Assembly (NCBI GenBank): GCA_951406725.2
Contig: OX597818.1
Span: forward strand, 27,218,001 to 27,282,000
Direction of reading: 5' to 3'
Source: Octopus vulgaris
Taxonomy: Eukaryota
DNA length: 64,000 nt
Shown in pieces: positions 1-64,000 of this stretch. Both the position numbers and the translations under genes were made by a program. Below the pieces are notes generated by a model, which was not told the origin of the DNA, made no database searches, and saw only the letters and a list, made by a program, of their open reading frames with translations. Position 1 is the stretch's first letter, and every line of letters starts with the position of its first letter.

Positions 1-1500
1 CTAGTCTTTCCAGCTCTTTATTGGCATGGTCTAATGCCACAAACGGCACGTTCCATTTGGGTTTAAAAACAGGTTTTGCCTTTTCTTTTATCACGGTCCT
101 CACTTTTGTTTTAATGCATTAGCCTAATCCTTCCAACAAAACATTTGGAAACAATTTTTAAATTTTTTGTCTCAGTTGTTTGACTTCAGTTGTACTTTTA
201 ACCGTGCTGACTACATTTTCACAGAGAAGTCTAATGGGGGTATCCCGCATTTTAAATAACTCCATGCATTCTGTGCCAAAAAGGTTTAGTGATTGTTTTC
301 AACTCCTAAATGATTGTTCTTTTCATTTCACCTCGAAAAGTTACATTGCAAATATATTCACCGATGAAATATTTCTTTCCTGTAACACCATATTCTACTT
401 TATTTGATTTAAATAATTTCGGCTTACTGATTTGGCACCATGTTTCTTCATTTATGATAGTGATGTCACTACCCGTATCTAATTGCATTTTGACACTAGT
501 GGTTTTGACTCTCACCTTGATGAATTTTCTGTTTGTTGTACAAACTTTTTTCTCAGATGACAGACTATTTTTTCTTGTTTGGTCCCATATTTTGTCATCT
601 TAGTTCTGCAGTGTGATTTAATGTGTCCTGTGTTCCCACAATGAAAACACTTTGCTTTTTTGAATGGACACTCTTTTCTCAGCTGCCTACCATTGCATAC
701 CATACATGGTTTATCTCCTATTGTACATCGTGTTTTTGTGAAACACTTTATCCATCTTCCAACTCTTCCACATCGGTTTTATCTGTAAACAATCTCTGTG
801 TTGGATTTCTTCTGTGTCATGCCTTACTTTTAATATCCCATTGTACTCTTCTGACAATTTCTGGAGAGTTATATCCTGGTTCATTTCCAGCTTTGTGAGA
901 ATTTTCATTCTGACTTCTTCATCCATTTCAGCAGTAAGTCTCTGAACAAAAATCAGGCACTTGAATGAGTCTGGAATTAGTTTATCCAATTTAAATCTCT
1001 TGCACTCTCTGTTCACTCTACTGCATATGTGGTAAAGTCTTCATCATCACTTTTGTCTGTGTTCAAACACTTCCAATGTGTGTTGAACAACAATGTTTTT
1101 TCACTGAACATCTTACACAAAATATCAATTGTGTCTGAAATTTATGTCAGAAACTTTTTTAGGCAATATAGAGTAACAGTATTTCTCATGCTCTATTATC
1201 ACCAGTTTCCTCAGAATTAGATGTGCTTTCATTATGTCCGTCCAGTTTTGGCATTCTTCTTCAAAAACTTGTCCAAACCTTTGGTAATATGCCTTGAAGG
1301 TAACTCCTTCTTCTGGGTCATATTTAAATTCATTTACTGAATTTGCTACATGGTCTGGCAAAAACGTATTTTCCAGTTTTGTTACCATCTTAATTCGTTA
1401 TAGCATTTGTTGCTGGAACATTTGTTGTTGTTCTTGTTCTTTGAGTTGTTGTTGCTGTTTTTGCAACTCAACTAGACCCTCTAACAAGTTTTCCATAATT
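1..1500 (-). pseudogene. Degenerate Ty3/Gypsy (Mag/K02A2.6-like) gag-protease region, continuing beyond the window's left edge
   Basis: Frameshifted minus-strand ORFs: 1125-1388 (EFKYDPEEGVTFKAYYQRF, gag), 711-1016 (FKCLIFVQ..LTKLE), 512-703 (zinc knuckle CFHCGNTGHIKSHC) and 306-515 (aspartic protease LDTGSD). Confidence 0.9.
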
Positions 1501-1665
1501 TTACGGATTTTTTTTCTAAAATATGTACCATAAAAATGTCTGTTACTCCTCTGTTGAATTTTAAATTTCTCGACATGAAAAATTTTTCAACATCATCTGC
1601 ATGAATTGTTTATTTACTTGTGAAAAAAACATTTTTTTTCAACATTGTCCACATGAATTGTTTAT

Positions 1666-1678
1666 ATCCTTGTCACCA
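1666..1678 (-). promoter_or_regulatory. Primer-binding site, tRNA-Ser(GCU) type
   Basis: TGGTGACAAGGAT lies 1 nt after the LTR end. It is a CpG-decayed form of TGGCGACGAGGAT, the complement of the tRNA-Ser(GCU) 3' end. Confidence 0.7.
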
Positions 1679-1679
1679 C

Positions 1680-1989
1680 TGTTATAATGTGGATCCTTGT
1701 CCACTTGTATATTATTGTCGGCACTGTAATATTATTGTCGCCACTATTATGTTGTGGTGGTATTCCACGTCTTATTATCTTTGACTTTTCTATTGTGCTA
1801 TCACAAGACAATGACTTTGAAACGTCTACCTTGACAGTCACTTGAACTTGTATATATCATGTAACTGGCACTAACTCCAACTGAGAACTCGTATGACTCT
1901 ACTATTATTGATCCGCTACAACGACTGACTATCTGACTTTGTAGTAGTGGCTGTCACACGGGAAGGGATGTACCGTTTTCACTACAACA
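1680..1989 (-). mobile_element. 5' LTR (310 bp) of the Gypsy element
   Basis: On the minus strand it reads TGTTGTAG...TATAACA (TGTT/AACA termini) and is immediately followed by a PBS and gag. Confidence 0.8.
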
Positions 1990-2079
1990 GTGTGTGTGTG
2001 TGTGTAAAAATATTTCAGTCCCCAACAATTATTGATATTCTACAAAGATCAGATGAGGCCCACAATATTGCTCTAAAAT

Positions 2080-2470
2080 GTTGGATAGTGCAACTGCTGT
2101 CCACATAGGGACCCTAAATCACATGCACATGCACAACTGATTGACATAAAATCACTAACAGATAGGCAGCAGCTACTGGTCAACGGTCATGTTGTCTCCT
2201 CTCTCTACTTTTTCTACCTCTACTTTAATAACCTTTGCTTCTTGGAGCTGGTTGAGTTCATGCCACCACCACTTAAGCACTCTAGTCCCACTTGTGTCCC
2301 CTCTTACTCCTTTCTCCACCTTGTTGTCTCACACTAATCATTATGAACAGTCCTTCTTTCCCAGAATGTCAGCTCTCTAGAATTCTCTTCTTGCTCATAT
2401 GTTTCCTACAGATCGTTTTGTAGAAAGGCTCAATAGGAGCATTAATAGTATCAATCTCACCTGTCTAGGA
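2080..2470 (+). mobile_element. Decayed LINE (L2/CR1/Jockey-like) ORF2 3' end
   Basis: HTNHYEQSFFPRMSAL*NSL resembles the C-terminal SFFPR..WN.LP motif of these LINEs. Confidence 0.55.
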
Positions 2471-4504
2471 GAGTTTGGCCCACTCTGTATTAAAAGATGT
2501 ATTTTTTAGCTGCAGTAAGAGAAGCAGCTCCCGTAACCTTGAGTATCATTTCATAATGGTGAGCGTGATGTGGTATATCTTAACAAACAGTCAATATATT
2601 GAATAATTCTTTCTCTTTGAAGGATATTTTGCAGATATCAGTTTAGAGCTGGCATCAGTAAGGTAATGGGGTCTCCCTCTTGGTTACCAAATGTGAAAAG
2701 ACACCTCCATATTCATGATTGTAAGAGAAATTTACCAAAAAATTACTGAAAATGCTTAGAATTTTCTTTTTTTCACTTGTATTTGTCAAGTGGAGTAATT
2801 TTGTTTTTGTTTTGATTCTGAGTTCTGCTTGTTTATTGTACTTGGAAAGTACTCTAGTCTAACTAATGTTTATAAGATTATCTGTTGCTTTGTATCCTAA
2901 AAACACTTGAAACTTTAAATTAATGTTTAGTGAAACAATAGTACCTTGTCTAATATTGTAAGTGCTGATTTTCCGGTTTTAAGCTTCAGTGCTTGGAGCA
3001 ACAATCACAGCCATAATAGTTTGAACTATAATTGTTCAACTAATAATAAGAACACTGAGCACTAATAAAAAACAGTTACAATATAAGCAATAACTGAACT
3101 ATAAGCAGCAGCAACAACAACTGTAGACATGTGATTTGTCAATATTGTTATATATTGTTTTATATTGATAACAATATCAATATAAAAAGCAACAACATCA
3201 ACAGCAACAACTGTAGTGGACCTCAATAGCAATATCGAACAAAAAAAAGAGAGAAAAATAGAACAGAATAAATAATTATAGATCACATATTTAACTCTGG
3301 TTTCTCCTCATCCCGAGTGGATAAATCTTTTGCCTTTTACTAAAGATCACATATTTAAGAAGGAAGTAAAAACAAGAATTTGTAATATTTATGGATATCA
3401 TTTTAGGTGCCAATGATGTAAGAAATGTAGTTTCAATTAAGAGTTGACTGTTGATTGTGAAATTAATCTAGTAAGAACTTATAATTGTTCTACAGTCTTT
3501 TCCTCACTGCCACTTTAAGCACTATAGTTTTTTGCTTCTTTCAATGCTCTGGCTCTTGCATTACTTTTATATAAAATATTTAAAAAAATTACAAAAGTGA
3601 ATGTGACTAAATCATATATCTTATAGATATATTGCATGTAATTGTGATTTTTCTTAATTTTTTTCTTGATTTGGACAATTTATTATACACTTTCTTTCTA
3701 CTATTGCTGTCAACATTTTCCTTGTTGTCGCCGTAATTGTCATTGGTGGCAATAGCGATGGTATTGGCAGTGTTGATGTTGACATTGATTATCAACAATG
3801 TTTTAATGTCTGTGCTTTTTCGAGACTCCAATGGCTTAGATAGCTTTATTGTATTTGTCTTCTCTTCTGTGAGACTTAGCTTTCTGAGATCTGGTCTTAC
3901 CATGTTTCTCTGTGTCTTTATTGGTCATTCAACCTATAGCACCTGAGACATTTTCACTCAGTGCTCATCATTTATTCGCACATTCAAATTACATAGCCAT
4001 ACCAGTACAGTTGTTCTTTAGTATACTTTAGCTGTTACCTTTAATGCTCAACTACCATGTCAGCTCAAATGTATGTCACCTTTCATGAAGAATAACATTA
4101 AACATTCAGTAATTGATCTAGCCTCATTTCTTCCTGTGTTTAACAAATCTTTGACATCATTGCTAATGGTATACTATCATGCAGTCCTTCACTACTCATG
4201 CATTGTTCCTTCAGTTTACTTTATGCCCTGACATCAGAGGCATTAGTTCTCTGGATTTCTTCCAGTCCTTGCTCTAGCAACTATTCTTTTGTCACAGGCA
4301 CCTCCTTCTCTAACTAAGAGAAACTGATTGATCCAATTTAGAGCCATCTACATGACAATAAAAACAGAAATTCCACCCTACAATCTTAAAAAAAATAAAG
4401 ACACATTGAATAATCTACTTCATAGTACACTATCCCTAGAAAAACATGGGATGGTCATAACTGGAATGCTCTTGATTATAGGTTGTCTTGATCAGAGCCA
4501 ACTT

Positions 4505-4585
4505 ATGGCTAAACAACATCAACAGCAATAACAACAACCACAAGAACACCAGCAGCAGCAACAGCAACAGCAACAACAACAACAG
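4505..4585. repeat. (CAA/CAG)n trinucleotide tract at a SINE-like tail
   Basis: caacagcaacagcaacaacaac... seen directly. Confidence 0.8.
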
Positions 4586-5646
4586 CTAGTACCTCTTGAA
4601 CTGTCTAAGCAGTTCAAGGGTGTGATTCTATGGGCATTACTATTGCTTACTACACCTATATATCTCATATTAGAAGCACTGTTTCTCTGTCAGACTGCCA
4701 ACAGTCTCACTCTACCACTTCTGTATTCATTGTCTGCAGTGGGTACATAGTACAATTTTTGTTTCCTTATTCAACACCATTTTCCATATGACATTAAGAT
4801 TTTGCTCTATCTCTTAGTAAACTAGCACACTGGCTTTCAGTATATAAAAGTTCCAATGATTGATCACTTCTAAAGTTTGACAGTTGCTGTTACTGCTGTA
4901 GATATGATGGTAAATGGTAATGATTAAAAAACAATGAAATAGGAAAAAAATATACAAGTATTAAAATGTATGGACAAATTTATTGGAAATAAGTATCTAG
5001 ATGATATAAATTTAAGAATAAACAAACTTTGAGATCAGTTCAAATATGTTCTGGACATATGGCCATTTTCACAACAGGTAGTAAAACACCAACAGCCATT
5101 TAAGAGTGCCACCTGTGGATCAATGATTGCATTTCAAGCTCCTTAGCTATTGTCAGCAATGGGTACCAAGCAGGACAATCCTAACATTATTTTGAAAGTC
5201 ATAGCTTCCTTATGGAAAATAAGTAGAAAATATCTACTGACTGCATGTGACAGCTGCAAGATTTGAACAAATTATATAGTTAGCACACAAAGTAGTGTTG
5301 TGGAATAAACAAACTTACTTTATTCTTTGACATTGCTTTGTGTGCCTACTATATAATTAAGAAGAAAGTTGTAATACATGAAATCTTTTGTCACTCCTAT
5401 GTTGGTGATTTTTCTTCAACAGTGTCACTGTACCTTCAGCACATTGTGTGGCTCTTGACAGAACAACATATAATTGAGCATGCAAAAATAGATCAGTTTG
5501 AAAAAACAAACCTTTTTTCCTTCAATGACTGACATTGAAATTTATTTACTGTCATGATAAAAAGCATTCAAATTGGAACCTGTAATTGAGCAAGAGTAAA
5601 TGGTAGAGTGAGGCGAGGTGTCAGTTTAGTTTTTAGTACTATGAAA

Positions 5647-5925
5647 TGTGGGATGACGTCAGCAGCTGGGTGTGTTGACCGGAAGCTGGGGCAACCAGGA
5701 GGGGGCAGCCGTCAGGCGTGCGCAGGCAGCGGTCAATTGGGCCTTTCCAACGTGGGTCGTGCAGGTGACAAGACATGTGAGGATGTTGCTAAGGTTTTGG
5801 GCTAGCAGCTGCTATCGTTAGTGTTCGGGTCTGGGCTGTGTTGAAGGACTAGTTACCACTGGAGGGTCTCCGTCACTAGGAAGAGAAGGCAGGTGCCTTC
5901 ATATTCAAATCGCGCACACACAACA
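5647..5925 (+). repeat. 5' LTR
   Basis: TGTGGGATGACGTC...CACACAACA, repeated at 7713-7991. Confidence 0.95.
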
Positions 5926-5937
5926 AGCTATTTCGGC
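5926..5937 (+). promoter_or_regulatory. Non-canonical primer-binding site complementary to tRNA-Phe nt 1-12
   Basis: AGCTATTTCGGC directly abuts the 5' LTR. Its reverse complement GCCGAAATAGCT is the 5' end of metazoan tRNA-Phe(GAA). Confidence 0.7.
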
Positions 5938-5965
5938 TGTTCTGAAACATTTACATTTCAACACG

Positions 5966-6498
5966 ATGTCTGCAAAAATTAGGATCGCCAGCGATGTCGT
6001 CAGACCTTTTAATGGCGAAGGCGATGTAGTGGCCTGGATTTGCAAAATCAGGCTGGTGGCAAAACTGCAAGGTATAAGCGATGTGGCGAGTCTTATGGCA
6101 CTGTATTTAGAAGGGAGCGCCTTAACGCTATACCTAGAGATGGATGAAGAGGAACGGCTCAGCGAGGAGAACATAGAGCGACGCTTGCGGGATGCCTACA
6201 CGGAATGCAAGTACACAGCTTTTGCTAAGCTAGGTGCAATCAGGTGGACAGGAGGCCAAGTGGATGACTATGCATCAGAAGTTAGAAGGTTAGTGACTCT
6301 GGCTGGGTTTGCGGGAGAAGGGCTGGAGAGAGCAGCCCGGCTGGCGTTTGTGAATGGGTTCCCCGACGATGCCAGGGACTGCACATGGCGCGGGACTGTA
6401 CGTAGCCGGGGCCCGTTTGCTATCGATGCAGGCACACAGGGCACATTGCCCGTGATTGCGACCAGGGAAACGACCGCGGGGAAGTTGCTGCCTCTTGA
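5966..6498 (+). pseudogene. gag: gag, internally deleted near 6370, with two zinc knuckles in a shifted frame
   Basis: MSAKIRIASDVVRPFNGEGDVVAW...AFVNGFPDD, then in another frame CQGLHMARDC and CYRCRHTGHIARDCDQGN, ending at TGA 6496-6498. Confidence 0.85.
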
Positions 6499-6523
6499 AC
6501 TTTCCCCGCAAACGAGTAGAGGC
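6465..6523 (+). promoter_or_regulatory. -1 programmed ribosomal frameshift signal (slippery heptamer plus H-type pseudoknot)
   Basis: G GGA AAC at 6465-6471 is in gag phase and the protease ORF is in the -1 frame. Stem 1 is 6476-6486/6498-6509; stem 2 is GCCTCT 6490-6495 with AGAGGC 6518-6523. Confidence 0.8.
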
Positions 6524-7100
6524 GCTATTGGAGACGCTGCCATTGATTGACATGGAGGCCGAGGGGGAGACGTTCAAGGTCCTTGTGGATACGGGCTGTA
6601 CGACCACCCTGGTGACTTCGAGGGTGACGAAGGAATGGAACGGGGTGAGTAGTGTCCGGGCGGTCGACGGCAGTGAAATCCATTGCAGAGGCAGCAGCAA
6701 GGTAGAGATAGTGGTGCACGGCGCAACGCTAAGGCTGCAGGCAATTGTGGCCGAACGCGTGATAGATGGAGTTGATGTGGTGATGGGGATGGATGCCATC
6801 AACTGCCTTGGTGGCGTCAGTGTTGTGGGAAATGAGGTCACGTTCGGAAGCGTGGGGGCATCATGCACTGCGAGTCAGGATCGCCAGAGAGAGCAGAGCG
6901 CCGCTTACACCATTGAGGACAAAGACTTTCAGGCGGCGTTCGATGGTCAGCGGTGGACGATAGAGTGGCGATGGAAGGACGAACCCCCGACGCTGGAAAA
7001 CAGGGTGAGCTGTTACCAGCATACCCTGAAAGGCCACACCAGGGTCGAGTTTGAAGACGAGGTGGAGAGGTGGATCGAGGAAGGAGTCCTTGTCCCGTGG
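6468..7100 (+). pseudogene. pol: pol N-terminus: aspartic protease and linker up to the start of RT
   Basis: VLVDTGCTTT catalytic motif, DVVMGMDAI, and EVERWIEEGVLVPW (pre-RT). Confidence 0.85.
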
Positions 7101-7669
7101 AAGAACTACTGATGGACAACGGGGCGGCGTTTCGTTCGGAAGCATTGAGGGTTATACTTGATCGGTGGAATGTGCGACGCTTGTTCAGAGCAGCGTATAG
7201 GCCGAGCGGTAACGGGATCGTGGAGAGGCACCATCGGACAGTCAAGGCCATAGCGGAAAGGGGGCACATTTCGCTGCTTGAAGCAGTTTTTTGGTACAAC
7301 TTGTCTCCCCGATCTGGACAAGCTGAGGAATCTGTGCCACAGAGAGCTGTGTTCAAATATGAATGGAGGCACCCGAGCAAAGCGTCGGAGGGTCACAAGG
7401 AAGAGAAGGGACCCGTTCGCGTGAAAATAGGGGAGGAGGTCTGGGTCAAGCCACCAAAGGCGTGCTGTACGTCTCAATGGAACAGAGGAACGGTGACGGC
7501 GGTCAATTCCAGAAACAACGTATCCGTAGATGGAACACCACAACACATCTTGGACCTTCGCAGGATTGTCGCTTCGACGGACGATGATTCTGGAGAGGGG
7601 GAGAACGAGGAGCCCAGCTTGAGAAGATCTCGACGAGCAAGGCGCTCTCCCGGTTGGATGGTGGACTAG
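7095..7669 (+). pseudogene. pol: Integrase C-terminal half
   Basis: PVEELLMDNGAAFRS...RAAYRPSGNGIVERHHRTVK (second D and E of the DDE triad), with a C-terminal RRSRRARRSPGW tail. Confidence 0.9.
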
Positions 7670-7712
7670 GACATGGAGCGGAGAGATTGTGATCTTTGAG
7701 ATCAGGGTGGCG

Positions 7713-7991
7713 TGTGGGATGACGTCAGCAGCTGGGTGCGTTGACCGGAAGCTGGGGCAACCGGAAGGGGGAAGCCATCAGGCATGCACAGGCAGCGGTC
7801 AATTGGGCCTTTCCAACGTGGGTCGTGCAGGTAACAAGACGTGTGAGGACGTCGCTAAGGTTTTGGGCTAGCAGCTGCTATCGTTAGTGTTCGGGTTGGG
7901 GCTGTGTCGAAGGACTAGTTACCACTGGAGGGTCTCCGTCACTAGGAAGAGAAGGTAGGTGCCTTTATATTCAAATCGCGCACACACAACA
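7713..7991 (+). repeat. 3' LTR
   Basis: Direct repeat of 5647-5925. Confidence 0.95.
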
Positions 7992-10900
7992 TGAAATTCA
8001 TCTTCTTTAACATTGTTGTCTTCACTCACATGTTCATGTAAATGTGTTCTTTGATTCTTGATCCATTGCAAAACTCAATTGCCTTGTTTAGATCTTGCAA
8101 CATCAATAAAACACATTCTTTTTGCAAGATCATCATGTGGAGTAAACTTCAATATATTTGTGGCTGTTTCGAAACTTCACTGGATAATTTGTAAATATTG
8201 TTTTCATTATCACTTGGAATCAATACTATTATAAATGACCCTTTCTCCATCAAATTTGTTAGTAACTTTTTTTGTTTAAAAAAATCAAGAACAGCATTGG
8301 TTGAGATAGTATTTGCACAGTCTGTGAAGTTGGACAGATCCCAAAAGATGTCAAAAATCTTGATTTATCATTTTGTATTCCTTTTACATAACCATAACAC
8401 TAATTGAAAGCTCAGTCCTGTCAACTGAATACAGATTTTCCTCATTTTGCAAACAACAGCTTTATATACATATTTCAACATTCATTATGATTTGTTCTAC
8501 CAAACAGAGTTATAGTCTTGAATTATTTTTGCAATTGTGCTGTTAATAATAATACTGTATCTCAGTCAAAGGAAACTGGAATATGAAAAGTTGAATGAGC
8601 TCTGGAACCTCTTTTGTAGAAGGTGTCATTAAAGTGTCAAAAGCATTGCTCTTACATTGTTATTGACAATGTCTGAAGGTGATTGAAAAATTCTGATACC
8701 TGTGGTACAAACAAATCAGAGAGGAATTGATGAAAAAATATTTCATTTCAGAGTCGGGAAGCTTGAAAAGTGATCTTCTGCTATAGACACCTTGTGGGTT
8801 TGAAGCTATCAAAATCGATTTGAAATTTTATAAAGCAATAACTCTGAAATGAAAAGATATCAAATTTGAGGTGAAAAACAAGTTTCAAATTCACAATTGT
8901 TGTTCATGTTTCTATCAAATTCATCATCAAACTTGATAAGTCCCATAAAGGTAACTCCTTTTATATTTGACACTACTGTCCACAAAATGTTTCATCTTCT
9001 GAAATGAGCATGTCACTGATTTGTGTAATAAAAATACATGCTGATATCTCTCAATGTTTTGAAGGCTGACAAAATACATTTTTCCAATTAACAATTCATA
9101 TTTTCCCTTTGTGCAAGGATATTTTGTAATATAAATTTTGTTTCCTTATTTTATAACTCATATTAATTATTGAGAGAACTAGTCTCAGTGTGATATCAAA
9201 GAACTGACAGAAAGATAGCTTCAGACAGTGCAATGTGATGGCTTCTACTTTGAATGCTACGCTACTTTTGTTGTAACTTGTTGAATAAAATAAATAAGCG
9301 ACCAAAATATTGCAAAACTTTTGACTCAACACAATATAATTAATCCCTGATAAAAATTACTGAAAGAATTATCGTTGACTAGCTTTATGTGTTACACATA
9401 AACAAAAACACAGTTAACATTCTATTATTACATTCCTCAATGGTAGTGGAGTCTCCTATGAATCATAATATATGTTTGTCTAATATTATAACTTGTTTGA
9501 CTCGATACTTTTTTCTAACTATGTAGACAGTTATTTGCAATATCTGGATTTAAGTAGGTGTGGGAAAATAGCACCTATTTTACAATTTAAGTGATTTTTA
9601 AGCTGGTAATGTAGTATCAAGAAATATTATTGATTTCTTGCATTGATACAGGTCCACAAATTGGTAGAGGAGAGGAAAAGTTAATTGAAATGACTACAGT
9701 GTATTACTAATGCTTATTGTGTTGCTCCTGAAATGATGACAGGGGAAATGGACTAGGGGTGTAGCGGGATGTGTAGCAAAAGATGTTGAGGTAGCAGATG
9801 AAATAGGCATGTGGATGACATCAAAGTAAAACAATGGGAAAGCATTGGATTGTGGTTTAAATCATTTATTTAATCAACTCTTGCATTTACGTGTTGTATA
9901 CACAAGGAAATCCACTACATGGCATTACCAACTTGCTTCAAGTTGGCAAAGTAAAAACTTAGGAGAAATACTGTGTCAATGGGACTAAGTAGAACTGGGC
10001 ATGTTTTGTATGTATGTGTGTGTGTGTGCGCACGTTGGTCATTCGGTTGTGTCTGTTTATCTTCTGTGACTGCTACTGTGTTAGGTCGTTCAAGCTGAAT
10101 ATGTGGCTCTCTATTGTCTGCTATCTCTTGATCGTTTGCCTGTTGATGGCTGTCTGTCTATCTGTCATGTGTCTGACTGTATTTATAATGGTCATGCCAG
10201 CTAGAAGGACAGACATACCACAGGAGAAATTTCTACCTATGTGGGTCACCTCCTGTCCACTTGAACCTTCAATGACACAGCTCAGATCGGAGGCTGAAGG
10301 GAAATCCATCCATCACTTTTTGACAGGACAAAGAAATTTCTTTTGTGCCTGTTTGGCTAATGGTAGTCAGACAAGTGAGAATCCTTAGATTTGGTTTCGA
10401 ATCTCAGCTCGAAAAAGGAAATGTTAGTTTTTATACCACCCCACATCTAGTGAGAAAGCCAAAGAAATTGAATGATACAGATGTATATCTTATTGAAAAT
10501 GTGTGATTTGGTGTGTAATGCAGAAAAATGGATACAGTGTCATTTATGAACAAATGAATACATGTCAAAAACATGGGAAGTGAAAGAAAGCAGAAAAATT
10601 AACGTTTGGAGTTGGTGTGTGCAATATATGTTGGGCAATGTGTATATGCCTAGGCAGAAGCATAAATGTAATATGCTGGTGCGTTGAAAGAGATATGCAA
10701 CTCTGTTGATTACACGACCCACTTGACGTCTAGTAGAGATAAGTTGTCTTTCAGTGGCGTGGAGAGCAAGTGATAGCACACATGAAAATATGAGTGGTGC
10801 AAGTGTGTGAAAGCATACAGGTGTGATGTAGAGAGCAAAACATTTTAAAAATAGAGCAAAGCATAGTGTATGCAAGAAAATGTAATTTTACAAAAAAAGG

Positions 10901-11329
10901 AAAATCTTCATGCAAAAAGTTTGTTGGTGAAATGTTCAGTCAGGTCAATTAGTAGAACGATGTTCATAAAAAAATGTTTTATGTTGATATAGAAAAATGT
11001 TTTTTTTAATACAAAATGTTGTTTTACTTTCGCTTGTATGCAAGTGATGAGTCACTTGGGTTATGTATGTGTGACAATTGTTCATAACCATAAGAAAAAA
11101 CAATTTGTTTTAATTTGTTATTGTGGACATTTCAATTGAGAAGATGGGTAGGTGAAGAGTTTGTACGCACTTGAAAGACTTGAACAAATCTTCTGTGCTT
11201 GATATCTACCAGGAGACTGACATGATGAAGGAAATCGGCTCCTAAGATAGGGGTCGGCAGTTTAGCGATGATGAATACCCACTGGAAGGTGCAGTGTAGT
11301 CCTAAATACTATCGGAATGCATAGATCTG

Positions 11330-12975
11330 ATCTTTATTATTGAATCTTTAAAATTTATACTTCAGAACAATTATTTTCTATTTGATGACACATACTATCA
11401 TCAGTAATGTGGAATTGTGATGGAAATGAAAGCAGCCCCTGTCCTTGCGAACCTAATAATGGATTATTTTGAATTCACCTTATATGAAGTATCACTTCAG
11501 AAATATGGTTACCCATTTTACCTTTACATAAGAGAAAATTGGAAAAGATACCTGGATGACTGCTTTATCATTTGGAAAGAGAACATTGACAAACTTTTGG
11601 ATTTCAAATCAACACTAAATGATATAAATTGTGACATTCAATTCACAATGGAATATAACAAAGAACAGCTCCCATTTTTAGACATCATGAGGAAAAAAGT
11701 CAACAATCAAATCATAACTGACATCTATTATAAACCAACTGACTCAAAACAATATCTACTCTTTAGCTCATGCCACCCGAAACATATCAGAATAAATATC
11801 CCTTTCAATTTGGCAAAAAGGATTTGCACAATAGTGTCTGATAGAACAACTTGGGACCTTTGTCTTCAAGATCTCAAAACAACGCTTACTGAAAGACAAT
11901 ATCCACCCACACTTATAGACAAGGGAATTAAACGTGTCAAAAAGTTCGACATAAAAACACTAAGAACAACAAAACATAACACCACACCTCATCTCAAAAC
12001 ACTACTATTTATATCAACACACAACTCCAGAAACAGTGAGGCATTCAACACTATTCTGCAAAATCTTCCTTTACTAGCTAGAGATCCCAAAATGAATGAC
12101 ATACAAACTCATCAAATGCAAAAAGCAACACAAATCGCTAAAGAGACTACTAACAAATGCGAAGCTTTACAAGACAACCACAAAACCAACAGTTAAAAAA
12201 TGTCGACGCCCAAACTGTGGAACCTGCCCCAACTTACTTGAAAGCTCGGATTTCCTTTTCAAACAAGGACAGAGGTTCACAATTAAAACTAGTTTCACTT
12301 GTGCCTCTAAGAACCTAATTTATGTAATAACCTGCTCAGGTTGCGGACACAATTATATTGGACAGACAAGTATGACCTTGAGAAGAAGAACCACTCTACA
12401 TAAAGAACAAATCCGTTTCCTGCAATACAGACAAATTCCTCTCAGTGGAACATATAGAAAAATGTGCAGATAACATCAAACCAAATTTCACAGTTTTCCC
12501 CTTCTACCAATGCAAAGTCACAATCTCTCTACAAGAAACTTTAAATAAAGAAATTTCTTTCAATGAAAAATACAGAACACGTCTTAATATGCACGCATAA
12601 CCAACTTCTATCTTTTTACATATTTCAATTCATGATTACATCACTGTACATAAATCACCTCACTAAACAAGTTTTTCAAAACCATTTTTTTGTGTGTACA
12701 TATATATTCCCTCTTCCCTTACCGAAAGCTGAACAGTTATCTCCCTTGCCCACAACAACAATAATAATGATAACCAGTTACCTCCCCTTATTTTTCTACA
12801 TGTGAAGTCATTCACTCGTAAATATCATCACACACAACATGGACAAAAATTTCTTCTTAAGAAAATACATATTCAAATAAGTAAACCATAATATCATGAA
12901 TAGTGAAAGCGAAACCGGTCGATATATTAAAAATTATATTAAAACTATATAAAATGTGTGTATTTTCCTTTTTCA

Positions 12976-12980
<5 letters not shown>
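11330..12980 (+). mobile_element. 5'-truncated Penelope-like retroelement (RT + Cys linker + GIY-YIG endonuclease + 3' tail)
   Basis: RT motifs APVLANL, RYLDDCF, LPFLD and YYKPTDSKQYL..SCHP in ORF 11417-12196. CRRPNCGTC linker and NLIYVITC..C...YIGQT in ORF 12096-12473. Stops and frameshifts present. Ends at a (TA)n tract. Confidence 0.92.
12891..12925 (+). ncRNA. Degenerate minimal type I hammerhead ribozyme in the PLE 3' region
   Basis: ATATC-[ATGAATA, versus CTGANGA]-GT GAAA GC-GAAAC CG GTC-GATAT. Stems I, II and III are present; two core substitutions. Confidence 0.6.

Positions 12981-13013
<33 letters not shown>
12981..13013. repeat. (TA)n microsatellite
   Basis: Seen directly. Confidence 0.95.
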
Positions 13014-13017
<4 letters not shown>

Positions 13018-13604
13018 GAAGAAGGAGGCAGTCAGAATTTTTGATAATTCTTTATCAGCACTTTCATTCATTCAGTAGGACTCTTCAAATATGCACAGAA
13101 AATTTCTTCAGCCTTTTATACAAATGGAAAACAGGATATTGATTCCTTCTGTTTTGAAAAGACAAAAGAGAAAAAGGAAGGAAGGGAGGAAAGGGAGTGA
13201 GAGAGGAAGACAAAGAGACAGGAAAGCAGAGGAAAGCATGTATTTTGGGATAAATGAAATTTCAGGATGTGAATTTTGTTTTTGGGAGAAAGGGAGAAAG
13301 AGAAAAAGACAAGAAGAAGGATAAGAAAGAGAAAGAAAAGGAAAAAGAAAAATTAAAGTGAAAGAGAGACAGAGAGAAAGAGGCTTCTTTACAATTATAT
13401 TGTATGTATGTGCCCAACTTGTTGAAATTAAATTACACTTCAAGATGTCATTCTTGATTCAGTCATTGTTTTGAAAACAGCTTTTTCTCCCTCCCTCCTC
13501 TTCTCTTATTATACACCTATTAACATGTTTGTAAATAAACACATTACATTTTGAGGATGGAAAAAGTGATATGTTGTTTTTGTTTTGTTTAGAAAAGGAG
13601 AAAG

Positions 13605-13921
13605 ATCATTTTAACCCATCCTGCATCTGTCCCATAGGGGTAGGATATTGTGCATCTGGTTCATTGCATCAACCAATACAGGCTGTGTCACTTTCAGGTG
13701 CATGGTGTAAAAAAATACCCCACTAGATATTCTGAGATCTCATTGGCATGTTCAAGGATATCTCAGTACATCTAACATGCCAAGGAGATCTCAGTATATC
13801 TAGTGAGATATTTTTCTATACCAAGCACCTGAAGTGACACAGACTGCACTGATTGATGCAATGTAACCAGATGCACAATATTCTACCCCTATGGGACAGA
13901 TGCAGGATGGGTCGAAACGAT
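13605..13921. repeat. ~317-bp imperfect palindrome (arms ~148 bp, 21-nt spacer)
   Basis: ACCCATCCTGCATCTGTCCCATAGGGGTAG at the left matches CTACCCCTATGGGACAGATGCAGGATGGGT at the right. Pairing continues inward to TTGGCATGTT/AACATGCCAA. Confidence 0.9.
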
Positions 13922-14039
13922 TGTTGTACTGAATAAAGATTTGTACAAAATCCACCTTCCATTTCCTTTGTCAACTATATAAATATAACCACACACACAA
14001 ACACACATACACATTTATATATATATAAATATATATATT

Positions 14040-14550
14040 TGCAAAGACCCGACAAATAATGTGAGTTCATGGCTACTTCCTGCACCAGTTTTGCATAGCC
14101 CCAGCCCATCCAAAGTACCTTGGATTGCAGAACAACCTGCTGTGCTTACCTTGGATCGTAGGGTAACTTGCTGTGCTTGAGGAGACCTATTGGGTCGAGT
14201 ACATCAACATCAAAATAAATATCAAATGGAAATTGTAATTGTGATACCTGTGCCAGTGGCACGTAAAAAGCACCATCCGAATGTGGCTGATGCCAGCGCT
14301 ACCTTGACTGGATTGTGTGCCGGTGGCACATAAAAAGCTTCCCCTGACACCTGTGCCGGTGGTACGTAAAAAGCACCCACTACACTCACGGAATGGTTGG
14401 TGTTAGGAAGGGCATCCAGCTGTAGAAACACTGCCAGATCAGACTGGAGCCTGGTGCAGCCTCCTGGCTTCCCAGACCCTGGTCAAACTGTCCAACCCAT
14501 GCTAGCACGGAAAACGGACTTTAAACGATGATGATGATGATGATGATGAT
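14040..14550 (+). mobile_element. RTE-LINE 3' UTR fragment with (GAT)n tail
   Basis: Same sequence as the 3' UTR attached to the RTE ORF at 61342-62512. Ends TTAAAC(GAT)n. Confidence 0.75.
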
Positions 14551-14608
14551 ATATATATATATATATATAGTTGACAAAGGAAATAGAAGGTGGATTTAGT
14601 ACAAAATA

Positions 14609-14639
<31 letters not shown>

Positions 14640-14934
14640 TCTCTCTCTAGTTTTTAGCTCAGAGCTGCAGCCATGCTGATGCACCACCGTTATATTCTTA
14701 ATGAATTGAAATTTCAATTTTAGTTGGAAATGAAGTAGTTGCAATTGCTGATGATTTACAAAGAAAAAGGGAGATAGTTTCAAGATTGGGGATCGACTTT
14801 TCAGTCAATTTATCTGATCAGGAGTAAATTTTGTGGCTAAGGAATGACTATGGGCATATTTCAATCTATTAAACCTTTTTAGCATTGTATAGTCTACTCA
14901 GTCTTATTCACCACTTGACAAAGGTTTTTACATT

Positions 14935-15212
14935 CTTTTATTCTTTTACTTGTTTCAGTCATTTAACTTTGGCCATGCTGGAGCACTGCCTTGTGGGGTT
15001 TTAGTTGAACAAATCGACCCCAGAATTTATTTTTTTTAAAGCCTAGTACTTATTCTACTGGTCCTTTTTTGCTGAACCACTAAGTTATAGGGATGTAAAC
15101 ACACTGACACCAGTTGTCAAGTGGTGATGGAGGACAAACACACACATACATAGATATATATACATATATATTCAACGGCCTTCTTTCAATTTCTGTCTAC
15201 CAAATCCACTCA
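14935..15212 (-). mobile_element. SINE (abundant octopus-type family)
   Basis: TTACTTGTTTCAGTCATT...GCCATGCTGGAGCAC...CTACCAAATCCACTC. Further copies at about 15490-15720, 16090-16250, 45960-46100, 46440-46755, 47612-48030, 55050-55170 and 60490-60918. Confidence 0.75.
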
Positions 15213-15879
15213 GCATGTGATAGAAAAAAGTAATGAATGATTTTTGACAATATAATTTTCATAATCAAAAATAATAATGAGATACGGGAAACAATTCAAA
15301 TGGACTAATGGAATGAATTTAGATAAATAAGTTAATGGGTGCTATTAATTGAAGAAGACAACAAAATCCTCACATCAATCATCAGCGATTCTCAAAAAAA
15401 AAAAGGAAATACTTCAAGAATTTTGGAATCAATCTGTCAAAGTTAAGTTACATGGAATGGGGAGAGTTTGATCTTTAAAAACTTTCCTATCTTTTACTTG
15501 TTTCAGTCACTGGACTGCAGCAATGCTGGGACAGTAGCTTGAAGGGATCTAAGTTGAATAAATTGACCATAGTACTCATTTTGGTTTTTAAGTCTGGTAC
15601 TTATTCTGTCAGTCTCTTTTGCTGAATTGCTTAGTTACAGGTACATAAGCAAACCAAAACCAGTTGTCAAGTGGTGAAGAAAGAAATAAACATAAACACA
15701 AAGACACACACATACACACATACTCTCTGCTGAGTGGTTGGTGTTAGGAAGGTCATCCAGCTGTAAAAACCCTGCCAAAACAGTCACAGAAGTCTGGTGC
15801 AGGTTTCTGCCTGGCTGGCTCTTGTGAAACCATCCCACCCATGCTAAAAGGGAAGGCGGATGTTAAATGATGATGACGA

Positions 15880-16088
<209 letters not shown>

Positions 16089-16749
16089 AATGGGCTTCCA
16101 CACAGTTTCTGTCTACCAAATTTACTTATAAAGCATCAGTCAGCTCAAGGCTATAGTAGAAGTACTCAGGGTATCATGCAAGAGAACTGAACACAAAATC
16201 ATATGGTTTCAAAGTGAGCTTCTTAACTGCACAGTCATGCCTGTGCATTTGTTCTTAAGAATGTCTGTTTGAGTGGTCCTAAGACAAAGAGTTCATTTTA
16301 TTCTTTTTAATACTAAGGAATGGTCTTTCATGCGAATATCTCTTTTCTAAGTTACGTTGCTCAAATTATGTGTTTAATGTTGTTATGTATCTTGTAATTT
16401 AAATAATCTTTAACAAAGTCAAGAAAATCATGTCTGAGATGTTCACATGAATTATCACTATTTATTAAGGAAATGGGCAAAAAAAAATTTCTGAATTATT
16501 TGCATTTGTGTCAAATCTAAAATGTGTATCATCATTATTGATTTACCTGTTTTATTGCAAAATCATACTGTGACATAATTAAGCTCTAATGAACAATCTT
16601 TTATGAAGATTTCTATGATATATCAAGGTCCTTTGAAGAAAATGATGTTTTAGAGGTTGATATTCCATGATTAAAGAGATGTGAGTGCCAATTGTTCAGT
16701 GCATCAAGTTAATGCATAGGTTTATCAATATCACATCAGTTTTATTGAG

Positions 16750-18250
16750 TTCTATTAAATCTATGACTAATGAATTCTACAGAATGACCTTTTGAGATAA
16801 CATTTCCACTATTGATTTTTGGGATGCAACTACTGTCAGTATATAATATTTTTCTGTTGAGACTGGTTGATTAATAGGAGTTTTTGTAAATAATGATTTT
16901 AGCTGTGAAAATGACTCATTTTGCTCATTCTTCCAAAAAAAATTTAATTCTTGTAGTTATTAAAGGTTCAATCTGACTGTAAAATTCATAATAAATCATC
17001 TATAATCATTCGTAAATCTAATAAATTTTTCTGGTTATACTGAATTCTAAACCCATTTCAGTAAACTTATCCTTTCAATCAATGATTCTGATAGCATAAC
17101 ACCAATTGATGATTTATTCATTCCCTTCAAAGTGCAGCTGACTGATGATATAAAAAGTTTTTATTTTAATAGAATTAGCAGAACTCAGTTTATGAAGAAT
17201 GACACTTACTTTTTCTTTTGCTGTAATTGCATTTCTAAATGCACAACTAATAAAATATTTCCTTACTATACTCAAACACCTTGAATATCATTTAAAGCAT
17301 TCTCCATTGAAACAGGCCATTGAAACTTTTAAAAGCCTATCTGCAAATTGTTCATTAGATATATAATATTAAATATACTAATAGCACATTTTTTCTTTTT
17401 CAGAAAATGAAATTTGCTGATATGCATTTTTAGGTCAATTTTAGAAAACTTTGTTCCCTTTACTCTACAAAATATAGAGTCAATAGTTGGTAAAATATGA
17501 AAATATTTGTCAATATTTGTTTTGCAGTGGACTTTGAAATCTGCACACATTCTAAACAACTCCCCATTACTTCTTTATCCAACTACAAATGAAATACACC
17601 TAATGACATTCCAATCACATGGTTATATTATACCAAAACTCCTGAGGTTACTTAATTCTCTTTTAATTTCCAATTGTAAATGAAAAGATACTATACAAAC
17701 AGCTATTATCTTACTATACTCAATATTTCTACATATCACATTAGCTACATAACCTGTCATAATGGGTAGACAACTATTAGTGCTAAACAATTAAACAAAA
17801 ATATACCTTGATATAAAATGTCCCTTCTACATCGTTTAAAGTCATATGAAAAATGTGTGGTTACAAAATCCTGCTTCATAACTTTATTATTGTATGAAAA
17901 ATTAACAATTATAGTTCCTTTCACCTTCAATGATGAACCATTAAAGGATGTTAACATTTTGACTAATGTTAAACAGTATCTTATCAATCTTTATTGATCT
18001 TATCAAAGAAGCAGTGTGTAACAGATGAACAAGACCTGTTACTATCTGTTTTCATTCAAACTGAAATAGAATATAATTTGTAGTAAATTTCTTTAGCATT
18101 ATTAAAATATATATTGTTGACACTGAGCATGAAGACATTGCTGTTTTCATGTGAAGCTTTGTTGATGCTATAGGGTAGCGCAAACTAACAACATTTAGTA
18201 AAGTTACCCTGTTTTCTATGCTTATGACATTTTAATTGGAAGTTTGGGTA
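16750..18250 (-). pseudogene. Highly decayed Ty3/Gypsy pol (protease-RT-RNase H)
   Basis: ORF 17329-17559 FRMCADFKV...LPTIDSIF...FSKIDLK is the RT N-terminus. TVVASQKSI near 16830 resembles RNase H TDAS. ORF 17757-17987 is protease-like. Confidence 0.75.
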
Positions 18251-18409
18251 TTTCCTTCAATTAAGTCTTCAGTCACTATTATAACAGTTAATAAACACAT
18301 ACTTTAGCTGATGTTGTGACTAAGGAAGCTTATTGTAATTGATATTAAGAAATTTTCTTCACCGATAGTTGTCTTGAGGGAAAGTACTTTTAGCAGAAGT
18401 GATTTACAC

Positions 18410-19000
18410 TGTCATTATGTGAGAGATGTTTTTTCATTTTGACTCAGCTAGGCTTCAATACTGGGATATCAGCTCCAGAGCCCTTTTTGCTCCAGCAGGT
18501 CACATGACATTATGATTAAATGAACCTGTTGTTCCAGCAGTCCAATCACGTTCATTTTTACTTACACAGGAAATTAATCACAAGCTCCTAGGAGTTTATT
18601 ACTCTCTATCAAGACGGCAGTTCATGACTGCTCTAAGTCTTTGACACACACCACTGACCACACACAACTCCTCTCCAGCAATGATGTATCTTACACCAGC
18701 CAATCTCTGCTCTCATTTTCTCCACCAGATGCCAGCCTACATCGTTACTGTATCAAGACCGCATGACCAACAGACCAACGGCTGCCTCTACACCACCACC
18801 TAACAGTACGTCAACTATGTCTACAAGATCAACAGTCCAGCCTAACCACGAAGTCTCTCACACATCTTTGTTGTAATCTGTTACGTTATTTTATTTCACG
18901 TACGGCAGTCATTGTATTTTATAAGAGAGAATAAATTGTCGCTTACCAGTTCATTTCATCTCAAGTTGTATATCCTTTCCACATTTTCCTCATTTACAAT
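18410..19000 (+). mobile_element. Possible solo LTR
   Basis: GC-richer block starting TGTCA, with CCAAT at ~18542 and AATAAA at ~18930. No TSD confirmed. Confidence 0.3.
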
Positions 19001-19339
19001 CTTCATTATATACTAATGTGATTGTATAAATCAAGAAATGTATTTGCCCAGATTTGGGCTGGCATTTTCACACATATGAATGAAGTTAACTTTTCATAGC
19101 CAAGGTAAGCAAGTAACAGTTTTTGCTGCTTATGATAAAATACAAGTTTTCAAAAGGATGTTCAAATTTTGAAAAACTTGAATACAAACCAGTCATCTTG
19201 ACAGTTTCCCAAGTTTTAAAAATATTTCCCATAAGCTAGAAGTGACATTAATGCAAATGATCTAAAGCTTTTTAATAATGTGCCATTAATAAATGGAAGA
19301 TCTTTATAATTCAGTAAGTAAATACTTTCTAAAGACACC

Positions 19340-19768
19340 TGTTGTTATGTCCTGTTATTTTTATTGTATTTGTATTTGTGTAACATTGTCCGTTTTTTTT
19401 CCATCCTTGTTTTTATATACATTCGCTGCTTTCTTCCCAGGAATCTAATGCTCTTAGTTTAGTTCTTCCTTGGGGCTGACCAGATTGGAGCAATCTCAAG
19501 TATAATCAGCCGAAATTTCGAGGATAATCTGGTGCTTGACTGATGAAAGAAAACTTCAAATGACCCGTCCTTGTTTTCTTTGTATCGTCTATCTGGATGT
19601 TTTGTTGTCCCATTTTTGTATCACCTAGCTGTCTGGATGTTTTGTGTTCTTGTCCTATTTTATATATATATAAAAAAATTGATATTAATTTAATAATACC
19701 ATTAATTTAACACCGAGTGGCTTAGCACAAAAAAATAGGGAGAAAATACAAATTTATACATAAATTAT

Positions 19769-19818
<50 letters not shown>

Positions 19819-19986
19819 TATACATACATATATATATATATATATACATACATATATCAAGAATGCAAAACATCCAGACAGCTAGGTGATTCAAAAATGG
19901 GACAACAAAACATCCAGATAGACAATACAAAGAAAACAAGGATGGGTCATTTAAAGTTTTCTTTCCTCAGTCAAGCACCAGATTAT
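19340..19986. repeat. Retroelement-tail repeat with an inverted partial copy (19524-19652 vs 19858-19986) across a (TA)n tract
   Basis: ATAATCTGGTGCTTGACTGA...GTTCTTG is the reverse complement of CAAGAA...TCAGTCAAGCACCAGATTAT. Confidence 0.85.
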
Positions 19987-20118
19987 ATATATATATATAT
20001 ATTCATATACATATGTGTGTGTGTGTGTGTGTGTGCATGCGTGTGTGTATATAAATATGCATATATATATATATATATATATACAAATATATATAGATAT
20101 ATATACATATACATATAC

Positions 20119-20185
<67 letters not shown>

Positions 20186-20635
20186 ATATCTTGTTATATT
20201 TATTTAGTTATATCTCATTATATTGATTGTAATTGTTGTACTGTATTAATGTCTAATCTTAATGCTCTTGTGTAGTGTTTTAATAAAGTATATGATTCGG
20301 TATTATCTGATAGTTGATGAATGATTTAGATATATTTCTCCATTTTCTCATTTTGTATATATATTAGAAAAAAACCCACCTTTTATCAAGTCAACAATGA
20401 GAAAATTAAATTATACCATTTAGAAAAAATTACATCTTATAGAAAAATTAAATATAAGATAAAACATATACCAATGATTAAGTAATGTGCAAAAAAAAAT
20501 TTATAAAACGTATATATATGGTAAAATAACTACACGTGTTTCGTGGCTATATTTAAGAAATATATATATATACATATACACATATATACATATATACATA
20601 TACACATATATACATATATATACTATACATACATA

Positions 20636-20683
<48 letters not shown>

Positions 20684-20909
20684 TATATACATATTATATA
20701 TATATATACTTATATATATATGTATATATATATGTAGATACATATATACATACATATACATGCATACATATACATACATAAATATATATACACACATATA
20801 TATACATATATATATACGCATATGCACATATATATAAACACATATACACACACACACATATATGCATACATATATATATACAATGATATAAATATACATA
20901 CATATATAC

Positions 20910-20970
<61 letters not shown>
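19985..20970. repeat. Compound (TA)n/(TG)n/(TACA)n microsatellite field with embedded retroelement tail fragments
   Basis: Seen directly. Confidence 0.9.
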
Positions 20971-20971
<1 letters not shown>

Positions 20972-21371
20972 TAGCAGTATCACCCGGCGTTGCTCGGGTT
21001 TGTAAGGGAAATATCTATATAAGCATTTTTAGAGAGTTATAGCCAAAAAATAGCAAAAAAATGCATTAAAAATGGGAAAAAAATGATGGTAAATTTTTTT
21101 TAAATCGTTGACTCATCGTAGACATTTTTACAGAGTTACTTCCCTTATATAATAGCGAAAAAATGCATTAAATTGGGAAAAAATGATGGTAAATTTTTTT
21201 TTAAATCGTAGACTCATCGTAGACGCATGCTAATACCCAGAAGGGCTCGATATGAATCACGATATGAATCACGACTATAAGATACCCGGTTTTTGCACCG
21301 CAAAATGTGGGAGTAGTTAGGAATCTAAATCGTAGGAGACAGACACACAACCTTACTTTTATATATAAAGA
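20971..21371 (-). mobile_element. Complete non-autonomous Helitron (401 bp)
   Basis: Minus strand reads A|TCTTTATATATAAAAG ... hairpin CCCGAGCAACGCCGGG-TGATACTG-CTAG|T: 5' TC, 3' hairpin + CTAG, inserted between A and T. Confidence 0.85.
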
Positions 21372-21875
21372 TATATTTGTGCAACAACTAAAACATTCGG
21401 TTGTGCAAATTGTTTACACAGGAAACCTGCTCTGTGTGGCGGTAATTGCCATTTTTGTGGATCTGTTTCAGCTTTTTTAGCGATTTCTGTTTTGGCGACT
21501 TCAAGCCATGAAGTCGTTGTTCTAAAAGAACGCTGGTCTCCTTGACAACGCATTACGACGTTGATTTCCTTACACTCCCTTCCCCACAGCTTCACGAGGG
21601 AGGGAAGAAAGGGGAGAAGCAACACAGGTGCAGGTGTGAGCGTGGACGCCAACTCCGCCGCCATCGACACACGAAAAAATATGCATTAAAATGGAATAAA
21701 AAATGATGTTAAATTATTTTTAAAATCATAGACTCATCGTAGACGCGCGCTAATACCCAGACGGGCTCGATATGAATCACGACTATAAGATACCCGAATT
21801 TGGTTAAACTGCACCGCAAAATGTGGGAGTAGTTAGGAATCTAAATCGAAGGGGACAGACACTCACACAACTACA

Positions 21876-21885
<10 letters not shown>
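21372..21885 (-). mobile_element. Second, 3'-truncated copy of the same Helitron family
   Basis: 21729-21875 repeats 21209-21355. No separate hairpin-CTAG end is visible. Confidence 0.75.
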
Positions 21886-21962
<77 letters not shown>

Positions 21963-22656
21963 GTATTTATATATATATATCTGTACTATAATGGAAAAAG
22001 CTGCGTATTAATTGGGTATGTAACAATTACTAAAAGTACTAAAAGAAAGCAATAATTAAAGGGTTGACTGTCTGGAAATACTTTTATAAATTCAAGTTCT
22101 AAGAAATTTCCTATAATTTCAATTACTCAAGTTTCTTGAATTCTTTAAACTCCAATTTCTCACAAATTTAAATATTCATTGCATTCACTGCTTCCAATTC
22201 ACAAATTTAAATATTCATTGTTTTCACTGTGGAGTATTCCATTCTTATTTGCAAAGTCTCTCACTTTCTCTTTTAAGTTTTCATTTCCTATTTGGAAAAC
22301 TGACAGTTTATTCTATTAATGTATATGTAATTTATTAGTTATTATTCTCTTAATGCATATGTAATTTATTATATATTGTATGAAAATTTTTTAAATACCC
22401 TATAATTTTTGAACATAGAATAGCTGTGAGAAGAGCCTAGAAAGTTGGGTAATTACTATTAGAAGACGAGGAGAAAAAAGTTACCAACAAGTACTTGAAA
22501 CTTGCACCTTATTCACAGTTTCCAAACACTCGGTATCACTAAGCCAAACTATGCATAAACAAGTTGCAAGAGCAACTTCAACAGTGATACACTCGTACGC
22601 ACACATAGATACACATACATGCAAATGAAAGGCAATGAATGTGTGTGTGTGTTTGC

Positions 22657-22712
22657 TGTTCACTGACAAAACTTCGTGCGGCATTGCTTTTGCGAAGTTT
22701 TGTCAGTGAACA
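22657..22712. other. Perfect 20-bp stem hairpin
   Basis: TGTTCACTGACAAAACTTCG-16 nt-CGAAGTTTTGTCAGTGAACA. Confidence 0.9.
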
Positions 22713-22846
22713 AGTCATGGTTTCAAAGTGAAGAAAATATTTTAACACAAAGGAAATTTTAATGTTGAAGTGAAACGAGTACTACTTAAATACAGATGTT
22801 ACATACAAAACATTTTAAATGTACGCTGTGTAGACGTGTAATGACA

Positions 22847-22914
22847 TCCTAACTCTAACTAACCCTAAAACCAGCCCTAACTTTAACCCTAAAAACTAAC
22901 CCTAAAATTAACCC
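22847..22914. repeat. Degenerate telomere-like (CCCTAA) tract
   Basis: cctaactctaactaaccctaaaaccagccctaactttaaccctaaaaactaaccctaaaattaaccc. Confidence 0.7.
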
Positions 22915-24495
22915 ACACTTCATATCGTTATGTAGATGCATCAGGACCTCTCTATTTAAGTGGTGCCATGAAACTGACAGTTTCTGTGTGTTCTTGAATG
23001 GCTAACAAACATCTATGCTGCAATTGTTTTTGTTTCAGCACACAATCTCAGACCAAGTCACTTGCTATGCAAGTACATCTCCGTAATTTTCTAAAATCAC
23101 AGTGGATAAATGCCAACAATGACCTTCTCAGGCTCTCCAATATTTCAATTTCTAAACAGAAACAATCAGGGTCAGGGTTGCAAAAAATTCATAATTTCTC
23201 AAATTTTCTTTTTTATAGCACATAAATGTATTTATGGGGGAAAATATTGAAAAGCACCAATACATGTGAGAGTGATAAAGAAACAAGGAGGGTTGTTATT
23301 GGATATGCTAGAAATAACAACCAAATCGCTCACTTTTCCCTGTGAAAATATTAACAATTAAAAAAATTTTTTTTACCGAAAATGTTCTTCCCATGGTTTT
23401 GAAGTGGGAAAAAATTGGCCAAAATAGGTTCGGAATGGGATGATGAGGGAGGAGGTGTAAAAAAGTGTTTACAAAACTTTTTTCATTCAAAGATGCCCTC
23501 CTCCTCCACCATCATTTCAAAGGCTGTGGTTTTAAAAAATAAGGAAATTCCCTGAAAACATTTTCCCTACAAATTTCTTTATAATCATAATCTATACCAT
23601 TTGAAAGAGATTTGTATAAATTTTCATTAAAAGATATCCATCTTCCTGAAAGTTATGAGGGAAAAAAGTCAGATTGTGCAAATTTTCCAAAACTCCTTTC
23701 TCCACCCTCTCAGAAAAATTCTTTCTCATAAATCCCTATATACTAAGAAAATTTTGTTAAAAAGTATCCATTTTTCTGGCTGTCATGAGGCAACATCTGT
23801 AGTAATGCTCTTTTATATATACGATTTTTTCATTTCATGTTTATTTTATTCATTGTTTGCAATGTTCTCTCTCCCCACTCTCTCTCTCATACATACACAC
23901 TGCAAAGCTTACAGAAGGGCTGCTGAACTGAAATCTCTATGTTGCTTTGAGAGGTAGGTAAAAATTGACAAACTATTTCTCCCGGTGTTGTTGGACAACT
24001 GTGATGTTTGTTTAAAAAAGAGAGATTATGACTGTGATAAAATAAGGAAAGCAGTTCTTACTAAGCAAGTGAGCATTATTATACAAAGAAATAATTAGAT
24101 GTAAGATATAAAAATTATTAGAATTGGGAATCAAATGCTAGAGGAGCTAGCAAAAAGCTGCCTGGAGGGTGGTCTGAGTATTAGCTAATACTTTGCATGT
24201 TCCACGTCCTTGTATTGTTGTTTTTTTCTTGTTGTGTTTGTTCTTCATTTTTTAAAATTTACTATATATATATACACACATACAAACATGTATATAAATA
24301 CATAGTGAAACTAATAGAAATGAAACTAATATATATATATATATATATAAAATAAATATAAGAGAGTGGTCACTATATGGCTCACTCTAGCACCAGTTAA
24401 TCCAAAAGGTTTCAACCACAAAAATACATGTTTCCCATGAAAGTCAGTACGATTGTTAGCTCACACGGACAGGGCAAATAAAAAATAACAAAATA

Positions 24496-24591
24496 CAGAT
24501 TATTTTGGGACAATTGTTTCGCTATTAATGAATTAAATGTAATTTTACTTACAATAAAATCCACTTGTAGCTCTTCAGCCAAAACTATCTG
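24496..24591 (-). ncRNA. Type I hammerhead ribozyme (copy 1)
   Basis: Reverse complement of 25221-25316. Confidence 0.88.
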
Positions 24592-25220
24592 GATGAAATC
24601 CACTCAATCACACGCCAGATTTTACCATAACGATAAATACGCGTGTGGTTCAATTGATTACATCCGACGTTATAATTCAAATGCCCCAACTAACAGCGCG
24701 CCAAACTTTCACGGAAAACAAATACAGCATTTAGAAATAAATGCAGCATAATTATAATTAATTAATAAGGGTGAGAGAATTAGATACTAATTTAATAGTA
24801 TATCTATTCTACACCAAGTGGCCTAGTGCTCCGACTTTCATGGGAAACATGTATTTTTGTGGTTGAAACCTTTTGGATTAACTGGTGCTAGAGTGAGCCA
24901 TATAGTGACCACTCTCTTATATTTATTTTGTAAAAATATTATAATATATTATAAAATATTATAATAATCCAGGTTTCTCGGAGCACTAGGCCACTTGGTG
25001 TAGAATAGATATACTATTAAATTAGTATCTAATTCTCTCACCCTTATTAATTAATTATAATTATGCTGCATTTATTTCTAAATGCTGTATTTGTTTTCCG
25101 TGAAAGTTTGGCGCGCTGTTAGTTGGGGCATTTGAATTATAACGTCGGATGTAATCAATTGAACCACACGCGTATTTATCGTTATGGTAAAATCTGGCGT
25201 GTGATTGAGTGGATTTCATC

Positions 25221-25316
25221 CAGATAGTTTTGGCTGAAGAGCTACAAGTGGATTTTATTGTAAGTAAAATTACATTTAATTCATTAATAGCGAAACAATT
25301 GTCCCAAAATAATCTG
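25221..25316 (+). ncRNA. Type I hammerhead ribozyme (copy 2), predicted cleavage after C25303
   Basis: CAGATAGTTTTGG-CTGAAGA-GCTA..43 nt..TAGC-GAAAC-AATT-GTC-CCAAAATAATCTG. Intact CUGANGA/GAAA/GUC core and 13-position stem I (1 mismatch). Confidence 0.9.
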
Positions 25317-25754
25317 TATTTTGTTATTTTTTATTTGCCCTGTCCGTGTGAGCTAACAATCGTACTGACTTTCATGGGAAACATGTATTTTTGTGGTTGA
25401 AACCTTTTGGATTAACTGGTGCTAGAGTGAGCCATATAGTGACCACTCTCTTATATTTATTTTGTAAAAATATTATAATATATTATAAAATATTATAATA
25501 ATCCAGGTTTCTCGGAGCACTAGGCCACTTGGTGTAGAATAGATATACTATTAAATTAGTATCTAATTCTCTCACCCTTATTAATTAATTATAATTATGC
25601 TGCATTTATTTCTAAATGCTGTATTTGTTTTCCGTGAAAGTTTGGCGCGCTGTTAGTTGGGGCATTTGAATTATAACGTCGGATGTAATCAATTGAACCA
25701 CACGCGTATTTATCGTTATGGTAAAATCTGGCGTGTGATTGAGTGGATTTCATC

Positions 25755-25850
25755 CAGATAGTTTTGGCTGAAGAGCTACAAGTGGATTTTATTGTAAGTA
25801 AAATTACATTTAATTCATTAATAGCGAAACAATTGTCCCAAAATAATCTG
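25755..25850 (+). ncRNA. Type I hammerhead ribozyme (copy 3), predicted cleavage after C25837
   Basis: Identical to copy 2, 534 bp downstream. Confidence 0.9.
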
Positions 25851-26217
25851 TATTTTGTTATTTTTTATTTGCCCTGTCCGTGTGAGCTAACAATCGTACT
25901 GACTTTCATGGGAAACATGTATTTTTGTGGTTGAAACCTTTTGGATTAACTGGTGCTAGAGTGAGCCATATAGTGACCACTCTCTTATATTTATTTTGTA
26001 AAAATATTATAATATATTATAAAATATTATAATAATCCAGGTTTCTCGGAGCACTAGGCCACTTGGTGTAGAATAGATATACTATTAAATTAGTATCTAA
26101 TTCTCTCACCCTTATTAATTAATTATATATATATATATATACACACACACACATAGTGAATGTATTAATAGTGAAATTATTAAAACTGAAAGTATTATCT
26201 CACATTACAATAGAGAT

Positions 26218-26897
26218 AGTTAGTTAGTTAGTTAGTTAATTTGGCTCAAAAGCAAATAGCAAGGCCATGTAGGGGGACATGGAGTTAAGTACAGGGTGGT
26301 GTTCATGTAAAGAGTTCAGGCCACTTGAGGTCCAGGGAGGCTTTGAACAAAGCGGTCGTCGGCATCTTCACCATCTCGTCTGGCAGCTTGTTCCACGGAT
26401 CCGCAATCCGGACGGAGAAAGCTCCTCTCCTTCGATTGAGATGAAATCGTCGCAGGTAGAGCTTTTCGGAATGACCCCGCAGCCGACGCTCCGGAGCAGG
26501 AGTGAAGAACAGCTCTTTCGAGAGGTTGCACTTCCCGCTTATGATGTTGTGGGCGAGAATAAGATCACCACGGCGGCGGCGTTTTTCAAGAGAATAAAGG
26601 TCGAGCGTCCTCAGCCTTTCTTCGTAGGACAAATTTTTGAGACCATGAACCATGTGGGTAGCCAGCCTCTGGACTCTTTCGAGATGCTGTATGTCTTTGA
26701 GGAGATAAGGAGAAGAGGCTTGAATCCCATACTCCAATATGGGTCTCACCAGCGTGACATAGAGTGGCAGGAATATGGCTGCTGTGAGCATTCCGAATGA
26801 CCGTCGAATCAAAAACAGAATTCCGCGCGCTTTGTTGGCAGCATGGACGCACTGGGCCGAAGGCGAAAAGGAGGAATCCACCAAGATACCCGACATG
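26218..26897 (-). mobile_element. Young 5'-truncated CR1-type LINE with (TAAC)n tail
   Basis: Uninterrupted ORF 26303-26896 (LYVTLVRPILEY, LERVQRLAT, SYEERL..L.LYSLEKRR.RGDLI, RLRGH, WNKLP). CpG-rich. (GTTA)n at 26218-26239 on the plus strand. Confidence 0.92.
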
Positions 26898-28619
26898 TAC
26901 TACTGCAATAGTGTAAGAGATAAGAGATTGCTCTAGGCTTGCATTAGGCAAGAAGTTGAACATTTTTTGGCCCATGACACTGCATTGACCGTAAGGCATG
27001 TGTAAAATTTGAATGATATCAGTTGGGTAGTTCTTGAGTTTTAATGATGCACACATACAGACACACAGACAGACACACATTCTCAATTTTATATACATAA
27101 ATAGTTTAAAAAGAGCATTAATGGCATCAAGTTCACCATTACCAGAGAGCCTGCAATGATCTTAGGCACTGTCCCTTTTTCCAGACTGAGCAAGTAAACA
27201 ATTTCAACAATTTGTGAAGAAAAACACCTTCACTTCCAATTTTACTTTCATGGGACAGCAGACAGAAAGACAGCGAGGAAGGCATTCCAATTTCTTTTTA
27301 TCTTTTGCTATCTTTTTATACTTCTGCAACTTTTTTTGGGGTCTATAATTGAAGATTTAAAGTAACAAGACAACAAACAAGACAATACAGGATAAGACAG
27401 GAAATAAGAAACAGTGTATGATGAAACCAGCTGATTAAGAGGTGTAAACATGACTGAATATAAATAAGCAGGATACCTACATTATCAAAAAGTAAGTCAA
27501 CAGGTGTGTAAAGGGAGCATGGATGATGAGTGGCAATAAGGAGAGGGAGTGTACCAAATAAACATGAACAAAGAAAAAAATATTAGGAGAAATGCAATGA
27601 AGCATGACATGACTACATAAATAAAGAACAGCTGCTTAAGTCAAAAAATATTTTAACAAGAAGACAACAGCAGGTAATTTGGTACTCCTGTGATATCACA
27701 TCAGAGTCAACAAATTGCTTTCTATAGCCTCATTATCATAAAATCTTTATTATAATAAAACATACAATGAAGATATCAATTTCATCATCATCATTAAATT
27801 CGTGGTTGTCATCATCATCATCTTGGTTGTCATCCATCACTATTATAATTTCGCATCCGTTTTCCAATCTAGCATGGATTGGCTGCTTTGACAGGAATCA
27901 ACAAGCCAGTGAAGTGTCATTCTCCAATATCTACCTTAGCATGATTTCTATGGTTGGATATCCTTTCTAACACCAATCATTTCCCCCTTTCTTTTCTATT
28001 ACCCACTCCTATTTTATCTTTTCTTCACATACCACATTACCCACCCATGTATAACATAGAATAGAATTGCATCTCTTCCTACTCAATCCTCACTGCAACT
28101 TTACCATCCTCTAACACTTGCTAACTCACTGATACTATTTTTCATTTTCTGTCCTATTACTTTCTTTCCTAATACTGTTTCTGTTAGCCTTTCCTCTACC
28201 ACCCTCTTCAACAATAATCCCATATAACTCCAATATGAATTGCCTTTTACCCTAACATAGAAGACAGATGGATCTACCCAATCACTAGGTCCACTTTCCC
28301 CTCTTCTCTATCCTATCCCAATTCTGTTCCCTCTGTTATTCTTTCCATTAATATCTTCTCACAATAAAATTGTTTTATTCATCATGAATGCTTTCTTTTG
28401 CATTACAAACTGAAAGGTACCATAATAGTGCCCAGAACACAGGGTTTACAAGGGCTCTTTTGTCATGTTGACAGCAAGGCAACCTCTATAGTGCTGGTGC
28501 CATGAAAAAAAAAGCATTCAGTTGGTATTAGGAAGGGCATCTAGCCATAGACAACATGCCAAAAATGAGACACTGGGGCAAGATGTGGTCATCTGAACTG
28601 CTAAATCCTGTCAAACTAC

Positions 28620-29953
28620 CCTACCCTCGTTCCAGGAATATCTCATTTAATACTTTCACGATTTCCTCTGCAGTCCCCGTCTTCATCTCCCTCCATATGG
28701 CTAACTGCCCTGGTCCGCAGTCAACCATTGAGAGGTATGTCCCCTGCCGGTAGTGTGTTATGTCCACCGCCAGTCGTTTCCAGTCATGGTCCACTGGAAT
28801 ACTTCCCACCTCATGTACGCCCGGAGCAGGGTCGATGGACTGGCACCTGTCACAGCTGCTAACCACTCTCTGCACGCTCTGTCTTGTTACGTCGGAGTCA
28901 ACTTTCCTGGCTAGGAACAACGTCCTGTCCACCTCCATGTGATGCATGGTATGCAATCTCCTCAACTCCGAGTCACTCAGACGGCATACTGCAGCCACAG
29001 CCTGCTCCGCATCCTCTGGCACCTGCAATCAGGCTTGCTTTACCCTGATCAGGATGTCTGCCCTGTTCTTCTCAGAAGGCACAAAGATCACACTCAGCTT
29101 CAGATTGAACTCAGTGGTTTGTTCACGCAGTATCCCCAATCGATGCTTTACCAGCATCTCTGCAGCCCCCTTTGGTTCACACCCTCTGCTCATTGGTGAT
29201 GACTGCTGTCACCCAGCAAAGTACAGTGGCTGAATCAGTCCTGATTTCTATGATGTGCAACCCCCACTTTAAGGCTAGGTTCACTCCCTTCAACACGGCA
29301 TCCAACTCCGCCACATTGATATGATTGCAGTCATCTATCTTCCTGAGCCAGGTTGCATCTTCCACCATGACACCTCCAACTTCCAAGACAACCCCTATTA
29401 TGATGCTACTGGCGTCACACCATACAATCCTGCTCTTTGATTTGGGAACATACCAACTGCCCCTCGCAGGATCCTCTGCTTTTACTCTGACCAAGACTTC
29501 CTGTATCATGTCGGTTGTCTTCTCCCCCACTCTATCGTTCCACTTCACTCCTTCGGCTTGTCTCTTGATGAAGCTACATGCTGTCCGGAGCCATCCTGCA
29601 ATTGGGTAGTGTCCCACCAGCTTCCCACACACTGAGAATAGTTCCCGTCTACTCATGCTGGCGCCCAGTTCGGGGATCTTGTTCCTTCGCCGGAACACCA
29701 ACGTGCCAGCCTTGTCTCTCCATAGCTTGAGGCCCAAGTGCAGCAACTCCCTCCATTGCCTTTGGTGGCTTTGCAGTCAGTCCAAAACTCTTTAGGTGGC
29801 CTATGACCTCCATTGCTGGCATTACGGTTTCATCCACCAGAATGTCATCAATGTACGAAATCGTGGCCTTTTTTACTCTGTCCACCTTTCCCAGGATGGC
29901 CTTTAGAATTGTTGCCATAATCTTTGGTGCTGAATTCAGCCCGAATCCCAACC
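28620..29953 (-). pseudogene. pol: Gypsy-type pol fragment (RT C-half, RNase H, integrase N-half)
   Basis: LGFGLNSAP..SYIDDILV (RT), VWCDASS..HINVAELDAV (RNase H), and H..HH..C..C plus LAVDITH (integrase), in three frameshifted ORFs. Confidence 0.92.
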
Positions 29954-30181
29954 GGACAACAACAGTAGGCAAGAAGATGAAGACAGCATCAGTAGACAAG
30001 ATGATGAAGCCAGCCGCAGCATGCCAGGAACTCAGGCCAGTCCTGGGGTTGCATGGCGACCACAGAGGGAGCGGCACCCTCCTCCCTGGTTGGCTGATTA
30101 TGAAACCAGTTAAGGTGTGAGTTTGGGAGCGAGGAGTTAGTGGGAAAGCCAGTTGAGTGATCTGTAGATCAGGGGGGCGCG
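29954..30181 (+). mobile_element. Integrase C-terminal tail and polypurine tract (plus strand) of the same element type
   Basis: DEDSISRQDDEA...RPQRERHPPPWLADYETS* parallels the tail at 7560-7669. GATCAGGGGGGCGCG parallels GATCAGGGTGGCG before the LTR at 7713. Confidence 0.7.
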
Positions 30182-30469
30182 TGTGGTGTTAGTACTGTTA
30201 TGGGCTGTGATGGAGCTATGTAGTGTTGGTGGAGGGGATTGCAGATGAGGTGGACAGAAGTAGGGCCTGCAGGAGCCTGTGACACAGGCACAGAGCATGC
30301 GTGGGCAGGAAGCATATGTGGTCAGTTCGAGCAGAGACGGCAGCGAGACAAGACATGTTCAATTCATGAGAGTGACTGCTGCAGTCCCTACTTCCGTCCA
30401 CCTCATCTGCAATCCTCTCCACCAACACCACATAGCTCCATCACAGCCCATAACACCACTAACACCACA
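30182..30469 (+). mobile_element. 3' LTR (288 bp) with 91-bp terminal inverted arms
   Basis: TGTGGTGTTAGT...ACTAACACCACA. 30182-30272 is nearly the reverse complement of 30379-30469. Preceded by a PPT. Confidence 0.8.
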
Positions 30470-30542
30470 GGTATCAAAGTGTTAGGCCAGGTTTTAGAAG
30501 TTATAGAAAGGGTTTTTGCAAAACTAATTAGGGACAGGATTA

Positions 30543-30725
30543 TGAGGTCTGGTCAATAAGTATCTGGACCTGTGACATAAAAACAAAACTACAATATGTA
30601 CCAATTTGGTATTTAATCTCCTTCTAAGTAGTTCCATTCGGAAGCCACACACTTAATCCAGTGCTGTTTCCATTAATGGAAGCATTCCTGGAACTTGTTT
30701 TCTAGGATAATCAGCTGCCACGATC
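30543..30725 (-). mobile_element. Mariner 3' end fragment
   Basis: TA|TGAGGTCTGGTCAATAAG TIR-like end. Minus strand FQECFH*WKQHWIKCVASEWNYLEGD matches a mariner C-terminus. Confidence 0.7.
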
Positions 30726-30877
30726 TCTTTAGAGCAAAAAATTAAATTGTGGGGAGGGGTTAAATTTAATTCTTTTTTGCATGTTTGTAATCTCCGACAT
30801 CTAAAACATAGGAATCCGAAAATTTCTTTTCAAAAAAATGCATTTTTCAAGGAGAGGTGCGAAACTGCATTAGTCCC

Positions 30878-30916
30878 TCTATCTATCTATCTATCTACCT
30901 ACCCATCTATCTACCC

Positions 30917-30965
<49 letters not shown>

Positions 30966-31012
30966 CCTATCTATCTATCTATCTATCTACCTACCCATCT
31001 ATCTATCTATCT
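30878..31012. repeat. (CTAT)n microsatellite
   Basis: Seen directly. Confidence 0.95.
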
Positions 31013-31055
31013 ACCTCTTAGACCGTGCTTCTTCTTCGGATTTGTTTTCTACAAA

Positions 31056-31110
<55 letters not shown>

Positions 31111-31329
31111 GCACAGATACAAACAAATATATGTGTGTGTGTGTATATATGTTTAATTTGGTTCCATGTTTTCGCGTATGTGCGTGTAAGTGAATTTAAT
31201 TTCATCCTGCTTTTCGTATATACCCCCACACCACACCATTGTGTAGTTACTTAGCAAAAAAAAAAAATCTATTAAAATACGAGTAATGTAATAAATGTAT
31301 CCTAGGTATGTTATTTATATAAAAATATG

Positions 31330-31476
31330 AACTTCATCAGCTGGGAATGATGTCAGCCAATCAGAAAAGGCGTAGTGTCAGTTTTTCGCCTGCGAAGTAG
31401 AGGTAACATCAAAGAAGTTCCACGCGGCAGTTTGTCATTTATCTTCAAACAGGAGCTCCCATTTGTGAAGGTTAGT
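31330..31476 (+). promoter_or_regulatory. Putative host-gene promoter and non-coding first exon
   Basis: AGCCAATCAG CCAAT box at 31355-31364 with TGATGTCA just upstream, in non-repetitive CpG-retaining DNA (~30.7-32.9 kb). Splice donor AAG|GTTAGT at 31470/31471. Confidence 0.5.
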
Positions 31477-33113
31477 TTGTACATTTTAAAAAAAATTATA
31501 CTTTTGAAGAATTTTTTCATTACTTTTTAAAAAATTAACAAACGTTTACAGTAATTATCGAATTCTCAACTAATATTATTCAAGCCGAATCCGTTTTATG
31601 TTTTCTTGTTTATCGGATCACGCCTCCTGTATCCTGCTGGTCACTTTAAATTGTAAATATAAATGGTTCCATTTCTCTTTTTTTTTGGCATCTGAAATTA
31701 TGTTAGGCATAAATCACATGTGAGACATTGTCAAATTCCAGAGATATAATTTGGGACTTAAGCTATCCGTTTACCGTGTCGAATATATTTTTCTTTATTG
31801 TAACAACATCGTTCATGTTTACAATGTTAGCAACTGGATAACGATTTCAATAAAAAACAAAGCAAAAACTAGGAAAGGATGACCTCTCGTACTTATTCTG
31901 GTTTTCTTCCCTCTGAAAACAGCAACAACAAAAAACGAATGTTTTTTTAAACATTTTATGAATGTTTAATTACGTTTTAGAAAATGTCTTACGAAATTTT
32001 GTTATAATCCCCCCAAATCTTCCTGCTGTCTTCAATTCACTGTAAAGAGGACCACAGAAAATATTTAGGTTGGAAAATTAGATAACGATTTGTTTATCCT
32101 ATTTTATTCCATTTTAATATCCTTTTCCTGTGTATTATTTTCATAACATATGGCAAAACTGTAATATCTGGCTTTGTTTCTGTTAAACGATTGCTTTCTC
32201 AAAATAAATTTATTACAGTCTAAAATCGTGCTCCTTCAATATAGGTTCATTTCATATAAAGTCTCTCTCCTTTTGTTTTTTTAAATTTAAAAAGATGACC
32301 AAGTTGTTAGTAATTTGAATAATTTTAAAGGAGTTAGAATTTTATATTTATTTGAACTTTCACTTTTGTCATTTCGAAATATTTATTACTGCAAGACACA
32401 GTAACAGATCCTTTGAGTAATTCTATATTATTATTATTTTTTTTGATTTTATATGAAAGAGACAAAATTAGCATTTGAATGTGTTTGGAAAATTTACTCT
32501 GGTAGTAAAAGGTGCAGTTAAAGTTTGAAAATTTTCTTTGCTTGATTAAAATAAATTACAAAGAAAACGAAGCAAACATTAAAAAGCGATTAATTCCATG
32601 TTTACCTTTTAGATACAATAACATCGTCTAAGGTTCGAGACTACTAACCACAATATCAACATTTCAAATTTGTGATAAACCTATAAAGTGCAGCTCACCG
32701 TTGTCTGCTTTGTTGAAAACAGGTGTCAGTTCTGAAAGGAGCGGCGCCCACTTGTTAATTTATATTCAGATATCTAACTTAAAAACACGAAGTGGTGAAC
32801 TTACTATAGGGCTCTGTCACTACCACTGCAATATTTAGCTTGGTGAGCTGCGGAGATAGCAAAATATTTCGATAATGAACTGGTAGATACTTCGGTTGCA
32901 CTGTCAATCAAACTAATCAGAGTATCTACAGTGTTGTCTGGTTTAATTTTTTTGGAAAAGAGAGAAAAGGAAATCTTTCCGAATTCTTATTTCTGTATTT
33001 AGTTCTCAATATAATAAAGAATGACTGCTTTATGTATACATTATTATTGAAGGGCAAAATGACCTGGCATTTTTGTAAAAGTTATTTTTCTTTCTTCCAA
33101 TTTTATACTTTAA

Positions 33114-33333
33114 CCCTTTAGCATTCAGATTACCCTGTCAAATGTAATTCTTAATTATTTCCATGGCTTGAATTAAATTAGGCCTTATCTCATAGCCTTC
33201 AGATTTTGATGATGTGATTGTTTAATTTTAGAATGACATTGTAGGGTAGCTGTGAAAGGCCAAATCTGACCAGTTTGAATATAAAAGAAGTAGAATATTT
33301 GGGCTGGATATAGCCAGTTTAAATGCTAAAGGG
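33114..33333. mobile_element. piggyBac-type MITE (220 bp)
   Basis: TTAA|CCCTTTAGCATT ... AATGCTAAAGGG|TTAA. Confidence 0.85.
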
Positions 33334-33600
33334 TTAATGGTTGATTCTGTAAAACAAATTGTAGGCATTAATAAGATACTACAGAAATCCAGTCTTGTAT
33401 TGTACAGAAAATGTTTTAAAAGCTAGGTATTGGTAAATGATGCATTCTCTAAGTTTGTATCACCTCTCACATATGAATTTCAAAGTTCCTATAAACTGAA
33501 ATAGCTGAAATGTTACTATATGACCCTGATATTATATGATTGAGTAAAAAGTCATATGCTTAATTAGACTAAAATTCATTGTCTTAAATCCCAAAGAAAT

Positions 33601-34501
33601 TGTAGTGAAACCACCATATATAAAGGAGTTGGTGACAGAAATGTCTCCTTTTAAACTTTGTATGATTGCCCCTACAGAAGAATATAGCCAAATACATGGT
33701 ATAAAGAATAAATGCCAAAAGGAATAAGAAAGATGACACAACCGTTCTACTGTCTGAGTGAAAGACTTTTATTTACAGGCATGTACAATAATAGTGTGTG
33801 TATGGGTGCTAGCAGAGTGGAGAGTTTGAGTGCGTGCGACAAGTGTTTGTGTTCGTGTGAACGTTACAAGAGTGAACATAAGTGTATGCATGTGAGACAG
33901 AATACAATACAGAGCATAGAATAAGTCTCTCAGGATATTTATGACAAGATGGAGTTAATTTACCAGTTTGTAATAAGGTTACACAATAGTTGTAGTCCTG
34001 TACAAGAAGTTGAGGTCATGAGGCAGAACCGGTTACTACACGTGTTGTGTAGAGGTTGTGGCTATTATGTCATGCTGGGTTACTTGATACAGAAATTCTT
34101 GCAGGTAGTTTTGGACTGTTAACCTTGGTGAAGTAGTCACAGACAGTGGGTGAATGTTGTGTAGGTATCGTTGAAGTCGACGGTGGAGAACAGTCCTGAG
34201 TTGCTGCATGTTGTCTGTCGCTGGAACTGGAACTGGCTGAGTTGCTCTGTGGTCAGAGGTTAGTCCTGAGAAGGACTAGAACCAAAGACCAAGATATTGT
34301 GAATGCTGGGGCCTTTTATAACATGCTAGAGGCTCCAGAAGAAAATCCAAAAGAGCGTGTTACGTGATCTTATTGGAAGGTTCTGACTGGTTGGTTTCTA
34401 CATTGGCACAAAATAAATCAAGAGACAAACTACGCCAATGCCAACCAATCAGAGCAGTGGACACAACAGCAGCCAAAAGTTAACTGTTATCTGCTACGAC
34501 A
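33601..34501 (-). mobile_element. Possible solo LTR
   Basis: Minus strand starts TGTCGTAG, with TATAAAA (~34315) and AATAAA (~33770) in LTR order. The left boundary and TSD are uncertain. Confidence 0.3.
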
Positions 34502-35348
34502 TTATTTCTAATATATCCCTCAAACAGTGAGGATATCACCAAGCCACACTACAAAATGTTTCAATGTCTCTGACAAGCATTCTAGTTTTTGCAATATCAA
34601 TGCTCAATGATACATTTTTCATTGCTTGTATCATCAGTATGACTTACATCAACACTTCTCTGAGTGGATTTGGCCCTAAAATCAAATTAATGTTGATGAC
34701 TCTGAATCTTCAAAAGAAAAGTGTGCATATAAATACTTGAAATAATCACATGTAATCAAGTTTACCTATTTTTGAAAATTTCAAATCTTCCTTTTATTTT
34801 AATTCTATTTCTGATGCAGTTAAGTGTAAAGGTAATTTGAATTGGAAAGGATTAGGAAATATAGGGTTAGTGTCCAGGGAATATATTGAAGTGCTTTGTG
34901 GTCAGTCAGTAAAGAAAAAAAAATCATGCAGATATATTTTGTTTTCTTAATAGTTTGGTCTGGAGGAAGACACTGTGCTCATGGTCTTGGTCTGTTCTCT
35001 AAGGTTGATGAGATCAGTGTAGTTATTGAACAAGTGTAAGTTGCTGGTTTGAGGAAAACATGAGTAAGATGGGAATTCCAGAGGAATGATCTTGAAAGGA
35101 AGCTTAGGAGGGGTAGTGGAGATAATATGGGTGATGATCAGGTAAGTCCAAGGTGCAGTTAGGGAGTTGGGAAAGAGATGCAAGGGATGTTTGTTAAAGA
35201 TTTCCCCTGACCATCTTCTGGTTGTTGCAGGAACCAGAACTTGTACAGGTATAATCATACATGTCTCTACATGTCAGATTGTAAATTGCAGCTTTCCACT
35301 AGTATTCGTTTGTCTTTTACGGCTGCTGAAGTGGACTAAGGTATTACA

Positions 35349-35600
35349 ATGGAGGCAGTTGAATGCAGATCAGCGATCAGGTTCTTATACTTGAAAGGTT
35401 GTACACCAAAAGAGACTTTCAATGGGATGAAGCTAGTTTATGGTGACAATGCACCATCATATGACATAGTCAAGCTCTGGCATTGCCAGTTCAAATGTGG
35501 TTAGACATCAGTGGAAACTGCACCTATACCTGGACAACCACATTCCGCCATTGATGACAGCACTATCCATAAAGTGAATTTCACCATTTTGGAGTATATA
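35349..35600 (+). pseudogene. Mariner transposase N-terminal (HTH) fragment
   Basis: MEAVECRSAIRFLYLKG.TPKE....M..VYGDNAPSY..VK.W...FKCG*TSVETAP..GQP. Confidence 0.8.
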
Positions 35601-36979
35601 CAAAAACTAAAATCAACCAAAAAGCTTTCAAAGAAGGTGATGTTAGCAATAAGATAGTTATATCACACCCAGTGTGCACATATCCAAATCTCACAAACTA
35701 AGCAGCAAAAAAGGTTAGTGAGATTTGTGAAACTGGTGTCTTGATTTTAGATATAATCAATATTTGCTTTGGAATTGCTGCATCCAACCAAGAGAATTGC
35801 TTTCAAATGTTCATCAGTCAACCTCATTCGATGTGCTGACTTCACATACATCGTTTTTGAAAATGTTTGCTCACAGACCTAAGTTGTTCTAAACACTGAT
35901 GCCATACCAGAAGCAAATGAACTCTCATTACAGGTATAGTGCAGCAGAGGACTGGATGAACTGACCTTGCAGGCTGAATCCAGCCTATGGACTGTAGTTT
36001 GGTGACTCCTGGTGTACATGGTGGTGAGCCTGGTAGAAGAGAAAATTTTGGAGGAGCATTACCTGTGTGTGGAGTTGGATGTAAAAAGGGCAACAAATAT
36101 GGTAGTTTTGTTGAAAGGAGTATTGCTTACAGAGCTACTGGTTGAGAAGTGGAAGGAAAAAAGTTGGTATAAATCATTTTGTCAATGGTCCAAAAGGATT
36201 GCCTGCAGTTTAGCTGAAAAAAAAAACTGTTGATAAACTAAAAAAAAAAAAACCCAAAAAAACTACCAGTGCTAACCATTAATAATAGAAATATATATCA
36301 AATATAAACAGAAAGAAACAGCAAAACAAAATAGACATTCATTGTCATGCTCTGTATTACTGTATTCATAATGATTAACTTATGAAGCTATATATGTTAG
36401 GTTTCATAACCTTGTAGTTTTTAAAAATTTTTACTATCATTGTAGAGGCCAGTGGATTAATGTCCCATTGTTTTCTTCAGGTTCATAAGAATGTGATTTC
36501 AGCTTTAATAAAAAACCCTCATACTTTATTCAATGTGCCTGTTACTTTCAAAAAAGAAATATATTTTTAAAGTGCCACTGAAAAATATCTTTAGCATAAA
36601 TTGAAGTTTTCAAAGATTAGAAGTGAAAATTGAAACAGGGAAAGGAATTGATAAATTAAACCAAACTAGTTCCTAATGGTTTGGATATGATTGCTTTTCT
36701 TTCCATAAATGTTTGGTGTAATTGAGCTTTAGTGAAAACTAAGATCATACTCTGTATTCAGCATGTTTCTAAATTTTTCCCATTGTATATATGAAAAGAG
36801 TGCTTGCTTGCATCAAAAGCATGTCTCCATGCATAGTTCAGTTTGAACACACAAATTTATAAATTCTGCTTGGCAAATTATTTTTAGAGAAACCTGTTAA
36901 AATGCCCTAAAAGTTATCCTCTTCAGTGGTCCTTCAGGAAAAATTGCAAATATTGATGATAAAGTTGATGATAATAATA

Positions 36980-37910
36980 ATCCTTTCTATTATAAGCACA
37001 AATTTGGGGGAGTGGGATAGTCGATTACATTGACCCCAGTACACTATTGACCCCAAAAGTATGAAAAGTAAAGTCGACCTTGGTGGAATTTGAACTCAGA
37101 ACATAGCAGCAGACGAAACACTAAGCATTTTGCCTGGTGTGCTAATGATTCTGCCAGCTTGCCACCTTAATAATATAATAATAATAATAATAATAATAAT
37201 GCTTTCTATTATAGCACAAGGCCTGAAATTTTGATAGATAGTGACTAATTGATTATATTGATTCAGTGCTGAACTGATACTTATTCTATTTACTCCCATT
37301 AGGATGAAAGGCTAAGTCAACCTAAGTGCCATTTGAACACAAAGCTGGAAGAATTGTCATGAAACTTTTTGTCTGGCATGCTTGTGAATTTACCACCATA
37401 CTACCACTACTACTAATAATAACGTTTCTAGCATAGGTACGTGGCTGCAGATTGTTGGAGAGAGGAACAGCAAATTAAGTTGACTCCAGAACTAGGCTGG
37501 TACTTTATTTTGTCAACCCTGAAAGAATGAAAGCCAAAATTAACTTTGATAGGATTTAGACACAGTATATAGAGTTGAAGAAAATTCTGCACCGCATTTT
37601 CTCTGACACATTAACACTTCTCTTACACCATTGCCTCTAAGTGATGTTGATGATTATAATAATAGTTTCTGATGCGAGGCTAACAATTTTGAGGGAAGGG
37701 GATAAGTTGATACCTTGAACCCCAATACTTGACTGGTACTTCATTTTATTTTTGGAATCTCAATGAAGTATTTTATATATCCTGAATATATACATTGGCC
37801 CCAAAAAGGGTGGAAGGCAAGGTTGACCTTGATGAAATCTGAACTCAGAATATAGAGCATCAAAACACATATAAGGAATTTTTTTTCCAATGTTCTAACA
37901 GTTCTGCCAG
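36980..37910 (-). mobile_element. Tandem cluster of a second SINE-like family (~4 degenerate units)
   Basis: Repeated GACCCC..AAAGGATGAAAGGCAAAGTCGACCT..GGAATTTGAACTCAGAAC units separated by (AAT)n. The same family lies on the plus strand at 53170-53700. Confidence 0.7.
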
Positions 37911-39199
37911 GTCATCACTCACACACACATACATGTAAAAATTTCTATATACTACTATACATTTTGTAAAGTACTATAGCCAGCAGAGAAATGTATAATA
38001 GCACCACAAGATATTCATCCAGTACTCTCTGTAAAGTTGCTATGTTAGGAAGAGCATTCAGTTATAGAAACCATGTCAAAGCTGAGAGAAAGTTAAGTGT
38101 TGCTGCTGTTGCTGATAATGACAGAAATAAGATAATCATGATTTCATTAGCAGATGTTTTCAAAGTCTCTGCTGAAGCAGTTAGTGCAGGATTGGTTTGA
38201 GCTGTCTGGGATGCATGTTGATGATGCAGGGATGCATTGTTTTAGAGAGGAATGAAAGGTGGGATAATCTGTGCAGTAATGAGCATTGTTAGAGGTGATT
38301 GCAAGATGTACAGGAGGAAGGTAAACCAAGCCTTATGGCACACCAAAGTTGATAGGGAGGGTGAAAGAGTTCGATCAATACAAATTGTGAAGGTGTAATC
38401 TGACAAGAAGCTGACCCAAGAGACAACCCACAAGCAAGCTGTTTTACCAGGAAACTAGTGTGTTAGACATAGTCAAATACTTACTGATGTCTAGTGCAAG
38501 AACACTTTCACTAAATTTTTTGAAGATGAGGACCCACTGATGTGTGTCATAAGAGAGTAAGCTTTCAGTAGATTGGGCTTTGTGATAGTTGTACAAATGG
38601 TCACCAAAGAAGGAAAAATTTCAGATGTTGAAGGTTGTTGTTAATAGCTGCCTGTCATTTTTGTGGATAGTTGAAAGTCAGAATGGCTGGATGATAGCTA
38701 ACCAAATCAGAGAAGTTGTCCTTTTTGGCAATGGAATACATTGTAGCAGCTTTCTAAAAATTAGGAAGTTGTGGAAGAGGAAAACCCAGGAAGACATGGG
38801 ACAAAGTATTGAAGGCTGATCTGGAAACATTGGACTTGACGAAAGAGATGACAGAAGACTGAGATATGTGGCATATTGCTGTACTTGAAAAGACTTCCCC
38901 CACCACAACAGAATTGAGGTCCTAAAATCAAGGTGTCACATAAAAAAAGCAGTGGTGTGGGTGCTGGTGCCACTTAAAAAAAAAAACACTGGTAATGGTA
39001 GCACATGAAAAGCACCCAGTCTCTTGTAGAGTGATTGGTGTTAAGAAGGGCATCCAGCTGTAGAAACCAAGCCAAAGCAGACTATGGAATCTGGTGTGGG
39101 CCCTGGCCTTGCCAGTTCCTGTCAAGCCCTTCAACCCATGTCACCATGGAAAATGGATTTTAAATGTTGATGATGATGATTTCTGTCGAGGGATTTGAA

Positions 39200-39550
39200 G
39201 AGTTTAGTGAGTGTAGGGGATATCTCTATGGCACATTAAGTGAGAGTGATAGAAAGGAAATATCAAGGCTGATGGCCTTTTTGGTTTTAAATGAACAAAG
39301 GTGATATCATAATGTATAAGTGTATGTAGTGGTAAACCTGTTATAATGGAAAGGGTTAGTTGGGATAGTTTTGGAAGAAAATTTACCTTGTATGTGAGGT
39401 CTGATGCAAAGTGGACAGTAAATATGGAGGCATTCTCTGTGGGAGTATTGCTTACAGAATTACCAAAGTTGAAAAGTAGAGAAGAGGAGGATTCTTTGCA
39501 ACTGGTAGATTCTTTTGGCAAGAGGCCAAAAAGATTGACTGTAATTTGAG
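39200..39550 (-). mobile_element. Decayed LINE ORF2 fragment
   Basis: VSNTPTENASIF..HFAS linker, related to fragments at 36040-36220 and 41510-42500. Confidence 0.5.
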
Positions 39551-40479
39551 AGAATGTTTCTTAGTTACATCACTAGAAAATGGTATGTCATTTCATGACC
39601 TGGCAGGAAGTCGAAGACAATTTTGTCTTTGATTAAAACTTTCTTGCTTAATTTCAAATTTTGGTTCAACAGTTAGAAACCTCTGTAATTGCCATCCATT
39701 GCATCTATAGTATCACGATACAGCTGGCAATGAAGTTGCTAAACTAGTTACTTGAAATAGCACTTTCCAATATTATCTGATTAACTGTGTAAGAAGCATA
39801 TGTCCCTACAAACAGTAACTTTATCTCTGATGGTCTTGCTACTGCATTGAGTTGTTTTGCTTTAAACTATTGTAAATTTTGATCATATTATGTACCAAAG
39901 AGTAACCCTCTCTAAATAAACAGTACAAGGTGATTCCTTGTTATTTGTTTATATTATATTCATTATTCCAGTTTCAAAATTTACAAAAGCACTTACTACT
40001 AGTATTCATGTTGAATATGTAGATTGGGTTGTTGACTCAAAGTGCTTGTCACATAATCAAAGTCAAAGAAAAACTGATTTACTTCTCTGTATGAAATGAT
40101 TTCATTGAGCTAGCTTAGAGTGTGAAAACCCATTCTGTGAGTGTGGGCCTGCTTTTGTGTGCATGTGAGAAATGAGGTAGAGTGACTTAAACCTGAAGGA
40201 AGTTAGAACATTTTCCATTTCTTTGTATTAGGATTTGCTTTACAAAAGTTGATTTAAGGTGTGTAATTGTAATTTGCTAGATGAGATGTGTTGGTGTGGA
40301 TTAATTTTGATTGTAGCATAGCAACATGTTCACTGGTTCATATAAGCTTTGTATTATTGTAAGGTATGATATTTCCTATACACAGCTGTTTATTTGGTTG
40401 TTTCTGTTAGTTGTTGAGTCATGATAGATATACAGTTGTATGGTCAACAGTCAAATCTAATTCTGGCAACTCACTAACA

Positions 40480-40990
40480 TTAAACTTAGGAAAACAACAA
40501 ATAAAGCAAATACATTAGTCCAAGGCTTCTCCATTACAGGTTCTGCACCAATTTTTCCATCGACTGATGGCCTTACACCTCCTTTAATCTGGATAAGTTA
40601 TGAGGGGAACTTGAAATTCCTATGGCCACCAATGAAGATCACTGCAACCATGTAAAGTACTGCATGGACTGTGTGCTTACATACGATTGAGTTTTCTAGC
40701 AGCTGATCTCCCCTGAATTCATCCTTGAACGATTGACTTGTACAGTATCATTGTTATGAGTTTGTTCTTTTGGTTCCCTTTTATATCTCTAATTGATAGG
40801 TAGTTGAACAGTTGGGGACTTCTAAATTCGCTCCAATGCTGAAGTTTGGAACATGCCCCTCCATGATTTTTCATACGTATGTGATAGTATATATCTCTTT
40901 TTGGTGTTCAAGAGAGTAGAGATGCAGCGCTTTCAGGTATTCTTGGTGTATTTACTGGTGAATATTCCTTGTAACCCTTCAATTTCTTCT
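40480..40990 (-). mobile_element. Old CR1-type LINE 3' end
   Basis: Minus strand LKALHLYSLEHQKE.Y.I.Y..KI and PQLFN.L motifs. Confidence 0.6.
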
Positions 40991-41509
40991 ATGAATTAGG
41001 GTTTTTCATAAAATTAGCTTATCTACTGGTTTCCTTGTTTGTTCCAAGATATCTTGTACTATTTATTAAGTCACTCTTTTGTCACTTTCACCATCCAGAA
41101 GTATAATGAACTAGTGGTTGACCCTTTGGAAACCTATAATCAACTATGTCACTGTTCACAAAGTACATGACAAATAAATTATAGTGTAATCACCATTTCT
41201 CCCCCGCATACAGAAAACTATGATAATTACTAAACCTATTGTTAGTGTGGGTAATGTTTTTCACTAGTAATAATAAAGTAATTTATTGGTGGTTTGTTTT
41301 ATATGTATGTTTAAAGAAAAGTAGGTGGGGTAGTTAGTGCCAATCTGTTCAAACCTGTTTTGGTTGTGCAATCATAAAGCTACACATCAGCATTACCATA
41401 CATTTGTGACTTTCAATTCAAATTTTCCTATCCTTGACATTTTAAAGAAAACAAATGTTATGAAAATTTGTTTTATTGATTTTTTTTTTCCCTTGAGGAA
41501 GTAGAGATA

Positions 41510-42500
41510 TAGCCTGACATTTAGCATGTTTCAGTGTGTCCTGTTCCAAATAAAGGCAGTCCCTCTGACCCAGCCAACTATTGTCCTATTACTTTCACCT
41601 CTAACATCTTTGAGTAAATGGAGACAGCTATTAACAATGACATCCTTCAACCACTCTCATTTTCTCTCCTCAGTGACCACCAGTATGGTTTCTGCAGAAC
41701 CAGATTCACTGTTCCCTACTCTCTGATGTTATTTGCCAGTGAGCTGTCAAAGAGTTTTGGTGAAAGCAATGTTGTTGCCCTAGACATCAGCAAAGGCTTC
41801 TTCTGTGTCTAACATACAAATCTTCTATCAAAACTGTCCACCTACTGGCTTTATCTATCTCATCTTTTGCATCAGTAGCTACTTTATCATGTCATATGTT
41901 GATGGAGTTCTTTTTGCTCCACTTTCAATTAACTCTGGTGTTCCCTGGGGGTTTACTTTTGTTGTTTATTCTCTTTGTTCTGTACATGATCCTTCATTCC
42001 TCCTTAAATTTCCATAACTATGCAACATCCATATGCAGCTGAGACATCATGTGCCAAACCTGCATTGATTCCATAAATGGAGGCCTTAAGTGTGTCCTTC
42101 AGTGGGGCTATACTAACTTTATTTCTTTTAACAACATAAAAAACTCAAGTGCTTGAAAATACCACTGCACTACATTCTTACTGAACATAAATGGTACTCA
42201 GCTTGAGCCTTCACAGTCGCTCCAAATGCTGGGCCTGACTACTCTGAGGATTTCTCCTGGTGAAGGCACATCCTTAGTATAGCTAAGACTGCATTTCAAA
42301 GTCAACCCTAACAACTGCTGACACTTTACAACACTCTAGTACAATAAAGTACTGCTCCCACATCTAGAAGAGTGCAACAACTACACAAACAAGCACCCTG
42401 AACCACATTCAGAGAAGACCCATTTGACTAATTATAATTCAGTCATTAATGGACATACTCCAGCCTCTGGTCCACAGGGATGTTGTATCTTCTCTCAGTC
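41510..42500 (+). pseudogene. Decayed LINE (L2/Jockey-like) reverse transcriptase
   Basis: PVPNKGSPSDPANYCPI, LLSDHQYGF, VVALDISKGF and INSGVPWG across frames. Confidence 0.8.
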
Positions 42501-44712
42501 TTTTCTATCATTACTTTAATGGCATCTGTTTCTAGGAGATCTGTACTAACCGGTCTTTTCTCACCAGAACTTTGGTTTTCTGGAATTTTCTTTCTGTTCA
42601 TTTTGATCTCTATCTTTTTAATGGATATAACAATCATCAATTGATGCCCAAGTGTCCACTTCATCATATGTGCCTAAGCACAAGCGACCCTTAATAATGA
42701 GTGAAATCCAGTTGTAAATAGAATATTTATACAGTGATGAAGTTTTTTCTTAATTTTCTTTCATCATCAAATAAGGTAGATGAAGACAATATTCTAGATC
42801 ACACAGATCATGATGCTTCAGTTAGGTCTGGAAGGATAAAAAGTGTGCCAATTTTTCTCTATTTGTACATTTGTTTGACGTCTGCAATCCTGGAATCTCA
42901 AAAAAAATTATGCTCATGCTGGGTGCAAAGGAAAGAGAATATTTTATGGCACTTTTTGATGATTATGATTGTAATTTTTTGTGTGCAAGAGGTTAACATT
43001 CATTAATTTTTTATACCTATTTAAAGTGAAAGTAAGTTATAAAAAATATTTTATAACTTAATTTCACTAAGAAATTTTTTTTTTGTTTTGCTCATTTGGC
43101 ACAAACATTCAAGCAACCCTTTCCCACTGAATCATGCAACATATTCATGTAACCCTTCCACATTAATTGTATCAAGACCACTGTCTTGGAGATCCTCCAA
43201 AGGTCATGGGTTATTAAGACTTCCTTAAGACTTAAAAGTACAAAAAAATAAAATGGCTTATTTTAATTTGTTCAACATAATTGTATATATTTTCACTTTC
43301 TGTCTAGTTTTAGTTTTAAAAGTGTCTTTCTTATTTATCAGAAATTATAATATATAGTTGTGAATGTTCTTTGTTTTTAAATAAATGTTGTTATGAGACT
43401 CATGGGGCCAGTGTTTAACTCCATATTTATTGGAATAGGAAAATTTAATATTTTTAAAAACTTTTATACCCAGAAACTGTAAATAGATTGTATTTAATAG
43501 GGATATTTTAGACAACTTTGAACAGGACAGAAACTATATTCTGTTGCCAAGTTGCTTGTGGTGTTAATTCTGTATTTAAAAAAAAATACTAATTCAAATT
43601 AAGGAAAATATAAACCATAACATACATTAACTAAACGATTCAGGCTTAACTTTTTATGCTTTGCCTATATTTAAGTATTTAAAACCTTACTAAATATAAT
43701 AAATGTGTAAGTAGTGTAGCTGGTTATGCTCTTTCTTTCTCTCTTGCTCAGTTTCTAATATATATGACCATAAAAAAATATCCTGAAAGATTGGCTTTGG
43801 TGGAAGAAGTGCTTTAGTATATCATTGGTAAGAAGTTAGATCTATATTTGGCCAGTTGGATTCATGACTTTACTCTCAAGCATTCAATTAACTATTGTTA
43901 ACACACATAGGTTTTCTTTAGTAGTGATTAGTACTAACAAACAACTTCATTAAATGCTAAAAACTGCTGAACTATTTTTAACAACAAAGAGAAAAAAAAA
44001 AAGCAATATTTTTTTAATGAATCAGAGCTTATTTGTTTTAAAAACTAACAGAAGTTGATTAAATAGGACAGAATAAATAATTTGATCGTTTAATGGTGTA
44101 TTGAATTGTGGAATGTATCTGATTTCTTTGTTTTATACTAAATATTGAAAAATCTCATTGAAAATAATTCTTGAGTTTTATTATTATATAAATTTCTATT
44201 TACTTCTTGGAAAAAGTCTTTTTCTATTATTGCATATTAAAAAAAAAAAATCCTGATGATTTGCACATTTCTTTTTAGTGTGTGTAAACGTGTGTGTATG
44301 AAGCTTTTTTTAAAAAAATATATTTCGTGATGTCTCTTCTTGAAATAGCTTTTTAAAATTTACTGGGTAGGGCATAAAATTGCATTCATTTAAATGTTTT
44401 TATGCAAAGAGGAAAGAAGATAGATGCAATGTGGAAAGAACTAAGAAAGACTGGTATAAAAAAAAAGTATCCATTTTTTCTTATGTCTATTAGCATGGGT
44501 TAAGTGTATATATTTATGGCTGGATGCCTGTCATGTTGCTAACCCTTACTTATTTTACAAGTAAGGGACTTTTTATTGCTCTATTTTTCTAAACTGCAGT
44601 CAGTGGACAATTTGTTGACAGAAATTATAATACATCACTGCTTGTAGCTTAACAATTTCTGAGATGTGCAAATATGAACAATCACACAGGTTTACATGCA
44701 CATATATATATA

Positions 44713-45953
44713 CAAGGGTGGGCTGCAAAGTTCATAGGCTGACCACGATACAATGGCTGAACTTGATCAAATGTGTTTTATTTTATGACATAGTCACCCC
44801 TACAGTCTATACGCTTCTTCCATTGGTGTTGCAGTGGTTGGGTTCTCGTGGTATAGAAGCTCTCATCCTGACTCTCACAAAAGTCTTCAACAGCAGATTT
44901 ACCTCATCATTGGCCCAATAATGCTTCTCAGCCATGTGTTTTTTCATGTTGGTGAATAGAAAATAGTCAGATGGTGTCAAATCAGGAGAATATGGAAGGT
45001 GATCAACCAGTTCAAAGTCACAATTGTGCACAGCAGCCACTTCAACCACAGACTTGTGTGCAGGAGCTTTGTCCTGGTGAAGCAAGACCCCCTTCATCAG
45101 TTTCCCAGGCTGTTTTGACTTGATTGCCTTTCACAGATGCCTCAGCAAGTTGGCATAGTATTCTCCATTGATAGTATGGCCTTTCTGAAGGCAGTCAATG
45201 AACACAATGCCCTTTGCATCTCCTAAGATGGAGGCCATCACCTTTCTTGCCAATGACATCACCTTGACCTTATTTGGTTGGAGAGAAGACGGGTGTTTCC
45301 ACTGCATGGACTGCGTTTGGTCTCTGGCTCAAAGTGGTGAATCCAGCATTCTTCTTGGATGAGGAAACGTTCAAGGAAACTGGCTGGATTTGCTTTTAAA
45401 AGTACCAAGTTCCCTGTGACATGACCAGCCTGGTGTGTTTTTGATCAGGTGTGAAAAGTTGTGGAAATCTTTGACATAAGTTCGTCATGCAGAATATTCT
45501 CTACTTGTTTATGGGAGCTCCCTACAGCATTAGCTATGTGATCAATATTTAAACATCTGTCATCCATCACCATGTGTTGAACATGATCAATGTTTTCTTG
45601 GGTAGTGGCTGTGGCAGGACATCTGGACCTTGGGTCATCTTTAATACTCTCCCTACCTGCCCACTTTTTCACAATTGATAAAGCTGGAGCATCAGCCCCT
45701 AGTGTAGCAACCACATCCGCATGAATGTCCTTGGGGGGGCCAACCCCTTTTCCTGCAGATATTTGATAATACCATGGTGCCAAATTTTATCCATTTTCAC
45801 AAAAAAATCTTCCGGTACCACTTTTCCAAGTCCTCAATTCTATATCCAATATGAGTTTATCTGGAAAGAAAAAGTGCAGTAAGCATCAGTAAAGGTAGAA
45901 TTTAATGTATGATAACTCCTTAATCAGCCTATGAACTTTGCAGTCCACCCTTG
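44713..45953 (-). mobile_element. Full-span mariner transposon (1241 bp), transposase pseudogenised
   Basis: 30-bp TIRs CAAGGGTGG(G/A)CTGCAAAGTTCATAGGCTGA, TA TSD, and motifs HQDKAPAH and YSPDLTPSDYFLF. Confidence 0.93.
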
Positions 45954-48558
45954 TACACAAGATGGGCTTTGTAGAATTTCTGTCTACCAAATCCACTTAC
46001 AAGGTATTGGTTGGAGTTATAATGTGCTATGTAGAGAAACTGAACCCAAGATTATGTGATGTGAAGTGAACTTCTTAACTACATAGTTATGCCTGCACCT
46101 ACCTGATAGTGAGCTAATAAATAAAGAAAAATATTTAGAGCTGTCCATCAAGCAGAATGGTGATATCAGTTCATAAAACATATATTTAAGTAGTTTATTC
46201 CATTATCAGTTTTAGCTGTTAGAAAATTTAAATTCAATTGGAATCTTCACACCAAATTTCTTCAAAGAGTTTATTGAAACTGTAGGAGAAGGATGGAAAT
46301 GCATTATATTTGTAATTGGAAAGAAACAGGAAAAATGTGTGTTATACATAGAGCAATTTATTCAAAATAGAAATATTGGTCTTACATGTTGCAGTTTCTC
46401 ACATATGTCATACTGTTTCATTTCTCATGCTTATGTTGCAACCATGTGGTTTCAGGCTCAGTTCCACTGTGTGGTACCACGGGCAAGTATCTTCTACTAT
46501 AGACTCAGACTAACTAATGCTTTGTGAGTTAATTTGTTAGATGGAAATTGTGTGGAAGATGTTTTGTGTGTGTGTTTGTGTCTGTATTTGTTCTTCACTG
46601 CTTGACAACTGATGCTGGTCTGTTTACATCCCTGTAAGTTAGCTTTCCAGCAAAATAGAATGATTAAAAAAAATAAAATAAAACTGAGTATTTGTTTGAC
46701 TAAAATCCTTCAAGTCAGTGTCCCAGCATGGCCAAAGTCCAATGACTGAAACATCTTTTCCATTTTACTATTTCTGTATTTTTGTCTCTTTTTTTCAGTT
46801 TCCTTGGATTTTTCTCATTTTATTTTCTTTGGCTCCTTCATGTGTTTAAAGTTGTTTCCACATGTCTCTTGTTATATTAAGATAAAATTTAAAATAAAAA
46901 AAGAAAAGTTTATTAGAAGATGTATTATGATGAGTTTTAACCCGATCAAGAGGTGTTTAGATCACTCTGTTGGAAAATGTAGGCTGTTGTACTGTTCATA
47001 GTAAAAGTAAATCAAAACATTAAGCTGTCAATCAAAAAAAAAGACTAAAAATCTAGGCAGCAACAGTAATGGACTTTTCTCTTCAGCGTTGTTTACATTG
47101 TCTAATCAAAGTAAGAAGTTCTAATTATTTGACCTGTATTTGTTTAGTAGCTTAAATTATTTATCTTTACAAGCTGGAAACCAGTTCAGGATGCCTAGTG
47201 TGTTTATAGTGTGTTGCATCAGCTTTGCTTCTTGTGAACTAATACTGTTAAACTCAAGTATAAATAGGGATTTCATGTTGGGATAATGCTTGTATCTAAG
47301 TTTATCAGCTGTCTAATTATCTTTTACATTATTTGATTTTTATTTTTGTAATTATTGCTTTATTTGTTTTTGTATTAATATCTTTCACAGAAACTCGTCT
47401 TGCATTCTGTAGATTGTTCTTTGTATTAGAATTATTTTTAAGAATAGATGGAATCATAGTGATTGTTTAAAATCTCAATTATTTATTAATGCATTTTTGT
47501 AAATATGTTCTTTAGAAGCATTTTTCATAGAGTATCTACTGAATAATAGCAAAGGGTTTTGCAACATAGGTTCAACAGGTGCAATTTTTGTTCACCACAT
47601 TCTTAACTGTATTCTTTTATTCTCTTACTTGTTTCAGTCATTTGACTGTAGCCATGCTGGAGCACTGCCTTTAGTTGAACAAATCGACCCCGGGACTTAT
47701 TCTTTGTAAGCCTAGAACCTATTTTATTAGTGTCTCTTTTGCTGAACTGCTAAGTTATGGGGACATAAATACACCAACATCAGTTGTCAAGCGATGGTGG
47801 GTTGGTGGGACAAACAGACACACAAATACATATATTCATATATATACACACGCACACACAATTTTGGGCTTCTTTTGGGCTTTTTTCAGCTTCTTTCAGT
47901 CTACCAAATCCACTCCCAAGGCTTTGGTCAGCCCAAGGCTATTAGTAGAAGACTTTTGCCCAAGGTGCCATGTAGTGGGACTGAACCCAAAAGCATGTGG
48001 TTGGGAAGCAAGCTTCTTACCTGCACCTATGTTTTTCATACAGAAAATATCCTTAGGAATTTTTCCTGTGGTTTTATTTTAAATTGCTTAATCAGTGAAT
48101 ACTTTTTTTTTCATTAAAAACCTGTATACTTTTAGTCATTCTGAATTCTGATGACAAGACTTTACTGAAACAAATCATCACCACATTTAGTAAAGACCAG
48201 ATTCATTCCTCATTCAATTTTTAATCAGTTTGTATTTTGGAGTGGCTTCTTGCTTATAACAAGAATTATCATAAATGCTAATGATTTTCATTTGAATTGT
48301 TTAGTCCTGATACAAAGCAAGTTTAAATCTCCACAAAGTTAAAGAGAGTGCTTACTTTGCAAGGAAAATGCTGAAAACTGAATTTTTATCCTATTCATAT
48401 TTCAACATTAATTTTACCCTTTCCACTTCTGTATAAAAGCTCTTATTTACACAAAACTTGAAAGCATTATTCTTAGAATTTAATGTTCTTATTTTGTTTT
48501 TCACTTTAGTTAGTGAAGGTTTTACATTTCCATTTTTTTTTTTTCAGAAATCCTTGTG

Positions 48559-48672
48559 ATGTATATAACAATATTAGTAAGTTTGGTGCTTTTGGTCATC
48601 AATGGTATAGTATGTCCACCAGTAAAACCGGGCACCAAGCCAAAAGAAGGTGCATCAGTCAATGATACCAAT
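48559..48672 (+). CDS. First coding exon of a secreted/ER-targeted protein (exon 48548-48672), possibly nucleobindin-like
   Basis: Acceptor (T)n-CAG at 48547, ATG at 48559, MYITILVSLVLLVINGIVCPPVKPGTKPKEGASVNDTN (hydrophobic signal peptide), and consensus donor GTAAGT at 48673, phase 0. Confidence 0.7.
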
Positions 48673-48779
48673 GTAAGTTTATAGTTTTTCTATTTGTATA
48701 CCCACATACATTTCTTTTGTCTCCGAATGTATTATTTCTTTTTATGAACATTAAATCCAAGATTTATAGTTGGATAATA

Positions 48780-51023
48780 GGTTTGTGAATTAACGGCTCA
48801 GCAACGTTTCCTCTGGGGACTTGTTTCAGAAGCTCTTGCAGCAGCTGTAGACGCGGTGTTAGCAGATCGGCGGCTTCTTTGCTAGACTTCTGTCTCTGAA
48901 GCTCGAGCAGCTGCCATTGAAACAGCATTTGTGGTGCGGTGAGTTCTGTGTTGGTCTTCAGTTTCTGCAGCACAAGCAGTCGCAGATAAAATGGCAATAG
49001 TGGTCATGCAAGTGTTTTGCTGGTTGTCTGTTTCGAGAGTTCTTCTGGTGGTCGCATGTTCAGCAGCTTGTTACCGACGGATGGTAGTTTCCAACAATGG
49101 TTCTGAAGCTCAAATTTGTTTTGTTTCTTCTGCTTTGGCAGTATTTAGGCCAATGGTTAACGTCTTCTGTCATGGCATGACCTAAAAAGGGAGGTTGAGG
49201 AACACTTAGTCCCAGTCAGAAGGATAAAAGCAAGCGGCTGATAGGATGTGTGGGTATGAAGCCATAAGCATGTCTTAATGGAGAGATATCCATAAGGTGA
49301 TATAGTAGCAGTACGGTAAGCTTTGTTGCAATGGGAGCCGTCAACGAATCAAATCACTTCTCAAAGGGGCGATTAACATGTTTTCCACTATCTGCATTCA
49401 TTAGCGGATGTCAATCATAGTTTGTTCTATGCTGGAATAAATACATGTATGTGAATTGTCAACAGATAATGTCTAGTAGTTTTACCGTGAAGCCTGAGAT
49501 AACGTTGCTTATCGATTCATGAGGTAGAGGCGTTTGTCAAAAGTCCCTCTATCTATGAATGTGTTCCAATGGCATGAGGTGAAATGGCAAGGAGCAACAC
49601 TAGATGTAATAACAATTTTGTGACTTACCAACTGCAGCTGGATTAAAGGAGGAAGGGATAACTTTGAGAGGAGAGGTTGCTGTGAAAACATTGGAGCAGA
49701 ATCGTGACTGGTGTTAGTGAAAACAAAAGGGTTTTTTTAAGTAAGATGCAGTAGCATAAATAAATCTGAATAATCTGGTGTCACATTGAATGCTGGACCA
49801 ATAACCACATTGATTATGTGGTATGCAGCTTCATTGGGCTTCTGTAGTTCAGTTTCAGTTTTCCAGTCATCCACTGAGTACCGCAATGCCATGAAACTCT
49901 TTGGGTCAAATTGCAAATGTGTATTGAGTTTCGTTGAAATTGGATGACTTTTTGAAAAAATTGATAATTATCGAGTTTTTGTGAAAACCAAACATTATCG
50001 AAGCAGTTATTATGACTAAAACATGTCTTGGAACACACCTAATGCATATCAGCGGTTTGGCCCGGCCTCACCCGAAAGCACTTATACATGGAAACTGTTA
50101 ACAGCACAAAAATATAACTTTTTGAAATGCAGCTTGGGCATTGATTTGATTCAAGAGGTTACCAAGGTTATTGCTTTAACAATGTCACGCCCCAAACCAT
50201 CTTTTCTCAAGTGTAAGGCCTCATGTTTCTGCAGTTCCATGGTAATTTATTAAGACCCATGCAATATTGGTTACTACTGCTAGTGAAATGGATGAAGTAA
50301 GTAGTAAGTACTTACCGGTAGCTTGTGCAGTGCAGAGGCTGTTATTGCTTTAGCTATCTCATGCTACACATAGAAATCGCTTTCATTTATTGCAATGGAA
50401 AGCCTCAGTGCCAGATGTTTACTGTTATTGGCAGTGGCTATTTTGAGGTCACGTGGGGTCATAATGTGTGTGCACCCCATGGTGGAGATTAATTGTTTAT
50501 GCATTGGGGAAGAAATGGGGTCAGTGTTCTGAGAAAAACAAATATGGAGCTACCTCAACAAAGGCATTTTGTTCAAATGTGAGTTTGTCGATTTGTGCTC
50601 AAACAAAACGCAATTTAATGAAATGAACCATGGCATAAAACTTGGGAGAAAGTGCATTTGTTTACTGAGTTTGGTTTAAATCGGCTCAATGGTTCCGGTG
50701 CTATGGCCTGCCTTAAAGGCATTTTTTAAGTCGGTTTTTCCAGTGCTGTGCTCAAATGAAACGGAATTTGAAAAAAATAGTGAAACAAAAAACCTTGGGT
50801 AAGAATGCATAGGTATGTTAAGTTTGATCAAAATCGGATGACTTTTTGAAAAAATAAATAATTATCGATCAAGATTTTGCGAAAACTGAACATTGATTGA
50901 GGCATTTGTTATGACTAAATCATGCCTCGGCACATACCAAATGTATGTCTGAAATTTCAATCAAGTTGGTTAGGTGGAACTCGAGTTATAAACCTTCAAA
51001 CTTACAGTGTGCTTTTATTTTGA
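48780..51023 (-). mobile_element. 5' part of an autonomous-type Helitron with a decayed RepHel N-terminus
   Basis: From ATG 49178 on the minus strand: MP*QK..IG.NT...(RASET..QR.RR.AN..S.AAA) ~23-aa repeats, as seen in invertebrate Helitron N-termini. TC..ATAAAAG..TGTAAGTTTG 5' end near 51023. Internal duplication 49900-50050 vs 50790-50950. Confidence 0.65.
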
Positions 51024-52531
51024 GCCTGTTTAGTGATTCCATATGTAGAAGCTCAGTCATTGGCTCATTGCGTTGGTAGCATTTTTTTTTCTTTGTGAAA
51101 TGTAACAATTGTTTTATTAATACCTTACCTTTCATAACTTGCATAATACATTATACTATTCAGTTATTTTCTATATTCATAAATATGACTAGATATTAAC
51201 AATAAACAATCAGATTTGACCTACTTATTGATGATAACCTGTTAGGAAGTTAGTATACTATAAGAAATGTCATTCTGATAGAAACAAAAGAAAAAATGTT
51301 TATCATATTGAATTAGTTTTCCATGACGTTGGTTTGGTTTATGAAATATGCTGAGTAGCAGGTGTTTCTGATTGACCAGATAGGGAAATTAGATTCTCAC
51401 ACTTTACAATCATCATCATCAAATACCTGAATAATCATTTTTGCCACGCTGGCAATGAATTAATAGTATTATTAGTCATCGAGTTACTTGAATATGTATA
51501 ATTTTTATTGCAACCTTCATTTTTTTTTCTCTTCTGTAGTTAAGTCTCAACTGCTTCTTCTATCATGAAAGGTAGTAATAAATTATTTAATGAACATATC
51601 TTTAATTTCCAAATAGATTTTACCATATTAATCTCTTTTTATAATTAACTATTGATGTCTCCAAATTATGCAATCCTTGCTTATTGTTTTTGAACAATAT
51701 TCATAAGCAATTCCATTTGTAATTTGAAAATGAAACCTACCTGTCATCAAATTTTCTCATACTATTTTACATCTATTTTTCTATAGAGTATTCTTATTTT
51801 ATTGTTTTACTGGTTTGTCATTAGACTGTTGCCTTGCTAGGGCATCACCTGAAGGATTTGGTTGATTATATTAACCTCAAAACTTATTCCAATCTGATCA
51901 TCATCATTTAATGTCTGTTTTCCATACTGGCACAGATTGGATGGCTTGACAGGTGCTGGCAAGCCAGAGAACTGCACTAAATTCTACTGTCTGTTTGGCA
52001 TGGTTTTTATGGCTAGATACCCTTCCTAATACCAACCACTTTACAGTGTGTGTGTGAGGCCTAAAATTTGTGGCAACTTTTAGAAGTATGTTATTCATGA
52101 TGAGATACCATATAATACAAGATTGTTTCTTTGATATACATAGCTACCGAGTATTTGAACTGTTGAAAGATACAATGCTGTCCTCTTCTCATTGATAGAT
52201 GTTCACATGGTTTCTATTTTGGATTCAAAGATGTCTAACATGAGGTGTTTAGGGTTCTATGTATGTGTAGATGTGTAAATGGGGATCAAAGGTAATCTAA
52301 TGTTTCGATAAGCTATAGGGTATTTTGATTTATAAAAATGTTTTGTTAATCATGAGATGTGTTTGTTAAATTATAGTAGTTATGCCAAAACTGGGACTTT
52401 ATTTTAACAATATAAGAAGGATGTAAGACTGTCCTCAATCTGGGATTTGAATTCATAACACAAAAGAATGACCCTAAAACCTGCCAGGGAATTTGTTTGT
52501 AGTTCTACTTATTCTGCCAAGCCACCACCCT

Positions 52532-52562
<31 letters not shown>

Positions 52563-52579
52563 AATAATAATAGTAATAA

Positions 52580-53168
52580 TCCTAAGGATATGAAGACAGG
52601 AGAAGTCCCTGGCCCATCAGGAATCTCTGCTGAGATGCTTAAAATATCTGGCGGTGGAGGTTTACCCATATTGTAAATCAGGTGGTTCACGAAGGAGTCA
52701 TACCCAATGATTGGTGTAGCAGCACCACAATCGACTGCTACAAAGGCAATGGTGATGCCTTTGATAGAAATAATTACAGAGGTATCAAATTACTGGATCA
52801 GGTGATGAACGCTATGGAGAGTCATTGTCCAACTAGGGAGAGAGCTTAGATGAGATGTAGTTGGGTTTTGTGCCAGGGAGAAGCACCACTGATGCTATAT
52901 TTCTGGTGAGGCAGTTGCAACAGAAATATATAGCCAAAGATAAACCTCTGGACTTGGCCTTTGTGTATTTGGAGAAAGCCTTTGACAGGGCCCCCTGATT
53001 CCTTATCTGGTGGTCAATGTGGAAACTAGGGATAGACGAGTGGTTGGTGAGAGCTATACAAGCTATGTACTGGGACACGATCAATAAGGTGAGGGTTGGC
53101 AATGAGTACAGTGAAGAATTAAGGGTACAAGTAGGGATCCATCAATGATCGGTGCCCAGCCCTCTTGT
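52580..53168 (+). pseudogene. RTE-clade LINE reverse transcriptase fragment
   Basis: MKTGEVPGPSGISAEMLK, IPNDW, NYRGIKLL, GFVPGRSTTDAIF and AFVYLEKAFDR. Confidence 0.9.
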
Positions 53169-53169
53169 T

Positions 53170-53700
53170 CAGAATTGATAAAATAAGTACCTGTTGGGGT
53201 CAATGTAATCGACTTATCCCTACCTCACCCAAGCTGCCTTTGTGGCAAAAATTTGAAATAATTATTATGTAGGTGGTGAGCTGGTAGAACTATTAGCTTA
53301 GAAACATTTTGTCCATCTTTACACTGTGAATTCAAATTCTGCCAAGGTCAACTTTGCCTTTCATTCTCTTGGGAGTTGATGAAATAAGTACCAGTTATGT
53401 AATTGGATCGATGTAATTAACTAGCCCCCTTTCCCTGTTTTCAAGCCTTGTGCCTATAGAAGAAAGGATTATTATTAAGGCGATGAATTGGTAGATTTGT
53501 CAGCACACTTGGTGAAACACTTAGTGGTATTTCATCTGCCATTGTGTTCTGAGTTCAAATTCCACTGAGGTCTACTTTGCCTTTGATCCTTTCAGGGGGT
53601 CAATAAATTAAGTACCAGTTGAGCCCTTGGATCGATGTAATCGACTATCCCCTCTCTTGAAATTTCAGGCCTTGTGCCGATAGTAGAAAGGATTATTATT
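53170..53700 (+). mobile_element. Tandem SINE-like units (same family as 36980-37910)
   Basis: GTTCTGAGTTCAAATTCC..GAGGTC.ACTTTGCCTTT..TCC repeated. Confidence 0.7.
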
Positions 53701-56700
53701 ATTCATCCAGCCTATGCTAGCATGGAAAATGGATGTTAACTCAACTAAGTTCAAAGCTGCACTCATAAAGGAAAGCTTTGTTAACTAAACTGACTCCATT
53801 ATTATTAGTGGGTATTTTGACTCTGGATGGAGGAAAAGCAAAGCTAATTCTGGCAGGATTTGAACACAGAATATAGAGGTATAAAATTATATACTTAGGA
53901 ATGTTTTACTTTGTTTCTCTACTATTTCCCCTCTCTGATTTCTTTCAGAAAGGAAACAAGATTTTTATGATCTTACTGGAGGGTAGTATGGTACTAATAT
54001 GTGAACAGGACTTTAATTAGGAAGAAAAAAAATTGGATTGCAGATTATAAAACACTTATTCTCAGTCATGGAAAAAATAAAAGTGTTCCCTTTTGGGCTG
54101 GGTAATGTTGGCTGAGTCAGTTCTCACTGTGTTATTATCCTAAGAGGAATAAGTAGCAAAGTAAGCCTCATCTGGGTTTGAATTTGGAATCAAGAGAAAT
54201 ATAACTAAATATAATAATGCATTGTCTAGTGTTCTATTTAATTAATAACTTTTTATGTTCTGATAATAATTTGTATGTTGGCACAAGGCCATGTATTTGT
54301 CAGGGATATTGTTGATTGAATTGACTCTAGCACTTTTATTTGATCTACTAAGGAGTAATGAAAGAAAAAATTGAACATGATTAAATTAGAGCTCAGAATA
54401 TAATAGATATAGAACTAAATAGTGGAAAATATTTACTCTGATGCTGTACCAGTTCAACCACTTCATTAATAATTTGGATCAAGAAAAAAAAAAAAAAAAA
54501 AATTGAAGTTATTCATACAATTAGGGCTAAAGTGAACCAAGAAGGGATATCTGCTCTGGATTACTTTTGGGAGGCAGCAATTGATATTTGTATTAGGTGG
54601 TATTTTGGGGGAGTAGATGGAATTGAAAGACTACCTCAAGTAATACACAATCTAGCTATACCACTGAGTATCATCATTTTAAGCACATATCATCATTGTT
54701 TTAATGTCTACTTTTCCAAGCTTGCATGGGTCAGATTGGGTACATTGGGGGCAGAGTTTCTATGGTGAAATGCTCTTCTTATTGCCAACCCACTTATTTC
54801 CAAGTAGGTTAGTAATATCCAAGTCTTTTGAGCAACAGACAGCTTGGGCATGTTTTACATGGAGAGCTGGAAACAAAGACGTCCATATGACTGAGCTCTT
54901 TCTTTACAAAGATTGTGCCACGTGTCATGAAATCTGGACATGCTTTCATTGTTGATTGCAAGCAAGAAGCACCATCAAGAAGCCATTGATTATAAATCAG
55001 CAAAAATTGGGGAAATGTAACTCATAGAAACACACACCCATACACAATTCACTTTGGTTTGCTCAGGGCTATAGTTGAAGATACTTGCTCAAGATGCCAT
55101 GCAGTGGGACCAAACTCAAAACCACATGGTTGGGGAGTGAGCTTTTTAACCACACAGCTAAGCCTGTGCTTATGTTGAAAAATAAAATATAACATGTGAT
55201 TCAATTTAACTGATCATCAAATCTAATATATATTTAGAAAGTTATTGAGTAATTTTTTTCACACTACCTATTTACTTATAGTTAATGCCCTAAGCATTAG
55301 ATAATGATGATACTACTTCACCTAGTTTTATATATGTACACACACACGCAAAGATGATAAATATATAGATATATATTAATAAAACATCTATTTTATTAAA
55401 GCACTCTTTTACATTAAAAAAATTATATTAAAAAAAATATTGTGAGGAAATTTATAATAGATTCATGGTTCATTTGGCTTAGTAAGTTTCCTGTTGCTCA
55501 CTCTCCCTTATAGCTATCTACCCACCTTCATTCTCCCATTGGTCCTATTGTATAAGAGACTGCAATGGTTCACCTCATCTCTCTGACTTCTCCATTAACT
55601 AAACCTGCATGTTATAGACTGCATCAGTCTGCCCTCTCCCTTCACTAGGCAGATGTTTAAGTGCATCAGGCCACCTTCATGCCTCTATAATTCCTTTCCA
55701 CTAGTGCATCTCCCTTTCCCTCTTGCTCTTTTTTACTACCAGCCATCACGCTCTCCCACCCCTCACCTAATTTTTTTTTATCATGCCACCCACTCTCTAA
55801 TCTTTATCTTATTCCATCATCCACCCTTACATTTTCACCCTTCTGGCATCAACCATGTTTGGATAGTGCTTTTTACGTGCCACTGGTACGGGGGGGAGCC
55901 AGTTGGGCAGCTCTGGCAGCAACCCATGCATGTTGATAACCTTCAGTGATATTGGACATGAAAGAAGAGTATTACAAAGAATTCATATGCCTACCTCTTC
56001 ATTACAGCTGAATATCCTTATTTGATTTTGAACCTCATTAGGATATCATTATTGTATAACGTCTGTTTTCCATGCTGGCATGGGTTGGACAATTTGACAT
56101 GGAGCTAGCTACTTGGGAGCTGTCCAGACTCCAATTGTCTATTGCTGCATGGTTTCTATGGCTGGATGTCCTTCTTAATGCCAACCCTTAACAGAGAAAT
56201 AAGTAGCCAATTTGTTTAGATATATAAAGGGAAAAAATACCCATGAAGCCGAGCAAAATTGCAGTTGTGGAAGATATGGGCCTCATGGAGGCAACACACT
56301 GTCATTTTAGCCAATTTTCTGCTCACAATGTGTACTCCTTGATTTCTAACATTACCTGACCTCATATTTGTTGAGGAAGGATACAGTTAATAAAATCAAT
56401 TTATCACTGGTATTTATTTATTTTACTGATATCCAAGGTAAGAAATACCAGCATTGTATGTTCATAATTTTAATTTTTTACATTGATACACACACTAGCG
56501 TAGCTAGAATGTGTGCCACCAGACCTCACAAGAATCACACATTGTCTACTACAGACCCAAAAGTTCCACCTGGGGAGGATCACCCTCACTCCCCAGCTAT
56601 GCTAGTGGATACATGTTGGGAAGGAGAAGTATAGTTGACTTGATTGGCTTATGAAATTTACTTCCTTTCTTGGGGGAACGAAAGCAAAGTTGTTGCTGTG

Positions 56701-56883
56701 AGATTTTAATTTGAAATCTGAAAATAAAATGAAACATTGTATGTGCATGGTTTCTGCCACTCTATTGTTGTGTTCCACAAAGTCAGTTGAGCTGGACAAA
56801 ATGATTTATCTTATGTCTTCATATGTTCTGAGTTCAAATCCTGTCATGGTTGATGTTTCATTCTTTCAGGAGTGATAAAATTA

Positions 56884-58151
56884 TCAGGTCATCCCATAAG
56901 TTCTGTCCGATGTTACTTTTTTAAAATCGAATGAAATCTAATAGTAATTTAGAATGTCTAATGGAATTAAAAATTATTTTTATGCATTTGTGTACATTTA
57001 AACTAATTAAATATTATTTTACAGAATAATAGAATTAAAATTTCTTTGATTAAAACCCTTTCTAATATGAATCCAAAGAGCATTTGAGGCACATAATGCT
57101 TTATGAGTACCAAAAAGGAAACTCTGCAGCCAAAGCGGCTTGAAACATACACTAGTTTATGGGAAAGAATGCTTGAATGAAAGAACTTGCAGAAGATGGT
57201 TTGCAAAATTCAAAAGTGGTGACTTCAGCCTTGAAGATGAAGATTAAACAGGATACCCAGTTGAGTTTGAAAAGCTCCTTGAAGCATTACTTGAAGAAAA
57301 TCCTGCATTATCAGTTGAAGAATTGGCAATAAAGCTTAGTTCAAACAAAACAACTGTTCATTGTCGTCTTCAACAACTTGGAAAGGTTCCTAAACTTGGA
57401 AAATGGGTGCCTCATGAATTGTCCATAAGCAACGGCAAATTCTGCTCTTCTCTCCATTCTCGTGAACTAATTTCACCCTTTTTGGACAGACTTGTGACTG
57501 GTGATGAAAAATGGATCTTCTATCAAAATTTTAAATGTCGTAAACCGTGGCTTGGTAAAAGGGAAAAAGCTCAACCATAACCGAGAAGGGAACTTCATGG
57601 GAAAAGGTTCTTCTCTCTCTATCTGGTGGGATTGCAAAGGAGTAATTCACTTTGAATTGTTACCACCTAATGCAACAATCAATGCTCAAGTCTACTGTCA
57701 GCAATCAGAGCATTTGAACCAAGTTTTGAAGAAAAAAAGACCCACATCAGTAAATTGAAAAGGAGTGATGTTTCATCAGGACAATGCATGACCCCACACT
57801 GCAAAGATCACATCACAGAAGATTGAAGAGCTTGGTTGGGAAAAAATTCCTCGTTCACCTTATTCTCCCAACTTTGCTCCTTCAGACAACTATTTGTTTT
57901 GTAGTTTACAGAATCATTTGGGGGACATAGCTTTTGCAAGCCAGGAGGAGGTCGAAACTGACATTTCAGAAATCTTTGTTTTGAAACCAAAAGAGTTTTA
58001 CATTGATGGGATTAAAAAGCTTGTAAATAGATGGAAGGAAGTCATAGATAATGAGGGAAAGTACATTGATGATTAAATGTTAATTAAATATAACATTTGG
58101 TCACTTGTTTTCTTTATTCAAAATTTGGACAGAACTTATGGGATGACCTAA
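56884..58151 (+). mobile_element. Full-span mariner transposon (1268 bp), transposase pseudogenised
   Basis: TIRs T(C/T)AGGTCATCCCATAAGTTCTGTCC, TA TSD, and motifs WVPHEL, VTGDEKW, FHQDNA and YSPNFAPSD. Confidence 0.95.
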
Positions 58152-60489
58152 TAGTAGCTGTTGATCATTGCCCAAAATTTGCAGCTCCAATATTGGTTAA
58201 AAAGGGTTGTGAGTTGGCAGAAGTGGTGATCTGAATAAATTGCCTTGCAATCTGATTTCTGGGGGCAATAAAATAACATTCTGGGATATTAATTTTGTTG
58301 GCTGTTTCTTTTCCCTACAGAATTTGGCCTGTGCTGAGGTGAAAACTAATGTATTTTTAGTATGGAATTTTGAGTTTAATGAGAAAGCTAAAATTAATTA
58401 AGCAAATATTAAAAAGAAACAAAAAAAAACATTTAGTATTTATATTCCAGAGTTCATTTGAATGATTAAAAAAGAAAATGGAAAAAAGTAAAGCAAATCA
58501 GATACTAGAAAAGTAAATTCTTTGCATTAATTTTATGTGGCAATAAATAGATTTTAATGCATACCAAGTAAGTGGCTGAGTTTATTGAAAGGACGAAAGT
58601 CTGAATTATGTCTTGAGGGTGATAACATTCCAGTATTTCTTTGGTTTTCTTTTTACTATGTTCTTTATTTCCTTCCCATCTATCTTTCCACCTTTATTTA
58701 CTCTTAACTCTCAACCACTACGTTGCTTCAGTGACTCACTTTATTTACTCATACATCTTGATACTCTCTCTCTCTCTCTCCACATACAGCTGCCCAAATA
58801 TTCACCCTTTCAGTGTAGCTATGTAAAGATTGTGGTTATCAATCGTTTACTCTTGTCAATTATTTAGCTATACATTTCTCAATTCGTACTCCTCTCTACT
58901 CTTGCTATAGATTTCTTTTAATACTTCTTCATTTGTGTGACTAGGTTTACATTTACTCATTTTTTTCTCCGCCACTAGCTCCTCTTTACCAATATTCTAT
59001 CTTATCTTGCACCTCTCCTCATCTAGCTGTCTATTCTCTACATTTACTCATACCTCATATCGCTTTGATCTCTACATTTCTCTTCTGTCCCTCTGACATG
59101 GTGTCTTGCATTATTTATTCTTCCTTATATCCAATCTAATATGTAGTTTTCTAGTTTTAATACTCTATCCTTGTCTTTATCTTTACTCAACTCTTCAATT
59201 TAGTGACGTATATTTACACACTCCTCCGATTTACTTAGGTGTGTTTACTTTCTATTTCACTTATGTAGTTATTTCTCTAACCGCGTTTACACCCATACTT
59301 TGTAACTTTCCTGTCTTTATCCACTCTCCAATTTAACTGAAATCACTGTTTCTATACTATTAAAATTTTTGCCTTTTTTAGCTTGCTTCTGCCATAAGTC
59401 TGTTTTAACTCTGTCATCTTCTTCCGTTTTTCTTTATTAAGCATGTTACGACGCTTTCTCTTAGTCAGATCTAGTTATATGTTTCTGCTTTCCCCCCTCT
59501 CTTGCCACTTGTCTTAACTATTTGAGCAGTCTGCAACTGTAGATCTTCCCTTCTCTTGCCCAAATAATTTATCCCTTCCTCCTCTCAATATAATCTCCAT
59601 TCCTACATTACTCACTGCTAATGTAGTTCAGCCGCTGTGCTGTCGCTTCCTCTGTTTCTCCTACTACTATGTTGTCATAGCGTTGCTATTATCTTTCTAA
59701 TGTAAATCATTCACTCCTCAGTAGTTCTCAAACTGATTAATACCCGTCCCCTTCCCTTCATATAATGCAAAGTTTTGCGCCCTTCATAATTCTTTCTTCG
59801 CTATGGTACTGGACAGTTAAAAAAAAAACTTAATTTTTATTTAACAGGGCAGTTTATCTACCTTTTCAGTCTTCACAGGCTGCTCTCTATATGAAGCCGG
59901 TCTGACGGAAGGTCAAACCAAAATGGCTTGCTCGATCTGCTAAAAATAGCAGCCAAATCTATATCAACACACATCCTAGCGTATTCAAGAAGGAAGGATG
60001 CGGTCCTAGATATATTGAAAAAAAGACGCGATCGTCATAACTGGAATGTCTGGTCGCAAGTCTCCTTAGGATTGACCTGTGACGAAGTTGACAACGGTAG
60101 AGATGGTTACTATAGTAACTAATAGTTGGGGTAGTAGTAGTTGTAGTTAAAACCTTCCTCTTACTATTCTTACTCGATTTTTTTGCATATTTAGCAGCCA
60201 TCGGCGAGTTTGATAATGTTAACGTTTTAGAATACTGAAAAAAAAATCATGGGTACTTTTTGGTTATCTCACTCCTATTGAAAAAATTGGGTTATCTCCC
60301 CCAACTAAAAAAATTGTTTAACCCTCAATAAAACAAAAAGAAAAAACAAAAAAATTAATAAACATGAAAATCAAAAAGATTAAACGTCTTATTGAATCTG
60401 ATAATATTTTAATAATAAATCATACAAAACTGAAAAAAATTAAACATCTTATTGAATCTAATAACATTTTTATAACAAATCATCACATA

Positions 60490-60640
60490 GTTCCACTGCG
60501 TGGCACCTTGGGCAAGTGTCTTCTACTTTAGCCTCGGGCCGACCAAAGCCTTGTGAGTGGATTTGGTAGACGGAAACTGAAAGAAGCCCGTCGTATATAT
60601 AGCGGTGTCAAATGGACGCCTGACGGACTGGTCTGTCAAA

Positions 60641-60691
<51 letters not shown>

Positions 60692-60918
60692 GTGTGTGTG
60701 TGTGTATATGTTTGTGTCTGTGTTTGCCCCCCCCCCAACATCACTTGACAACCGATACTGGTTTGCTTACGTCCCCGTAACTTAGCTGTTCAGCAAAAGA
60801 GACCGATAGAATAAGTACTAGGCTTACAAAGAATGTCCTGGGGTCGATTTGTTCGACTAAAGGTGGTGCTCCAGCATGGCCACAGTTAAATGACTGGAAC
60901 AAGTAAAAGAATAAAGAG
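60490..60918 (+). mobile_element. SINE with internal (TA)n/(TG)n
   Basis: Well-preserved copy of the family seen at 14935, 46440 and 47612. Confidence 0.8.
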
Positions 60919-61074
60919 TAGGCCTATTGAGGAGGCCAAAAGTCAACAATGTATTGAAGTATTGAATCAAAAAGATCTAACCCTTTTAATTCAATCTCTT
61001 GTCACTACATAAACTCAATATTTTAGTGGGGTGAGATAAGCAAAAAGTACCAAATTATGTACTTCATATTGTAT

Positions 61075-61320
61075 ATCATCATCGTTTAATCATCATCATC
61101 GTTTAACGTCCGTTTTCCGCGCTAACACGGGTTGGACGGTTCGACCGGGGTCTGGGGAGCCAGGGGCTGCTCCAGTCTGATCTGGCAGTGTTTCTACAGC
61201 TGGATGCCCTTCCTAACGCCCACCACTCCGTGAGTGTAGTGGGTGCTTTTTACGTGCCACCTGCACAGGTACCAGAGGGGTCTGGCATCGGCCACGTTCG
61301 GATGGTGCTTTTTATGTGCC
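61075..61320 (-). mobile_element. RTE 3' UTR fragment with (GAT)n tail
   Basis: CATCATCATCGTTTAACGTCCG...GGATGCCCTTCCTAACG. Confidence 0.75.
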
Positions 61321-61341
61321 ATATATATATATATATATATA

Positions 61342-62512
61342 TCATCATCATTTAACGTCCACTTTCCATGCTAGTATGGGTTGAACAATTTGACTGAGGA
61401 CTGGTGAACCAGATGGTTGCACCAGGCTCCAATCTGATCTGGCAGAGTTTCTGCAGCCGGATGCCCTTCCTAACGCCAACCACTCTGAGAGTGTAGTGGG
61501 TGCTTTTATGTGCTACCAGCATGAGGGCCAGTTAGGCGGTACTGGCAACGGTCATGCTCAAATGGTGTATTTTACGTGCCACCTGCACAGGAGTCGGTCC
61601 AGCGGCAGTGGCAACGACCTCGCTCGAATGTTTTTTTCACGCGCCGCCGGCACAAGGCCAGTAAGGCGATGCTGGTAGCGATCATGCTCAAATGGTGCTT
61701 TTTATGTGCCACTGGCATGGAAGCCAGACATCTGCTCTGGGAGTGATCCCAACCAGGTGGAGCTTTTAGTACTCCACTGGCACGGGGTGCCAGTCATCGA
61801 ATTTGGTTCAATTTCGATTTCACTTGCCCCAACAGGTCTTTGCAAGCAAAGTTTAGTGTCCAATGAAGGAAGTTTGGTATGGGTGCCAGTTGTTGAATTT
61901 GGTTCCATTTCAATTTCACTTGCCTCAGCAAGTCTTCGCAAGCAGAGTTTTGTGTCCAAAGAAGGAAAGGTATGCATAAGTGGGCTGGCTACACCCCTGT
62001 TAAAGGCCACAGGTTATGGTCTCACTTGTCTTGCCAGGTCTTTTCACGCACAGTATATTTCCAAACGTCTCGGTCACTAGTCATTGCCTCAGTGAGGCCT
62101 AATGTTTGAAGGTCGTACTTCACCACCTCATACCAGGTCGTTCTGGGTCTACCTCTTACACAGGTTCTCTCAACCAAAAGGTGTGGCACTTTTTCACACA
62201 GCTATCCTCATCCATTCTCGCCACATGACCATACCAGCGCAATCGTCTCTCTTGCACACCACATCTGATACTTCTTAGGTCCAACTTTTCTCTCATGGTA
62301 CTTACACTCTGTCGAGTATGCACACTGACATTACACATCCATCGGATCATGCTGGCTTCATTCCTTGCGAGCTTACGCATGTCCTCAGCAGCCACAACCC
62401 ATGTTTCACTGCCATGTAGCATGACTGTTCGTACACATGCGTCATACAGTCTGCCTTTTACTCTGAATGAGTGGCCCTTTGTCACCAGCAGAGATAAGAG
62501 CTCTCTGAACTT
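61342..62512 (-). mobile_element. 5'-truncated RTE-clade LINE (ORF C-terminus + 3' UTR + (GAT)n tail)
   Basis: KGRLYDACVRTVMLHGSETW...MIRWMC...RRLRWYGHVARM. Confidence 0.92.
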
Positions 62513-62899
62513 TGGTTGTTTAACCAGCACGTTAAACAAATGGTTGATTAGTTATTTAATCAATTAACTAACAATAAAGAAATGTTATTGAACCAGCGTG
62601 TTTGTTATTATTGGCATAATGATCCTCCCAAGACAAGATTTGTTTCAACACACAAATTCACATCAAGAATCTTGCAAATTAAATACAAAAACAAAGTAAT
62701 CAAGGCCGTCATTTCCCAAAATGCATAGAAAATAAATAAGTAATTGAAATTCCTATACAGACTTAGAAAATTTTTATATTTATATGTACTGGACAATTTT
62801 ATAAAGTTCTCATGCATTTTCACATGTATATGAGTATATTTATATATTATTTCAGTCAGAGGCTGTGACCATGCTGGGCACCACCATTAGTATTTTAGA

Positions 62900-63865
62900 T
62901 GGATTGGTTGTATTCCATCTACTTAGAAGGCTGTAATATCATTTGACAGGAACAAGGTATAAAGAAATACATGGAACAAGGTGGTAACTTTAAATGTCTT
63001 TAATGCTGGCCACCTGTATATATACGAGCTGAATAATAAATGGAAATAGTTGAACATTTATTCATATTTCTACATGTATCTGCATGGGCTGTATATTTGC
63101 TATTAACTATTGCTCATGAATAACAATATGTTAGAACCAGTGCAGTATTGCTGGTGCTGTGAAAAGGCAGACAATGGTCACTTCATGTAAAGATAGTTCG
63201 AAGGAGATGAGATGGCAGCTGAGTAAGAGTAGAAATTACAGCAGCGCTTGCTGTGTCTGATGCAATTCAACCAGCCGCAGCTGTGCATCAGAGATAGAGG
63301 GAGCGAGGAGAGATACTATAATGTAAGTGCAGTTCAGTGCCGTAAAATGAACCAGAGTGGAGCTGGTGAAATGAGTTGGCATCATGGGGCTGTAAAAACT
63401 CAGTAAATCAATATGAAAAGATGGAGGAAAAAGGTCCACAACGGTTGCATCATTGATAAAAATCGGCAGACTCTCTTCTTTCGTTGGCGGGTGAGTCTTC
63501 TTACGTCGGATGGGTCTCCTTTTTAGATGTGTGTTCCACGTTAGGTCAGCATTATAGAAGGAATTGTAGTGCTGCATCGGGTCACCATTTTACTTGGATA
63601 GGTTGTATTCCATCTAATGTGACCCTACTCAGAAGGCTGTAATATCATTTGACAGGAACAAGGTATAAAGAAATACATGGAACAAGGTGGCAACTTTAAA
63701 TGTCTTTAATGCTGGCCACATGTATATATACAAGCTGAATGATAAATGGAAATGGTTGAACATTTATTCATATTTCTACATGCATCTGTGTGGCTTGTAT
63801 GTTTGCTATTAACCATGGTGAGGTAGCTCATGAACAGCAATATGTTAGAACCAATGCAGTGTTGT
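62900..63865. repeat. Pair of ~250-bp diverged direct repeats (62900-63150 and 63595-63865)
   Basis: GGTTGTATTCCATCTA..AGAAGGCTGTAATATCATTTGACAGGAACAAGG...GTTAGAACCA.TGCAGT occurs twice, ~700 bp apart. Confidence 0.85.
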
Positions 63866-64000
63866 CAGTACTATGTAGAGATGTTGACAACGTTGGTGAG
63901 AGACATGATGGTGGCAGCGAAGATGGAGGTCGCCGTAATGTGGTAAGTGGTTAGACCTTAGATGGTCTGGAACCAACAGACCCTGAAACTAAGAGGAGGT

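Follow-up and report, generated by a model that had tools for sequence, protein, structure and literature searches.

The tandem 534-bp array at 24349-26127 of the 64,000-nucleotide stretch of Octopus vulgaris DNA analyzed here (the window) is one insertion of a young, dispersed and active repeat family that carries no open reading frame (ORF). Judged from the sequence, it is probably a non-LTR retrozyme copied in trans by a Penelope-like enzyme with reverse transcriptase (RT) and GIY-YIG domains, mainly from a 534-nt RNA circle produced by hammerhead cutting and ligation. The class of non-LTR retrozymes is known and its dependence on Penelope-like elements (PLEs) was argued in 2020 and 2026, and this is not a new kind of system. 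What is new here are the outward-facing arms into (TA)n, the two fixed ends and the pairing of one A with one B end in a retrozyme family. The features of the locus are listed below, in a monomer numbering in which position 1 is 25304, the first base 3' of a predicted cut:

24330-24348, no strand: (TA)n target microsatellite on the left, from the sequence
24349-24834, - strand: left arm, 486 bp, with its 3' end outward at fixed site B (monomer position 160) and its 5' end at position 209
24496-24591, - strand: type I hammerhead of the left arm, mirrored from the + copy; core start 24578, predicted cut between 24509 and 24508
24833-24834, no strand: head-to-head arm junction with 2-nt microhomology
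24833-26127, + strand: right arm, 2.43 tandem 534-bp units, with its 3' end outward at fixed site A (monomer position 290)
25221-25316, + strand: type I hammerhead 1; core 25234-25240, stem II 25241-25291, GAAA 25292-25295, predicted cut after 25303
25304-25837, + strand: sole complete cut-to-cut monomer in the window, 534 nt, 32% GC
25755-25850, + strand: type I hammerhead 2; predicted cut after 25837
25998-26127, + strand: 130-bp "tail" between start sites B (25997) and A (26127)
26128-26141, no strand: (TA)7 target microsatellite on the right, from the sequence

Self-comparison of the window gives an exact 534-bp period across 24833-26127 (1,295 bp, 2.425 units) and makes 24349-24834 the exact reverse complement of 24978-25463 (486 bp). 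The sequence-only reading that preceded this work had described about 2.4 head-to-tail units plus a 486-bp inverted copy by eye; both are exact on computation, but the inverted match belongs to this insertion as its second arm and is not a separate copy. End B lies at 24349 and end A at 26127 with the arms overlapping by 2 nt, and the 130-bp tail is present at one end only, as in two-armed insertions of the family. The release of monomers that had been predicted is limited here to one complete cut-to-cut unit (25304-25837), and the term "self-excising" is right for RNA alone, with no excision at the DNA level. The array is non-coding, low in GC (32%) and without LTR features, as retrozymes are, with no ORF of 100 aa and no tblastn match to a PLE protein. 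The arms at 24349-25463 also form a perfect 486-bp inverted repeat, from which a read-through transcript would give long double-stranded RNA, and about half of the loci read share this two-arm build. On the right, the insertion is adjoined by a high-copy LINE-like 3' fragment (26217-26899, - strand; a 198-aa frame with no Pfam match). Another repeat with ~520-bp spacing lies beside TA runs at 20970-21870 and 27040-27100; similar sequence flanks two further loci (L120 and L180), and it is apparently a separate mobile family.

The three type I hammerheads claimed for the array were borne out in their cores, stems and GUC triplet. CTGAAGA cores start at 25234 and 25768 on the + strand and at 24578 on the - strand. 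Stem I pairs 25221-25233 with 25304-25316 over 13 positions, 12 of them paired and one an A-A mismatch, while stem II (GCTA 25241-25244 with TAGC 25288-25291) is lengthened by a long hairpin to ~51 nt in total. G25292-A25295 follows, then stem III pairs A25295-T25302 and C25296-G25301 and closes a palindromic AATT loop, with the cleavage triplet GUC at 25301-25303. Scanning for the type I motif, as had been proposed, gave a divided outcome: a strict descriptor matches these three sites and no others in the 64 kb of the window, and it matches none of 2,000 dinucleotide-shuffled monomers, whereas Rfam reported nothing at gathering score, nor any hammerhead family up to E 5, only composition-driven miRNA matches, a miss that the long stem II may explain. 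In an alignment of 10 hammerhead copies from lineages down to ~73% identity, 95.7% of cells are paired, variation in the core is confined to N7, and compensatory changes affect 8/28 pairs (6 of them in stem I), counts that are inflated by the relatedness of the copies. The covariation score was reached by none of 500 shuffles, and slid controls drop to 32-40% paired. The motif looks to be under selection, and self-cleavage of the transcript is predicted from structure and covariation. Folded as a circle, the monomer has a predicted energy of -148.3 kcal/mol (40 dinucleotide shuffles give z -6.3), and this structure includes hammerhead stems I and II; in the predicted local fold the pairing probability of stem I is only ~0.26. 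Cutting as a dimer is probable because stem III is palindromic and only 2 bp long, and dimeric folding has been explained for hammerheads with short palindromic stem III (PMC4209133). At 25260-25265 the stem II hairpin also contains a hexamer resembling a splice donor, GTAAGT here and GTGAGT elsewhere in the family, which is retained in 10/10 aligned copies; it is also one side of the hairpin, and either constraint could account for its conservation. An intron overlaps the hammerhead of Drosophila Penelope (PMC4209133).

The genome searched comprises 2.8 Gb in 227 contigs. A 15-nt hammerhead-core pattern has 2,597 exact matches genome-wide (reversed control 1) and a 20-nt pattern from elsewhere in the unit has 1,983 (control 0); the first 98 core matches on one contig (C1) fall into 37 loci, which extrapolates to ~980 loci and supplies the genome-wide copy number that the sequence-only reading had thought worth obtaining. 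We read 76 loci, made up of the best 40 of 1,146 candidates, a set that is biased to near-identical copies and includes the window locus, and 36 of the C1 loci. The best 40 are 99-100% identical copies on many contigs, and dozens of such copies on many chromosomes support the very recent activity suggested from the window. No ORF lies in or beside the arrays at the 76 loci, in agreement with a non-coding unit. The period is 532-535 across loci and 503-506 in an older lineage, and the repeat closes on itself in all. The family spans three or more lineages, the older of which share the same layout; arrays reach about 12-13 full units and arms up to 6.8 kb. With 190/210 young hammerhead cores intact, the retrozyme architecture, tandem head-to-tail non-coding units that each carry a type I hammerhead, is upheld across the family. 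The other 20/210 cores are non-canonical. Among public sequencing runs, five organism labels contain 57% or more of the unit's words, which points to a family common to related samples or species.

The route of insertion can be read from the ends. Insertions consist of a single arm or of two arms that meet at their 5' ends, and the 3' ends face the host. In the first 40 loci, 26/66 arm 3' ends fall exactly at position 290 (A) and 21/66 exactly at 160 (B), with most others within a few nt; the two sites lie 130 nt apart, B 160 nt and A 290 nt past the cleavage site. All but one of these ends (65/66) are followed by at least six TA in 25 nt (window background 3.4%), and inside (TA)n target-site duplications are not readable. 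Two arms are present at 42/76 loci, of which 39 are A+B, 0 A+A, 0 B+B and 3 unassignable (binomial p 1.8e-12), so that A+B holds in 39/39 assignable cases, two of them (L040 and L105) internally rearranged. The one-armed loci comprise 18 B, 15 A and 1 other, although one of those counted (L140) has a second arm beyond the stretch read. Of 37 arm junctions, 32 are blunt or have an overlap of 1-4 nt, and arm 5' ends spread over the whole unit. Full units per arm fall off roughly geometrically (47 arms: 28, 8, 5, 2, 1, 1, 1 and one of 13).

Two fixed 3' ends with a tail at one end, an inverted 5'-truncated arm, partial tandems and a (TA)n target are the marks of PLE mobilization. PLEs are described as having partial tandems and, next to them, an inverted copy truncated at its 5' end; a tail of 30-40 bp is often found at just one end, and the targets are (TA)n (PMC8557442). 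A PLE protein, predicted as a dimer, cuts AT-rich DNA on both strands and extends them, with synthesis starting from a pair of internal RNA sites that delimit the tail (PMC11167929). As the A/B tail signature is also found in autonomous PLE families of this genome, mobilization by Penelope-type twin target-primed reverse transcription is highly likely, and the insertion ends thus bear out the Penelope route first put forward from the window. We infer that each end of the double-strand cut primes at its own site. The rule of 39/39 A+B is a quantitative constraint that any Penelope mechanism must explain, and the family gives direct genomic evidence of a retrozyme integrating by the Penelope route. 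It has also been proposed, for vertebrate retrozymes (bioRxiv 10.64898/2026.07.22.740005), that single units insert and are then locally amplified to satellites by unequal crossover, and the mosaic variants of some arrays described below could be gene conversion. However, young insertions that are nearly identical have multi-unit runs in each of their inverted arms, with a shared haplotype, and unit counts per arm fall off roughly geometrically, as RT drop-off predicts, so that this origin is very improbable. Near-identical tandem repeats are also hard to assemble and the window locus is bridged by no single record, but an assembly artefact is extremely improbable when the same ends and the A+B rule recur on more than 15 contigs, haplotypes are locus-specific, and 19 public runs from 7 studies contain at least half of the unit's words.

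The element at 11.3-13 kb of the window, which the sequence-only reading had offered as a source of the enzyme, was rejected as a partner. It is a decayed, 5'-truncated and frameshifted PLE with no DNA similarity to the 534-bp unit, and its closest relatives are 72-87% identical, many with stops. A partner search of the animal's own genome with three PLE proteins and Pfam GIY-YIG, the clades Naiad, Hydra and EN-minus being outside the search, found four young autonomous PLE families with open frames of 753, 781, 775 and 775 aa, a CX4CxxC linker motif and TA targets; in one of them 150/150 scored copies are identical over 233 aa. Their tails are 30-50 nt long, shorter than the 130 nt of the present family, which speaks against a simple match. 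In one autonomous family the tail lies at one end in 5/5 complete two-armed loci (a sixth had one end uncaptured), and it likewise lies at one end in another (L097). The proteins of the four families (L090-L104, L153-L158, L160-L170 and L171-L178) are 45-56% identical, and each family has a separate upstream ORF; in three of the four, the frame overlap holds a T run like a -1 frameshift site, as noted for PLEs (PMC8557442). By eye, the 753-aa family has an apparent U3-A8 variant minimal hammerhead near its 3' end, and in one autonomous family the core reads CCGAAGA.

Between these four families and the unit there are only AT-rich low-complexity BLAST matches. A 13-copy nhmmer profile of the unit gave 0 matches with filters against 62 PLE-locus sequences (positive control 127) and two without, one in the flank beyond the PLE end (L090) and one weak (L071; E 2e-4, high bias). 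Linkage of the unit to PLE ORFs, a check suggested earlier, was not found: none adjoins it at the 76 loci or at 27 older-lineage loci. PLE fragments lie near 6/76 and 2/27 of these, none adjoining the unit as a pseudo-LTR (pLTR), and those examined are separate insertions, most behind their own TA runs. At these loci the unit thus lacks the RT and GIY-YIG ORF between pLTRs that defines an autonomous PLE. The same results weigh on the proposal that the unit is itself the pseudo-LTR of a further autonomous PLE and the arrays its ORF-less by-products. The architecture is that of PLE ends, retrozyme-pLTR homology is reported in Xenopus (Li et al.), and with 76 young or middle loci read of ~980 estimated a rare ORF-bearing copy could be missed; yet the absence of an adjoining PLE ORF at both sets of loci, the separateness of nearby fragments and the self-closure of the repeat at its own period across lineages render it improbable.

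Within the Penelope route, the remaining question is the template. None of 104 arm 5' ends lies within 5 nt of the predicted cut (67 loci, leaving out 9 that are rearranged, truncated or divergent), a result that is also compatible with a uniform spread of arm starts (p 0.11), and in 235 unit junctions from 70 loci the scissile bond is free of indels. Since arms run across the cut, none start there and junctions are indel-free, the template was continuous, either a circle or an uncleaved multimer, and a linear cleaved monomer as sole template was rejected. Among 136 full units from 55 loci (identity >90%, <=8 indel bases), substitutions between units are 1.4 within loci vs. 11.0 between loci (1.07 vs. 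2.54 in the biased first set and 1.72 vs. 13.98 in the C1 set), and opposite arms of a locus share a haplotype (0.9). In the 18 loci with at least three units, 150 substitutions are in every unit (10 of these locus-private), 32 in one unit and 10 in a subset. Arrays are therefore mostly single-haplotype, which favors a circular monomer, and given PLE mobilization these patterns make the circle a fairly probable main template. Of these long arrays, 7/18 are mosaic, with subset variants that lack periodicity and could also stem from assembly polishing; the periodic variants expected from multimeric circles were not seen.

The mosaic arrays, whose subset variants are not expected from one circle alone, favor a template that is an uncleaved linear read-through multimer, copied by the same Penelope-type twin priming, with the hammerhead an accessory for trimming or regulation and no circle. 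The lack of run-off at the cut and the precise junctions fit it as well, and hammerhead mutants of the element PAc insert normally in vitro (PMC11167929). Additionally, 14 of the 20 non-canonical cores are one U4C change that has spread to three loci (L033, L062 and L128) and is fixed in two of them, from which canonical cleavage may not be needed. However, a purely linear route, we infer, only shortens arrays and cannot lengthen them or carry a new variant to every unit, whereas many haplotypes each form uniform arrays and the 10 locus-private variants are fixed in all units. The hammerhead stems also covary across 73%-identical lineages, and we regard a solely linear template as possible but unlikely. 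With the circle as the main template, uncleaved multimers probably serve too, as the 7/18 mosaic arrays and the spread of the core variant indicate. Mosaic variants also occur inside the hammerhead core (U4C at position 466 in L033, L062 and L128; A15.1G at position 526 in L057), which suggests that copying may shift to uncleaved multimers when cutting is impaired. Among dimers of Xenopus retrozymes, 1/9 cleaved and 8/9 did not (bioRxiv 10.64898/2026.07.22.740005), while for retrozymes of mussel, coral and axolotl cleavage, circles and RtcB ligation have been shown and PLEs proposed as carriers (PMC7229834).

No A-to-I signature was seen among the 136 full units (private A>G 14 vs. T>C 12). 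On the RNA strand, locus-private substitutions are skewed, with G>A 20 vs. C>T 5 in a unit of 96 G and 75 C. Among the public sequencing runs listed that contain the unit's words none is on record as RNA, and their contigs show neither ends nor level. A 565-nt contig corresponding to one monomer turn in one run was set aside as a sign of a circle; thin DNA coverage of a high-copy repeat gives the same, and the depth of that run relative to the neighboring LINE resembles a large, presumably DNA run.

On the reading that we favor, tandem arrays would be transcribed and their hammerheads are predicted to cut after GUC, probably as dimers; the monomers would then be closed by an RtcB-type ligase, as in the animals in which this has been described (PMC7229834). 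The enzyme, presumably of Penelope type, would cut both strands of (TA)n, and the 3' ends would prime at internal sites of the RNA, A for one end and B for the other, a step for which the ends and the target are observed directly. Each cDNA would go round its template 0-13 turns before stopping at random, and the arms, both 5'-truncated, would be joined head-to-head by blunt or microhomology repair; the architecture of the insertions is the observed outcome of this putative process. In a minority of events uncleaved multimers are probably the template. A wider reading, which we hold tentatively and somewhat short of probable, is that a Penelope enzyme dimer binds the 534-nt circle, with which it has no sequence in common, that the subunits start at A or B, and that both roll to write arrays de novo. 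If true, the strict A+B rule would mean that the inverted arm and tail of Penelope elements arise generally from asymmetric twin priming, and partners would be recognized by RNA structure and not by homology. The family thus bears on how retrozymes move, on circles as transposition intermediates and on the way in which Penelope elements acquire their inverted arm and tail. With this young non-coding substrate and four autonomous enzyme families, also young, in one genome, template type and partner choice are accessible in vitro.

Metazoan non-LTR retrozymes (PMC7229834) share with this family tandem non-coding units of GC <45% with one type I hammerhead per unit, a 2-bp stem III with a tetraloop, thousands of copies, a self-paired predicted circle and coexisting PLEs. 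Their monomers are ~170-400 nt, whereas the unit here is 534 nt with a long stem II; their expression, cleavage and circles have been shown, whereas those of the octopus family are predicted. The words "inverted" and "target site" are absent from the available text of that paper, and two-armed insertions and fixed start sites are features of the present family. EN+ PLEs with a Neptune/Nematis-type linker (PMC8557442; PMC11167929) have the inverted 5'-truncated arm, partial tandems, optional one-end tail, two internal start sites, (TA)n target and a hammerhead upstream of the start sites in common with it, but here there is no ORF, the tail is 130 nt vs. 30-40, arms hold up to 13 units, and the hammerhead is canonical where theirs is minimal. 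Non-autonomous PLEs of Chlamys such as MRC1 (PMC8557442) are likewise ORF-less, pLTR-like and active, with multicopy head-to-tail insertions; they are without canonical hammerheads and their 3' end resembles an autonomous partner, whereas here a hammerhead is present and no similarity to a partner was found. For vertebrate non-LTR retrozymes (bioRxiv 10.64898/2026.07.22.740005) the same PLE dependence is argued, and 534 nt falls within their 51-972 bp. The evidence there is co-occurrence and pLTR phylogeny over 35 genomes, no mollusc among them, whereas here it is the insertion footprint, pLTR homology not having been found. A repeat annotation of an octopus lists 31 recently active Penelope-like families, and the words ribozyme and retrozyme are absent from its main text as available, although its supplement or library might hold the unit (PMC13282606). 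In the literature searched, subscription journals, Repbase/Dfam and supplements aside, we found no cephalopod retrozyme and no fixed A/B ends or pairing described for retrozymes.

Other hammerhead-bearing sequences surround these insertions. At least five further hammerhead families occur in the flanks of the loci read (L047, L053, L106, L137, L139, L044, L050, L111 and L119), one of which has two same-strand copies 439 bp apart in the L111 flank, and the genome is rich in hammerhead-bearing elements.
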